Source: a virus (Duplodnaviria > Heunggongvirae > Uroviricota > Caudoviricetes). Taken from it: DNA of 42,056 nucleotides. How positions within the stretch are numbered: position 1 is the first letter of the stretch; each line of letters starts with the position of its first letter. The stretch is taken from positions 1-42,056 of the IMG/VR virus record IMGVR_UViG_2917413769_000001, one strand, 5' to 3'. A model generated the notes under the pieces. The model saw only the letters and a list, made by a program, of their open reading frames with translations. It did not search any database and had not been told where the DNA came from. Position numbers and translations under genes: made by a program. Positions 1 through 42,056 of this stretch are shown here, piece by piece.

Positions 1-393
1 ATTAGCAGAGCCCCCGGCTGTGCCCGATGTATAGAAACCACTTTGGACCTCTGCAACCTGGACGAAGCCATTTTCCGAGCCACGAGTGGCAAAGTTGGCT
101 ATCACATCTTTTAACGCCCATCCCTTCGCAACCGTGCCTTCCTGCCCACGAATAACCGTTAAATTATCACCACTCACCGCGGTCAAATGACAGATTTCGA
201 ATGCAGTTTCGCCAGAGTCTGTCAGCGTAATCTTTGCGTAATTTTTCAACGTAGTCGATTTGTTGCTGAAATCGGAAGTGAGCAGCGCCGCGAACATTGC
301 CCCTCCACCAGGTAGAACAGGGATGGTTGTCTGGCTTGATGTAATATCGGATGCCAGAGCAGAAACCACGTTATTACCAAATCCCAATATCAT
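1..393 (-). CDS. Tail fiber protein, N-terminal part (partial; gene runs off the window start)
   Basis: Minus-strand frame open from ATG at 393 to position 1 with no stop; Gly/Ser/Thr-rich N-terminus (MILGFGNNVV...); last gene of the baseplate module. Confidence 0.4.
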   Translation of the reverse strand, partial: MILGFGNNVVSALASDITSSQTTIPVLPGGGAMFAALLTSDFSNKSTTLKNYAKITLTDSGETAFEICHLTAVSGDNLTVIRGQEGTVAKGWALKDVIANFATRGSENGFVQVAEVQSGFYTSGTAGGSAN

Positions 394-420
394 TTTTTCA
401 CCATTCTTAGTGACAGGAAA

Positions 421-1044
421 TTAAACAGAGAAATCGACAGTGAAGCTGTAAATAAACGGCAGCTTTACGATCCCCTGCTCTATTGCCTCTTTCAGAAAAA
501 CCCCGACGCTGTCAGTTGAATCAGGAAGGATAATCACGAATACACCGTTGTTCGGAACGACAGAAATATCAAAGGTGTTAGTTACGGGAGGATCAATGCC
601 ATTCGGACCACAGAGAAAGCGTGCGATGCGCCTTTTCAACCAGTCCAGATTGAACTGAAAACCGTCGGCTTTATAAAAATTCCAGGTCAGGATCCGCTTG
701 AAGTAATCATCGACTACATAGGTCGTCGCGCCTGGCACGAAGTTTTTCATCCCGGCATAGGGGATCGTGTTGTAGTCAATGGTGTTATAAGCCCCCTTAG
801 CTATCGCTTCCTGAGATACCTGCAATAACGGACGTGTTTCCCCATAAATCCCGGCGACAACCCAATCGAGCAGCTTTCCGGATAATGCAGGAGAAGGCCA
901 GTAAGGCAGGCTCAACGAGTTGAAATCATCAAGATATTCCTGGGCCATTTCGTTGTAAGCATCGAAGAACGCCACGACATTCTCATCGTCCCTGAACTGT
1001 TTGAAGCAGTAAGCGGGGATTATTGTGTCAACTGGTGCTTCCAT
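421..1044 (-). CDS. Baseplate / tail-fiber-associated protein (gpI-like position)
   Basis: 207-aa ORF between J-like baseplate gene and tail fiber; assignment by gene order only. Confidence 0.3.
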   Translation of the reverse strand: MEAPVDTIIPAYCFKQFRDDENVVAFFDAYNEMAQEYLDDFNSLSLPYWPSPALSGKLLDWVVAGIYGETRPLLQVSQEAIAKGAYNTIDYNTIPYAGMKNFVPGATTYVVDDYFKRILTWNFYKADGFQFNLDWLKRRIARFLCGPNGIDPPVTNTFDISVVPNNGVFVIILPDSTDSVGVFLKEAIEQGIVKLPFIYSFTVDFSV

Positions 1045-2254
1045 ATTTCTCTACCTGAATCTGGGCGGTTGAAGTGGTGAAGTAGGAGTACGTATCGCCA
1101 TACACCAGCGAAGAACCCGTCTCAGGCGGAACAATGGTCCCGTTGATACCAACCTGAATATCGATCATCGATACCAACGATGGCGGGACGAGTCCCTGCA
1201 CAGACTCGAGGAAAATCTCCTGAATCTGGAGGATGTTGATTGGCTGCCCTACTGCAATGCCGTTGATATAGTCGACAACGTTCTGCTGCACTGCTTTGGA
1301 CATACCGGCCGGGTCGATATATTTCGTTGATGCCGTACTCCAGGTGATGAAGACCGAAGCAGCCTGAGATGTCGGTACGACAAACGGCAGCTGGTAGCTG
1401 TCGGGGTAAGAGTCAATCTGTACCGTCTTTTTCTCCACCTCTGCACCGGAGGGATTGCTGACATCATTCGTCAGTGTCGAAATGTCCGGAACTGCTTTAT
1501 AAATGGCGTAGGCCACCTCGTACGGGTCACCACCACCGACCACCGCCACCCATTTCCCGGCTGCTGGCTGTCGGAACGAAACCAGGTTTGCTTGTACCCC
1601 ATCGACCGCTTGTACCATCATGCGAAAGAAATCCGGTACGCCCTGTGCAGTCGACATGCCTGACTGCATAACCTGCGCCCGGTACGAAGCATAGGACTGC
1701 GCCTCCAGTCCCGGCAGGCCCGTGGTCAGGTTGGTGCAGGTAACGTTGTAGTCCTTCGGTACCGACGTGATTATTTGGGTAACGGTACCTTCAGGAACAG
1801 CCCAGGAGTTGGGAGAAATCGCCAGGCAATAGACTGGCTCGGTTTGACCGCTCGAAGGGATGACGGTATCGCGCACTACGGCATACTGATTGTTGCCATC
1901 GCTCACAGTGAATCCCTTCGGGATAGGGAAGCCCGGTAGACCAGAGAACACCACATACACCGATGTGTTTGTTCCCTCCCCTTGCTGCACGCCGTAGATA
2001 TTACCCAACTGCATCAGCAACGGGATATTCGCGCCGTATGGACTGCATGAATTGATGAGATCGACACGCGCCTGATCAATCAGAGCAATCCCCCCGGTTC
2101 CTGTGCCAGCCATATCGGCAATCAGTCCCGGCGGCAGGTTTGCGGTGTAGCCAGGTACCTTTGCAGCGACACGAGAAATTAAACTGGCTAAAATAGTTTT
2201 TGGCGGCGTGGGCTTTGCCCCCGCCTCGGTCATGATTATGGGCAGATCAGACAT
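1028..2254 (-). CDS. Baseplate protein (gpJ-like position)
   Basis: 408-aa ORF in V-W-J-I-fiber order typical of P2/Mu-like baseplates; no motif confirmed. Confidence 0.35.
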   Translation of the reverse strand: MSDLPIIMTEAGAKPTPPKTILASLISRVAAKVPGYTANLPPGLIADMAGTGTGGIALIDQARVDLINSCSPYGANIPLLMQLGNIYGVQQGEGTNTSVYVVFSGLPGFPIPKGFTVSDGNNQYAVVRDTVIPSSGQTEPVYCLAISPNSWAVPEGTVTQIITSVPKDYNVTCTNLTTGLPGLEAQSYASYRAQVMQSGMSTAQGVPDFFRMMVQAVDGVQANLVSFRQPAAGKWVAVVGGGDPYEVAYAIYKAVPDISTLTNDVSNPSGAEVEKKTVQIDSYPDSYQLPFVVPTSQAASVFITWSTASTKYIDPAGMSKAVQQNVVDYINGIAVGQPINILQIQEIFLESVQGLVPPSLVSMIDIQVGINGTIVPPETGSSLVYGDTYSYFTTSTAQIQVEKYGSTS

Positions 2255-2275
2255 ATTCTCCCCTAAGGATAATTT

Positions 2276-2779
2276 ATGAAGAAAAAATTACTGCTATTAA
2301 TAACAATGATCACATCAGGATGCGTACCATATGCATACCGGACAGATCTTTCTGATTGTCTAAGCATTGGTAATTACACAAACAAAATAACTAATGAAAA
2401 AATAATCAATGAATTAAATAGTACAGAGATCAATAAAATTCAGAAAATAACTCCTACAGGTAATGTAAAATTTGGCGATGGTGACTCAACTGAATGCCCA
2501 GTCACCGTCACTCATGAAAATGGAACATCTGAACAAGGATTTCTTATATCTAGAGGCCGATGGTCTCAGCAGAAAAAATTAGAGTACAAATTTCTTTCAA
2601 AATGGGATGCGCAACAACAAGTTGAAGAAAATAATGCAGCAAATAAAATACGTACTGAACAAATAGAATCACAGGCTAGAGCACGCGACACAGAATCAAA
2701 ACATGATTTTCAGTCTGCATCTATAACTGCATATCCATTCAAGGCAGAGATCTATTGCTATAACAAAAAAAAATTTTAA
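2276..2779 (+). CDS. Putative lipoprotein (moron), function unknown
   Basis: Opposite strand to flanking tail genes; visibly AT-rich; RBS AAGGA 6 nt before ATG; N-terminus MKKKLLLLITMITSGC resembles a lipoprotein signal with lipobox Cys. Confidence 0.6.
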   Translation: MKKKLLLLITMITSGCVPYAYRTDLSDCLSIGNYTNKITNEKIINELNSTEINKIQKITPTGNVKFGDGDSTECPVTVTHENGTSEQGFLISRGRWSQQKKLEYKFLSKWDAQQQVEENNAANKIRTEQIESQARARDTESKHDFQSASITAYPFKAEIYCYNKKKF

Positions 2780-2780
2780 C

Positions 2781-3020
2781 ATGTACAAACCAGTGGACTG
2801 TGGCATTAGCGCTTCTGGAAAATTAGGACCAACAAATCTTTATGATAAACAAGCGCTAACTTTTGATATTCTTCTTCCATCCTCATTCACTCTTAAGGCG
2901 TCCATGGCTGAGCCAGACTTGTTTATGGGCATTAAGGTTGATATTCGTTCTCGTAAAACAAATGAAGTAGTGAACACCCGCACAGGCAGTTACACTGATA
3001 CTGTTTTTATTAGCAACTGA
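2781..3020 (+). CDS. Hypothetical protein (second moron gene, translationally coupled)
   Basis: ATG 2 nt after the stop of the lipoprotein gene; same strand and AT-rich composition; no signal peptide. Confidence 0.4.
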   Translation: MYKPVDCGISASGKLGPTNLYDKQALTFDILLPSSFTLKASMAEPDLFMGIKVDIRSRKTNEVVNTRTGSYTDTVFISN

Positions 3021-3041
3021 CTATCCCGATCATACATCGAA

Positions 3042-3389
3042 TCAAACAGCCACCGTTTTTTGATAGCTAATTCCATTTTTAAAAATAACGTCAATTTTAT
3101 AGGTGGGGTTAGCAGCCCCATCTACTTTTGAGATTGCCAGTGATGCGAAGTACCCGGCGAACTGCTGCTGTACCATGTTGACGTAAAAGTCCGGGTAAAC
3201 CTGCTGAACTATCGATTGCTGCGCCGGAATGCCGTACTGGGCATAAAACGGCGATTCACCCAAGCTAAGCTTCAGCGTCTGAATCAGTGTGGTCAGCCAG
3301 CCGTATGAAAAATCCCCATTAGAATCAGGCTCGACCAGTACCCACGTTTTTTTTCCGTTCTCGTCAGTGACGCGGCCCCAAGTTCTCAT
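3042..3389 (-). CDS. Baseplate protein (gpW/gp25-like position)
   Basis: 115-aa ORF, size and position consistent with gp25/W wedge proteins; by gene order. Confidence 0.3.
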   Translation of the reverse strand: MRTWGRVTDENGKKTWVLVEPDSNGDFSYGWLTTLIQTLKLSLGESPFYAQYGIPAQQSIVQQVYPDFYVNMVQQQFAGYFASLAISKVDGAANPTYKIDVIFKNGISYQKTVAV

Positions 3390-3400
3390 GAAAATCTCCT

Positions 3401-4120
3401 CTATGCGCCTGGTGTTGGAGGTTCGGAAGGAATATCTGCACTACCTGGTTCGACACCTTTAACCAAGTGCGGGTGATCAATGAGGCTGACCTCACCGGCC
3501 ACTACATCCTTCGTCACGTTCATTGGACCAATAAACGTAGCCGTGGTACTGGTCATCTGGTCAGGATCCTGCACTATTGGTCCGTTAAGGTGCAGCGTTC
3601 CCCCGCCCAAGTAAATATCCTTGGCATTGAGGTAAATGGCGTCTGCTTTCTGCGTAATTGTTCCCGGTTCCACTGTTATTGAACTGACCCCGTCGGCCGT
3701 TTTCAAAATGGCGCCATCAGGACCATATAGCACTATTTTGTTCGGATCCTCCTTCGTCCAACCCACGTTGGATAAAGGTACAAAGAACAGCGGAACCAGT
3801 GATAGCGTTAACGACCTGCTGGCAATCCCGGTCCCCAAGCCTGATACCCCTCGCAGCGAGACATCAGCAGCCACGGTCACCCCTTTATCACCTTCCTGTA
3901 TCGGGTATCTGATGTATTCAAAAGTAGCGACAGGAAGGGTTGTCTGCGGGTACTGAGTGCCATCTGGAAGCATATCGAACTGCACTGTGACGATCTGCCC
4001 ATCAACCGCAACAACATGGCAGGGTAGAGATCGACCGGATATAGCAGTCCGGTCTTCATTTGCCGTATGGATCGCGTTATTCAGAGCCTTCAGGAAAGGA
4101 AAAGTTTGTCCATTGCTCAT
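3401..4120 (-). CDS. Baseplate spike/assembly protein (gpV-like position)
   Basis: 239-aa ORF upstream of W-like gene; by gene order. Confidence 0.3.
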   Translation of the reverse strand: MSNGQTFPFLKALNNAIHTANEDRTAISGRSLPCHVVAVDGQIVTVQFDMLPDGTQYPQTTLPVATFEYIRYPIQEGDKGVTVAADVSLRGVSGLGTGIASRSLTLSLVPLFFVPLSNVGWTKEDPNKIVLYGPDGAILKTADGVSSITVEPGTITQKADAIYLNAKDIYLGGGTLHLNGPIVQDPDQMTSTTATFIGPMNVTKDVVAGEVSLIDHPHLVKGVEPGSADIPSEPPTPGA

Positions 4121-5121
4121 GTTGTATTCTTCGCCAGCGCGACGGCCTCGTAGATTGTCACCCAGGAATTGGTGTTATCAGGGTTAAGGAAATCGCCGAC
4201 ATGGCGCACTGATGTTACCAGGAATTTTCCCGAGAAATTCACTCGGTTACGCAGCGATGAGTACGAGCGTTCACTATTAACCGAAAGGAGCGCCCCTGGT
4301 CCCGAGATAATATTTTCGGGCAAAGCAACCTTCATTCCACAGAACAAATCTGAGCGAAGGGGACACTTGAACGAAACACTGAACATACCAATCCAGTTCG
4401 GCTGGTCAATCAATTCCTGGGGGAGAATTTGAACTGTGCCATCGTCGGTAGTGTTATTGTCGAAAACGCGAATGACCCGGTTTTGCATCACCATCTGCAC
4501 TCCGGTGTAATCAGCACGACTTACATAGGAGAAAGAGTGACTTCGAATTACGGCAGCAAGTTGGGTTAGTCGCGGATAAACACCAGTAGCGGGCTCTGCA
4601 AGCACCAACTGGTCATTGATGGAAATGTCAATTTTGAATCCGGGATAAGCAACTGCCAGCGCGCGGTTGAGCACATCACTTAACTTCTCCCCTTTTTTTC
4701 CATCGAGTGTAATGCTGTTCTCTTGCCCTTTGTCATTCAGCAACGGGCTGGGATTCACCACGAAATTAAGAGACTGATTAGTCCCCTGCCACACCGGAAA
4801 AGGGTTATAAATCTGCCCGCTGAGAATAAGTCCACCCTGATTGGGGTTTGCAAGTGGAAGTCCTGCAGAAAAGCCGGCGATCAAATCGACCCGGCATCCT
4901 GCCAGTTGCGTGCTCTCCCGCAGCATTGAAATTGGCACGCCAAACAGGGAAATTCTGGTACCGCTGGAAACAACGTCATACCCGGTGATTAGTGCGTCGA
5001 ACTGGATTTGTAGCGCTGACCCTGGAGACAGAGAACTGTCAAACGGGCCAATCGGATTACCTGTGTCATCCAGCGGCGTTTTGCCATTTTTGTCAGTTAG
5101 TTCGAGTCTGTAGTATTTCAT
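4117..5121 (-). CDS. Tail protein (gpD-like position)
   Basis: 334-aa ORF between tape-measure region and baseplate genes. Confidence 0.3.
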   Translation of the reverse strand: MKYYRLELTDKNGKTPLDDTGNPIGPFDSSLSPGSALQIQFDALITGYDVVSSGTRISLFGVPISMLRESTQLAGCRVDLIAGFSAGLPLANPNQGGLILSGQIYNPFPVWQGTNQSLNFVVNPSPLLNDKGQENSITLDGKKGEKLSDVLNRALAVAYPGFKIDISINDQLVLAEPATGVYPRLTQLAAVIRSHSFSYVSRADYTGVQMVMQNRVIRVFDNNTTDDGTVQILPQELIDQPNWIGMFSVSFKCPLRSDLFCGMKVALPENIISGPGALLSVNSERSYSSLRNRVNFSGKFLVTSVRHVGDFLNPDNTNSWVTIYEAVALAKNTT

Positions 5122-5387
5122 CAGGTCGCCTCGAACTGGTTCGAACTGACCCGGAAGACAAGCGACCCCGGCGCGTAAGGGAGCGCCAAGTTGATGTCAT
5201 AATCGTCAGGAGAGCCAACAAGCGGCACATACCAAACAACCTGCCCTTGCCCATCGGTGAGCCTGAGGTAATAGCGGTTTGCATACTGGTTGTATGGGAC
5301 GGTACCGAACAGTTTCGCGCCGCCGACAGTGGCCTGAAACGAGAAAGGAGTCTTCCCGTCAGGATTGAAGGGTATAGTGGTTGTCAT
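5121..5387 (-). CDS. Tail protein, small
   Basis: 88-aa ORF, start/stop coupled to neighbours in the tail operon. Confidence 0.3.
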   Translation of the reverse strand: MTTTIPFNPDGKTPFSFQATVGGAKLFGTVPYNQYANRYYLRLTDGQGQVVWYVPLVGSPDDYDINLALPYAPGSLVFRVSSNQFEAT

Positions 5388-5395
5388 GTTGAGAC

Positions 5396-6064
5396 CTAAA
5401 ATTTTGGAAAAGCAGGAATCAGATCGCCATTACTCCACCAGGATCCTGTATCCGCTGAAAAAGTTGTCGGCATTCCCGATTCGAATTTACTCATCAGGCC
5501 GCCGAGTGCCGCCTCCACCTGTGATATTGCGAGAAGCGGCTGTTCAAACTCCATTTCCCAGGTGTGTTGAACCTGCTTATTCTGCTCAGAAAATCCCGAC
5601 ACATCGACAAACGAGCGCATCAGGCAGCCGGTGTAGATATACGAGGGCGTCATCACGACGTAATAGCCGCCGCTCTGATTGTGCTTATCCAGCGCCAGTT
5701 TCAGTGCGGCGAAGGTGATCCCCTTGGTTGCGTACCCTCCATCCTTCGTGGATGCAGGTCGTAGCATCTGCATTCGCACCTGGTTCGGACGGTTGATTAC
5801 CGAGTTAGCCGCCGTCGCCATGTTGTAAAAATTGAGAGTTCCGATTTCTTGCCTGATTAGTGAAGTTCCGGCCATTGGAGTGAAGTGGGCTGTTGGTCCG
5901 GAGAGTTCACCGTGAAGCAGACCATCAACAATACTCACACCTTCGGTCAGAACCGCGATCGGCATCATGCCCCCGGGTATTTCGGAGGCAATGCCCTCAA
6001 CTAGAATTATCGGCGAAACCTCGAAGGCCAGACGGAACGCCTGACCAAAGTAATTCAATGCCAT
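5396..6064 (-). CDS. Tail structural protein
   Basis: 222-aa ORF immediately downstream of the tape-measure-like gene. Confidence 0.3.
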   Translation of the reverse strand: MALNYFGQAFRLAFEVSPIILVEGIASEIPGGMMPIAVLTEGVSIVDGLLHGELSGPTAHFTPMAGTSLIRQEIGTLNFYNMATAANSVINRPNQVRMQMLRPASTKDGGYATKGITFAALKLALDKHNQSGGYYVVMTPSYIYTGCLMRSFVDVSGFSEQNKQVQHTWEMEFEQPLLAISQVEAALGGLMSKFESGMPTTFSADTGSWWSNGDLIPAFPKF

Positions 6065-6067
6065 GCG

Positions 6068-7927
6068 TTACCTCGGCGTTATGTAGATCCCCTGAACCTG
6101 AGCCTGAATATCGGAGCCTGGCTTTTCGTTTACCTGGAGGTTGATTGTGGCCCGATCGCTAACTCCACCTTTACCGAGAGTGCTACTTGCGTCACTCAAT
6201 TGCTGGAGAATGCCAGGATGCTGTTCAACTGCGCCCTGAACTTTAGGCAGAATATTCAGTAAATAATCGACAGTCTCTTTTTTGAGATTGAGATTGCCGT
6301 CCTTCGAAACAGCAATATTGCCGCCGTTGTACTGAGCCAACGCTTTTGCAACATCCCCACCATATCTGTTCAGATTGTCGCGGAAATATTTGCCAGCAGC
6401 ATCGACTGACTTCTCTGGATCAAAGCGTTCCATTGTCGACAGCCCATAACCAGATGCTGTCGGTGTGGTGAACTGGAAGAGTCCGGCTGCCCCTGACTTT
6501 TTGTTATAAGCCAATGGATTACCGCTGGACTCTTTCATTGCTACAGCGCCAAGCAGCCCGGCTGGTAGTTGGTTATCCTGAGCAACCTGATCAAATCTCG
6601 TTTTTAAAGAAGCCAGTTGGCTATCTGGCATGTGATAACCAAGGCCATTCTTATCAAAAATGTTTTTATCGGACCAAATTCCGGTGTACTTGCCCGTGGC
6701 TTGATTTGAGCCTGGCAGTTTCCCGTTCAGGTATTCATCCCCATACATTTTAAGGATTGGGTTTACCTGATCCGGCCCTTTCCCTGTCCCAGACAGATCC
6801 ACTCCAGGAACATTACCGGCTATCCACTTAATGGCCTGGCCCAGCGCTGTAACGATGGCCTTTACACAATCTGCGAAGGTTTTCAGATCGGTCTGGAAGC
6901 TATCTCCACCCAGCCAGTCGCCCAGTTTGTGCAGGCCGCTCGCCAGCGTGTCGAATACAGCTTTCCCGTTTTTACCGTTGAGGAATTTTTCGATGCTGGC
7001 GGTCAGGTTGTCGGAGATTTTACCGATGGGGGCGCTCAGCTTCGCCAGTGCTTTCAGAAAAGAGTTTCCGATCCGGTCGGCGTTGTATTCAAACTTTGCA
7101 GTTAAATCCTGGTATTTCTGCTGAGTGCCGCTACCCATATCCCGGTCAAGAACCTGTGACTGCTCAGTGAACTGCTTACTCAGCTGCGGCAGGCGGTCGC
7201 TGTTCGCAAGAATTTGGTTAGCGGTCGCCACATCGATCACACCATCGAGGCCATAGCCTTGTAGCACGGATTGCGAGACACCAGTACCTTTGTACTGCTG
7301 TAAGAGACGGGAAACGCCCTCCAGCAGTTTCGGCATATTTTCGGCGGCACCAGCCTGCGGATTGATGCCCAACGACATAATCCCGGCGTACTGCGGGTTA
7401 TTTGGAGCATTCTGTACCGCAGCCAGCGCCTGCATGATGTTCCCGGTATTACTGATTCGGGTGCCGTAGACGTTGTTAGCGGCCTGCATCTGCCCAGAAG
7501 TGACATTCAAACCCTGCGCGGTGCGGTACTGATCGGCAACGTGGCGTGCCATTAATCCATAGCCAAATGGACCGGCCACACTCAGCGCCGCAATTTTAGT
7601 CCCCCAACTGATGGTGGTGGCAAACAGCCCCTTCAGCGTACTGGTGGTGGCCCCGAGAGTTTTATTGATGAGCGTGAAGGTTTTCAGTGTGCCCTGGGCT
7701 TCCTTGTTCAGCCCCTTCATGAACTTGTCGAAACCGGACGCATCCGGCTTTTTCCCTGTCTGCTCTTCAGGTTTTTTGGCTGGTGGCCGAGCCGTGGGAG
7801 CCGGGACCGGAAAACCACCCGGCCCGACGGTGATGGCTGCCTTAAATTTGTCGGCGATCTCGTGGAGCGCCTTGATTTTTTCGTCGTCGAAATCCAGAGT
7901 CAAAACTGGAAGCTGATTCCCTGCCAT
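6068..7927 (-). CDS. Tail tape-measure-like protein with C-terminal lytic transglycosylase (SLT) domain
   Basis: 619 aa, at tape-measure position; motif AVAMKESSGNPLAYNKKSGAAGLFQF matches the SLT catalytic Glu-Ser and G-L-x-Q signature. Confidence 0.6.
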   Translation of the reverse strand: MAGNQLPVLTLDFDDEKIKALHEIADKFKAAITVGPGGFPVPAPTARPPAKKPEEQTGKKPDASGFDKFMKGLNKEAQGTLKTFTLINKTLGATTSTLKGLFATTISWGTKIAALSVAGPFGYGLMARHVADQYRTAQGLNVTSGQMQAANNVYGTRISNTGNIMQALAAVQNAPNNPQYAGIMSLGINPQAGAAENMPKLLEGVSRLLQQYKGTGVSQSVLQGYGLDGVIDVATANQILANSDRLPQLSKQFTEQSQVLDRDMGSGTQQKYQDLTAKFEYNADRIGNSFLKALAKLSAPIGKISDNLTASIEKFLNGKNGKAVFDTLASGLHKLGDWLGGDSFQTDLKTFADCVKAIVTALGQAIKWIAGNVPGVDLSGTGKGPDQVNPILKMYGDEYLNGKLPGSNQATGKYTGIWSDKNIFDKNGLGYHMPDSQLASLKTRFDQVAQDNQLPAGLLGAVAMKESSGNPLAYNKKSGAAGLFQFTTPTASGYGLSTMERFDPEKSVDAAGKYFRDNLNRYGGDVAKALAQYNGGNIAVSKDGNLNLKKETVDYLLNILPKVQGAVEQHPGILQQLSDASSTLGKGGVSDRATINLQVNEKPGSDIQAQVQGIYITPR

Positions 7928-8622
7928 CAGAACAACCCCCGCGGCGGTTTGAGTTTCAGCAGCTCACGTAACTGAGCCGCTGTTTTCAGGTTTATTCCGC
8001 TATCTGTCCAGAGTTCGGGGAATCCGACTCCGGCGGAGAAGTCGAGAATTTCGGAGATGACGTGTTCACCGTCTCGCCAGAACTGGCGGCAGGCTTCGAC
8101 ATCTGCAATGAAGCAGTCCAGTCCATAAGACTCAAGGATGTGGTTTGACTGCCCCAGACTCCATTGACCTGGTCCATAACTTCCTTCGCCTGATTTGGTT
8201 TGTTCACTGACGAGACGCATGTAAAAAAAAACGAGTTCGCCGATCACATCATCCATATCGACAATTTCACGCTCCAGCGCCACATCCAGCGGTTTGGTAT
8301 CCCAGCCCTTCCCCTCTACCGGATAGACCAGACTTGAGAGGCGAATGATTTCGTTGACCAGAGTGTTGTGAACTCCGTTTGAACCATCCCAGGCATCATT
8401 ACCTTTTGCGATTTTTTCGAGGAAGAGATACGCCACCCGAGGTCCGGCAACAATCCCCAGCCCTTCAGTGAAAATTGCCGAGAAAGTTTTAGCCAAAATC
8501 AGGAAGTGCTCGCGGTAAACCTCTTTCGAGATTGGCGCAGAATGAACGTAAGCCGTACCCAGCTCAGTTTCGACAGGAACGATCAGGTTGAGGTTTCGAG
8601 AAATTTTCATCAGAGATCCCAC
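7927..8622 (-). CDS. Tail assembly chaperone (by position)
   Basis: 231-aa ORF between tube-like and tape-measure-like genes. Confidence 0.3.
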   Translation of the reverse strand: MGSLMKISRNLNLIVPVETELGTAYVHSAPISKEVYREHFLILAKTFSAIFTEGLGIVAGPRVAYLFLEKIAKGNDAWDGSNGVHNTLVNEIIRLSSLVYPVEGKGWDTKPLDVALEREIVDMDDVIGELVFFYMRLVSEQTKSGEGSYGPGQWSLGQSNHILESYGLDCFIADVEACRQFWRDGEHVISEILDFSAGVGFPELWTDSGINLKTAAQLRELLKLKPPRGLF

Positions 8623-9050
8623 ATTTCCGAGTTGATGTAATAGGTTCCAGTGATAGTAAGGGCAACGCCCGGCTCACCGCCTGCAAAGCTCATGTCAGCC
8701 ACGCTCGTGATGGCAGTATTCAAAAGCTGAAAATCGCCAAAAACTTTGCTGTCCGAATACACCTGAGCATCGCCAATTGCAGAGTTCGCCTCCCACTGCG
8801 TTTTGTACTGCGAACCAAGGGACTGGCTGCGCAGCAGATGAACCTTAGCCTGCATAATCATGTACGGCTGAGGTGACTGAACGGCTCCGGTCATGGCCGG
8901 GAGGAAATCGGTCATATTTCCCTGGAAGGTCAACTCAATACCCTCCTTCGCAAGATATGAAGCCGAAACGTTGAGTTCGGCATGGTCGGTAAATTTGATA
9001 CTGGCACGTACGCGGTTAAGCGTGCCAACAGGAATCATTGGATTCGGCAC
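8610..9050 (-). CDS. Tail tube protein (by position and size)
   Basis: 146-aa ORF directly downstream of the sheath-sized gene. Confidence 0.35.
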   Translation of the reverse strand: MPNPMIPVGTLNRVRASIKFTDHAELNVSASYLAKEGIELTFQGNMTDFLPAMTGAVQSPQPYMIMQAKVHLLRSQSLGSQYKTQWEANSAIGDAQVYSDSKVFGDFQLLNTAITSVADMSFAGGEPGVALTITGTYYINSEMWDL

Positions 9051-9061
9051 GGTTCAACTCC

Positions 9062-10390
9062 TTAGGAAAGCTGCATTGTCACGTTGATGTTGAAAATGAT
9101 TGTTGTGAAGCCACGCATCGGCGTGTACGTTGCTGACAGCCCAGCATAGCGACCAATCTGGTAATCGTTGGGGTTGTCTTTAACGTATTGTTTGAACGGG
9201 ATGGCGTTCACCGTAACCGGGCCATTTACCAACCCATAGGCAATGCCGGTGTTAAACACGCTTTGCGCACGCTGCTGGAGTCGGTCGATACCGTCCTGGT
9301 CGTAGTAGAGCGGGTTAATCGGGTTGTTGCTGCCATTGATCACTTCGTTCGCCAGGGCCATGTCGACGTTAATCTGAACCCAGTCAACGCTATACCAGTA
9401 CGTCGCATCATTGCCGTCGCTAGTCACTCCTTTCACCAGGATGGTGTTAGAAATGCCGCCCTCGGCCCCAGTGTCGACGTAGTTGATGTTCTGCGCATCC
9501 ATCGTGCTAAGAATGCTATTTTTCGCCTTGTTGGCGTTGACCGCTTGCAGATAGCGGAATGCCATCGGCGGGACTTTGTTCACTTCGGATGGAGACGCGG
9601 AAACGAAATTCCACATATCGGCAACCGCCGCGTTGGTCGTCGGGTAGGTATCGTCAGCCATTGCGACAACCGACTTAATGCTGGCATACGGCGATGTGTA
9701 GTTGCTGTCCTTCGGCGTATCCTCCAACACGTAGAAATACTGTTTCGCGTCACTGGCGGTGTAGAGTTTGGCCAGCGTGATGAAGTCTGTGTCACCCTTC
9801 CACGTTTCCGGTACCAAGTAAGCGTAGAAACGTTTAAGCGGCTCCTGCATGTACAGCTTCAATGCAGCGACTTCGTTCTTTGTGACATCCTTCTGGTACC
9901 CAAGTTCGAGGAGATAAGTCCCCACTTTTTGACCCTGAGCGAAAAACGTATCAACCGCAGTAACGAGCAGTTCACTGTTAACAAGCGTGAACTGGCCCAG
10001 CGTCGTTGGTGAGCCGTCTAGCGTTGAGGTGCTGTCTGTCCAGGTCAGTGAACCCGCCAGTCCCAGCGTCGCCGTGAACGTGCCGTTCCAGATAGTGGGA
10101 GAGCAGCCAACAATAGTGATTTCGATTTCACTGCCCGGATCGCGGTCGATTTTCACACTATCCGGCACCGTCAGAGTGAAGTCAGAACCGTAGGAAGAAT
10201 TTTCCGCAGTCAGTGACTCAATCGGAATGTTAACCAGATCGGTGATGTCCGAAGACTGAGTGAGAAGAACAGGCCTGCCCGGCTCTTGTGTAGTAGTACC
10301 AAACGACAAAACAGCCGACATCTGCTGAAGATTCGAGGGCATGGCCCCGATCGTCTGCGAGACGTTAACGGTGACAATTTCGTAACCCAT
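9062..10390 (-). CDS. Tail sheath protein (by position and size)
   Basis: 442-aa ORF preceding tube-like gene; implies contractile tail. Confidence 0.35.
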   Translation of the reverse strand: MGYEIVTVNVSQTIGAMPSNLQQMSAVLSFGTTTQEPGRPVLLTQSSDITDLVNIPIESLTAENSSYGSDFTLTVPDSVKIDRDPGSEIEITIVGCSPTIWNGTFTATLGLAGSLTWTDSTSTLDGSPTTLGQFTLVNSELLVTAVDTFFAQGQKVGTYLLELGYQKDVTKNEVAALKLYMQEPLKRFYAYLVPETWKGDTDFITLAKLYTASDAKQYFYVLEDTPKDSNYTSPYASIKSVVAMADDTYPTTNAAVADMWNFVSASPSEVNKVPPMAFRYLQAVNANKAKNSILSTMDAQNINYVDTGAEGGISNTILVKGVTSDGNDATYWYSVDWVQINVDMALANEVINGSNNPINPLYYDQDGIDRLQQRAQSVFNTGIAYGLVNGPVTVNAIPFKQYVKDNPNDYQIGRYAGLSATYTPMRGFTTIIFNINVTMQLS

Positions 10391-11343
10391 TATTTAACCT
10401 CGTAATTAAAAATGACTTCTTTGATGAGCTGCCGGGAAATGTCCCGCGTGGTGGCCTGGTAATAATTCACCTCGAAATCCACCGTTTTTTTCTTAGCCAG
10501 TGCGTTGATTTCCACCTGGTTGGATTTGGCGTCACTGACGATCGGAATGTTGGTCACGCCAAATTCATCACCGTCGAGCGCCGTCTCGACGACGAAATCA
10601 ACAAAATCGAGCGCATTCTGGTTACTGAATCCGTAGAGCGTCACGCGCACTAAGTCCTGCGAAAGTTGATAGCGCACGCCGTTGTACACCAGCGGAGCCA
10701 CCTGAAGCGGCGTGGTGCTGCGCACATCTGCGGCGATATACGGAGGCTTCAGATTCGAGGGCACAAGAAAAGACGGGTAAACGGTGGCAAACTGCTTCAA
10801 CGCCAGCCAGATCGGCGTGCTGTTCGAGATGATTTGTTCGTCGCTAATGTCGTCAGCGCTGTCGATAATCTGCGACCGCATCGTTGGCAGGATCGCCGTT
10901 CCCCGGTAATGAAAAATTCCTGCCTGGGTGTAACGACTCTCCATCCGAGAAAATGCGAACTGCGTACCATCGTATTCACCGAGATATACAGAGTTCGGAC
11001 CCTGAATATTGAAATCGTCTATTTTCTCAATTGGCGTGAAAATAATACTGTTTACATCGCGGGACGTTGTATCGTTCTGCTCAGTAACAACCTGCCTGTG
11101 CAGGCTCCCTTTTATCGTGCTGGTCAGCGGGCTATCAGTAAGCCCCAACCGCGCCAGTTCATCCGGGTTTACGATTGCAGCATTGATCCAGTAAACAAAA
11201 CCATCGAGCGGCAGAACCTGTTTCACATAAAGAGTGAAATTAATTTCCTGACCTGACGATATTGTTTCTACTGCTGACTGCAATACACCAGATAGCTGGT
11301 TCCCGGTCTGCTCGGCAAGTTCATCAAGACTCGGCATCGTCAT
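10390..11343 (-). CDS. Head-tail/neck structural protein
   Basis: 317-aa ORF between connector genes and sheath. Confidence 0.3.
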   Translation of the reverse strand: MTMPSLDELAEQTGNQLSGVLQSAVETISSGQEINFTLYVKQVLPLDGFVYWINAAIVNPDELARLGLTDSPLTSTIKGSLHRQVVTEQNDTTSRDVNSIIFTPIEKIDDFNIQGPNSVYLGEYDGTQFAFSRMESRYTQAGIFHYRGTAILPTMRSQIIDSADDISDEQIISNSTPIWLALKQFATVYPSFLVPSNLKPPYIAADVRSTTPLQVAPLVYNGVRYQLSQDLVRVTLYGFSNQNALDFVDFVVETALDGDEFGVTNIPIVSDAKSNQVEINALAKKKTVDFEVNYYQATTRDISRQLIKEVIFNYEVK

Positions 11344-11752
11344 CTATCCATGCCACAAAAGATGATTTGAATAAGCCGCCATCAATGAAGGACGGGCGAC
11401 GCAGCCCCTTCTCCTGTTTCAGGCGAGAGTTTTTACCTTCCAGCGCGGCCAGTGTTGGCACACCATCAACAGCTAATCCGGCCATTTCTTCCCGTTCGAG
11501 AAAAATGTTGAACTGCTGCATAGTTTCCCCGAGCAATTCCCCCTGATTAAGCGGCGCACCATGCTGGATGTGATTGATAAGCGAATAAGCAACAGCCTCG
11601 CCCACCTCAGCGCAGATTTCATCAGAGTGCGTTTCAAAGAAATGGGTGAAAAGTTGGTACCTGTCCTGAAGGTCTTCGGCAACCTCATAGGTAGTAGTAG
11701 ACATGTCGCCGTAGTCATACGGCATATCAATGACACCCAGACAGACTTTCAC
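11324..11752 (-). CDS. Head-tail joining protein
   Basis: 142-aa ORF in connector cluster downstream of capsid gene. Confidence 0.3.
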   Translation of the reverse strand: MKVCLGVIDMPYDYGDMSTTTYEVAEDLQDRYQLFTHFFETHSDEICAEVGEAVAYSLINHIQHGAPLNQGELLGETMQQFNIFLEREEMAGLAVDGVPTLAALEGKNSRLKQEKGLRRPSFIDGGLFKSSFVAWIDDDAES

Positions 11753-12189
11753 GGCGTGTACCCCCAGAGCGGCCCCATTTCCATCAGAACGGCAACAACC
11801 TGACGACCATACGGATCCTGCATCAGCATCAGATCGGCCAGTGTCAGGTTATTGAGCGCATCGCTAATAGTCATTGAACCCGATGTTCCCTGATCGGCAG
11901 CGGAATTAACCAACCCGTACATTGGAGTGTTCAGGCCAAGTTTTTTGCGTTGTTCAATGAAGAAATCACCGGGACCATAACGCAGCAGAAGCGAGCCACC
12001 AGCGTTATAAACGGTGTTCGTGTAGATGATGGGCAGGCACTCCAGCCCCAGATGTTTCGGGATAAGCTCCAGTGCCGAGCCGTAACAGCATTTCAGCGTG
12101 GGATCATTATCGGAAATGGCTGTATCAGGAACGCCCATCACGCCACGAACGAATGCGAGGTATCCCTCAAACGTCGGGCGAATGGTCAT
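11749..12189 (-). CDS. Head-tail joining protein
   Basis: 146-aa ORF, 4-nt start/stop overlap with neighbour. Confidence 0.3.
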   Translation of the reverse strand: MTIRPTFEGYLAFVRGVMGVPDTAISDNDPTLKCCYGSALELIPKHLGLECLPIIYTNTVYNAGGSLLLRYGPGDFFIEQRKKLGLNTPMYGLVNSAADQGTSGSMTISDALNNLTLADLMLMQDPYGRQVVAVLMEMGPLWGYTP

Positions 12190-12659
12190 TATTTTTGCAC
12201 CTTCACCGTTTTATTCAGTTTCGGTGGGTTGTCCTGTTCAACGTTGACGGCCTCACCGGTTATTTCAACGACGACTTCACCCGGTTTAGGCGTTTCGCCA
12301 CTCTGCATGACAGCTTTATCAACGGCATTACTCATCGACACGGCGTTAGCCTCAAGAATAGCCTGAGACATATCGTCGAGATTTTCGGTTTTTTGCTCCG
12401 CATTCTCTTCGATACGGCCAACGGTCAGCGGCTTATCAATGGAATAGCAGATTCCGGAAAATGTTTTGTCCACTTTGTCGCAGCGCTGGAAACCATACGG
12501 CTCATGCTGTTTGATGATGTGGTGAATAACGTCAGACTGGTTATCGATCATATGCTGGCCGCCAGCGGGGATCGTTACACCAAAGGACTGTGATTTTTCC
12601 GGCAGTTTGTAGTTGAACGTATGAGCCTGACGGGAACAGTTAGCGATAAAAAGTTTCAT
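12189..12659 (-). CDS. Head completion/connector protein
   Basis: 156-aa ORF immediately downstream of major capsid gene. Confidence 0.3.
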   Translation of the reverse strand: MKLFIANCSRQAHTFNYKLPEKSQSFGVTIPAGGQHMIDNQSDVIHHIIKQHEPYGFQRCDKVDKTFSGICYSIDKPLTVGRIEENAEQKTENLDDMSQAILEANAVSMSNAVDKAVMQSGETPKPGEVVVEITGEAVNVEQDNPPKLNKTVKVQK

Positions 12660-12724
12660 GAATTTTCCTCAAAAAAATGGGGAGTGTTATCTCCCCAAAT
12701 CCACCAGTTAAAACAACGAGGGTA

Positions 12725-13753
12725 TTACGCGTATTTCGCAGAAAGCAGCGTCACGCCTTCAGAACGGAAGTTCCAACCAGGAGTAGAACGCATGGTGTAC
12801 AGCGTGGTAATGCCACCGTCCGGCATCGGTGACGGGATTTCAGTCGGCGCTGCAACGTCGCAGAACATTACGTTCACGGCCTTCTGATTGGGCATCAGGG
12901 TCGCGAAGATGTTGGTGTTGAGTTCCTGACGTGCCTCAGGCACAACCAGTTCCGGGTTGGTTACGATAATAAGATCGGTACCGCCGGCACCTTTACCAAT
13001 CAGCGTGTCGTCCTGACAGAAGATCACATCATCACCGCTGGCACCGTTGGCGATATTTTTAACCATGGTACCGACAGTTTCAGTACCGCCACCCGGGCGT
13101 TGATAGCTGGTCAGTTCAACAACACCAGTCCATTCCAGCGCCTTCATGAACCGCTGAGGACACAGAACAACGGTGGTCAGAGCCTGCCCCAGCAACATCA
13201 TGCGGGTTTTCTGATCTGCAATCAGACCGAGGACAAACTTCGCCATTTCACCGGAATCCCAGGTGGTGTACGAATCGTTGCCCTGGCTATCGCTGCCGAG
13301 GTTTACCGTGGTCGCATTTGGTGAGTTGGAGATCCCTTCGTTGTTGGATGCTTTCACGCCATAAATGAGCATGTTGCGAAGCTGCTGCGCATGGCCCTGA
13401 CGGTTAGCCAGTTGCAGACCGCTGTTTAGTGAATAACCCCAACGGCTCGCCGCATCAGTATCGAGATAGCAGTACTGTGAACGGGTCGAAATGCGGTAAG
13501 TCATCATCTGGTCATAGCTCGGAACGATGCTCGCAGACGGTAACTGGCCAGGCAGCGACTGGCCGACATGAGCCTGAGTCGTTGCACGAAGATATTTCTG
13601 GTACACAACCAGATCGCTTGAACCGATACGAGCAGAAGGTGCGCCGCCCGGAAGGATTTCGAATGCGCCGGAAGCCATGCTGTACTGCATGACAATATCC
13701 GGCTGCATCATGGAAGGCGATACTGTGGTAATCGCTGGTGCGAATGCGCTCAT
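12725..13753 (-). CDS. Major capsid protein
   Basis: 342-aa ORF downstream of scaffold-like gene, typical size and position. Confidence 0.5.
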   Translation of the reverse strand: MSAFAPAITTVSPSMMQPDIVMQYSMASGAFEILPGGAPSARIGSSDLVVYQKYLRATTQAHVGQSLPGQLPSASIVPSYDQMMTYRISTRSQYCYLDTDAASRWGYSLNSGLQLANRQGHAQQLRNMLIYGVKASNNEGISNSPNATTVNLGSDSQGNDSYTTWDSGEMAKFVLGLIADQKTRMMLLGQALTTVVLCPQRFMKALEWTGVVELTSYQRPGGGTETVGTMVKNIANGASGDDVIFCQDDTLIGKGAGGTDLIIVTNPELVVPEARQELNTNIFATLMPNQKAVNVMFCDVAAPTEIPSPMPDGGITTLYTMRSTPGWNFRSEGVTLLSAKYA

Positions 13754-13763
13754 TAATAACTCC

Positions 13764-14381
13764 TTAAATCAAGAACAGGCCACAAGGCTTGCCGTTTTCC
13801 CAGACCACGTTACCGCTGGTTTCTTTTTTCACTGTCAGGTTGCCCTGCTGGGAAACCATCAACAGGCTGATGTTCACTTTCGGGTTAGAGGAAGAACCAC
13901 TGGAATACACATCCACGCAGTTTTCCGTCATATCCCAGACAAATCCATCAGCCCCGACAGGATCATCACCAGTGGCAAGTGCCGCGACTGCTGCGCTGAT
14001 CGGCAACGGAATACGCGCACCTGAACCGACGCGATAGTAGTGAACCGAACCACCAGCCAGATAAAGCGGTACCGGGTTGCTGGCAGTCGTGATGCCGTGG
14101 TACGCCTGGTTAAACACGGTAAAAGCGTTACACACCGATGCCGTTGCTTTTTTGATGGTTGATCCGCTTACGTTTTCAGCCACAGTGGAAACGCACTCAA
14201 CCACACCAATACCGCCCCATACGGGCGCATCGAGGTTTTTATCCAGCGTGCCAGAGCAAAGTTGCAAGCGGGTCGCAGGGTCGTCCTGCGCGTCCCCCTG
14301 AGTCAGGCCACGCGATTCGACGTTAAAGCTGCCAGCGAATGAACCCTGTGTTTTGAACGGGTCGAAATTAATATCAGCCAT
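13764..14381 (-). CDS. Head structural/decoration protein
   Basis: 205-aa ORF between scaffold-like and capsid genes. Confidence 0.3.
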   Translation of the reverse strand: MADINFDPFKTQGSFAGSFNVESRGLTQGDAQDDPATRLQLCSGTLDKNLDAPVWGGIGVVECVSTVAENVSGSTIKKATASVCNAFTVFNQAYHGITTASNPVPLYLAGGSVHYYRVGSGARIPLPISAAVAALATGDDPVGADGFVWDMTENCVDVYSSGSSSNPKVNISLLMVSQQGNLTVKKETSGNVVWENGKPCGLFLI

Positions 14382-15711
14382 GGTTGTTCATGCTCCCTGG
14401 AGTGTTGATTTTGACGAGGCGACGTCCCGGAGTTTTGAATGCTGCTAACCAGACGTTGGGATCGCCCTGGTATTCAGTAATGCGGCGACCTGCTTCATCC
14501 ATACGAACACGCTGGTGTAACTGGCCCAGAGTGTTGTTCATTTCATTCTCGATGGATTTCCGCGCTTCGCCGTAAATAGCCTCTTCGAGAACAGAAAGGG
14601 TCGCAGAATCCGCAATTGCGCGAATGTTCACGTCCTTATGCTTTTCCGAGTGCTTTTGCATTCCCATCAGTACGCGCTTGCGGTAATCCAGCGCTATTTC
14701 CCCGGAGAATGGAGTGGGTGCCTGTTTACCACATGCAACGTAAGCGGAGTCAGCTTTAACCCTGGCTTCAGTCATGTCAGAGTCAGATTTAGCTTTTTCC
14801 TCCTCCTCGGCTTTGGCCTTTTCTTCATCAGCCTTGGCCTGATCAGCTTTACGCTGTTCTTCTTCGGCTTCATCTGCTTTGGCTTTTTCCTCTGCCTTTT
14901 TCTGGGCTTCAGCTTCATCAGCCTTTTTCTGCTCTTCAGCAGCGGCATCTGCTTTTTTCTGTTCTTCCTGATCGGCTTTTTCCTTTGCCTCTTTCTTTTC
15001 CGCTTCTTCCGCATCAGCGCGGACTTTGATGCCGGATTCCAGCGAATCCATACGCGCAGAGATCGTTTCAAATCCCTTATTCACACCGCCTAATGCATCG
15101 CCAACTACTTTCGCGACGATGCTTTCGAGCATTTTCTCGTCCATATCAATGTCACCTTTGTTAGAAACCTCGACCCCTGTGGGGATCTTGTCTTTGTCCC
15201 ACACTCCCAAAGAGCCGTGGTCCTCTGTTACCAGAGCGATGTGATCGAGCAGGAAGGGCACGCCTTCGATAAGGAAGTTCGTGTCACCATCCATTACTTC
15301 CACATTGCCTGATGCGTTGTTAAATACGACTGAAGGACTGGTCGAAACCGTTTCCTTCACGATCTGCTCAACGATGTCCCGAATGTAGATGCGACAAACC
15401 GCCCAGACTTCATCCCCTCGGATGTACGGCAGCATCACCGAACCGACGATTCGCTCGGTAAAATCCTGCTCCGTTAAGACGGCTTTATCAGGGTGATTAG
15501 TGATAACGGGTAACCCGTTACAGCGTTGAAGAAACGCGTCGTTAAGATAGAGATTCGGATCACGCCATACGTGTTCTTTCAGCCCTGTCCGGTACGCTAG
15601 CCCGGTGCCAGTAATGCGCAGGTTGACCAGCCACATGTTCGAAAACTTCATCGGAGAAGGCGCAGTGCCGTCCCGTATTCGCTGTGCTAATTCAAGCTCG
15701 GTTAAATTCAC
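14374..15711 (-). CDS. Head scaffolding / prohead protease-like protein with K/E-rich coiled-coil region
   Basis: 445 aa; central run KADEAEAQKKAEEKAKADEAEEEQRKA typical of scaffolding coiled coils; between morphogenesis and capsid genes. Confidence 0.4.
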   Translation of the reverse strand: MNLTELELAQRIRDGTAPSPMKFSNMWLVNLRITGTGLAYRTGLKEHVWRDPNLYLNDAFLQRCNGLPVITNHPDKAVLTEQDFTERIVGSVMLPYIRGDEVWAVCRIYIRDIVEQIVKETVSTSPSVVFNNASGNVEVMDGDTNFLIEGVPFLLDHIALVTEDHGSLGVWDKDKIPTGVEVSNKGDIDMDEKMLESIVAKVVGDALGGVNKGFETISARMDSLESGIKVRADAEEAEKKEAKEKADQEEQKKADAAAEEQKKADEAEAQKKAEEKAKADEAEEEQRKADQAKADEEKAKAEEEEKAKSDSDMTEARVKADSAYVACGKQAPTPFSGEIALDYRKRVLMGMQKHSEKHKDVNIRAIADSATLSVLEEAIYGEARKSIENEMNNTLGQLHQRVRMDEAGRRITEYQGDPNVWLAAFKTPGRRLVKINTPGSMNNHG

Positions 15712-16528
15712 GTTTTCCTTTCTCCGTTAAAAACTCGACAGGTAATTTCTGCGGGGCATAAATCGGAAACACCTGACAACTGCAAAATGGATCTTCGCCA
15801 GCAGCGGTAATTTCGTCGTAATAACCGTATTCGGGCTTAATCAATCCCTGCTGTACCGCCCAGGAGTCGCGGATCAGGTAAATTAGCGTGTCGCGGTGCT
15901 TGTGATCGACGCGATAGTCGTAGCCAGGCCGCCGCCAGTTTGAATGCCAGCGAAACGCGATAGCGCCACCCTGAACGGAAAGCAGGTATTTCACGTTGCT
16001 CGCAAGTTTATGCCCCTGGTCGATTGCTACCCGGCGACTGATGAAATCCAGGTCGGTGACTGATTTCCGAATAGCCGATTTCTGCGCGTTTTTATCAATC
16101 TCGCTCACACCGTCCGGAGGGATAGACGTCACCCACCCCTGAAAACGCTGCACAGTGCGTTCAATGGCCTGCTCACGGTTCAGTTTGATAAGGTTGGCGC
16201 TGGCAAAGATTCGCCGATCAAGCTCCTTACGGAGTTCTGGCTTAATCTTGTCGAGGGTGATTTGTTTGGGCCCGTCTGGAGGCTGGTCCCGTAAAGCGCC
16301 ACCGTGAACGACGAGGCGGCTGTAAATTGATGTGAGGTGCTTGCGCGTTACATCATCGCTGGGTGATTCCCGGCTGGCTGCCACCCGAAGTTTCTGACAC
16401 CAGGAAAGCAACGATTTCTGGCTATCCCACCCATTATCAACGTAATAATTAATCGCATCGGTCAGCACTTCGTAGAGGGTTTTAGGTTTCCTCTTCGGTT
16501 TCGTGCGGCTGGTTCGTTTGTCCGCCAT
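15692..16528 (-). CDS. Head morphogenesis protein (Mu F / SPP1 gp7-like position)
   Basis: 278-aa ORF immediately downstream of portal gene. Confidence 0.4.
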   Translation of the reverse strand: MADKRTSRTKPKRKPKTLYEVLTDAINYYVDNGWDSQKSLLSWCQKLRVAASRESPSDDVTRKHLTSIYSRLVVHGGALRDQPPDGPKQITLDKIKPELRKELDRRIFASANLIKLNREQAIERTVQRFQGWVTSIPPDGVSEIDKNAQKSAIRKSVTDLDFISRRVAIDQGHKLASNVKYLLSVQGGAIAFRWHSNWRRPGYDYRVDHKHRDTLIYLIRDSWAVQQGLIKPEYGYYDEITAAGEDPFCSCQVFPIYAPQKLPVEFLTEKGKREFNRA

Positions 16529-17912
16529 TATTCGGATCCTGCGGTGGTGGTGGCTGGTATTTCGAAAGGGCTTCTTTGTCGATGATCATCGGTGAGTCGC
16601 CGTAGGTTTCGGTGGCGTTGGTCACGCTGGCCAACCACTCTGCCGCCATCGCCCTGTTTTCGGGATCAAGCTGTTGCGCCATGATTGAGAACAATGCACC
16701 AGCTTGCTGCACAACCTTGCTGTCGCTCTCACGGCGCTTATCAGGCGACTCTTCCACCAGCTCCTGCCAGCCCGCATCAAACTCACGCTCCCACATCCTG
16801 AAAGTGGTCTGATAATCCTCGGTGATAATGTCCGGATAATCGTTCTTCAGAGAGGTGTAAAAATCCTCATTCCAGGCGATGTAACGCACCAGGCGTTCGA
16901 AGTAATCCATCACCGGCTCGATAAGTTGACGCACCCCATCGACATACTGGCTGATGGCTTTGGAATCCTCTTTCCCTTCCCCAAATCCATTAGAAAATGC
17001 CTCCTCTTTGATAAGGATGGCGGGAACATCGCTACCTGCCGCAATGTCGCTGATAATGTTGTCACGGGCTGTAGAGAGCGCTTTATCGATATTCTGAAGG
17101 TTCAACGACTCGATATCGTCTTTCGTGCCAATACTGAGCACCCCTTCATTTTCCGAGATTTTGACGTTTTCCCTTTTCTTACCTGTGGCCGCCGCCATGA
17201 TGCCGCTGGCTACCGAGCCGTTCTGTTCGGTTTTGGCGACAAGCACGCCTGCCTTTTTAGCCACGAGATTGTTTGCCACCATCGTCCCGATATACGACTT
17301 CATCGGGTACAGAACACGCTGAAACACGCTGCGGCCAGTAAAGCCGAACGTTGAGTTCTGGTATTCGAGGTAAATCGGTGTGCCGTTGAATATTTTCAGC
17401 GTGCGCGATGGATGCCAGCTTTTTGAGGCTATTTTCAGCGTTGCATTCGCCTGCTGAAAGAACCGGCTATTCGGGTTCTGGTCAGTGACCATACTGCCGG
17501 CAGCATTAAGCGGATCCCAAACGTTGATATAAACGTCCTCTTCCCGCAGTCCAAATGTCGGTAGCGGGTCTTTGCACGTTGCGCCATCCGTCCCAACGCC
17601 GATAGCGGCAGCGCCATAGCAACGGGATACGTAAAAGAGATTTTTTATCTTCTCATTGAGGCCCATACGCTCCCACACTTCGCGAAACTGGCGAACAACA
17701 CGTTCATCCGGGTCAGTCTCGACGTTATAGGTGCGCGGTTTGCACATCGCCATGTTGATTGGCTTTTCCACCAGCTTGCCGCCCAGCGGGTGATACTGCC
17801 AAAGCAGCTTACACAGCTCATAGCCGACGTCGGTCCCCGGTTGAATTCCTTCATGGTCGAGAATTTTTGTCAGCTCGGAACTGATGTTGTTATTGAACTG
17901 AATTTCAGCCAT
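16482..17912 (-). CDS. Portal protein
   Basis: 476-aa ORF immediately downstream of terminase large subunit. Confidence 0.5.
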   Translation of the reverse strand: MAEIQFNNNISSELTKILDHEGIQPGTDVGYELCKLLWQYHPLGGKLVEKPINMAMCKPRTYNVETDPDERVVRQFREVWERMGLNEKIKNLFYVSRCYGAAAIGVGTDGATCKDPLPTFGLREEDVYINVWDPLNAAGSMVTDQNPNSRFFQQANATLKIASKSWHPSRTLKIFNGTPIYLEYQNSTFGFTGRSVFQRVLYPMKSYIGTMVANNLVAKKAGVLVAKTEQNGSVASGIMAAATGKKRENVKISENEGVLSIGTKDDIESLNLQNIDKALSTARDNIISDIAAGSDVPAILIKEEAFSNGFGEGKEDSKAISQYVDGVRQLIEPVMDYFERLVRYIAWNEDFYTSLKNDYPDIITEDYQTTFRMWEREFDAGWQELVEESPDKRRESDSKVVQQAGALFSIMAQQLDPENRAMAAEWLASVTNATETYGDSPMIIDKEALSKYQPPPPQDPNNGGQTNQPHETEEET

Positions 17913-17925
17913 CAGAATTCCCTGT

Positions 17926-19251
17926 TTACAGTGCCTCGTAGTTGCCGAACGCGATGATCAGCCCGTATGTGTAGCAATCGAAGAGGTCATCAGCGCGTTT
18001 GTGCGCTTTCGGGTCTGCCAGGTGGAAACCGGCGATTTGGTGGATGAGGTGGTTTGCAGTCTTTTTCTTGAATTCAACAGTCTTGTCATAGGCGGGTTGA
18101 GCGATTTTCGCTTTCTCCTGCCAGTGATGACCGGACGCCAAAACTGCCCTTTCATCTTTACCTTTCGCCGTCAGAGCCGATTTGATGGGCCTCATGTCCC
18201 AATCTTCGGTTTCGGCTTTCTGGTTGAGGATAGCGCCCATTGCAGCGTCTTCCATGAAAACACCCTGGCTGCCAAGACGAGGGCGGCAAATCTTCGCCAG
18301 CCGATCGAGGTTGTCGTACACGCTCGGCATGTATTCCGGAAGCAGCGACGCCTTAATCTGAGTGATATCCCAGTCGATAATCGTGAGCCGTGGCTCGGAG
18401 TAGGTTTCCTCATAGGCAAAGTAAACGAACCCGGTACCATCGTTTTCGGTACCGCCTTTTAGCGCGGTATCAGCTACGGCAAAGATCATGTCGCAGGTAT
18501 CTGGCATCGCTACAGGCTGGCCATCCACCAGCAGCTTGTTCACGTCCAGCAATGCATCTTTCGACCAGTCGATAAATTCAGCCTCAAACTCCTGCTGAAA
18601 CACCCTCGGATCATTTGTCTGACGCTCTTTTTCCAGTTCATCGGGTGGGACAAATGGATTTCCGGATGTGGGGGCATGATGCTCGTAAAAACCTAATTCT
18701 TTATCGTGACAAAGAGCATAGAAAAAATTGCTATCGTCGATTCCGTCAGGTGTCGAAAACACCCACGTTTTCCCGCGCCGAGTAAGTAACGTTGGCTTAA
18801 TTGATTTCGGCCAAACTTCTTCAAGCATTTCGGGTGATTTGGTGAACGCGGCTTCATCTATAAGCGCAATATCGTATTCACGCCCACGACCAGCCAGCTT
18901 ATTATCGTTTGTCACCCAGAAATCTATTTTTCCACCGTTCTTCAGTAGAATTCGCTTTTCACTACGCGACTGGTTTTTTATAAGAGGGCCGAGAATCTCA
19001 ATCAGTGCATCAAATATTTCCTGATATTGACGATATTCAGCAGTGAAGATGCCAACTTTCCCTCCTTCTTTGCGGTCCGTTCCCGGCTTGTGAAATTTAT
19101 GCGTTACATATGAACACGCCAAACTCACCAGCATTACGGTCTTTCCATAGCGACGACCACAGCGCACAACATTATATTGATGCTGGCGACCTTCTCTCCA
19201 GATGTGAAATTGTCCAGCATGGAGCTTTGGAATAAAAATTTCCTTTGCCAT
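17926..19251 (-). CDS. Terminase large subunit
   Basis: 441 aa; Walker A-like CGRRYGKT and Walker B-like IALIDEAAF; followed by portal. Confidence 0.8.
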   Translation of the reverse strand: MAKEIFIPKLHAGQFHIWREGRQHQYNVVRCGRRYGKTVMLVSLACSYVTHKFHKPGTDRKEGGKVGIFTAEYRQYQEIFDALIEILGPLIKNQSRSEKRILLKNGGKIDFWVTNDNKLAGRGREYDIALIDEAAFTKSPEMLEEVWPKSIKPTLLTRRGKTWVFSTPDGIDDSNFFYALCHDKELGFYEHHAPTSGNPFVPPDELEKERQTNDPRVFQQEFEAEFIDWSKDALLDVNKLLVDGQPVAMPDTCDMIFAVADTALKGGTENDGTGFVYFAYEETYSEPRLTIIDWDITQIKASLLPEYMPSVYDNLDRLAKICRPRLGSQGVFMEDAAMGAILNQKAETEDWDMRPIKSALTAKGKDERAVLASGHHWQEKAKIAQPAYDKTVEFKKKTANHLIHQIAGFHLADPKAHKRADDLFDCYTYGLIIAFGNYEAL

Positions 19252-19255
19252 TTAT

Positions 19256-19909
19256 TTATACCTGTAATCTCTCTCCGTCAGGAGTATCAAGTGCCCCGTG
19301 AACAACGATGGTGTCATTCGAATCACCATTACGGAGGTTTTCGATTTCGGCTTTGATTTTTTCATTGCTCAGGCGGACACGTTCGATTTCAAGTAACCGA
19401 AGTTCTCTATCCTGTTCGCTGGAGGACAGATTGTGGAAAGCTGCGAGGTTTTTCAATGCAGCGTCCTGGTCACGAGTCATGACCTCGATACCGAATTTAG
19501 TTTTCTTCACCCCGGCCATAAGACGACGAGCAGGTCCAACTAAATCACGCGTATCCGCAAGGAAAACATCCTCGATGCCCTCACCTGCACATTTAGGGCA
19601 ATCAGGGTTGGGGTCGTCGTTAGCAACGAAACCAAATCCACCAGACTGATCCGGAGGCGGTTTGCTGTCATTCGCTGCTTTAGCGGCTGCCTTGTCGTAC
19701 TCGCTTTCATCAATCCACTGATAGTGGTTATCGAATCCCCAGCAGTAACGGCAGCAAACACGGCGCATCTGAGAAATCTCACCGGGATCCGCAATCGCTA
19801 TTTCATGCCAGTGCCTGAGAATGTCCTGAGCGTTTAATATTGCCTGCTCGGTTAACTGTTCGATGCCCTGGTTAATGGCTCTCGCTACCGTTGGCTTGCG
19901 ATACAGCAT
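19256..19909 (-). CDS. Terminase small subunit-like protein (core; N-terminal HTH continues upstream in this frame without a start codon)
   Basis: 217 aa with CCRYCWG...CPKCAG Cys motifs; in-frame upstream extension to 20062 encodes LSDKEKLFVSYYLECRNKYEAYRKAGY, a TerS-type HTH, but is closed by a stop at 20063-20065. Confidence 0.5.
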   Translation of the reverse strand: MLYRKPTVARAINQGIEQLTEQAILNAQDILRHWHEIAIADPGEISQMRRVCCRYCWGFDNHYQWIDESEYDKAAAKAANDSKPPPDQSGGFGFVANDDPNPDCPKCAGEGIEDVFLADTRDLVGPARRLMAGVKKTKFGIEVMTRDQDAALKNLAAFHNLSSSEQDRELRLLEIERVRLSNEKIKAEIENLRNGDSNDTIVVHGALDTPDGERLQV

Positions 19910-20003
19910 CCGGGCGTTTCTGTCTCCCCCGGTATAACCTGCCTTCCGATATGCCTCATACTTGTTGCGGCACTCCAGATAGTAGGAAACGAAAAGTTTT
20001 TCT

Positions 20004-20294
20004 TTATCGGAGAGATCTGCGCAAAAAGGGGATCTTTCGGGATTCTGTTTTTGCGCAGTTTTTTAATGCCCTTCTCTTACCCTTCCCTTGTTCTGGCGCG
20101 GCCTTATCAGGATTCTGCGCGATAACCTGCGCAGTTTTTTTTTGCGCATTATTCTGCGCAGACTTTTTTATGTAGCGGCGGGCTGTGTCGTAAACCAATC
20201 CCTGCTGTTCACACCAGTCTTTCATCTTTATTCCCGTACTGGCGTGAGCGGCAGCAAACTGAGATTGCAGCTCCTTCCAGTCGGGTTTGCTCAT
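20004..20294 (-). CDS. HTH DNA-binding protein with AQ-repeat tail; possibly the start of a frameshifted small terminase
   Basis: ATG at 20294 overlaps upstream stop (ATGA); N-terminal HTH-like segment KDWCEQQGLVYDTARRYI; C-terminus low complexity encoded by CTGCGCA repeats. Confidence 0.4.
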   Translation of the reverse strand: MSKPDWKELQSQFAAAHASTGIKMKDWCEQQGLVYDTARRYIKKSAQNNAQKKTAQVIAQNPDKAAPEQGKGKRRALKNCAKTESRKIPFLRRSLR

Positions 20295-20557
20295 CAATCA
20301 CTGTCCTTACTGCGCGAAAGCCTCATCAGCTCGTTATAAACGTAGACGTACACGTCACCGTTACGGGCACGTTTGTATAACGCCCCTCGCAATTTGGCCT
20401 CGCCTTTTGCCGTCCCGATACGGATGGCCTCACGAAATAGCGCTAGCCTCTCCCTGTCCTGCCTCAGTTCGTCCATATCAATATCGAGCACGTCTGCAAT
20501 CTGCTGTTCCGTCAAACGACGGGCGGCCAACGCCTCTATTTTTTCACGAACGAACAT
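20294..20557 (-). CDS. Small HTH DNA-binding protein (possible packaging-specificity protein)
   Basis: Internal ATG at 20557 (MFVREK...) avoids overlap with upstream gene; sigma-r4-like HTH LTEQQIADVLDID. Confidence 0.4.
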   Translation of the reverse strand: MFVREKIEALAARRLTEQQIADVLDIDMDELRQDRERLALFREAIRIGTAKGEAKLRGALYKRARNGDVYVYVYNELMRLSRSKDSD

Positions 20558-20618
20558 AAGCACCTCTACGATTTGATATGCAATACCATCGTAATGACGC
20601 CCTGTAGTGGCTGCTGTT

Positions 20619-21236
20619 TTAAATCCGGCAAAAGGTATAGCTACCAATACCATCTCGACCAAGCTCGCTTTCGCGGGTGTTGTGTTCCACCAGCTTAAAC
20701 CCGTTAGCTGCAAACCATTTTAAGAGCCCATCATGAGTCCAGTACCAGATATGCTCATCACGGCGGAAATGACGGGACCGCAGTACATGCTCTGCGCACT
20801 CAAAGATGGGTACTGAAACGAATACCCATTTTTCCGCCCGCGCGATGGCAACCTCTGGCCGATCGATATGTTCCAGGGAATCCCAGAACGTCAGCGCCGG
20901 ATATCGGTCATGGTATAAATGCGCCCACTGTCCTCGCGCTTTCAGCCACTCAACGCCCGCAGGATTTACATCAAATCCCTTGGTATCCGGACGTGCTTCA
21001 ACAAATTGCCCGGCACCGATGCCAACATCCAGAACAACACCGCTGTAATGTCGCGAAACTAACTGGACCCGTGCCGCAGTCAACTCTCTACCTAGTTCGG
21101 TATCAGCCAGTTGCTGGTATCGTGAAAAATAATCTTCATCGTACGGTCGATGGGCCTTCGGCACCGGGTAACGACCAATACCCAATTCAGGCAGCCACGC
21201 CAGCCCATGTTTGATTTGCTCAGAGAAATACTTCAT
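20619..21236 (-). CDS. Class I SAM-dependent methyltransferase
   Basis: 205 aa; motif I VLDVGIGAGQF and downstream FWDSLEHI. Confidence 0.6.
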   Translation of the reverse strand: MKYFSEQIKHGLAWLPELGIGRYPVPKAHRPYDEDYFSRYQQLADTELGRELTAARVQLVSRHYSGVVLDVGIGAGQFVEARPDTKGFDVNPAGVEWLKARGQWAHLYHDRYPALTFWDSLEHIDRPEVAIARAEKWVFVSVPIFECAEHVLRSRHFRRDEHIWYWTHDGLLKWFAANGFKLVEHNTRESELGRDGIGSYTFCRI

Positions 21237-22140
21237 GCGCCCACTCGCTTACGTGATGCCTGATATACGTTATCGATAAAGGGCTGCACCCGTGAAGAAA
21301 GCCCACTGATTGTTTTGTCGCAAGCGTGTTTCATCTCCTGGCACCGGCAATAGTTATCCGGGTATACAAACAACGCGCGGGATAAATCCATACAACGGGG
21401 ATCGGTAACTTTAGAGTGGTGGTTATTGCCGCCATTGCCGCCCTGCAAGCAGATCATCGGTTTACCGTAAGCAAGCGCAGCGTGCATGACGACACATGCA
21501 CCCGTAAGCACTATGTCGGCCCTTTCCACCAGCGCCAGCATCTGCGTGATAGAAAGCTGGCCATCATGCAGCTTCCGGTGCGCGAAAGGTTCCAGATCCG
21601 GTATCCACTCCAGACCAGGCTCGTTATCTGCAATGCTGATAACATGAAAACCGCGTATTGCCAGTAACCGGGAAACTTCATCCACATATTTGTTCAGCGG
21701 CCCGCGGCTGGCATTGTGCCACTCGGTACGTTCTGTGGTGGGACGTATAACGGCTATTGGCTTACCATCGGTACCGGAATATCCGGCGGAGGGTAATGCG
21801 GTAAATCCATCGCTGCCGGCAGCGTACCAAATTGCTGCTGCATCGCGTCGAATATGCTCCCGGCCTGAAGATGGCCATTGCCGTAAAAAATGCGCTGACG
21901 GGGAATGCCTGGCGGTTCAGATTCAAATCTCACCGATGTGCTTTGCTCGTTCTTACGCTGCGTCCGCAATGGCGTATTGGCCTTCACGAAATGCAGGTTC
22001 GGGATCCCGGCGTAAATTTCCGGAAGTGGCGTTCTCAGCCATACCTCTTTTCCCTGTTTGACCAGCGCCTTAATGAAGCAGCGCTGGTTGATATTGTCAC
22101 CGATGCCGTGCATCCCGTCTAAGTACAGTTTTCCAGGCAT
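21233..22140 (-). pseudogene. GT9-family (heptosyltransferase-like) glycosyltransferase, interrupted by a frameshift
   Basis: N-terminal ORF (to 21754) has GIGDNINQRCFIKAL and AMQQQFGTLPAAMDLPHY; C-terminal frame, open from 21916, has PIAVIRPTTERTEWH and DIVLTGACVVMHAALAYGKPMICLQGG, both resembling WaaC-type motifs; the two frames overlap 21757-21916. Confidence 0.5.
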
Positions 22141-22678
22141 AAAGTGCCGCCTCAAGTGGTAAACGTTTAAAGCAAGTCAGCGCGGTCTCGCGTGACGCGT
22201 TGATAATCTCCACGCCCGGCAGAGCGCCAGCGAGAGAAGCAAAGTCGGTATGCCAGCGCCCTACTTCGCGCGGTACCGGATTATGCATCGTTGCCGGGTG
22301 GCGCCCATGCCAGTGTGCGCCGTTCACCAGGGTGCAGTCGTATCCGAGAAGAATCACCCTCTCTGCGCCGAGGTGGGCGGCGAGTTGAATGGCACGCTTC
22401 CCGGAGTTGAACGGCCCATTTTCTGATGGGGTGAAAAGCTTCACGCCGAACCGGGAATGAGCCCGTTTGCTCTGAGTCCATAGTTCGGCGCTGGTTTCCA
22501 GCGAATCGTAGTAATGGTCCCACCAGGTGAAATCGGCGGCGAAGATGTGCTGACAGTCTGGTACGGCCCTCCAGCTCGAATTAACTGCAATGACCGGGTA
22601 ACCGGAGCCGGAGGCCTGTGCGCAGTCGTTCGCCGTCAGCGACGGGCCGCTGGCGATGCAGATAAAGGTTTGGGTCAT
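22097..22678 (-). CDS. GT42/DUF115-like Rossmann-fold protein (sialyltransferase-like motifs)
   Basis: 193 aa; N-terminal ICIASGPSL and later SGKRAIQLAAHLGAERVILLGYDC resemble GT42 (Cst-II-type) IIAGNGPSL and SG...A..LG...I.L.G.D motifs, recalled from memory. Confidence 0.35.
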   Translation of the reverse strand: MTQTFICIASGPSLTANDCAQASGSGYPVIAVNSSWRAVPDCQHIFAADFTWWDHYYDSLETSAELWTQSKRAHSRFGVKLFTPSENGPFNSGKRAIQLAAHLGAERVILLGYDCTLVNGAHWHGRHPATMHNPVPREVGRWHTDFASLAGALPGVEIINASRETALTCFKRLPLEAALYAWKTVLRRDARHR

Positions 22679-22736
22679 AGGGATAGTTGGTCAGGTTGGC
22701 ATTATCACAGGCACTTAGGGAATGCCTGCTGTAATG

Positions 22737-23138
22737 TCAGTCTTTAAGATATTTATCGGTGTTATGTACCCGCTCGCTCATAAGCAGCTCTGCACCTGTA
22801 CTGGTTACGATGGCGCTGTGGTGAGGGTGAACATTTTCAGCCATCCACTTAATCAGTGGCTCTGCTGCTTCTGCAAAAGAGTCAGCGTCCTGTTCGTAAA
22901 CCGGACTGCATTTGATTTCATCAACCCGATAAAGCCGAATGGCTTGAAGTTCTAAGGAATCAGGGGTCGGGGCAAGAGAAATAAATTCGCTACCGTGAAG
23001 TTTTTGCGGGTTGACCTGATCCTTTGAATAGCCGGTGAAGAATGGTTGTCTTTTTTCCGCCAACATTTGCGTTATCACAGATTTAGGCTGCTGCTCGAAT
23101 AGCTCTACTTTCCAGTATTTGACCAACTTAATTTCCAT
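22737..23138 (-). CDS. Hypothetical protein
   Basis: 133-aa ORF between HNH endonuclease and the glycosyltransferase/MTase cassette. Confidence 0.3.
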   Translation of the reverse strand: MEIKLVKYWKVELFEQQPKSVITQMLAEKRQPFFTGYSKDQVNPQKLHGSEFISLAPTPDSLELQAIRLYRVDEIKCSPVYEQDADSFAEAAEPLIKWMAENVHPHHSAIVTSTGAELLMSERVHNTDKYLKD

Positions 23139-23200
23139 TATTTGTTCCTGTCACTTTGTCGTAGGTTCGTTCGCAGCTTGATCCTGCTGCATAGCGTTCA

Positions 23201-23716
23201 TCAGCCTCTTTTGCGAATTTTCCCGCCATTATTTGCAAATTCACCGTGAGCGGCTTCTCGGAATTCACGCACAGCCTTCTCAGCATCACCTATATCAGTG
23301 AAGCAACCAAGGTGACGAGCATTCCCCTTTATTTTGCATTTCGCGTGCCATTTCTTGTCCCCTTTATGCCAGCAAACACCTTTTATTCCTGAGGTATTAT
23401 TGCGCGACAGCCTTGTGTTTCGCATATTTTCCACTGGAGAGGCGTTACGAAGATTACAAATCCGATTATCATTCTTCACGCCATTGATATGGTCGACCTG
23501 CTCAGACGGCCATATTCCGTTGGTGTAAAACAAAGCCAACCGATGCGCTAAATAAGCCAAGGAATTAATCCTGATCTGGACATATCCATTAGTATCTGGC
23601 GAGCCCGCAATACAACCCGCATGAACACCACCGCGAGATTCAAGCCAATAAAAAACCCCGGTATCGGAGTTATATTTCAACAAGCGTTTAAGCTGTTGTT
23701 GATCAATTACGGCCAT
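23201..23716 (-). CDS. HNH endonuclease with AP2 DNA-binding domain
   Basis: HNH_3-type motif VDHINGVKNDNRICNLRNA; AP2-like GVCWHKGDKKWHAKCKIKGNARHLGCF. Confidence 0.8.
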   Translation of the reverse strand: MAVIDQQQLKRLLKYNSDTGVFYWLESRGGVHAGCIAGSPDTNGYVQIRINSLAYLAHRLALFYTNGIWPSEQVDHINGVKNDNRICNLRNASPVENMRNTRLSRNNTSGIKGVCWHKGDKKWHAKCKIKGNARHLGCFTDIGDAEKAVREFREAAHGEFANNGGKIRKRG

Positions 23717-24236
23717 TGGTTACTCTCCTGTATGTGTTTTCACAGGTTTTTCCTGCCGTGTAAGCTTCATCAGCGAATTTTGCCAACTGTTGATTGCGAT
23801 CGACAGATTTTGAGAGCATGTCGGCAAGCACTCTTGTGGTCTGGGCTTTTGCCGCGCCTGCTGCTGCAATTGCGGAAATGCGGCCGGTTTCACTTCCTGC
23901 GAGCTGCCTGCGTAGCGTGGCGAGTTGTTGCTGCAACCCATCACCAGCACGCTGAGCAGCGTCAGCATCAGCCTGTACTTTCGCCAGTTCCATATCTGCA
24001 CGTTTCCGCTCCTCGTCTGCCGCCTGCTGACGTCGCCGTTCTTTGGCTCGCTCGGCAACCTCTCGGTGTATAGTTGCGGTTGAGTCAGCCAGATCCCGCT
24101 GTAGCCATTGCTGCTTCCAGACTGAATCCGCCGACTCATATCCCGCGTCGTATGCTCGCCATAACAAAAAAGCCACCAGCAAAGTGATCGCCAGCGGCTT
24201 CCAGTATTTCCCCAGGTACTCGAACAGCGCAGTCAT
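23703..24236 (-). CDS. Rz-like i-spanin
   Basis: 177 aa; N-terminal [14 protein letters not shown] then charged coiled coil; directly downstream of endolysin. Confidence 0.6.
23720..23968 (-). CDS. Rz1-like o-spanin (embedded in Rz in another frame)
   Basis: Internal start [13 protein letters not shown] with lipobox Cys; Pro-rich; wholly inside the Rz gene. Confidence 0.5.
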   Translation of the reverse strand: MLTLLSVLVMGCSNNSPRYAGSSQEVKPAAFPQLQQQARQKPRPQECLPTCSQNLSIAINSWQNSLMKLTRQEKPVKTHTGE

Positions 24237-24844
24237 ACAAGCACCGATTTCGCCTTGTCATAGCGGGTCTGCCGATCATCGAGGCCGTTAGTGCCACCGT
24301 TGATGATTTTCGTAACAGCTTTGACATCCCCGGAGTGCTTCAGACAGCCTTTTGCGGTATAGAACCACGCCGCCGAACGGGCTGCATATTCATCCTGCTC
24401 CAAAAGCTGAGGAACCAGTAACAAATCGGCACCCAGACCAGCACCACAATCCCGGTAATTGTCGTGACCGGTAATCTGAATCAGTCCACGGCCGCGATAA
24501 TTCCATCCATCGTTTTGTCCAATATTCCCCATGCGATTTGCATAGACGATATTGGCAATGCCTTTTTGATCCGCCGGGTGATTAGCAGTACGTCCGTACT
24601 TCTGCGCGGTTTCGGTAGTGAAATATTTCCCGAATGTCGCTTTCAGGCCATCAGCAGAATAATTCAGGTTTTCAACAATACGTGTGAAACCTCCAGACTC
24701 ATGCCCCACCTGAGCGATAAACATCGCCTGATCCAGCGGTGAGATAATGCCGAATTCTTTCATCTCTGCATCGATATGCGGAAACCAGCGCGCAGCCAGT
24801 CCGGCGCTGATACCAGCCGCCATTTGAAATTGTTGTTGGTTCAT
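24233..24844 (-). CDS. Endolysin, glycoside hydrolase family 19-like
   Basis: 203 aa; motifs QVGHESGGF and [15 protein letters not shown] typical of GH19 phage lysozymes. Confidence 0.8.
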
Positions 24845-25125
24845 TAGTGCCTCAGATGATCAACAAGGCGCGCAACGTTGCCTCTGACGGCCACCAGCAC
24901 GGCAAGGAATATGATGTTGGCCCCGATAGTTGCCCACGAAGAATGAGGATAAATGCCGCAAAGATAAGCCAGGGGCACGGCACTGTAAGTCACCGCGATA
25001 AGCCATGCCAGACGCGAAATCCACGGGCGATGTCGTGAATCTCCCCGGCGGTAAAACATAATAGTAATGACCACTCCGGCGCACAGCAGCGCGTTTACCG
25101 TTGCTGACGGGTCATTTAGTACCAC
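24844..25125 (-). CDS. Lysis-associated membrane protein (holin/antiholin-like)
   Basis: 93 aa with two or three hydrophobic segments; immediately upstream of endolysin. Confidence 0.45.
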
Positions 25126-25498
25126 CTGAACCTCCCCGGCGCGTTATCAGCGCCACCAGCGAGCCGACATCCTGGTTATTCAGGAATGTCAGGATTTTAA
25201 CGGCTAAAGCAGAAACGATTACGGCACCGATGGCATCCAGCGGTTTATCACTATACCCGGTCAGGTTCGTCAGTTTGGAACCCACCAGTCCGGAACAAAG
25301 GATCCCGGCAATATACGACACAACGAAATATGCCATCCGACGCGCCGCGCTCAGATCTGACGCTGTTGCGATGTAGAATACAGCCCCTGCAAATGCGCCA
25401 AATACGACACCATAATCAGTTCCAGTAAGTAACCCATAGACACTGGCACCTGTCAGGACACCACCAGCCAGCCCTGAGCCTGAGATCGGTTCGGACAT
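25112..25498 (-). CDS. Holin-like membrane protein
   Basis: Start moved to internal ATG at 25498 preceded by GAGGGGG; Gly-rich with several TM segments; first gene of lysis cassette. Confidence 0.5.
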   Translation of the reverse strand: MSEPISGSGLAGGVLTGASVYGLLTGTDYGVVFGAFAGAVFYIATASDLSAARRMAYFVVSYIAGILCSGLVGSKLTNLTGYSDKPLDAIGAVIVSALAVKILTFLNNQDVGSLVALITRRGGSGGTK

Positions 25499-25637
25499 GT
25501 AGCCCCCTCTTAATTGCTGTGAGTCCTCCCAACGTTGAGGGGAAGAAATGCCGCGTCTGCGGCTGTTGATTTCAGGTTCACGGACTGAATTTAAACGTTG
25601 AAGCCTATCGGTGATGGTTCCCGGAACCCTAAACTGA

Positions 25638-25661
25638 AAGGGCTGCCAGCTGGCAGCCCTT
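25638..25661. other. 24-nt perfect palindrome AAGGGCTGCCAGCTGGCAGCCCTT (strong hairpin or protein-binding site)
   Basis: Exact inverted repeat in the non-coding Q-holin interval, about 140 nt upstream of the holin start. Confidence 0.4.
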
Positions 25662-25868
25662 AAACGAAGAATCTCGCTGAAACGAGACGAAATGAATTTG
25701 AGACACCCCATCCAACAAACCATTCAGGTTATCTGGATTTTTTACACAGCAATTTTGCAAAAAACCGCGCCCACTCAAACCAGAAATGCTTCCCGGTCAC
25801 TCAGGGAAACCCCATCATCGCAGACCGAAAAGCGTAAACAGGAACAGCCAGCGGGAATCGAATCCGCA

Positions 25869-25945
25869 TGGTCCGCCACCGGGGGCTCGAACCCCGTACA
25901 ATCAAATTAAAAGGCTGATGCTCTGTCCTGGTGAGCTAGTGGCGG
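25869..25945 (-). tRNA. tRNA-like element (possible phage tRNA or pseudo-tRNA; anticodon UUU if functional)
   Basis: Reverse complement folds as a cloverleaf: 7-bp acceptor CCGCCAC/GTGGCGG, D-stem GCTC/GAGC with GG loop, T-arm CGGGG-TTCGAGC-CCCCG, encoded CCA; anticodon stem weak (3 WC + 1 GU + 1 mismatch). Confidence 0.35.
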
Positions 25946-26598
25946 CTGACAGGTTTCACTAAATCGGTATGTAAAAAATTGCCAACTAATGAATAGCTGG
26001 CAATATGAACAAACAAACCGTGAAATTATCATAATAAGGAATAAGTATTGTCCCAAAATTACCTCCAGCGTTAATTAGCGTATGCCTATACTGCTCTTTC
26101 CGCAATGGAACACCCTTCACTTTCAGATTTAGTTATTGCCACTGGATGGTTTAGCGAAAATCGCTCTAAATCCTCGCCCAGTCCATGGCCGGCGGAGATA
26201 TAATACAGGTTTAACTAAGATGGCCTGCAGGATTATACAACTCAACTTTTTCCAGGCGGCCAAAAGTGCTACACACCCAGATATTTCATGGGCTTTATAA
26301 GGTAGTTACCTCTGGGTTTCATAGTTTACTCACGAATGATTTGCATGGGCAAAATTTACCCCAAATGAAAAACCACACCATATCAGGAGGTTTAATTTTC
26401 TGATCAAGTGTACGCATTCTTAATTAGAAAGCAGAAACCATCATAAAACACAAAATCCCCACGGAGTTAACCGCAGGGCTTGAATGAATTCTCTAACGAA
26501 TGAGCACAATACCCCATCATTGGAATCAGATTAGGCAATTTTATTCAAACATGCAATACTTCGTTGCCATCATGTTGTCAAAATTTACTAACAGGCAT

Positions 26599-27411
26599 CT
26601 ATCGTGTGACAGACTTCAATGCAGCATCAGCATGAGACTCTTCTACATGGCACTGGCTTACCAGAAGCTCAAACAGCGGCTTAAAGTTGCGTGACCATGT
26701 CGGTTGGCTTATTGTCATCACGCCTTCACACAACGCCTTGCGCACGCTCTCTGCCGGAAGCCTGGCATAACCACGGCCTGAGCATTTCCCGCATTCCTTC
26801 ATCACCGGCACGCCCTGAAGTTCCGTCGCCTTCTTATCCAGCACCTTCCCCTTACCATGACAACGACACGCATTGCTGATAACACCTTTGCCGTTACAGG
26901 TATTGCACATAACCCGCGCGGTTTCCCGTACCGACTTCCATTCTTCCCAGTAAGATGGATAAACCCCATTCGTGATTGCGGCCCATTTTGGTGGCTTACC
27001 GTCTGGATATTGAACCTTGTTTGTGAAGACATCAGCTTCGGTGAAGCCGCTACCAGCGCAGCAATCGCACTGCCTGACACTTGCCGCACTGCGCGTATAA
27101 TCCTGATACGCAAAAGCGCACATAATTTCGAGAACGCGTCGGCGAATTGTTTCATCGAGTTCAGTAACTGATTTACAACGTCGTGACAACTCAACTGCTG
27201 ACACATACAGTTCCTCCAATGCCCTGTCAGGGCTGCTGATTCCAATTTTTGCAAGGTACAGATCAAAGCCAAATCCACACCTGGCATTTACCAGCCCCAG
27301 CGCTGCCATTACATCTGTACCGGTCAGGTTATCGGTGGCCGTCGCCCGCGAAGAATCACTGAACATCGGGGACTTTGGAGCAAAATATTTTGCGATTGAT
27401 TCAAGGTTCAT
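26599..27411 (-). CDS. Late-gene antiterminator Q (Cys-rich lambdoid Q family)
   Basis: 270 aa with multiple CxxC motifs (CDCC, CNTCNGKG, CRCHGKG, CGKCSGRG); between nin genes and lysis cassette. Confidence 0.65.
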   Translation of the reverse strand: MNLESIAKYFAPKSPMFSDSSRATATDNLTGTDVMAALGLVNARCGFGFDLYLAKIGISSPDRALEELYVSAVELSRRCKSVTELDETIRRRVLEIMCAFAYQDYTRSAASVRQCDCCAGSGFTEADVFTNKVQYPDGKPPKWAAITNGVYPSYWEEWKSVRETARVMCNTCNGKGVISNACRCHGKGKVLDKKATELQGVPVMKECGKCSGRGYARLPAESVRKALCEGVMTISQPTWSRNFKPLFELLVSQCHVEESHADAALKSVTR

Positions 27412-27548
27412 TACGTGACTCCTGCTTTCTGAATTAAACGAGCGGCGTTACGGATGATGCGATAATCGGTCAGAACTGAGCCAGAAAAGCGGTATAGGCG
27501 CAGTCGCACCCAGTAAGTTTTGAGTGCTGCGGTTATTTCCTTTTTCAT
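27411..27548 (-). CDS. Small conserved nin-region protein (YlcG-like position)
   Basis: 45-aa [24 protein letters not shown]...; ATG overlaps rusA stop (ATGA) and its stop overlaps the Q start. Confidence 0.4.
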
Positions 27549-27907
27549 GCGCTCTCCAGTTCAGTAATAATCAGTTCAGGCTTGCCGCCTTTGAAGACTG
27601 GCATTCTCTTCATGCTGTAGTAATCAACCTGTTGGTCGTCGAGCCAAAACCTGGATTTTGTCAGCGCGTCGAATGCAGCTTTTTGCAGGTTATCCAGGTC
27701 ACGGCGGCGGCTGTCCGGCATGTGGCATTCGACAAGGATTTTCACCGGTGTTGCCAGGCCGATATCCAGCATTGCGTTTTTAATGATTAGGGCGACGTTA
27801 TCGCGGTATGCCAGCCCCTCTGCGCTGATGTGCGTGCGCCCGCGATTATGGCGGTAGTAGCGGTTGTTGCTCGGGGGCCATGGGAGACTGAGGCGATATT
27901 CATTCAT
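27545..27907 (-). CDS. rusA: Holliday junction resolvase RusA
   Basis: Internal start [31 protein letters not shown]...; near-identical motifs to RusA as recalled from E. coli DLP12. Confidence 0.85.
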
Positions 27908-28194
27908 GCTTTTACGATCCCCTCTTTCAGCCAGATAACCTGCGTTCTCGCCATACCTTCCAGCGCGCATTCTTTTGCATACTCAGCATCGACAAAATGT
28001 GTACGGCGGTCGATCTCGTCGTGACAGGCAGAGCATGCAATGGTGGCAATCAGGTCAGGCGGTTTGATTCCGGTGCCACATAACCCGGCCAGGCGAATGT
28101 GCGCCAGTACAGACGTTTCCGGGTTACCGTTGCAGACATTTGGAATTCTTACCTGGCACTCTCTTCCCTTCGCCGCTTTACTTAATTTACTCAT
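27904..28194 (-). CDS. YbcO-like protein (DUF1364-type, Cys-rich)
   Basis: Start [14 protein letters not shown] at 28194; Cys motifs; immediately upstream of rusA as in DLP12-type nin regions. Confidence 0.5.
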
Positions 28195-28451
28195 TGAACA
28201 TGCCCCCACGTTTCACCACGGATGACACAACCAACAGCGCCCCTTCCGATATTTACCCATCGACTAACAGATCTAACTCTGCCGAAATTGCTAACTTCAT
28301 ACAGGCCCTCGAAACCCAGAACAGGCCGCCATCGCTCATTGCTTTCATCAATGTGGCATTCCCGGCCACGCGCAGCTTTTCGAAGATTAGTCATGTTCAC
28401 CCCCAGACCTTTTGTCGGAAGGTTCTCGGCGTCCGTGCCGGACGTCCGCAC
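28191..28451 (-). CDS. Truncated NUMOD4-motif homing-endonuclease-like fragment
   Basis: WRPVLGFEGLYEVSNFGRVRS matches the NUMOD4 signature; preceded by MTNLRKAARGRECHI, which echoes the YbcO N-terminus; no HNH catalytic motif before the stop. Confidence 0.35.
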   Translation of the reverse strand: MRTSGTDAENLPTKGLGVNMTNLRKAARGRECHIDESNERWRPVLGFEGLYEVSNFGRVRSVSRWVNIGRGAVGCVIRGETWGHVQ

Positions 28452-28602
28452 TCCGGCAATTTCACGCTGACCGTCCAGGTAAGGAAATCAGAATTGAGGC
28501 TTTTTTCGGTCCTGATACCGCGCGCCCGATACCGGGCCATCAGTTCGTCAGCCTGCTCGGTTGTGCATTCGGGATGGTGAAAAAAAGAATGTTTCATCTC
28601 CA

Positions 28603-29206
28603 TCACCCTGCAAAGCTCAGCAACTGAGAAGCGGCGTTCTCCGCGTCGCGCTGCGTGGCAAAAGTGCGGGACAATATCCAGCGCCACAGAACATCGAGCG
28701 CGGCTTTATACAGCTGCTGGAACTCGATTTCGTCCATATTTGCGAATGAGATACTGCGGGGATGTTTGCGAAGTGTGCCGTCTGGCAACTGAATGGCGTC
28801 GTAATGCCCGTCCTCGACGATAACCCATGCGCGATAAGCATCGAATGATTTGCAGAGGCTGATCCCGTTCGTTACGCGGCGGTTTGCGACCTGATCCAGA
28901 TACTGTTCAGCAGCATCCAGAAGAGCGCCACCGTTGCCACCATATGCAGCCAGATAACTGGCATAGCCGGTAACCAGCTTGCGCTCATTGCTGGATATTG
29001 CGCCGCCTGTAGGTTCCCAGTATTCGAAACCGAGATTGAGGAGTGCGAAGAAGCGACGGTGAAACGCCGGATTGCGCACTTTTTTTAAACTCAGCCACCA
29101 GTACGTCGCCGAGTTTGATTTTTGATTGCAGAATATCGCTGGTCTCGGGCGTAGCCGGGATCAGTATTCCTGTGTAGTGCTTAATGAGTTGTAGTTCATG
29201 CGCCAT
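28603..29206 (-). pseudogene. nin-region protein (YbcN/DUF1367-like?) split by frameshift at an A7 run
   Basis: Upstream ORF (start 29206) and downstream 158-aa ORF overlap in different frames; removing one A from the run at 29080-29086 joins ...AEFKK to VRNPAFHRRFF... Confidence 0.35.
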
Positions 29207-29269
29207 GGGAGTTACTCCGTGGCGCAAAGTCATCAGGTTCTGGTTGTTCAGACCAGTTGCTTAATTATG

Positions 29270-29509
29270 CTAGAAATACAGTAAAATGGTCAATTTTTTT
29301 GACATCATTTCTTTGATGACTTCTGCTAGTGTGGCTTTGGACCAATAGAGATCGTCTTTGTTGAGTTTTCGGCTCAAAATTTCCCCACCAACCGACGACA
29401 GAATAAATCGATCAAAGGAAACTAAATTAAAGGACAAAACTTCGCGGCCACAGGCATCTGTGATGGTCGCTCTAAATTCTCCAGTAAGATCTGAGTAAAT
29501 TGTAGCCAC
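29270..29509 (-). CDS. Hypothetical small protein (AT-rich moron)
   Basis: 79 aa; GTG start preceded by AAGGAGG at 7-nt spacing; AT-rich island. Confidence 0.4.
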   Translation of the reverse strand: MATIYSDLTGEFRATITDACGREVLSFNLVSFDRFILSSVGGEILSRKLNKDDLYWSKATLAEVIKEMMSKKLTILLYF

Positions 29510-29609
29510 AATATTTCCTCCTTAGCGACATCCAGACGCAATAAGAAACTCCTGGTAGCCGCACTGGAAGAATTCACTCAAATCAATTTGCCGCTACCAT
29601 GCAAAACAA

Positions 29610-29843
29610 TTAATAAAACCAGTCGTCGGCACTTTCCCATGTCTCTTGCAGGATACGTTCGACTTCATTCTTTTCCCCACCGAATATAACAAGGCCATCA
29701 CTACTTGCACGCTTAATAATTAGCTTGCAATCATCAAACTGCTTACTTAGGCGTTTTAATAGTTCAGTCTCAAGAGCCGGGACTGCCCCAACAGGAAGTT
29801 TCTTTATGCAATCAATGGTTAACTCGACTTTCACGCCCGCCAA
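29610..29843 (-). CDS. Hypothetical small protein (AT-rich moron)
   Basis: About 75 aa; same strand and island as preceding gene; start codon uncertain (TTG/GTG). Confidence 0.35.
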   Translation of the reverse strand: MAGVKVELTIDCIKKLPVGAVPALETELLKRLSKQFDDCKLIIKRASSDGLVIFGGEKNEVERILQETWESADDWFY

Positions 29844-30045
29844 TTACTGTATATGCATACAGCTTCTTTATAAACCTCTAATTTGAGTTTTGCAATGTTT
29901 TGAAAGCACGATTTGCGAATCACTCCACAGAAAAAACATAAAAAAACCGCCGAATTACGAAGAGATCCACTGTGATTGTATGCGGTGCATCCTGGACAAA
30001 ATACCATCAACGGAAACGTCAAGGTGTTCTGAAATTGAGACAGAT

Positions 30046-30156
30046 TCAATTAATATCTTTCGCTAACCAGAACAGTAGAAAGGCGATTGCCAGGATACTG
30101 CTACTGATTGTGCTGAAAACTACGGCTTGCGCCAGGAGGGTGTACGTTAGTTTCAT
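30046..30156 (-). CDS. Small hydrophobic membrane peptide (36 aa), toxin-like
   Basis: Absent from ORF track (under 60 aa); MKLTYTLLAQAVVFSTISSSILAIAFLLFWLAKDIN; RBS AGGGAG 9 nt upstream of ATG. Confidence 0.3.
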   Translation of the reverse strand: MKLTYTLLAQAVVFSTISSSILAIAFLLFWLAKDIN

Positions 30157-30430
30157 GTTTTTGCGCTCCCTAAAATTTTATATACCTGGCAACCGTGGCA
30201 ATGCTGCTCAGTGATAGTTATGAGCGATGAGGAATCCCCAGTAATGGGCGGCTAAAATAAGACAGGCATAGAGTTTTGTGATCTACTAATTATATTGCCA
30301 ACTCAATGAGATAATCGCTATGCCTGCGAGCCGCAGTATGGCAGAAATTATTCCTGAATGTATCAGGCCCCTTTCACAAATATCGATAAAATGCATTGCT
30401 GGATGACACCTTTGCACTCGACAAAACGCA

Positions 30431-30574
30431 TCACTGACGCTGACCTGTATCGCGTATGCGGTACATACCATCCACAGAAACGTCAAGATGCTTTGCAATT
30501 GCGAAGACCATCGATTTCGGGTTTGCAGCCAGAAAATCCAGCACCGCGTTCGTATCAATTTTTTTCTTAGCCAT
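30431..30574 (-). CDS. Small protein (47 aa), function unknown
   Basis: Absent from ORF track; MAKKKIDTNAVLDFLAANPKSMVFAIAKHLDVSVDGMYRIRDTGQRQ; RBS GGGGGAG 8 nt upstream, starts 16 nt after the DnaC-like stop. Confidence 0.4.
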   Translation of the reverse strand: MAKKKIDTNAVLDFLAANPKSMVFAIAKHLDVSVDGMYRIRDTGQRQ

Positions 30575-30589
30575 AGTTCCGACTCCCCC

Positions 30590-31339
30590 TCATTTGACGA
30601 CCCGCAGGTGCGAGACGTTTTTGCGGTAGCTACCCCAGTCAAAGTTCACCCACATACCACCATCCATCTGAAGGCGATCGAGAATCCGCTCACCAAGCGT
30701 ATTCATCAGGGAGTCATAATTCAGGTTGGTCAGAATGCCGACCGGGCGCATGGAAGAGAGACGTCGATCGATAACCTGATTCAGAATCACCTTTTCGCCG
30801 TTACTCCCGCGCTGAATACCTACTTCGTCCAGGATGAGCAAACCGACACGGCAAAGGTCGTCCAATAAATCTGCTTCAGACTGGCCACCGTCGTAACATT
30901 CGCGAACTCGTAGCATCAGGTCTGGAATGGTTACCACCAGCACTGAACGCCCACCACTTAGAAGGTGGTTACCGATCGCCGCCGCAAGATGGTTTTTCCC
31001 AGTTCCCGGCGCGCCGCTGAATACGAAACTCGCGAAACCGGTACCGAAGTTATGCGCGTAGCTTTTCGCCAGTGTGTAGGCTTTGCGCTGCTCCTCGCCG
31101 GACACTTCGTAGTTTGCAAATGTGCAGTTACGATGCAGACTCTGGATGCCTGAGCGACCGAAGATTTTTTCTGTTCGCGCCTTCTGGTTCAGTTTGTCCA
31201 GTTCTTCACATCGCTTGAGGCCTTCTTCCCGCTGCCACGCCAGCAACTCAGCTGCACTGGTGAACTTTGGCTGAACGCCTGGCGGGATGAGTTTCTTCAG
31301 GCGCTCGAGCGCGCTGCCGGTACTAATCATATTTTTCAT
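30590..31339 (-). CDS. DnaC-like helicase loader (IstB-type AAA+ ATPase)
   Basis: Walker A GAPGTGKNHLAAAIG and Walker B LLILDEVG; downstream of replication initiator. Confidence 0.85.
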   Translation of the reverse strand: MKNMISTGSALERLKKLIPPGVQPKFTSAAELLAWQREEGLKRCEELDKLNQKARTEKIFGRSGIQSLHRNCTFANYEVSGEEQRKAYTLAKSYAHNFGTGFASFVFSGAPGTGKNHLAAAIGNHLLSGGRSVLVVTIPDLMLRVRECYDGGQSEADLLDDLCRVGLLILDEVGIQRGSNGEKVILNQVIDRRLSSMRPVGILTNLNYDSLMNTLGERILDRLQMDGGMWVNFDWGSYRKNVSHLRVVK

Positions 31340-31341
31340 CG

Positions 31342-32226
31342 CTACCCCCTGAACCCTGGTGGGATGGAGTTATCTGGACGGGAAATGGTATTCGGATCCC
31401 GCATACCTGACGGCGCTGCCACTTCCCAGGCTTCCTCGTAGTGTTTCGAGGGACCAAAGAACGTTGCCGCCTGTTTCACGTACTCGGTATTCAGCTTCCC
31501 TGTGGCCCTCACGAAATCGGCATAACGCCGGGTGCCATCAAGCAACTCCTGAACTGTGGCGCCTGTTTTAACCCTGGCTGTCCAGGCTTTGCAGGCGTCA
31601 GCCTTGCTGTTGCCTCCTGAACGCTTTGGATAAATCGCCCATGCCTGTTCGAAATCGTCCGGGTAGGCATTTTTTTTCGGTGATACACCACCATCGGAAG
31701 AATCATCACTCTCAGGGGGTGTGGCGGAGCCATGCCCCAAAGTGTTTTCTTCTTCCTGTTCCTGTTCCTGTTCCTGTTCCTGGTTAAGGAACGGTTCCAG
31801 AACCCTTTCAGAACCCTTTAGTTTTGCGCCTCCGATATGAGCTATCGCATCATTCATAATCCGCGCCAGCTCTGGCTTGACGGTCGATTTATCCGGCACC
31901 TGAGAAAACAGACGCATGGCCGCTATACCCTGATTTGGATTCTCAACAGGATTCCAACTCATGAAGTTCCGAATAAGAACCCATTTCGAGTCAAAATCAC
32001 GCGTTGCGAAACCGTTCTTGGATAGTTCATCAAACCCTTTCGAAACCCTTTCAGAAGTCCAGTTGAGGTCTTCCGAAACGTATCCATCAGGCAGCCGAAA
32101 ACACCCAATCATGTTCGTGTGTTGCCCCGTGAGCAGGTACAGCGCAAGCAGACGGGCATCATCAGAAACCCGACGCATTCCATCGCTTATCCAAAAAGAT
32201 GTATGCACCTTGCCGTAATCACGCAT
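31342..32226 (-). CDS. Replication initiation / replisome organizer protein (lambda O-like role)
   Basis: Start at internal ATG 32226 (GAGG RBS); upstream of DnaC-like gene; iteron-like direct repeats and an EQ linker inside the coding region. Confidence 0.6.
   Translation of the reverse strand: MRDYGKVHTSFWISDGMRRVSDDARLLALYLLTGQHTNMIGCFRLPDGYVSEDLNWTSERVSKGFDELSKNGFATRDFDSKWVLIRNFMSWNPVENPNQGIAAMRLFSQVPDKSTVKPELARIMNDAIAHIGGAKLKGSERVLEPFLNQEQEQEQEQEEENTLGHGSATPPESDDSSDGGVSPKKNAYPDDFEQAWAIYPKRSGGNSKADACKAWTARVKTGATVQELLDGTRRYADFVRATGKLNTEYVKQAATFFGPSKHYEEAWEVAAPSGMRDPNTISRPDNSIPPGFRG
31798..31819. repeat. Tandem 11-bp direct repeats CAGAACCCTTT x2 (iteron-like)
   Basis: Exact tandem duplication inside the replication initiator gene; core AACCCTTT recurs at 32042-32063. 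Confidence 0.4.
32042..32063. repeat. Tandem direct repeats (C/G)AAACCCTTTC x2 (iteron-like)
   Basis: Second pair sharing core AACCCTTT with 31798-31819, about 230 bp away in the same gene. Confidence 0.4.
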
Positions 32227-32242
32227 AAAAACCTCTGAATGC

Positions 32243-32521
32243 TTAAAGTGCTGTCGGTTCGTCAGTTTTGGCGGAGTGCTTAAAGACCATCTCAACGCAC
32301 AAAAAAACGCAGTCCTGACAGATTGAGACGCCTGGTCCGGCGACAAGAACGCCAGCAACTTCAACATTCGTCTTTCCGCAAAACGAGCATTTGTGTGTTG
32401 GCTGGATGTTTACCTCGGTACTGGTTACTGACATACTGGCCTCGCAATAACTCTCCGTTTTTGCAATCGAAGACTGCCTGTGTTGGCGCACAACAGTCTT
32501 CACCCATTCGATATCGTTCAT
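32243..32521 (-). CDS. Stand-alone ClpX zinc-binding-domain (ZBD) homolog
   Basis: [37 protein letters not shown] aligns with the ClpX N-terminal C4 zinc finger ([30 protein letters not shown], from memory); no AAA+ domain follows; alternative start at 32434. Confidence 0.55.
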
Positions 32522-32528
32522 GCCGACC

Positions 32529-33071
32529 TCACACCATACCCGGAGCCAGAGCAGCTATGCCGCTGATGACCTGCCCCATGGCTTCAGCAGGGAGCATCGC
32601 AAGCAGATGCTGAATTCCCTCACGAACTTCTTTCACCATCTGGTGATGAGGAGCGTTAAGCATCACAGCCTGTTTCGCTTCACTGATTTCCTTCTCCATC
32701 GCTGCATAACGCGTCATGAAACAATCCTGTCCGATGAGGCGCCCTCGAAATTCCAGCGGCAAAACAGCCAGGATTGCAGGAGTCAGCTGGCGGATGTTTT
32801 CGCGCGCATATCCGGTATCGCTGTCCAGCCAGCGGAAAAGCTTCTGCCGCTTACGGCTCAGGTCGTCAGGAAAATCCAGCCCGGCGCCGCCCTGCCGCTC
32901 CCATTCCTCAACGATGCTCCCGGCAACCACATCCTGGTTGTCCAGCGATGCCGACCACGCACGAACGGCAGCACGAATCTGGTCATGCTTATCCGCCGGA
33001 TCAGGTTGATTGCGATTTATCATCGCAGCGGGTGGAAACCCGGTATTTTGTTGGAATGAAATTGAATTCAC
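32529..33071 (-). CDS. Hypothetical early protein (cII/YdaT-like position)
   Basis: 180-aa ORF between cro-like gene and replication genes; no motif recognised. Confidence 0.3.
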
Positions 33072-33073
33072 GG

Positions 33074-33310
33074 TTATGCCCTCGCATCCTGCGCCGGTAA
33101 TCCATCCGTGGGGTTCGGATAGGCCGCAGGATCAATTTCGTGTGGTGTAACTTGCCAGTTCAAGAATTGGCAAAACGCACGAACACGAGAAGTTGGAACT
33201 TTCCCCGAGTTCAACCAGCGGCTAACCGCTTGCGAGGAGAGTCCCATAGCCTCCCCAATGGCTGTTTGAGTAGTGATAGATTTAACTTTACTTTTGAGTT
33301 GATCGTTCAT
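33074..33310 (-). CDS. Cro-like HTH transcriptional regulator
   Basis: 78 aa; HTH QTAIGEAMGLSSQAVSRWLN; AGGAGG RBS; divergent from repressor gene across operator region. Confidence 0.55.
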   Translation of the reverse strand: MNDQLKSKVKSITTQTAIGEAMGLSSQAVSRWLNSGKVPTSRVRAFCQFLNWQVTPHEIDPAAYPNPTDGLPAQDARA

Positions 33311-33344
33311 AACGCCTCCTTTGGCTGGAATTAAGCATATACAC

Positions 33345-33398
33345 TGAAATTTAATATTTCAATACATTACATCAATCTGTTTCAGTTACTTCTGAAAC
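33345..33398. promoter_or_regulatory. OR-like operator region: two inverted repeats sharing half-site TGAAA(Y)
   Basis: TGAAAT-N5-ATTTCA at 33345-33361 and GTTTCAG-N6-CTGAAAC at 33379-33398, in the 101-bp cro/cI intergenic region. Confidence 0.45.
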
Positions 33399-33411
33399 AC
33401 GCGGTTGTAAA

Positions 33412-33834
33412 ATGGCAATTATGAATACTGATACCAATCAAATTTTTGCTTACCGATTCAATCAATCGGCTGCAGAGCACAACTGGAATCTATCTGAAAT
33501 AGCCCGTCGCGTAGGAGTTACGCCGCAGGCGGTACAGAAGTGGGCGAAAGGATCGTCAGTACCTCGAGGAAAGAAGTTAAAGCAACTAGCTGACGTTATG
33601 GGTCGGCCTGAACATTGGTTCTTCATGGCTCCCAATGCAGAAAGTGGGGAGGTAATTTCTCAGCAATCAATTCTCAAAAAGCTTGATGTAACTGAAGAAG
33701 CACTGCTTTCAATCTTCAATCAGCTCCCCGAGTCAGAAAAACATCGATTGATTCTCCACGCTAAAGGTGTATTGCAAGACCTGCAATCACTGAAAGATGA
33801 CGTAAGCGATCTGATTAAACACCTCAAAAACTAA
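33412..33834 (+). CDS. CI-like repressor (HTH; no LexA/S24 autocleavage domain seen)
   Basis: 140 aa; HTH LSEIARRVGVTPQAVQKWAKG; C-terminal half lacks a Ser-Lys peptidase-like motif. Confidence 0.55.
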   Translation: MAIMNTDTNQIFAYRFNQSAAEHNWNLSEIARRVGVTPQAVQKWAKGSSVPRGKKLKQLADVMGRPEHWFFMAPNAESGEVISQQSILKKLDVTEEALLSIFNQLPESEKHRLILHAKGVLQDLQSLKDDVSDLIKHLKN

Positions 33835-33896
33835 CCTTCCCTTTCAATAGCACTGGCAATGTCCGGTGTTTTGCACGCCATTAATTACTAATTAAA

Positions 33897-33936
33897 GTTT
33901 CATGTTCTTGACAAATGAAACTCAATGTTGTAGTTT
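33897..33936 (+). promoter_or_regulatory. OL/pL-like element: operator half-sites flanking a -35 TTGACA
   Basis: GTTTCA-N13-TGAAAC at 33897-33921 encloses TTGACA (33908-33913); candidate -10 TAGTTT at 33931-33936 (17-nt spacer). Confidence 0.35.
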
Positions 33937-34013
33937 TAGCTACATCGACAACAAGCGCATCGTTGTCAGGTGAAACGTTCCGCTGGCCGGCGACAAGGCA
34001 TCGAGAGGGTGAG

Positions 34014-34271
34014 ATGGATAAATCAAAAGCCGTGTTGGCAGTGGCTATAAAAGTGGTGGAGTTCATTCAGGCTCAGCTGAAAGCGACTAGCCTGACGGAT
34101 CTCAAAACTAAAGATGTAGCCGAATGCTTAGTGGCGGCCGCAAGTTCAAACCGCCTGGAGCTACAAAAGCTGGCAAAAAAAGCCAGCTTAAAGGTCAGGC
34201 GTCCTTACCGGGACAGATGTTCGCCCATAAACGACTTTAGCAAATATGCCATGTATATGACCACAATTTGA
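34014..34271 (+). CDS. Hypothetical protein, first gene of leftward operon
   Basis: Start moved to internal ATG at 34014 (GAGGG RBS) because the annotated ATG at 33915 lies inside the operator palindrome; overlaps a convergent minus-strand gene. Confidence 0.3.
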   Translation: MDKSKAVLAVAIKVVEFIQAQLKATSLTDLKTKDVAECLVAAASSNRLELQKLAKKASLKVRRPYRDRCSPINDFSKYAMYMTTI

Positions 34272-34397
34272 GCAAAATGCAGTTTCAAACCACGGGTCTC
34301 CAACACGATTTATCTGTTCGCTTGGCGCGCAAACAATGTGTTCATTACCAGTGATTTCGCACTTTGGACAACGTGGTTTATTGAGTGGCTCTGACAT
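34188..34397 (-). CDS. Small zinc-ribbon protein (antisense to leftward operon)
   Basis: About 69 aa from ATG at 34397 (AAGGA RBS); CPKC...CSNC Cys pairs. Confidence 0.4.
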   Translation of the reverse strand: MSEPLNKPRCPKCEITGNEHIVCAPSEQINRVGDPWFETAFCSNCGHIHGIFAKVVYGRTSVPVRTPDL

Positions 34398-34519
34398 GTT
34401 CATTTCCTTGTTACGACTGTGTAAATGACAGAGTACCGAATTCCTACGGCTGTGGAAAGCAAGGAACCCACGCAGCATGAGTGGGTTAACAAAACAGGCA
34501 TAACACGGGAGAAGTTATC

Positions 34520-34726
34520 ATGGTTCATCAGCACTACGGTACACAGACAGTAAACCGCGGCGCAGTTATGCCGGGCATGCTCGTCAAACACAATGATTCG
34601 ACCTGGACTGCATCAGCTAATGCGCGCGGTCGCTTGTATCTCCAGCGCGGCATGGAGAGAACCTACATAAAAGACTTACTGGTTGAGGTTTATCTAAACG
34701 GTGTAGGACATGGCCTTAGCCATTAA
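34520..34726 (+). CDS. Hypothetical small protein
   Basis: 68 aa; GGGAGAAG RBS upstream of ATG. Confidence 0.4.
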   Translation: MVHQHYGTQTVNRGAVMPGMLVKHNDSTWTASANARGRLYLQRGMERTYIKDLLVEVYLNGVGHGLSH

Positions 34727-34737
34727 CGGAGGGGGTT

Positions 34738-34899
34738 ATGCAGGAGAAAAAATGCGCATACTGCCGCAAGCCGATCGAGCAAGGGAAGAAAGTTAAAAAC
34801 GAACTGCTCTTCATCCACGGCTCGCAGTTGAAACGCGAGCAACGTGATTACTGTTCAGTACGTTGTGCTTCATACGACCAGATGGCCCACGAGTCATAA
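34738..34899 (+). CDS. Small zinc-binding protein (YdaE-like position)
   Basis: 53 aa; GGAGGGGG RBS; CAYC...CSVRC Cys motifs; immediately upstream of recE-like gene. Confidence 0.45.
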   Translation: MQEKKCAYCRKPIEQGKKVKNELLFIHGSQLKREQRDYCSVRCASYDQMAHES

Positions 34900-35036
34900 C
34901 GTAAAAACCCGCCGAAGCGGGCCTGTACGTCCGGTGCCACCAACCAAAGTACACCGGAAATTACACAAAACCAATGAACACCCAATGGGCGCTACCAATG
35001 GCCCGGGGATTATACATCCAAAATTGAGGATCTCAT

Positions 35037-37919
35037 ATGGAATTCTTCTACGTGGTTAAAGCCACTCAGAAATCTGGCAAACCAGATGCAGTCGTCTGGT
35101 TCACTGCGAAAACCGAAGCCCGCGCCAATCTTCGACTCGACGTTGCGCTGGAAGAGGCAGAAATCGAAACCGGTCGCGGGCAGGACTACAACAAACCTGC
35201 ACGTACTAATTTTCCGGTAGTTGATGATCTTCCAGAAGAAGGCGTTGTGGATTTAACCTGGTGCGATCGCTATGAGCTGAAAGAGGACGGCATCAACTGG
35301 GAAAAAATAGTGGTGGCCGAAGTACCCGCGGCGACGGAAGTCACCGCGAACGGCGGCGAAACCATTGACCCTGATCTCAGGGTTGATGCGGACGACGACG
35401 ATAAAACCGAATATCCGGTTGCAGAAATGGCCTTCAGCCGTCGACTGCTCTCGCAGTTCATCAGCGATGCGACAGCCCATCACATCAATCATTCTCAGCG
35501 TGTTCAGATTATCAAGCTGTCACAGGATGATGAAAACCACTATGTCCAAAACCTGCTTCTTGCGGTCAGAAATGTCCCCGAGCTGGAAAAGTTAAGTACG
35601 GCGCAGCTCTGGAAATTCACTGACGCAATCAAAACTGTTTTCCATACAGAAAAACGTCATGAGCTGTCAATCGTCCTCCGTTTCACCAGAATATGGGCTG
35701 CAAATGATTACATTGACCGTGGCATCCTGGCTCGCGAGTGGGCTGCCGGTAATCGCATCAGTAGCGTGCAGCGTACTGATTCCGGAACCAATGCCAACGG
35801 CGGTTACGTCACTGACCGTGGCGAAGGTGCACACCACACGCTGGATACTCTCGATTCAGAGATTGCCTGCGCCCTTCTGCCTATGGACTTCAACCACTTC
35901 GAGATCCCGGGCAGCATTCTTCGTCGCGCTAAAGAAATCGTGACCAAAAAAGAAGAGCCGTGGAAATCATGGAGCACCATTCTGCGCAATCAACCCGGCG
36001 TTCTTGGCGTTAACCGCACAGCTATTTTTAACCTGATACGTATCGCGCCGGAAAATATTCACCTGACGCCGGTTGCTCATCTGGAGTTCGTTAACCAGAC
36101 CATGACAGCTGAGTTCAATTCCGCGGTTGAGTTATTGCCATTGCATGAAGCTGAGCCCGCAACACAGGGTATTCCCCAACCTGAAAGTAAGGAGCCTCCG
36201 CGCAAATCCTTCTGCACTCACGAAGAGTACCTGAAACGCGTGTGTGAAGAAGGAGCACGCCGCCGCGCAGAGGAGGCGGCAGCACAACCACATAAAGCCG
36301 AACAAGAACTGGTTAAAAATGTCGGAAACGGAATATTCGACGTTACGGCTTTACTGCAGAACTCAGCAACTCATGGCACGAAAAAGGCTACGGAAACCAC
36401 CAGCAATGTGCAGGTTCAAGAAACTGTCAGTGATGAAAAACAGGTTGGTAATGAAATGCAGTCAGGCGAAAGCAGTCTGGAAACTGGTGAAGAGTCACAT
36501 CCCGGCCAGCAGGCCGATGTAAACCAAAATACGGAATCTGTCGCCCAAAATAGCGATTCTGTAAACCAGACTGAACCAGTTTTGGCACACGCCGAGCCAG
36601 AGGCGCAATCTGACGAACAAGCGGTTGTTTACCCCGCTTACTTCGAGCCTGGTCGCTATGAAGGTCTGCCGAACGAGGTTTACCACGCCGCCAACGGCAT
36701 CAGTTCCACCCAGGTAAAAGATGCGCGCGTTTCGCTGATGTACTTCAATGCGCGCCACGTTGAGAAAACCATCGTCAAAGAGCGATCCGCAGTGCTGGAC
36801 ATGGGAAACCTGGTACATGCGCTGGCGTTGCAGCCAGAGCAGCTCGATGAAGAATTTAGCGTTGAACCCGTAATTCCGGAAGGCGCATTTACCACCACGG
36901 CAACGATCCGCTCGTTTATTGATGCGTACAACGCCAGCCTGCCAGCGCAACTGAGCGCAGACGATATCAAAGCTTTGCTGGAAAAGTACAACGCCACCCT
37001 GCCAGCGCTGGTGTCGCTGGGCGCTGGCCTGGATGAAACGGCGCAGAACTATATGGCGCTGCCAGCTGAATTCCAACGTATCGATGCAGACCAGAAGAAG
37101 ACAGCAACAGCAATGAAGGCGTGCATCAAAGAGTACAACGCCACCCTGCCAGCGCAGATTAAAACCAGCGGCAGCCGCGACGCGCTACTCGAACAACTTG
37201 CGATTATCAATCCTGACCGGGTCGCGCAGGAAGCTCAGAAGCTGCAACCGCTGAAAGTCTCTGGCACGAAGGCCGATCTGATTCTGGCAGTGAAAGCTGT
37301 CAACCCGGAAGCCGTATTTGCCGACGAACTGATCGATGCATGGCGCGAAAACCCGGAAGAAAAAGTACTGGTTACCCGCCAGCAACTGAGTACCGCATTA
37401 GCCATTCAGAAAGCCCTTCTTCAGCACCCGACCGCCGGCAAGCTGCTGACTCACCCGAGCCGAGCCGTTGAGGTGAGCTACTTCGGGTTTGACGACGAAA
37501 CTGGGCTGGAAGTCCGTGTGCGTCCGGATCTGGAAATCGACCTGGACGGCGTGCGTGTCGGCGCAGACCTGAAAACCATCAGTATGTGGAGTGTTAAGCA
37601 GGAAAGCCTGCGCGCCAGGCTACACCGGGAAATTATTGAACGTGATTATCACCTGAGCGCGGCTATGTACTGCGAAACCGCGGCGCTGGATCAGTTCTTC
37701 TGGATATTCGTCAACAAAGACGAGAACTACCACTGGATCGCCATTATTGAGGCATCCGCAGACCTGCTGGAACTGGGCATGCTTGAGTACCGCAAAATGA
37801 TGCGCGCTATTGCAACCGGCTTCGACACTGGGGAATGGCCAGCGCCGATCATTGATGATTACACCGACGAACTTAACGACTTCGACCTGCGCCGCCTTGA
37901 AGCGCTGCGACTGGCTTAA
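35037..37919 (+). CDS. recE: RecE-like exonuclease VIII (C-terminal PD-(D/E)xK nuclease)
   Basis: 960 aa; N-terminal NFPVVDDLPEEG and DRGILAREWAAGNRIS...GGYVTDRGEG resemble RecE as recalled; C-terminal VRPDLEIDLDG...ADLKT nuclease motif; followed by RecT-like gene. Confidence 0.75.
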   Translation: MEFFYVVKATQKSGKPDAVVWFTAKTEARANLRLDVALEEAEIETGRGQDYNKPARTNFPVVDDLPEEGVVDLTWCDRYELKEDGINWEKIVVAEVPAATEVTANGGETIDPDLRVDADDDDKTEYPVAEMAFSRRLLSQFISDATAHHINHSQRVQIIKLSQDDENHYVQNLLLAVRNVPELEKLSTAQLWKFTDAIKTVFHTEKRHELSIVLRFTRIWAANDYIDRGILAREWAAGNRISSVQRTDSGTNANGGYVTDRGEGAHHTLDTLDSEIACALLPMDFNHFEIPGSILRRAKEIVTKKEEPWKSWSTILRNQPGVLGVNRTAIFNLIRIAPENIHLTPVAHLEFVNQTMTAEFNSAVELLPLHEAEPATQGIPQPESKEPPRKSFCTHEEYLKRVCEEGARRRAEEAAAQPHKAEQELVKNVGNGIFDVTALLQNSATHGTKKATETTSNVQVQETVSDEKQVGNEMQSGESSLETGEESHPGQQADVNQNTESVAQNSDSVNQTEPVLAHAEPEAQSDEQAVVYPAYFEPGRYEGLPNEVYHAANGISSTQVKDARVSLMYFNARHVEKTIVKERSAVLDMGNLVHALALQPEQLDEEFSVEPVIPEGAFTTTATIRSFIDAYNASLPAQLSADDIKALLEKYNATLPALVSLGAGLDETAQNYMALPAEFQRIDADQKKTATAMKACIKEYNATLPAQIKTSGSRDALLEQLAIINPDRVAQEAQKLQPLKVSGTKADLILAVKAVNPEAVFADELIDAWRENPEEKVLVTRQQLSTALAIQKALLQHPTAGKLLTHPSRAVEVSYFGFDDETGLEVRVRPDLEIDLDGVRVGADLKTISMWSVKQESLRARLHREIIERDYHLSAAMYCETAALDQFFWIFVNKDENYHWIAIIEASADLLELGMLEYRKMMRAIATGFDTGEWPAPIIDDYTDELNDFDLRRLEALRLA

Positions 37920-38629
37920 TGGAGGATTTGACCATGCAAAATACTAACATCATCACGACTGAGCAGGCTCCAAATACCATTTCTGCCAGTAACGCAGTAT
38001 TCAACGTTCAGGCTCTCGGGCAGTTGACCGCCTTTGCTGACTTGATGGCGCAATCAGCGGTAACCGTTCCTGCGCACCTGGCGGGTAAGCCCGCCGACTG
38101 TATGGCGATCGTCATGCAGGCGATGCAGTGGGGCATGAACCCCTACGCCGTTGCGCAGAAAACACATCTGGTTAACGGTGTGCTGGGCTATGAGGCTCAA
38201 CTGGTCAATGCCGTGATTGCCAGCTCAAACGCCATCAAGGGCCGGTTCCATTATCGCTATGGCGGAGAGTGGGAGCGCTGCACCCGCACGCAGGAAGTCA
38301 CGCGGGAGAAACACGGGAAGAACGGGAAATACAATGTCACCGAGCGCGTGCGCGGATGGACTGATGAAGACGAAATCGGCCTTTACGTCGAGGTTGGCGC
38401 CGCCCTGCGCGGTGAGACTGAAATCACCTGGGGTGAGCCGATCTACCTGTCAGGTGTTGTCACTCGCAACTCGCCGCTTTGGGTGTCGAACCCGAAACAA
38501 CAGATCGCGTACCTGGCTGTGAAGTATTGGGCCCGCCTCTACTGCCCTGAGGTCATTCTTGGCGTCTACAGCCTGATGAAGTTGATCAGCGTGAAGAGCG
38601 CGAAATTAACCCGGCACCACAGCGTATGA
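37919..38629 (+). CDS. recT: RecT/Bet-family single-strand annealing protein
   Basis: 236 aa; QWGMNPYAVAQKTHLVNGV resembles the Bet/RecT QYGLNPW region; start overlaps recE stop. Confidence 0.55.
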   Translation: MEDLTMQNTNIITTEQAPNTISASNAVFNVQALGQLTAFADLMAQSAVTVPAHLAGKPADCMAIVMQAMQWGMNPYAVAQKTHLVNGVLGYEAQLVNAVIASSNAIKGRFHYRYGGEWERCTRTQEVTREKHGKNGKYNVTERVRGWTDEDEIGLYVEVGAALRGETEITWGEPIYLSGVVTRNSPLWVSNPKQQIAYLAVKYWARLYCPEVILGVYSLMKLISVKSAKLTRHHSV

Positions 38630-39039
38630 GTCTGACCGAAATCGCCGATGGAAAAGCCGATGCGTCCACAGGCTCACAGGAACCAGTAGTGAGCATCGAC
38701 GCTATCGCCGATGGGTTCCGCGCACGCATCGAAACAGCAGAGACACTGGAATCAGCCTCCGCTGTCGGTAACGACATCAACGAAGCAAAAGCCACGCTCG
38801 GCACTGCGCTGTTCACCGAGCTGAAGAATAAGGCGACACGCCGCTATCACCAGGTTAACGCCAAAAACAAAGTTGACGCAGTGATCAACTCGCTGCCGCA
38901 GCCGGGTGAACCTGATGCTGCAGAGCGGTTCGCCGAAGCTGAGCGAACGCTGGCCGCCGCGAAACGCCATCTCGGCGACGAGCTGCACGACAAGTACAGC
39001 ATCACCCTCACGGATATGAAACCGGAATACGTGGGCTAA
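38626..39039 (+). CDS. Hypothetical acidic protein
   Basis: 137 aa; ATG overlaps recT stop (ATGA). Confidence 0.35.
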   Translation: MSLTEIADGKADASTGSQEPVVSIDAIADGFRARIETAETLESASAVGNDINEAKATLGTALFTELKNKATRRYHQVNAKNKVDAVINSLPQPGEPDAAERFAEAERTLAAAKRHLGDELHDKYSITLTDMKPEYVG

Positions 39040-39073
39040 AGGAGGCGGGAGGGTTCGCCCTCCCGGTAACGAC

Positions 39074-39418
39074 ATGAGCAAATCATTAAATGCACGTTGC
39101 ATCCGTCGATGGACTATTGAATTTAAAGGCCGCTGCGACTCGAAATACAGCCCGTATTGGCGCAAACGTGACCTCCGGGGTTATATCCGTGAAGCTGCGC
39201 TAACAACGGCTTCCTGCATGGTTGAGCGTATGGCAGAAGACAACGCCAAGTTTGACTATGAAGGCACAACTATTGGCTGGTCGCCAGAGTTTTCTGCCTG
39301 GTACGACGAACGCCGGGAACAGTATCTCAAAGAGGCACTAACTTTCCTCGATGAAGAAGCTACTACCGACGAAATCGACGAAGAAATACAAAACGAGCTG
39401 GAGGCCTGGAATGACTGA
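39074..39418 (+). CDS. Hypothetical protein
   Basis: 114-aa ORF with acidic C-terminus. Confidence 0.35.
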   Translation: MSKSLNARCIRRWTIEFKGRCDSKYSPYWRKRDLRGYIREAALTTASCMVERMAEDNAKFDYEGTTIGWSPEFSAWYDERREQYLKEALTFLDEEATTDEIDEEIQNELEAWND

Positions 39419-40058
39419 GCGCGGAATGATTTTCAATGTTCACCAGGTGCGCGCCCTGCTTGATGGAAGCATGGCGCAGGTTCGCCGAGTGATGAAATCG
39501 CAACCTGACGAAGATGGCCTGGCGAAATTAATCGATGGACCATGGATTGATACCAGCGAGCAAATTTATCTGTGCCCGTTCGGAACTGTGGGTGATCGCC
39601 TTTGCGTCAGAGAACCATTTTCACGTCTCGCCTCATTTAACTTTTTCAACCCTGCAGTGCCGCATGAAGTTCCAGATTTCTGGTATTGGGCCGATGGTGA
39701 TCCAGAATGGGGAGACTGGACTCGGCCACAATCTGGCGCAGTAATGCCTCGCGCCGCAAGCCGAATCACTCTGGAGATAACCGGAATCCGCGTCGAGAGA
39801 CTTCAGGCTGCTGATGAATCAGACTTGCTGAATGACCTTGGCGACATGCTTGAACACTGCGACACCGTAGCGGGACACGCCTTTAATCATGCCGAACATT
39901 ATGCAATCGCTGGCGTTTCGGTTGGGATGTGCCCAGAAATGCATGGCTTCAAAGCGTGGTGGGACAAGGTTAATGGCTCTGGCAGCTTCGACGCCAACCC
40001 TTGGGTCTGGGTAATCGCATTCAGACGGATCGATGGGGGTAACCATGAAGCTGATTAA
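39411..40058 (+). CDS. Hypothetical protein, possibly ASCH/PUA-like fold
   Basis: Start at internal ATG 39411 (GGAGG RBS); pattern MIFNVHQVRALLDG...GDRLCVREPF...WVWVIAF loosely resembles ASCH domains. Confidence 0.3.
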   Translation: MTERGMIFNVHQVRALLDGSMAQVRRVMKSQPDEDGLAKLIDGPWIDTSEQIYLCPFGTVGDRLCVREPFSRLASFNFFNPAVPHEVPDFWYWADGDPEWGDWTRPQSGAVMPRAASRITLEITGIRVERLQAADESDLLNDLGDMLEHCDTVAGHAFNHAEHYAIAGVSVGMCPEMHGFKAWWDKVNGSGSFDANPWVWVIAFRRIDGGNHEAD

Positions 40059-40299
40059 CCGCGGCAGCAAACAGTCCCCACTGGCGCACCGGGCATGCGA
40101 CATAGCACTGGCGACACATGCAGAGCGCTACGGCGACTACGGACGCAGCAAAATGAAAGAGACGTACACCGTCAGAGTGGAAGGTGTAAAGGTCTGGGTT
40201 GAGGTGGTGAACCGGAAGGCGAGCTACGTGGCCACGGCGATGACAGGTATGCGTCGGCTGCGCTCGTGCGGGCAGAGGAGAAATAATGATGACATCTGA
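40045..40299 (+). CDS. Hypothetical protein
   Basis: Internal ATG at 40045 with GGGGGT RBS; about 84 aa. Confidence 0.3.
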   Translation: MKLINRGSKQSPLAHRACDIALATHAERYGDYGRSKMKETYTVRVEGVKVWVEVVNRKASYVATAMTGMRRLRSCGQRRNNDDI

Positions 40300-40624
40300 A
40301 ATGGCAATTCCAGCGAAAAAGGCGGCTGAAATTCTGGATGTTTCAACCAGGACTATTTACCAGTTGATTAACTCAGGGCAGTTGGCCGGTAAGAAGATAG
40401 GCAATAAGTATCGAACAACCGCATCAGCATGCCTTGCATATTTGTATTCCCCGCAAGAAACTAAACAGGCGAACGCGGGTGATCATAAAGGAGATAATTT
40501 ATGTCAATCACCCTCAGAGGCGGTGTGTGGCACTGTCATTTCTTTACGCCGTCAGGAAAAAGAGTTAGACGCTCTCTTGGTACGGGGGACAAAAAGCAAG
40601 CGCAGGAACTGCACGACAAACTGA
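40286..40624 (+). CDS. xis: Excisionase (Xis/AlpA-type HTH)
   Basis: [31 protein letters not shown]; directly upstream of and overlapping integrase. Confidence 0.55.
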
Positions 40625-41664
40625 AGGCAGAGGCGTGGCGGGTAGATAAGATAGGGGATCTTCCGTCCAGATCTTTTGAAGAATGTTGCATCCGCTGGAT
40701 ACGGGAAAAAGAGCACAAGCGTGCTCTTGATGATGACAAAACCAAGATAGAGTTTTTTCTGCAACATTTTTCGGGCAGGGACATTTCGTCTATTACGGCG
40801 AATGATGTATACGGCGTCGTCGAAGGGATGACCAACAGAAAACATTATCAGAACTGGGTTAGCAGCAGGGACGCTGCAATCAGGAAAGGAAAGGAACCAC
40901 CGGAATACAAGCCAAAGCTGGTTAGCCAGGAGACAAGGGCACAGCATCTGTCATTTATGCGGGGTCTTTTCCGTATAGCTGAGAAGGACTGGCTCTGGAT
41001 AAAGGATGCACCTGTTATCAAGGTGAGAAAGCCAGGGAGCAAGCGTATCCGCTGGCTCACTAAAGATGAGGCCTCACGGCTAATCGAATGCGTTTCTGAT
41101 GATTTAAAGCCGGTCGTTACTTTTGCGCTGGCGACAGGACTTCGGCGCTCTAACATTATCAACCTGGAATGGCAGCAGGTCGATATGCAAAGGAAAATTG
41201 CCTGGGTAAATCCAGAGGACGCTAAAGCGGGAAAGGCTATCGGCGTAGCCCTGAATGATACCGCATGCAAAGTGCTTCGCGATCAGATTGGAAAACATTC
41301 CAGGTGGGTTTTTGTCTACACGAAAGCAAAACATCGACCTGATGGAACAATCACCCCCGCAGTCAGGAAAATGAGTCTCGGTAACCATAAAGGATGGGAT
41401 GCGGGTCTGAAGCGAGCCGGAATCGAAAATTTTCGCTTCCACGACCTGCGCCATACCTGGGCAAGCTGGCTGGTTCAGTCCGGTGTCCCGTTATCCATTT
41501 TACAGGAAATGGGTGGATGGGAATCGATTGAAATGGTCCAGAGATATGCGCACCTGGCCCCTAATCATTTAACGGAGCACGCACGGAAAATTGATCTGAT
41601 TTTTGGAAGCAGCGACACAAATACGACACAGGAAATAAGTCAGGCAGGATTGAGGATAGCGTAA
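40501..41664 (+). CDS. int: Tyrosine integrase, P22-like family
   Basis: 387 aa; catalytic-region motifs [14 protein letters not shown] and VQRYAHL; close resemblance to P22 Int as recalled; ends 16 nt from a tRNA gene. Confidence 0.9.
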
Positions 41665-41679
41665 TTCATTGATTTATAA

Positions 41680-41756
41680 TGGCGCGCCCTGCAGGATTCG
41701 AACCTGCGGCCCACGACTTAGAAGGTCGTTGCTCTATCCAACTGAGCTAAGGGCGC
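41680..41756 (-). tRNA. argU: tRNA-Arg (anticodon UCU), argU-type
   Basis: Reverse complement GCGCCCTTAGCTCAGTTGGATAGAGCAACGACCTTCTAAGTCGTGGGCCGCAGGTTCGAATCCTGCAGGGCGCGCCA: 7-bp acceptor, D-loop GG, anticodon loop CUUCUAA, T-loop TTCGAAT, encoded CCA. Confidence 0.9.
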
Positions 41757-41786
41757 ATTACACCGCGAGATGCTGTAATCGCGTGA

Positions 41787-41814
41787 ATTATACGGTCAAC
41801 CCTTGCTGAGTCAA
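41787..41814 (-). promoter_or_regulatory. Candidate sigma70 promoter for the tRNA-Arg gene
   Basis: On minus strand: -35 TTGACT, 16-nt spacer, -10 TATAAT, then GC-rich discriminator about 30 nt upstream of tRNA 5' end. Confidence 0.5.
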
Positions 41815-42056
41815 TGGCTTTTGAACCGGTTGCTGAACAAGTGTACGGCGGTGTCTATTTATCTCACCATGAGAGCAAGGAAACACATATCCGCCCTCAG
41901 TCTGGGACAGGTAAACCTGTTTTCATTGATAAAGAGTACAATTTTCTTACGTTACGAAAAATTGTGCGTTTATATGAGCCGGGTAACTATCAAACCAGCA
42001 ACTCTCTGTTGCCAAAAAAACAGCGGATTACAGATAGTCCAGAAAACGAAACCTGA

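What the first reader, a model, noticed from the sequence alone, without database searches (positions are those of the whole stretch)
33345..33936. Operators sharing half-site TGAAA(Y) flank a repressor with no autocleavage domain
Three inverted repeats with the same half-site are found: two in the cI/cro intergenic region and one after the repressor gene, where it encloses a -35 TTGACA (pL-like). Spacer lengths differ (5, 6 and 13 nt). The 140-aa repressor has an HTH but no recognisable LexA/S24-type domain, implying induction via an antirepressor or another signal rather than RecA-stimulated cleavage; no antirepressor gene is evident in the window.
Basis: partly seen in the sequence, partly recalled or inferred. 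Interest (0 to 1): 0.4.

Follow-up and report, generated by a model that had tools for sequence, protein, structure and literature searches.

The report
Gifsy-type prophage repressor–operator switch

Summary
The three inverted repeats, the TTGACA and the HTH-only repressor are all present at the stated coordinates. The repressor is 50% identical over its full length to Gifsy-1/2 GtgR. It is probably 137 aa, made from a leaderless mRNA starting at ATG 33421. An AF2 model is all-helical with no S24 fold.

The claim that no antirepressor is present is wrong. The only perfect LexA box in the window (29847-29862) overlaps a promoter for a DinI homologue. A GTG-initiated 79-aa ORF (29270-29509, minus strand) follows, and it is 55% identical to the proven Gifsy-2 antirepressor GftA, in the same gene order.

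The operators are better read as five 17-bp sites of one geometry (6-N5-6). Three lie between PR and PRM (33345-61, 33368-84, 33393-409) and two flank the -35 of pL (33886-902, 33916-32). In 20 distinct related OR sequences the half-sites of the two outer OR sites (33345-61, 33393-409) are 82-100% conserved, against about 53% for their N5 centres. The pL pair keeps its 30-bp spacing where 1.45 kb is inserted after the repressor gene.

Verdict: a new member of the known Gifsy-type antirepressor switch. Binding and induction are inferred, not shown.

The parts
33421..33834 (+). Repressor gene. It encodes 137 aa from ATG 33421; the mechanical ORF starts at 33412 and gives 140 aa. Domains: N-terminal HTH, a disordered linker, and a C-terminal helical hairpin.
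   Evidence: Pfam HTH_3 only. 50% identity over the full length to Gifsy-2 GtgR, E 2e-45. The 100% identical database protein P0001 is 137 aa. AF2 mean pLDDT 80.7, all helices. No S24 fold among Foldseek matches.
33074..33310 (-). Cro-like gene (YdaS family HTH), first gene of the rightward early operon. The YdaT/CII-like gene follows at 32529-33071.
   Evidence: Pfam YdaS_toxin 31 bits and YdaT_toxin 156 bits. PHROG 35 and PHROG 163, 'CII-like activator'. SD GGAGG lies 4 nt before the ATG.
33334..33362 (-). Predicted PR: -35 TTGAAA (33362-33357), 17-nt spacer, -10 TATGCT (33339-33334).
   Evidence: It is the only promoter-like hit of the consensus scan in 33250-34100. AGCATA is identical in 19 of 20 related sequences. 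The TSS has not been mapped.
33345..33361 (.). Operator Ox (OR1-like): TGAAAT-ttaat-ATTTCA. It lies between the -35 and -10 of PR.
   Evidence: Perfect 6-bp arms. Group A relatives have TGAAAC-N5-GTTTCA, a symmetric double change; the more distant groups B and C have an asymmetric CGAAAG left half. Pairwise identity across all 20 sequences is 0.82 for the left half, 0.98 for the right half and 0.54 for the N5 centre; among the 12 group A sequences both halves are 0.97.
33368..33384 (.). Operator Oy (OR2-like): TACATC-aatct-GTTTCA. It ends 1 nt before the PRM -35-like hexamer. It is the weakest match.
   Evidence: A site is found at the same offset (-44) in most related loci. In group C it is TGAAAC-N5-GTTGTA, flipped relative to the window.
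33393..33409 (.). Operator Oz (OR3-like): TGAAAC-acgcg-GTTGTA. It overlaps the spacer and the first 2 nt of the PRM -10.
   Evidence: GTTGTA is identical in 20 of 20 and TGAAAC in 18 of 20 distinct OR sequences. There are 10 different N5 centres, with identity 0.52.
33385..33413 (+). Predicted PRM: weak -35-like GTTACT (33385-90), 17 nt, -10 TAAAAT (33408-13). The ATG at 33421 lies 7 nt after the -10, giving a leaderless mRNA.
   Evidence: TAAAAT and the distance to the ATG are conserved in all relatives, and neither ATG has an SD. By analogy, leaderless racR and lambda cI transcripts are documented (PMC9638921). This is inferred, not mapped.
33851..33872 (+). Weak terminator-like hairpin after the repressor gene: CACTGG-caatgt-CCGGTG followed by TTTT.
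   Evidence: Read from the sequence. Relatives have a clearer hairpin plus T-run at the same place. It falls below the threshold of the terminator scan.
33886..33902 (.). Operator OL2: TACTAA-ttaaa-GTTTCA, ending 5 nt upstream of the pL -35.
   Evidence: The site is conserved as TACTAA-N5-GTTTCA in group A loci other than L016 (which has TTATAA there), always 30 bp before OL1. This holds in L002 and L006, where the pair lies 1.45 kb further from the repressor gene.
33908..33936 (+). Predicted pL: -35 TTGACA (33908-13), 17 nt, -10 TAGTTT (33931-36).
   Evidence: Read from the sequence. Relatives have TTGACT or TTTACA at the same place. The layout matches PRM: -35, then 2 nt, then a 17-bp operator whose last TA begins the -10.
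33916..33932 (.). Operator OL1: TGAAAC-tcaat-GTTGTA. It covers the pL spacer and the start of the -10.
   Evidence: It is a direct repeat of Oz (family D2). Across relatives it is conserved as TGAAA[CT]-N5-GTTG[TC]A with variable N5.
29847..29862 (-). LexA box CTGTATGCATATACAG, 4 nt after the -10 of a TTGCAA-17-TATAAA promoter (29895-29867).
   Evidence: It is the only perfect CTGT-N8-ACAG in 42 kb. Its position relative to dinI is the same as in Gifsy-2 (box at L001 2178) and in L033.
29610..29834 (-). DinI homologue (GTG start at 29834), first gene of the SOS operon.
   Evidence: Pfam DinI 73 bits. 58% identity to Gifsy-2 DinI.
29270..29509 (-). Antirepressor gene: 79 aa, GTG start, SD GGAGG 7 nt upstream. 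It is a homologue of Gifsy-2 GftA.
   Evidence: 55% identity over 69 aa to Gifsy-2 STM1020.1n (GftA), E 9e-27. The gene order is the same as in Gifsy-2: LexA box, dinI, a small GTG ORF, then the next downstream gene (a DUF1367 gene here; irsA in Gifsy-2 per PMC3121763, equivalence not tested) (PMC3121763).
33941..34003 (+). Conserved 63-nt leader at the 5' end of the predicted pL transcript. It has a 12-bp hairpin, a conserved single-stranded stretch and a short second hairpin. Its function is unknown.
   Evidence: 89% identity to Gifsy-1 and Gifsy-2. 90% mean column identity across heteroimmune relatives. Three pairs show double changes. No Rfam family matches.

Best explanation
The region is the genetic switch of a Gifsy/Rac-type lambdoid prophage.

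Repressor and operators. A 137-aa repressor has an N-terminal 434/P22-like HTH and a C-terminal helical dimerisation hairpin. It is made from a leaderless PRM transcript. It binds as a dimer to 17-bp operators of the form TGAAAC-N5-GTTTCA, and a variant half-site TACAAC/GTTGTA is also used. Three operators, with centres 23 and 25 bp apart, lie between the divergent promoters:
- Ox sits inside PR and blocks the cro-like/cII-like/replication operon.
- Oy abuts the PRM -35.
- Oz overlaps the PRM -10 and gives negative autoregulation.
Two more operators, with centres 30 bp apart, bracket the -35 of pL and block the early-left (recE/recT) operon.

Induction. The repressor is not cleaved. DNA damage inactivates host LexA, which derepresses a separate phage operon (LexA box-dinI-antirepressor, 29270-29895, minus strand). 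The 79-aa antirepressor then binds the repressor and takes it off the DNA, as shown for GftA/GtgR.

What is shown here: the sequence homology, the gene order, the fold class, and the conservation pattern of the sites. What is inferred: DNA binding, occupancy order, cooperativity, transcription start sites, and that this antirepressor targets this repressor.
For: Repressor identity:
- Full-length 50% identity to GtgR, whose non-cleavage and antirepressor control were shown experimentally (PMC3121763).
- HTH_3 is the only Pfam domain.
- The AF2 model is all-helical with no beta-rich peptidase domain. Foldseek returns HTH proteins, including SinR/SinI and the phi106 repressor-AimX complex, and no S24 protein.

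Antirepressor:
- There is a single perfect LexA box between a promoter and a DinI homologue.
- A GTG-initiated ORF follows, 55% identical to GftA.
- L033 repeats the same arrangement with its own LexA box.
- Among 50,697 phage records, the only three with an antirepressor homologue (Gifsy-1, Gifsy-2, Klebsiella ST16-OXA48phi5.1) are also the three best repressor hits.

Operators:
- 6-N5-6 sites occur at the same offsets (about -68, -44, -19, +473, +503) in relatives whose repressors are 48-77% identical.
- In L002 and L006 the pL pair sits at +1922/+1952, moved by an insertion.
- Pairwise identity of the Ox and Oz half-sites is 0.82-1.00 across all 20 sequences (0.97-1.00 within group A), against 0.52-0.54 for their N5 centres.
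- Oz and OL1 are the same unit, TGAAAC-N5-GTTGTA, placed identically relative to the -10 of two different promoters.
- Gifsy-2 can be parsed in the same way: TAAAAC-N5-GTTCCA, TCAATC-N5-GTTCCA and AGAAAC-N5-GTTGTA. All three lie inside the le127-le128 fragment that GtgR shifts in EMSA (PMC3121763).
- RacR, a more distant relative, has three footprinted fixed-geometry operators and a leaderless transcript (PMC9638921).
Against: - No binding, footprint, TSS or induction data exist for this phage.
- Within the window alone, Oy, Oz, OL1 and OL2 are poor palindromes (3-4 of 6).
- The 8-bp spacer between Oy and Oz is invariant in group A, so IR2 as a unit is also conserved there.
- The consensus used for the cluster statistic was derived from the same sites.
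- The PRM -35 is weak, and the promoter scan did not call PRM or pL.
- The related IMG/VR loci did not show the antirepressor module within 5 kb, so co-inheritance with this immunity type is documented only in four phages.
- Two neighbouring genes are split (DUF1367 and recT), so the prophage may be decaying or the assembly may carry indels.
- Gifsy antirepressors can be non-cognate (PMC3121763), so the pairing here is not guaranteed.
Confidence: 0.75

Rival explanations
1. The repressor recognises three inverted repeats of TGAAA(Y) with spacers of 5, 6 and 13 nt as three operators, two in OR and one enclosing the pL -35.
For: IR2 and IR3 have perfect 8-bp arms and IR1 has perfect 6-bp arms. 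IR2, including its spacer, is invariant in the 12 group A sequences. The 13-nt inner spacing of IR3 is kept in group A.
Against: IR1 has the opposite half-site orientation to IR2 and IR3. Centre-to-centre distances of 12, 13 and 18 bp cannot fit one dimer geometry. The model does not explain why GTTGTA sits exactly 5 nt after TGAAAC at both PRM and pL in every relative while the 5 nt vary. In group C the IR2 equivalent is GTTGTA-N8-CGAAAC (4 of 6), while the 6-N5-6 sites persist.
Confidence: 0.13
2. The repressor is of the Gifsy type, but the in-window antirepressor is not its inducer. Induction would depend on an antirepressor from another prophage, or the element is a non-inducible, decaying prophage kept silent by an essential RacR-like repressor.
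For: Cross-talk and non-cognate pairs are documented: GtgR is also inactivated by Fels-1 FsoA, and GfoA acts on GfhR (PMC3121763). DUF1367 and recT are each split into two ORFs. RacR-type repressors persist in cryptic prophages (PMC5700373 and PMC5700377, listed).
Against: The repressor and antirepressor are each most similar to the cognate Gifsy-2 pair GtgR and GftA (50% and 55%). The antirepressor ORF is intact, with a strong SD and a perfect LexA box. The window carries a full set of late, lysis, Q, integrase and excisionase genes.
Confidence: 0.1
3. The repressor is inactivated by proteolysis. This could be cryptic RecA-stimulated self-cleavage or degradation by a host protease, for example linked to the ClpX-zinc-finger ORF next to cII. 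An antirepressor would not be needed.
For: A small ClpX-ZBD-like ORF lies in the early-right operon. The linker at residues 74-85 is disordered.
Against: There is no S24 domain, no Ala-Gly and no beta-rich C-terminal domain. Homologues GfoR, GftR and GfhR are not cleaved on induction (PMC3121763).
Confidence: 0.03

Closest known systems
Gifsy-1/-2/-3 repressors (GfoR, GtgR/GftR, GfhR) with LexA-controlled antirepressors GfoA, GftA and GfhA (Lemire, Figueroa-Bossi & Bossi 2011, PMC3121763)
   Same: - The repressor is the same length and aligns over its full length to GtgR at 50% identity.
- The antirepressor is 55% identical to GftA and also starts with GTG.
- The gene order is the same: LexA box, dinI, antirepressor, then the next downstream gene (irsA in Gifsy-2, a DUF1367 gene here; their equivalence was not tested).
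- The early-left operon is the same: ydaE-like gene, isrB-like sRNA, recE, recT.
- The pL leader sequence is shared.
- The OR and OL layout can be parsed identically in Gifsy-2.
   Different: The HTH recognition helix differs (VTPQAVQKW here, LSHTSVRKW in GtgR). The outer half-site bases differ too (TGAAAC here, TAAAAC/TAGAAC/GTTCCA in Gifsy-2), so the immunity specificity is probably different. The host is an Escherichia species and not Salmonella. Nothing has been tested experimentally here.
Phage lambda OR/OL with CI, Cro, PR, PRM and pL
   Same: - Three 17-bp pseudo-palindromic operators, about 23-25 bp apart, lie between divergent promoters.
- One operator lies inside PR, one abuts the PRM -35 and one lies over PRM.
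- The repressor mRNA is leaderless.
- There are further operators at pL.
   Different: The repressor has no S24 autocleavage domain, so RecA does not act on it directly. Only two OL sites are recognisable. PRM and pL share the same operator/-35/operator cassette. The operator sequence is unrelated to lambda's.
RacR/YdaS/YdaT of the E. coli Rac prophage, and DicA/DicC with the Rem antirepressor of Qin
   Same: The repressors are short and HTH-only. The Cro and CII analogues here belong to the YdaS and YdaT families. RacR has three footprinted fixed-geometry operators and a leaderless transcript (PMC9638921). DicA is relieved by a small antirepressor that was found through its similarity to GfoA (PMC10448788).
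   Different: Similarity of this repressor to the RacR and DicA family models is weak: 17 bits and 44 bits, far below the curated cut-offs of 200 and 101. The RacR operator is TAGGC-n3-GCCTA. Rac and Qin are cryptic prophages.
Coliphage 186 Tum, N15 AntC, and B. subtilis SinR/SinI
   Same: Tum and AntC are LexA-controlled antirepressors. SinR is an HTH protein with a helical C-terminal domain that is bound by a small antagonist (Foldseek rank 2).
   Different: There is no sequence homology to Tum, AntC or SinI. The structural match to SinR is weak (TM 0.41, rmsd above 10 Å over the full length).

Membership tests
Gifsy-type antirepressor-controlled lambdoid immunity system | A short (about 135-140 aa) repressor homologous to GtgR/GfoR | tested here: met
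   137 aa. BLASTP against Gifsy-2 GtgR gives 50% identity over 137 aa, E 2e-45. tblastn ranks Gifsy-1 and Gifsy-2 second and third.
Gifsy-type antirepressor-controlled lambdoid immunity system | The repressor lacks the S24/LexA-type autocleavage domain and the Ala-Gly site | tested here: met
   Only HTH families match in Pfam. There is no AG dipeptide. The AF2 model is all-helical. No peptidase appears among 599 Foldseek matches at E<=10, of which the top 50 were listed.
Gifsy-type antirepressor-controlled lambdoid immunity system | A small antirepressor gene homologous to GftA/GfoA lies outside the immunity region, downstream of a dinI homologue | tested here: met
   ORF 29270-29509 (minus strand) is 55% identical to GftA, E 9e-27. 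The DinI gene at 29610-29834 scores 73 bits in Pfam. The operon lies 3.5 kb from the repressor gene.
Gifsy-type antirepressor-controlled lambdoid immunity system | The antirepressor operon is under direct LexA control (a LexA box at its promoter) | tested here: met
   A perfect CTGT-N8-ACAG lies at 29847-29862, 4 nt after the -10 TATAAA. This is met at sequence level only; LexA binding was not tested.
Gifsy-type antirepressor-controlled lambdoid immunity system | The repressor is not cleaved on induction, and the antirepressor binds it and releases it from the operator | not testable with these tools
   This needs Western blots, pull-downs and EMSA. Prediction of the two-chain complex is not available here.
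Lambda-like tripartite OR switch | Three operators of one geometry lie between divergent PR and PRM and overlap both promoters | tested here: met
   Ox, Oy and Oz are each 17 bp, with centres at 33353, 33376 and 33401. Conservation of the half-sites against the N5 centres supports them. PR was found by the scan; PRM is inferred.
Lambda-like tripartite OR switch | Cooperative, ordered occupancy, with activation of PRM from the middle site | not testable with these tools
   Only the positions are suggestive: Oy ends 1 nt before the PRM -35-like hexamer.
LexA/lambda CI (S24) cleavable repressors | A C-terminal S24 peptidase domain with a Ser-Lys dyad | tested here: not met
   PDB sequence hits cover only residues 3-70, the HTH.
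RacR (NCBIfam NF049929) / DicA (NF007257) equivalogs | A score above the curated family cut-off | tested here: not met
   RacR scores 17.1 bits against a cut-off of 200. DicA scores 44.1 bits against a cut-off of 101. These are related folds and roles, not the same family.

The most novel reading that the evidence does not exclude
Two readings are not excluded by the evidence.

(a) The 63-nt leader at 33941-34003 starts the pL transcript. It is about 90% conserved across heteroimmune Gifsy-like phages even though the first downstream ORF differs. It could be an undescribed cis-acting RNA, for example a nut/put-like antitermination or stability element for the early-left operon. It has no Rfam family, and these phages have no recognisable N protein.

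(b) The perfect long palindromes formed by the inner half-sites around the PRM and pL -35 elements could be selected in their own right. They might position two repressor dimers head-to-head as a tetramer that clamps the -35 hexamer.
Probability: 0.25. Interest if true: 0.5.

Novelty: new member of a known kind. Interest (0 to 1): 0.2.

Why it matters
Practically, the result shows that this prophage is wired into the host SOS response through LexA and a small antirepressor, not through RecA-stimulated repressor cleavage. That predicts it will be induced by DNA-damaging antibiotics, will not be inducible in lexA(Ind-) hosts, and may cross-talk with co-resident Gifsy-like prophages. It also gives a concrete and testable operator map for this immunity type: five 17-bp sites, with a family-wide AAC-N5-GTT core in the well-conserved sites. 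The same map fits Gifsy-2, for which the source paper gives no operator sequences. It does not change the general picture of phage regulation.

Tried and rejected
- Megablast of the immunity region against 5,426 E. coli genomes and 50,697 phage records found only patchy hits: ydaT/cII at about 75% and the pL leader at 89%. No near-identical annotated phage was found.
- The genome-contig scan gave only two useful relatives. The IMG/VR scan gave the rest.
- Self-complementarity scoring of 6-mers at spacers of 0-15 nt in the window's OR and OL did not favour any spacer length. The window alone cannot decide between the operator models.
- The whole-window count of the palindrome consensus is barely above chance: 5 against 2.3 at up to 2 mismatches.
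- The antirepressor and dinI were searched for in the 5-kb flanks of the related loci. Only Gifsy-2 had them. A close-relative scan of IMG/VR found one further locus, L033.
It was rerun as A2.
- A profile search of PDB sequences found only HTH domains.
- For the pL leader: no Rfam hit at gathering or at E<=10, no second copy in the window or the loci with a purpose-built covariance model, no match in the HK022 put region, and nothing in the literature search.
- A PHROG scan of ten further accessory ORFs found no second antirepressor, and no Ant/KilAC/Bro-type protein.
Full report
**Context**

The window is a lambdoid prophage.
- An integrase (40501-41664) sits next to a tRNA (41683-41756).
- The early-left operon on the plus strand carries a ydaE-like gene, recE (35037-37919) and recT.
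- The early-right operon on the minus strand carries a YdaS-family Cro-like gene (33074-33310), a YdaT-family CII-like gene (32529-33071), a ClpX-zinc-finger ORF, O-like and DnaC-like replication genes, then Q, holin and structural genes.
- The exact repressor protein is on record from Escherichia sp. E1130.

**1. Checking the observation**

- IR1: TGAAAT-ttaat-ATTTCA (33345-33361).
- IR2: TGTTTCAG-ttactt-CTGAAACA (33378-33399).
- IR3: AGTTTCAT-N11-ATGAAACT (33896-33922), with TTGACA at 33908-33913 inside it.

The repressor ORF matches only HTH families.

Two caveats apply.
- IR1 has its half-sites in the opposite relative orientation to IR2 and IR3.
- Within this one sequence the repeats are not statistically compelling. 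TGAAAC occurs 37 times against 29 expected in the window. The AT-rich intergenic DNA contains chance 6-mer inverted repeats at every spacer length.

The evidence that they matter therefore has to come from comparison with related loci.

**2. The repressor**

- It is 50% identical over its whole length to GtgR, the repressor of Gifsy-2 and of LT2 Gifsy-1 (E 2e-45). It is 52% identical to the CI of Klebsiella phage ST16-OXA48phi5.1.
- An AF2 model (mean pLDDT 80.7) has a five-helix HTH domain (residues 3-68), a disordered linker (74-85) and a C-terminal helical hairpin (90-136), with no beta structure.
- Foldseek against the PDB returns HTH proteins, among them SinR/SinI and a phage repressor-AimX complex. 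No S24 peptidase appears.
- A profile search of PDB sequences matches only the HTH, to 434 and P22 C2.
- The protein has no Ala-Gly dipeptide.
- The most conserved part of the family is the C-terminal hairpin. That would fit a shared dimerisation and antirepressor-binding surface, which is an inference.

The start codon is probably ATG 33421, not 33412, for these reasons.
- The database copy of the protein is 137 aa.
- Neither ATG has a Shine-Dalgarno sequence.
- A conserved TAAAAT (33408-33413) lies 7 nt upstream of ATG 33421.
- In the group B relatives the upstream ATG is out of frame, and an in-frame TAA precedes the second ATG.

This points to a leaderless mRNA, as documented for lambda cI and racR (PMC9638921).

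**3. The antirepressor is in the window**

Lemire et al. (PMC3121763) established the following for the Gifsy prophages.
- The repressors are not cleaved on induction.
- Induction needs LexA cleavage.
- A LexA box next to a dinI homologue controls a small GUG-initiated antirepressor gene (gftA/gfoA) lying between dinI and irsA.
- GftA releases GtgR from operator DNA.

The window holds the same arrangement.
- The only perfect CTGT-N8-ACAG in 42 kb is CTGTATGCATATACAG at 29847-29862.
- On the minus strand it lies 4 nt downstream of TTGCAA-17-TATAAA and 12 nt upstream of a DinI homologue at 29610-29834 (Pfam 73 bits).
- A GGAGG-preceded, GTG-initiated 79-aa ORF follows at 29270-29509. It is 55% identical to Gifsy-2 STM1020.1n, which is GftA (E 9e-27).
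- A DUF1367 gene comes next.
- A further IMG/VR locus, L033, repeats the order: LexA box, dinI, GTG-antirepressor, DUF1367.
- Of 50,697 phage records, the only three with an antirepressor homologue are the three best repressor hits.

**4. Re-reading the operators**

Relatives with repressors 48-77% identical were collected: two genomes and 26 IMG/VR loci. Aligning their cro-repressor intergenic regions gave 20 distinct sequences. The alignment shows three blocks of the form 6-N5-6.
- Ox: [T/C]GAAA[C/T/G]-N5-[G/A]TTTCA.
- Oy: variable in sequence.
- Oz: [T/C]GAAAC-N5-GTTGTA.

Pairwise identity is 0.82-1.00 for the Ox and Oz half-sites across all 20 sequences (0.97-1.00 within group A). It is only 0.52-0.54 for their central five bases, which take 10 different sequences each. 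The window's Ox differs from its group A relatives by a symmetric double change, TGAAAT/ATTTCA against TGAAAC/GTTTCA.

The same unit as Oz, TGAAAC-N5-GTTGTA, recurs after the repressor gene as OL1 (33916-33932; direct repeat D2). A second site, OL2 (TACTAA-N5-GTTTCA, 33886-33902), begins 30 bp before it.

A scan with a consensus taken from the window finds sites at the same offsets in every relative: about -68, -44, -19, +473 and +503. In L002 and L006 a 1.45-kb insertion separates the repressor gene from pL, and the OL pair has moved with pL while keeping its 30-bp spacing.

In group C, Oy is TGAAAC-N5-GTTGTA, flipped relative to the window.

IR2 and IR3 are therefore best read as the facing inner half-sites of Oy/Oz and OL2/OL1. 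This removes the puzzle of the spacers of 5, 6 and 13.

Gifsy-2 can be parsed identically.
- OR: TAAAAC-tttag-GTTCCA, TCAATC-taata-GTTCCA and AGAAAC-tgaag-GTTGTA. All three lie within the le127-le128 fragment that GtgR shifts in EMSA.
- OL: TAGAAC-tttta-GTTGCA and TCGAAC-ctttg-GTTTTA (PMC3121763).
- The well-conserved sites of the family share a core of AAC-N5-GTT.

On clustering, three such sites within 70 bp never occurred in 300 dinucleotide shuffles. The consensus came from these same sites, however, so I weigh the comparative evidence more heavily.

**5. Promoters and likely mechanism**

- PR (minus strand) is TTGAAA(33362-57)-17-TATGCT(33339-34). It is the only promoter called by the scan, and its -10 is invariant in relatives. 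Ox lies between its hexamers.
- PRM (inferred) is GTTACT(33385-90)-17-TAAAAT(33408-13). Oy ends 1 nt before its -35, and Oz covers its spacer and the first two bases of its -10.
- pL is TTGACA(33908-13)-17-TAGTTT(33931-36). OL1 is in exactly the Oz position, and OL2 lies upstream of the -35.
- Relative to the predicted PRM start, the operator centres are at about -68, -45 and -20. From memory, lambda's are close to -66, -42 and -19.

The inferred mechanism has three parts. Repressor dimers on Ox (and Oy) shut PR. A dimer on Oy may help PRM, and Oz gives negative autoregulation. OL1 and OL2 shut pL. SOS induction removes LexA from the dinI-antirepressor promoter, and the antirepressor then strips the repressor from the DNA.

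**6. Comparison with what is known, and novelty**

This is a new member of the Gifsy-type antirepressor switch. RacR/YdaS (three footprinted operators; PMC9638921) and DicA/Rem (PMC10448788) are more distant analogues. Scores against the curated RacR and DicA models are far below their cut-offs, so the repressor is not a member of those equivalogs. The operator map is a modest new detail, not a new principle.

**7. Weak points**

- Nothing here demonstrates binding, transcription start sites or induction.
I give it about 0.13.
- The cognate pairing of this antirepressor with this repressor is inferred from parallel similarity to GftA and GtgR.
- Two split genes (DUF1367 at an A7 run, and recT) raise the possibility of prophage decay or of assembly indels.

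**8. A side observation**

The 63 nt that begin the predicted pL transcript (33941-34003) are 89% identical to Gifsy-1 and Gifsy-2 and about 90% conserved across heteroimmune relatives, although the first ORF downstream differs between loci.
- They form a 12-bp hairpin, a conserved single-stranded stretch and a short second hairpin. Three pairs show double changes.
- There is no Rfam family.
- There is one copy per locus.
- There is no match to the HK022 put region.
- Only 1 of 5,426 E. coli genomes carries it.
- Its function is unexplained.

Noticed in passing
window 33941-34003 (+): A conserved 63-nt leader sits at the 5' end of the predicted pL transcript. It has a 12-bp hairpin, a conserved unpaired stretch AAACGUUCCGCUGG and a short second hairpin. 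It is about 90% conserved across heteroimmune Gifsy-like phages whose first downstream ORFs differ. It has no Rfam family, occurs once per locus, and shows no similarity to HK022 put. Its function is unknown.
   Followed up: partly
window 28603-29233 (-), A7 run at 29080-29086: The DUF1367 gene downstream of the antirepressor is split into two ORFs (28985-29233 and 28603-29079) by a one-base frame change in a run of seven A. The homologue in L033 is a single 259-aa ORF. This could be a real pseudogene, a slippery site or a homopolymer assembly error.
   Followed up: partly
window 37919-39039 (+): The RecT-like gene also appears split into two ORFs (37919-38629 and 38626-39039). They match consecutive parts of the same PHROG profile (positions 271-464 and 500-619). 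Gifsy-2 RecT is a single 369-aa gene.
   Followed up: no
window 34902-34996 (-): An isrB-like Hfq-binding sRNA (Rfam RF01386, 41.7 bits against a gathering score of 35) lies between the ydaE-like gene and recE. The IsrB-1 ncRNA is known from Gifsy-2.
   Followed up: no
window 32243-32521 (-): A 92-aa ORF with a ClpX-type C4 zinc finger (Pfam 43.8 bits) lies between the cII-like ydaT gene and the O-like replication gene, and overlaps the start of the mechanical O-like ORF.
   Followed up: no
window 30046-30156 (-): A 36-aa, strongly hydrophobic ORF (MKLTYTLLAQAVVFSTISSSILAIAFLLFWLAKDIN) lies about 180 bp upstream of the LexA-controlled promoter. It may be a small membrane peptide or a type I toxin-like gene.
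   Followed up: no
L002 6415-7920 and L006 (equivalent region): In two relatives about 1.45 kb of unrelated DNA, a probable moron, is inserted between the repressor gene and the OL/pL module. This served as a natural experiment showing that the OL1/OL2 pair travels with pL.
   Followed up: partly
window 25872-25945 (-): A second, phage-internal tRNA gene (Rfam tRNA 48 bits) lies near the lysis and late-gene boundary.
   Followed up: no

Follow-up and report, generated by a model that had tools for sequence, protein, structure and literature searches.

Three accessory genes and a detached recT tail between recT and xis of a probable Rac-like prophage

The virus sequence analysed here (IMG/VR: IMGVR_UViG_2917413769_000001; 42,056 nucleotides, in the following called the window) raises the question of which genes occupy positions 38626-40299, between recT and xis. 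A first-pass annotation had placed four genes there, in an accessory slot between the recombination and integration genes. The four open reading frames, here ORF1 to ORF4, were all found on the plus strand, co-oriented with the operon, and the slot does lie between the RecT ORF and xis/int. It holds three separate genes, however, and ORF1 is the tail of recT. The best explanation is that a Rac-like lambdoid prophage is integrated beside tRNA-Arg(UCU) in Escherichia sp. E1130 (GCA_004745435.1) and that its early-left (recombination) operon has its far end in this region. We give a probability of about 0.7 to this explanation as a whole, that is a Rac-like early-left operon end with a split recT, three accessory genes and an ASCH-like ORF3. 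The block is mostly ordinary; nothing in it would surprise a phage specialist and it shows no new kind of system.

The genes kilR, ydaE, recE, recT, ORF2, ORF3, DUF4060, xis and int follow each other on one strand, which is the Rac-type early-left order kilR-ydaE-recE-recT-accessory-xis-int when compared with the layout in E. coli K-12. Upstream of recE there are Pfam matches for KilR and YdaE, and BLAST against the K-12 proteins gave E-values of 1e-12 for KilR and 2e-14 for YdaE. The excisionase gene xis (40286-40624, plus strand) encodes an HTH_17 domain (Pfam: PF12728, E-value 6.9e-09) and matches the excisionase family phrog_2907 over its full length (2.4e-33). Its final 124 nt overlap the integrase gene int (40501-41664), and an overlap as at the window's xis is also present in the related loci L028, L031, L038, L058 and L083. 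Within the window no repeat of 20 nt or longer was found that could be a second att copy, and an Rfam scan of positions 38500-40700 detected no known RNA family.

ORF1 (38626-39039, plus strand, 137 amino acids) is not a gene of its own but makes up the C-terminal third of a long RecT of 368 amino acids. The ORF upstream of it (37919-38629, plus strand) contains the Pfam RecT domain (Pfam: PF03837, 2.1e-35) at residues 41-218, and the ORF1 region lies outside this domain. Both ORFs match the RecT-like family PHROG 561 in order, the upstream ORF at profile positions 271-464 and ORF1, as the C-terminal extension domain, at positions 500-619 (E-value 2.2e-40). Together with the intact gene of locus L007, the Pfam and PHROG matches define a long-form recT at 37919-39039 on the plus strand that is split by a 1-nt deletion. 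A base-by-base comparison with the loci L006 and L007 and a three-frame translation place the frameshift in a run of C at 38572-38573 (plus strand), which reads CC in the window, CCC in L007 and a single C in L006. L007 has no substitution relative to the window over 5,958 aligned bases, one extra C and an uninterrupted RecT of 368 amino acids. RecT and the ORF1 region were fused in all 22 related loci checked; in 12 viral and 7 genome loci one ORF spans both, and the fusion also shows in the L001 and L002 reading frames and in the annotated RecT of L004. Intact homologues read ...GVYSPDEVDQREEREINPAPQRMSLTEI... without a break.

Since a 1-nt deletion in a short run of C shifts the frame of ORF1, recT here either is a pseudogene or contains a sequencing error. 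We put the chance that the frameshift was introduced by sequencing or assembly, in which case the real recT is intact and ORF1 is not even an ORF, at slightly below even. Three contigs differ over about 6 kb by indels and by no substitution, with one, two or three C at the same site, and L006 carries a second 1-nt indel in int, all of which is in favour of an error. On the other hand, two or three C make a short run for a homopolymer error, and the window was taken from the NCBI assembly. Neither the 137 amino acid ORF1 product nor the truncated RecT of 236 or 231 amino acids is recorded in any other assembly, which agrees with an error and speaks against ORF1 as a genuine stand-alone gene. 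Such a gene would be read through a stop-start overlap with the truncated recT, and the stop codon of the shifted RecT frame and the ATG at 38626 do overlap, in the form ATGA, compatible with translational coupling. This ATG is, however, an internal Met codon of the intact RecT in conserved contexts (QRMSLTEI, QKMSLADI), which together with the fusion in all 22 loci makes a stand-alone ORF1 extremely improbable and close to refuted. A programmed frameshift was rejected: there is no slippery heptamer at the site AGC-CTG, and the otherwise identical contig has one more C.

The long-form RecT of Gifsy-1 and of Klebsiella phage 5 LV-2017 (ARB15715.1, 362 amino acids) aligns end to end with the RecT ORF plus ORF1, shares the C-terminal ...DMKPEYVG with the window and is likewise encoded after a RecE-type exonuclease gene, but its gene is not split by a 1-nt deletion as that of the window is. 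No BLAST similarity was found between the window's RecT and the 269 amino acid RecT of Rac. The assignment of ORF1 corrects the annotation, in that one "unknown gene" is the tail of recT; the RecET system of this prophage is therefore either broken or mis-sequenced.

Between the recT stop and the next gene lies a conserved spacer of 34 nt (39040-39073, plus strand), made of a Shine-Dalgarno sequence AGGAGG (39040-39045), a hairpin (39046-39065) and 8 nt up to the ATG of ORF2. The hairpin has a G+C stem of 8 bp and a UUCG loop, and the 58-nt stretch 39028-39085 folds with a minimum free energy of -21.1 kcal/mol. Among 21 distinct related loci, conservation per position is 97.9% in the hairpin, compared with 87.7% at third codon positions of recT and 72% downstream. 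The stem is nearly invariant and offers hardly any covariation for a test; in L001 the loop is flipped, and L107 has a different hairpin of 9 bp at the same place. Split ribosome-binding sites that are bridged by a hairpin exist, for example, in genes 38 and 25 of phage T4. As in these genes, the Shine-Dalgarno sequence of the window lies too far from the start (28 nt) and a stable hairpin stands between the two; unlike in T4, the translational effect is putative. Folding of the hairpin would bring the Shine-Dalgarno sequence to about 8 nt from the ORF2 start and so build a split ribosome-binding site, and from this spacing we infer a role in translation. The hairpin could equally be an mRNA-stabilising element, a processing element or a recombination joint.

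The three genes that follow are ORF2 (39074-39418, 114 amino acids), ORF3 (39411-40058, 215 amino acids, or 235 if started from an upstream ATG inside ORF2) and ORF4 (40045-40299, 84 amino acids, or 88 if started at 40033), all on the plus strand. Stops and starts overlap by 8 nt between ORF2 and ORF3, by 14 nt between ORF3 and ORF4 and by 14 nt between ORF4 and xis. All three are real genes under purifying selection, with pairwise dN/dS values of 0.04-0.20 (0.06-0.09 for ORF4) and with 288, 6801 and 158 homologue clusters for ORF2, ORF3 and ORF4, respectively. In the first-pass annotation none of the four ORFs could be confidently assigned to a nameable family. This no longer applies to ORF1 and ORF4, the latter being Pfam DUF4060, and PHROG matches place ORF2 in phrog_6675 and ORF3 in phrog_874; it is true of ORF2 and ORF3 that they have no Pfam match. 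The HMM and structure-based searches that the first-pass annotation had suggested thus gave families for ORF1 and ORF4 and an ASCH/PUA-like fold for ORF3, while scans with Pfam, NCBIfam and PADLOC matched neither ORF2 nor ORF3 and the predicted structure of ORF2 had no informative structural neighbour. Against the PDB, neither sequence nor profile searches with ORF2, ORF3 or ORF4 yielded a significant match.

In its predicted structure ORF3 has an ASCH/PUA-like fold, a five-stranded beta-barrel with a helical insert. The 215 amino acid protein had been described as loosely ASCH-like, which holds for the PUA-like fold; the sequence is below the Pfam ASCH threshold, with no match of the profile (Pfam: PF04266) up to an E-value of 10, and the Lys and the Thr of the characteristic octapeptide are replaced. 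Instead of the ASCH octapeptide GxKxx(E/T)xR, ORF3 has GSMAQVRR, with Met at the position of Lys21, Val at the position of Thr24 and Arg26 kept, whereas the consensus of its large phage family is GRKTQTRR and carries the motif in its YqfB-type form GxKxxTxR. K..T.R is found in 67 of 113 scored homologues, while 39 of the 113 have Met at the Lys position; Lys, Thr and Arg are present in 66 of 80 viral loci with ORF3 relatives. The subclade of the window keeps the family-invariant, Arg-rich positions R25, R26, R67 and R118, plus E68. Matches to Pfam ASCH below the threshold occur in 12 of 44 family members (best E-value 2.4e-4).

We compared ORF3 with E. coli YqfB and other ASCH-domain N4-acetylcytidine amidohydrolases (Pfam: PF04266; PDB: 9kyf, 2z0t, 3s9x, 1xne). 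ORF3 is twice as long as YqfB-type ASCH proteins; its model has two inserted loops and an additional helical subdomain of some 60 residues. Lys21, Thr24 and Arg26 are essential in YqfB (PMC6972931), and Lys and Glu/Thr are essential in TthASCH, EOLA1 and TRIP4 (bioRxiv 10.64898/2026.02.27.708502); the window's ORF3 has Met21 and Val24 in their place. The direct hhalign alignment of the ORF3 family with YqfB is short and weak, covering residues 5-26 on 5-26, the motif region only (E-value 0.008, probability 4.9%), so that the predicted correspondence of Met21 and Val24 to the catalytic Lys and Thr rests on the motif register and the modelled fold. The Lys and Thr may also not be catalytic in the ORF3 family at all.

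These replacements suggest that ORF3 is a putative non-catalytic protein that binds RNA or DNA, perhaps a modified cytosine, and its relatives with Lys and Thr are probably N4-acyl-cytidine-type hydrolases. That ORF3 is instead an active enzyme with other residues seems to us rather unlikely though well worth considering: the window's ORF3 lacks both Lys and Thr, and all ASCH proteins tested become inactive when the motif Lys is lost (PMC6972931; bioRxiv 10.64898/2026.02.27.708502). Such an activity might reside in the invariant Arg67-Glu68 pair, or be that of a metal-dependent ssRNA ribonuclease like the ASCH protein of Zymomonas. A more far-reaching and quite improbable version of the non-catalytic binder is that the Met/Val subclade is a catalytically dead reader or sponge derived from an N4-acylcytidine hydrolase. 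Its ligand would be a modified base carried by host tRNA, by DNA or by a small nucleotide, and the binding would shield the induced prophage against a host defence or against the prophage's own recombination enzymes, with ORF2 and DUF4060 as partners. If this were true, the whole family that bears Lys and Thr (about 6,800 clusters) would be widespread, unrecognised phage enzymes for RNA or DNA de-modification. About 6,800 clusters in 302 sequenced phages, nearly all labelled "hypothetical", are now linked to the ASCH fold and the YqfB-type motif. Here a natural subclade lacks the catalytic pair, and a biochemical comparison could therefore test whether N4-acylated cytosine is erased or read.

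The slot between recT and xis is mosaic, as ORF2, ORF3 and DUF4060 occur in varying combinations across related prophages. The joints of this mosaic are the conserved hairpin after recT and the 3' end of ORF2, in which the next gene, whichever it is, has its Shine-Dalgarno sequence (GGAGG) and its ATG. Both are small, clean examples of lambdoid joints that preserve expression signals. We rejected ORF2 and ORF3 as an obligate pair, because in genome loci ORF2 also stands beside other genes, and it can precede or follow ORF3. In the cryptic prophage Rac of E. coli K-12, ralR/ralA/rcbA are found at the same position of the same operon order. The cargo of the window is unrelated: ORF2, ORF3 and ORF4 have no similarity to RalR or RcbA (BLASTP, E-value up to 10), and no antisense sRNA was detected by Rfam. 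ORF2 and DUF4060 would be accessory cargo where Rac carries ralR/rcbA.

The shared position would also suit one joint anti-restriction or anti-defence cassette of ORF2, ORF3 and DUF4060 as the counterpart of ralR (Lar), which we consider unlikely. The three genes are translationally coupled, and in up to 20 of 80 loci ORF3 relatives lie within 2.5 kb of Dam, MT-A70 or C5 DNA methyltransferases, a count that is the sum over three gene clusters named by their representatives, in other phages. Besides the lack of similarity to RalR and RcbA, the genes do not stay together: of 80 viral loci with ORF3, 72 lack ORF2; ORF2 can be accompanied by methyltransferases or other genes that replace ORF3; and DUF4060 also occurs without ORF3. 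PADLOC did not match ORF2, ORF3 or ORF4, and its match to ORF1 was at chance level (E-value 0.023).

ORF2 is confidently predicted to be a four-helix bundle; its N-terminal half is basic and its C-terminal helix acidic. Its family is very small and found in Enterobacterales prophages; residues 1-114 match positions 1-114 of phrog_6675 (E-value 4.4e-66), which has no annotated function. ORF4 matches DUF4060 (Pfam: PF13269) at profile positions 1-71 of 74 with an E-value of 1.8e-32 and 111.8 bits, where the cut-off is 21, and also matches phrog_1852. Among the 120 clusters listed of 158, its homologues are at least 75% identical. The 13 viral loci with DUF4060 all have it downstream of the ORF3 relative, directly after it in 10 of the 13 and 200-225 nt away in L056, L059 and L062, and upstream of int wherever int was detected in these loci.

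DUF4060 is always near the int end, and L001 and L002 have no xis annotated between DUF4060 and int; of the 32 loci with ORF2, 13 have it immediately after recT, separated by the conserved spacer. From these positions one or both might be excision or recombination helpers, DUF4060 acting with Xis/Int and ORF2 with RecT. We regard this with considerable doubt, as neither has a detected DNA-binding or recombinase-related domain and some loci have ORF2 at a great distance from any recT. We prefer to read both as accessory cargo. A literature search for DUF4060 found no paper. Weak matches of ORF4 to Shiga toxin B (E-values 0.04-0.7) vanished with the family profile and were discounted as chance matches. 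The last 11 residues of ORF4 differ from the DUF4060 consensus SLPGQVS, and this divergence falls where the gene overlaps the xis of the window's prophage.

Of the four genes that the first-pass annotation placed between recT and xis (38626-40299), ORF2, ORF3 and ORF4 stand as three genes, whereas ORF1 (38626-39039, + strand, 137 aa) reads as the tail of recT and no gene of its own. In the RecT-like profile PHROG 561, positions 271-464 correspond to the upstream RecT-domain ORF (37919-38629; Pfam: PF03837, 2.1e-35) and positions 500-619 to ORF1 (E 2.2e-40). Three-frame translation showed that the ORF1 frame extends upstream as ...PDEVDQREEREINPAPQRMSLTEI..., continuing from ...YCPEVILGVYS of the RecT frame. 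The near-identical Logan assembly contig L007 has no substitutions across 5,958 aligned bases and encodes an uninterrupted RecT of 368 aa; the C run at 38572-38573 is CC in the window, CCC in L007 and a single C in L006, another Logan contig (SRR6148301). At about 75% nucleotide identity recT is uninterrupted in two E. coli prophages and in Klebsiella phage 5 LV-2017 (RecT of 362 aa), while the window recT is split into two ORFs. A single ORF covers RecT core and ORF1 region in each of 12 viral contigs and of 7 genome loci, and no other record of the truncated RecT or the 137-aa product was found in the sequence databases searched. On this evidence the ATG at 38626 is an internal Met codon of RecT.

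The recT deletion in the window may be real or an assembly error, and we urge caution because three substitution-free contigs differ only in how many C they have at this site. L006 also carries a 1-nt deletion in int, at the position matching window 40852 (CAGAACTGG to CAG-ACTGG), which suggests that its sequencing was prone to indels. The C-terminal domain of Red-beta binds its exonuclease partner, and by analogy the truncated RecT would probably be defective.

For ORF3 (39411-40058, + strand, 215 aa), the earlier suggestion of a loose ASCH likeness is confirmed at the level of the predicted fold, with the catalytic residues missing. The AlphaFold model, built from a 44-sequence alignment, has a pLDDT of 86.8 and a pTM of 0.79, and ASCH was the sole recurrent family in a Pfam scan of all 44 members (12 of 44, best E 2.4e-4, all sub-threshold). 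None of the 6,801 homologue clusters carries a Pfam domain and nearly all are unnamed or called "morphogenetic protein"; one public record, that of Klebsiella phage RothC, already names the homologue "ASCH domain protein". Relatives occur in 302 sequenced phages, from those of Klebsiella and Pseudomonas through Salinibacter, Flavobacterium and Myxococcus.

The family consensus in this alignment starts MKERGxIFNxxMVRAILDGRKTQTRR, in which GRKTQTRR equals the octapeptide GxKxxTxR of ASCH proteins of the type of E. coli YqfB, an N4-acetylcytidine (ac4C) amidohydrolase, and has the same residue numbers as the YqfB motif; aligned directly, the family and YqfB match over a short stretch. The YqfB mutants K21A, T24A and R26A are inactive (PMC6972931), and Thermus ASCH, EOLA1 and TRIP4 cannot remove ac4C from tRNA without their motif Lys and Glu (bioRxiv 10.64898/2026.02.27.708502). 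The window ORF3 has GSMAQVRR. K..T.R is present in 66 of the 80 ORF3 relatives from viral contigs and in 67 of the 113 close homologues scored; 39 of the 113, the nearest relatives of the window protein, have Met at the Lys position and mostly Val at the Thr position. These Met-type proteins retain the invariant R25, R67, E68, M112, P113 and R118 of the 44-sequence alignment, and dN/dS between Met-type pairs is 0.12-0.20, i.e. purifying selection. From these sequences we infer that the Met subclade kept a binding function and lost the YqfB-type chemistry.

The view that no family could be named for the four ORFs holds only in part: ORF2 (39074-39418, + strand, 114 aa) is phrog_6675, and ORF4 (40045-40299, + strand, 84 aa) is Pfam DUF4060. 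ORF2 has 288 clusters at 90% identity, and searching 1.84 billion representatives exhaustively gave only 45 matches, nearly all fragments. Its named family members are from Enterobacterales with few exceptions; its N-terminal half is basic and its last helix strongly acidic. DUF4060 has 158 clusters, and identity is at least 75% for the 120 of them that were listed; we found no paper mentioning the family and no ORF4 relatives in the PDB. Both genes are under strong purifying selection (dN/dS). The last 11 residues of ORF4 (40267-40299) diverge from the DUF4060 consensus SLPGQVS exactly at the overlap with the xis start, consistent with a recombination joint to a different xis/int module.

The overlap is 8 nt between ORF2 and ORF3 and 14 nt at each of the next two junctions, ORF3-ORF4 and ORF4-xis. 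Of the 80 viral contigs that carry an ORF3 relative, 8 also have ORF2, 12-14 have RecET and 13 have DUF4060, the last always with ORF3 upstream (directly in 10, 200-225 nt apart in 3). Other neighbours of ORF3 relatives are DksA/TraR zinc fingers, YqaJ exonucleases and Dam, MT-A70 and C5 DNA methyltransferases. In 24 genome loci with ORF2, the gene after it encodes an ASCH protein or a methyltransferase or is unrelated, and ORF3 lies upstream of ORF2 in two. The next gene's start in every one of these 24 is an ATG embedded in the ORF2 ...ELEAWND codons. In the window (39397-39418) and in the related loci L088-L111 these codons hold both the GGAGG and the ATG of the following gene (39400-39404 and 39411 in the window, within the last codons of ORF2), and the following proteins, whether ASCH, methyltransferase or other, all start MT... 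This embedding would explain the near-invariant ORF2 C-terminus. Given these varying combinations and neighbours, ORF2, ORF3 and DUF4060 are therefore independent modules sharing conserved joints. The cassette seems to be decaying in some lineages: in the E. coli EH09-18-41 prophage locus L001 (4117-4647), the annotation gives ORF2's homologue a frameshift, and a gene of just 64 aa occupies the ORF3 position.

The recT-ORF2 spacer (39040-39073) begins right behind the recT stop and reads AGGAGG, then CGGGAGGG-UUCG-CCCUCCCG, then GUAACGAC and AUG; its hairpin has a G+C stem of 8 bp and a UUCG loop. The 58-nt stretch containing it (39028-39085) has a predicted folding energy of -21.1 kcal/mol. 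Across 21 distinct relatives, per-position conservation of the 20-nt hairpin is 97.9%, versus 87.7% at recT third codon positions and 72% in the downstream sequence. The hairpin and Shine-Dalgarno sequence are conserved above the flanking coding sequence across related prophages, whatever gene follows; at this position a distant locus carries a different hairpin, of 9 bp, and in another locus the loop is inverted. The hairpin has no terminator-like U run behind it and no Rfam match, and no Shine-Dalgarno sequence lies in the normal range of the ORF2 start. Folding would bring the upstream Shine-Dalgarno to about 8 nt from this start, and the two elements together may form a split ribosome-binding site or mark a joint between modules.

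Upstream of these ORFs lies a RecE-type exonuclease (960 aa; Pfam: PF06630 and a PDDEXK-like domain), and downstream an HTH_17 excisionase, a tyrosine integrase and tRNA-Arg(UCU); contig PDIL01000010.1 (GCA_004745435.1; Escherichia sp. E1130) is 100% identical to the window over its final 7 kb. Since recE is preceded by KilR and YdaE genes, the layout is of the type of Rac, the cryptic prophage of E. coli K-12, where the order is kilR, ydaE, racC, recE, recT, ralR/ralA, rcbA, xisR, intR. Our working guess is that ORF2 and ORF4 are accessory cargo of the Rac ralR/rcbA-slot kind, with no similarity found to RalR or RcbA themselves; nothing at the locus is outside the known kinds of prophage accessory genes. 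The 124-nt xis/int overlap (40501-40624) is the same in five related viral contigs (L028, L031, L038, L058 and L083), so this arrangement appears conserved.

Within recE (36922-37155), a 27-nt direct repeat occurs three times and encodes a repeated ...YNA(S/T)LPA... peptide motif in the middle part of the exonuclease. An Rfam match to the Hfq-binding sRNA isrB (34902-34996, - strand; 41.7 bits versus a gathering score of 35) is found in antisense orientation immediately before recE, where it overlaps the ydaE-like gene region at its end. Far upstream, apparently within the prophage, is a tRNA-Lys(UUU) gene (25869-25945, - strand).
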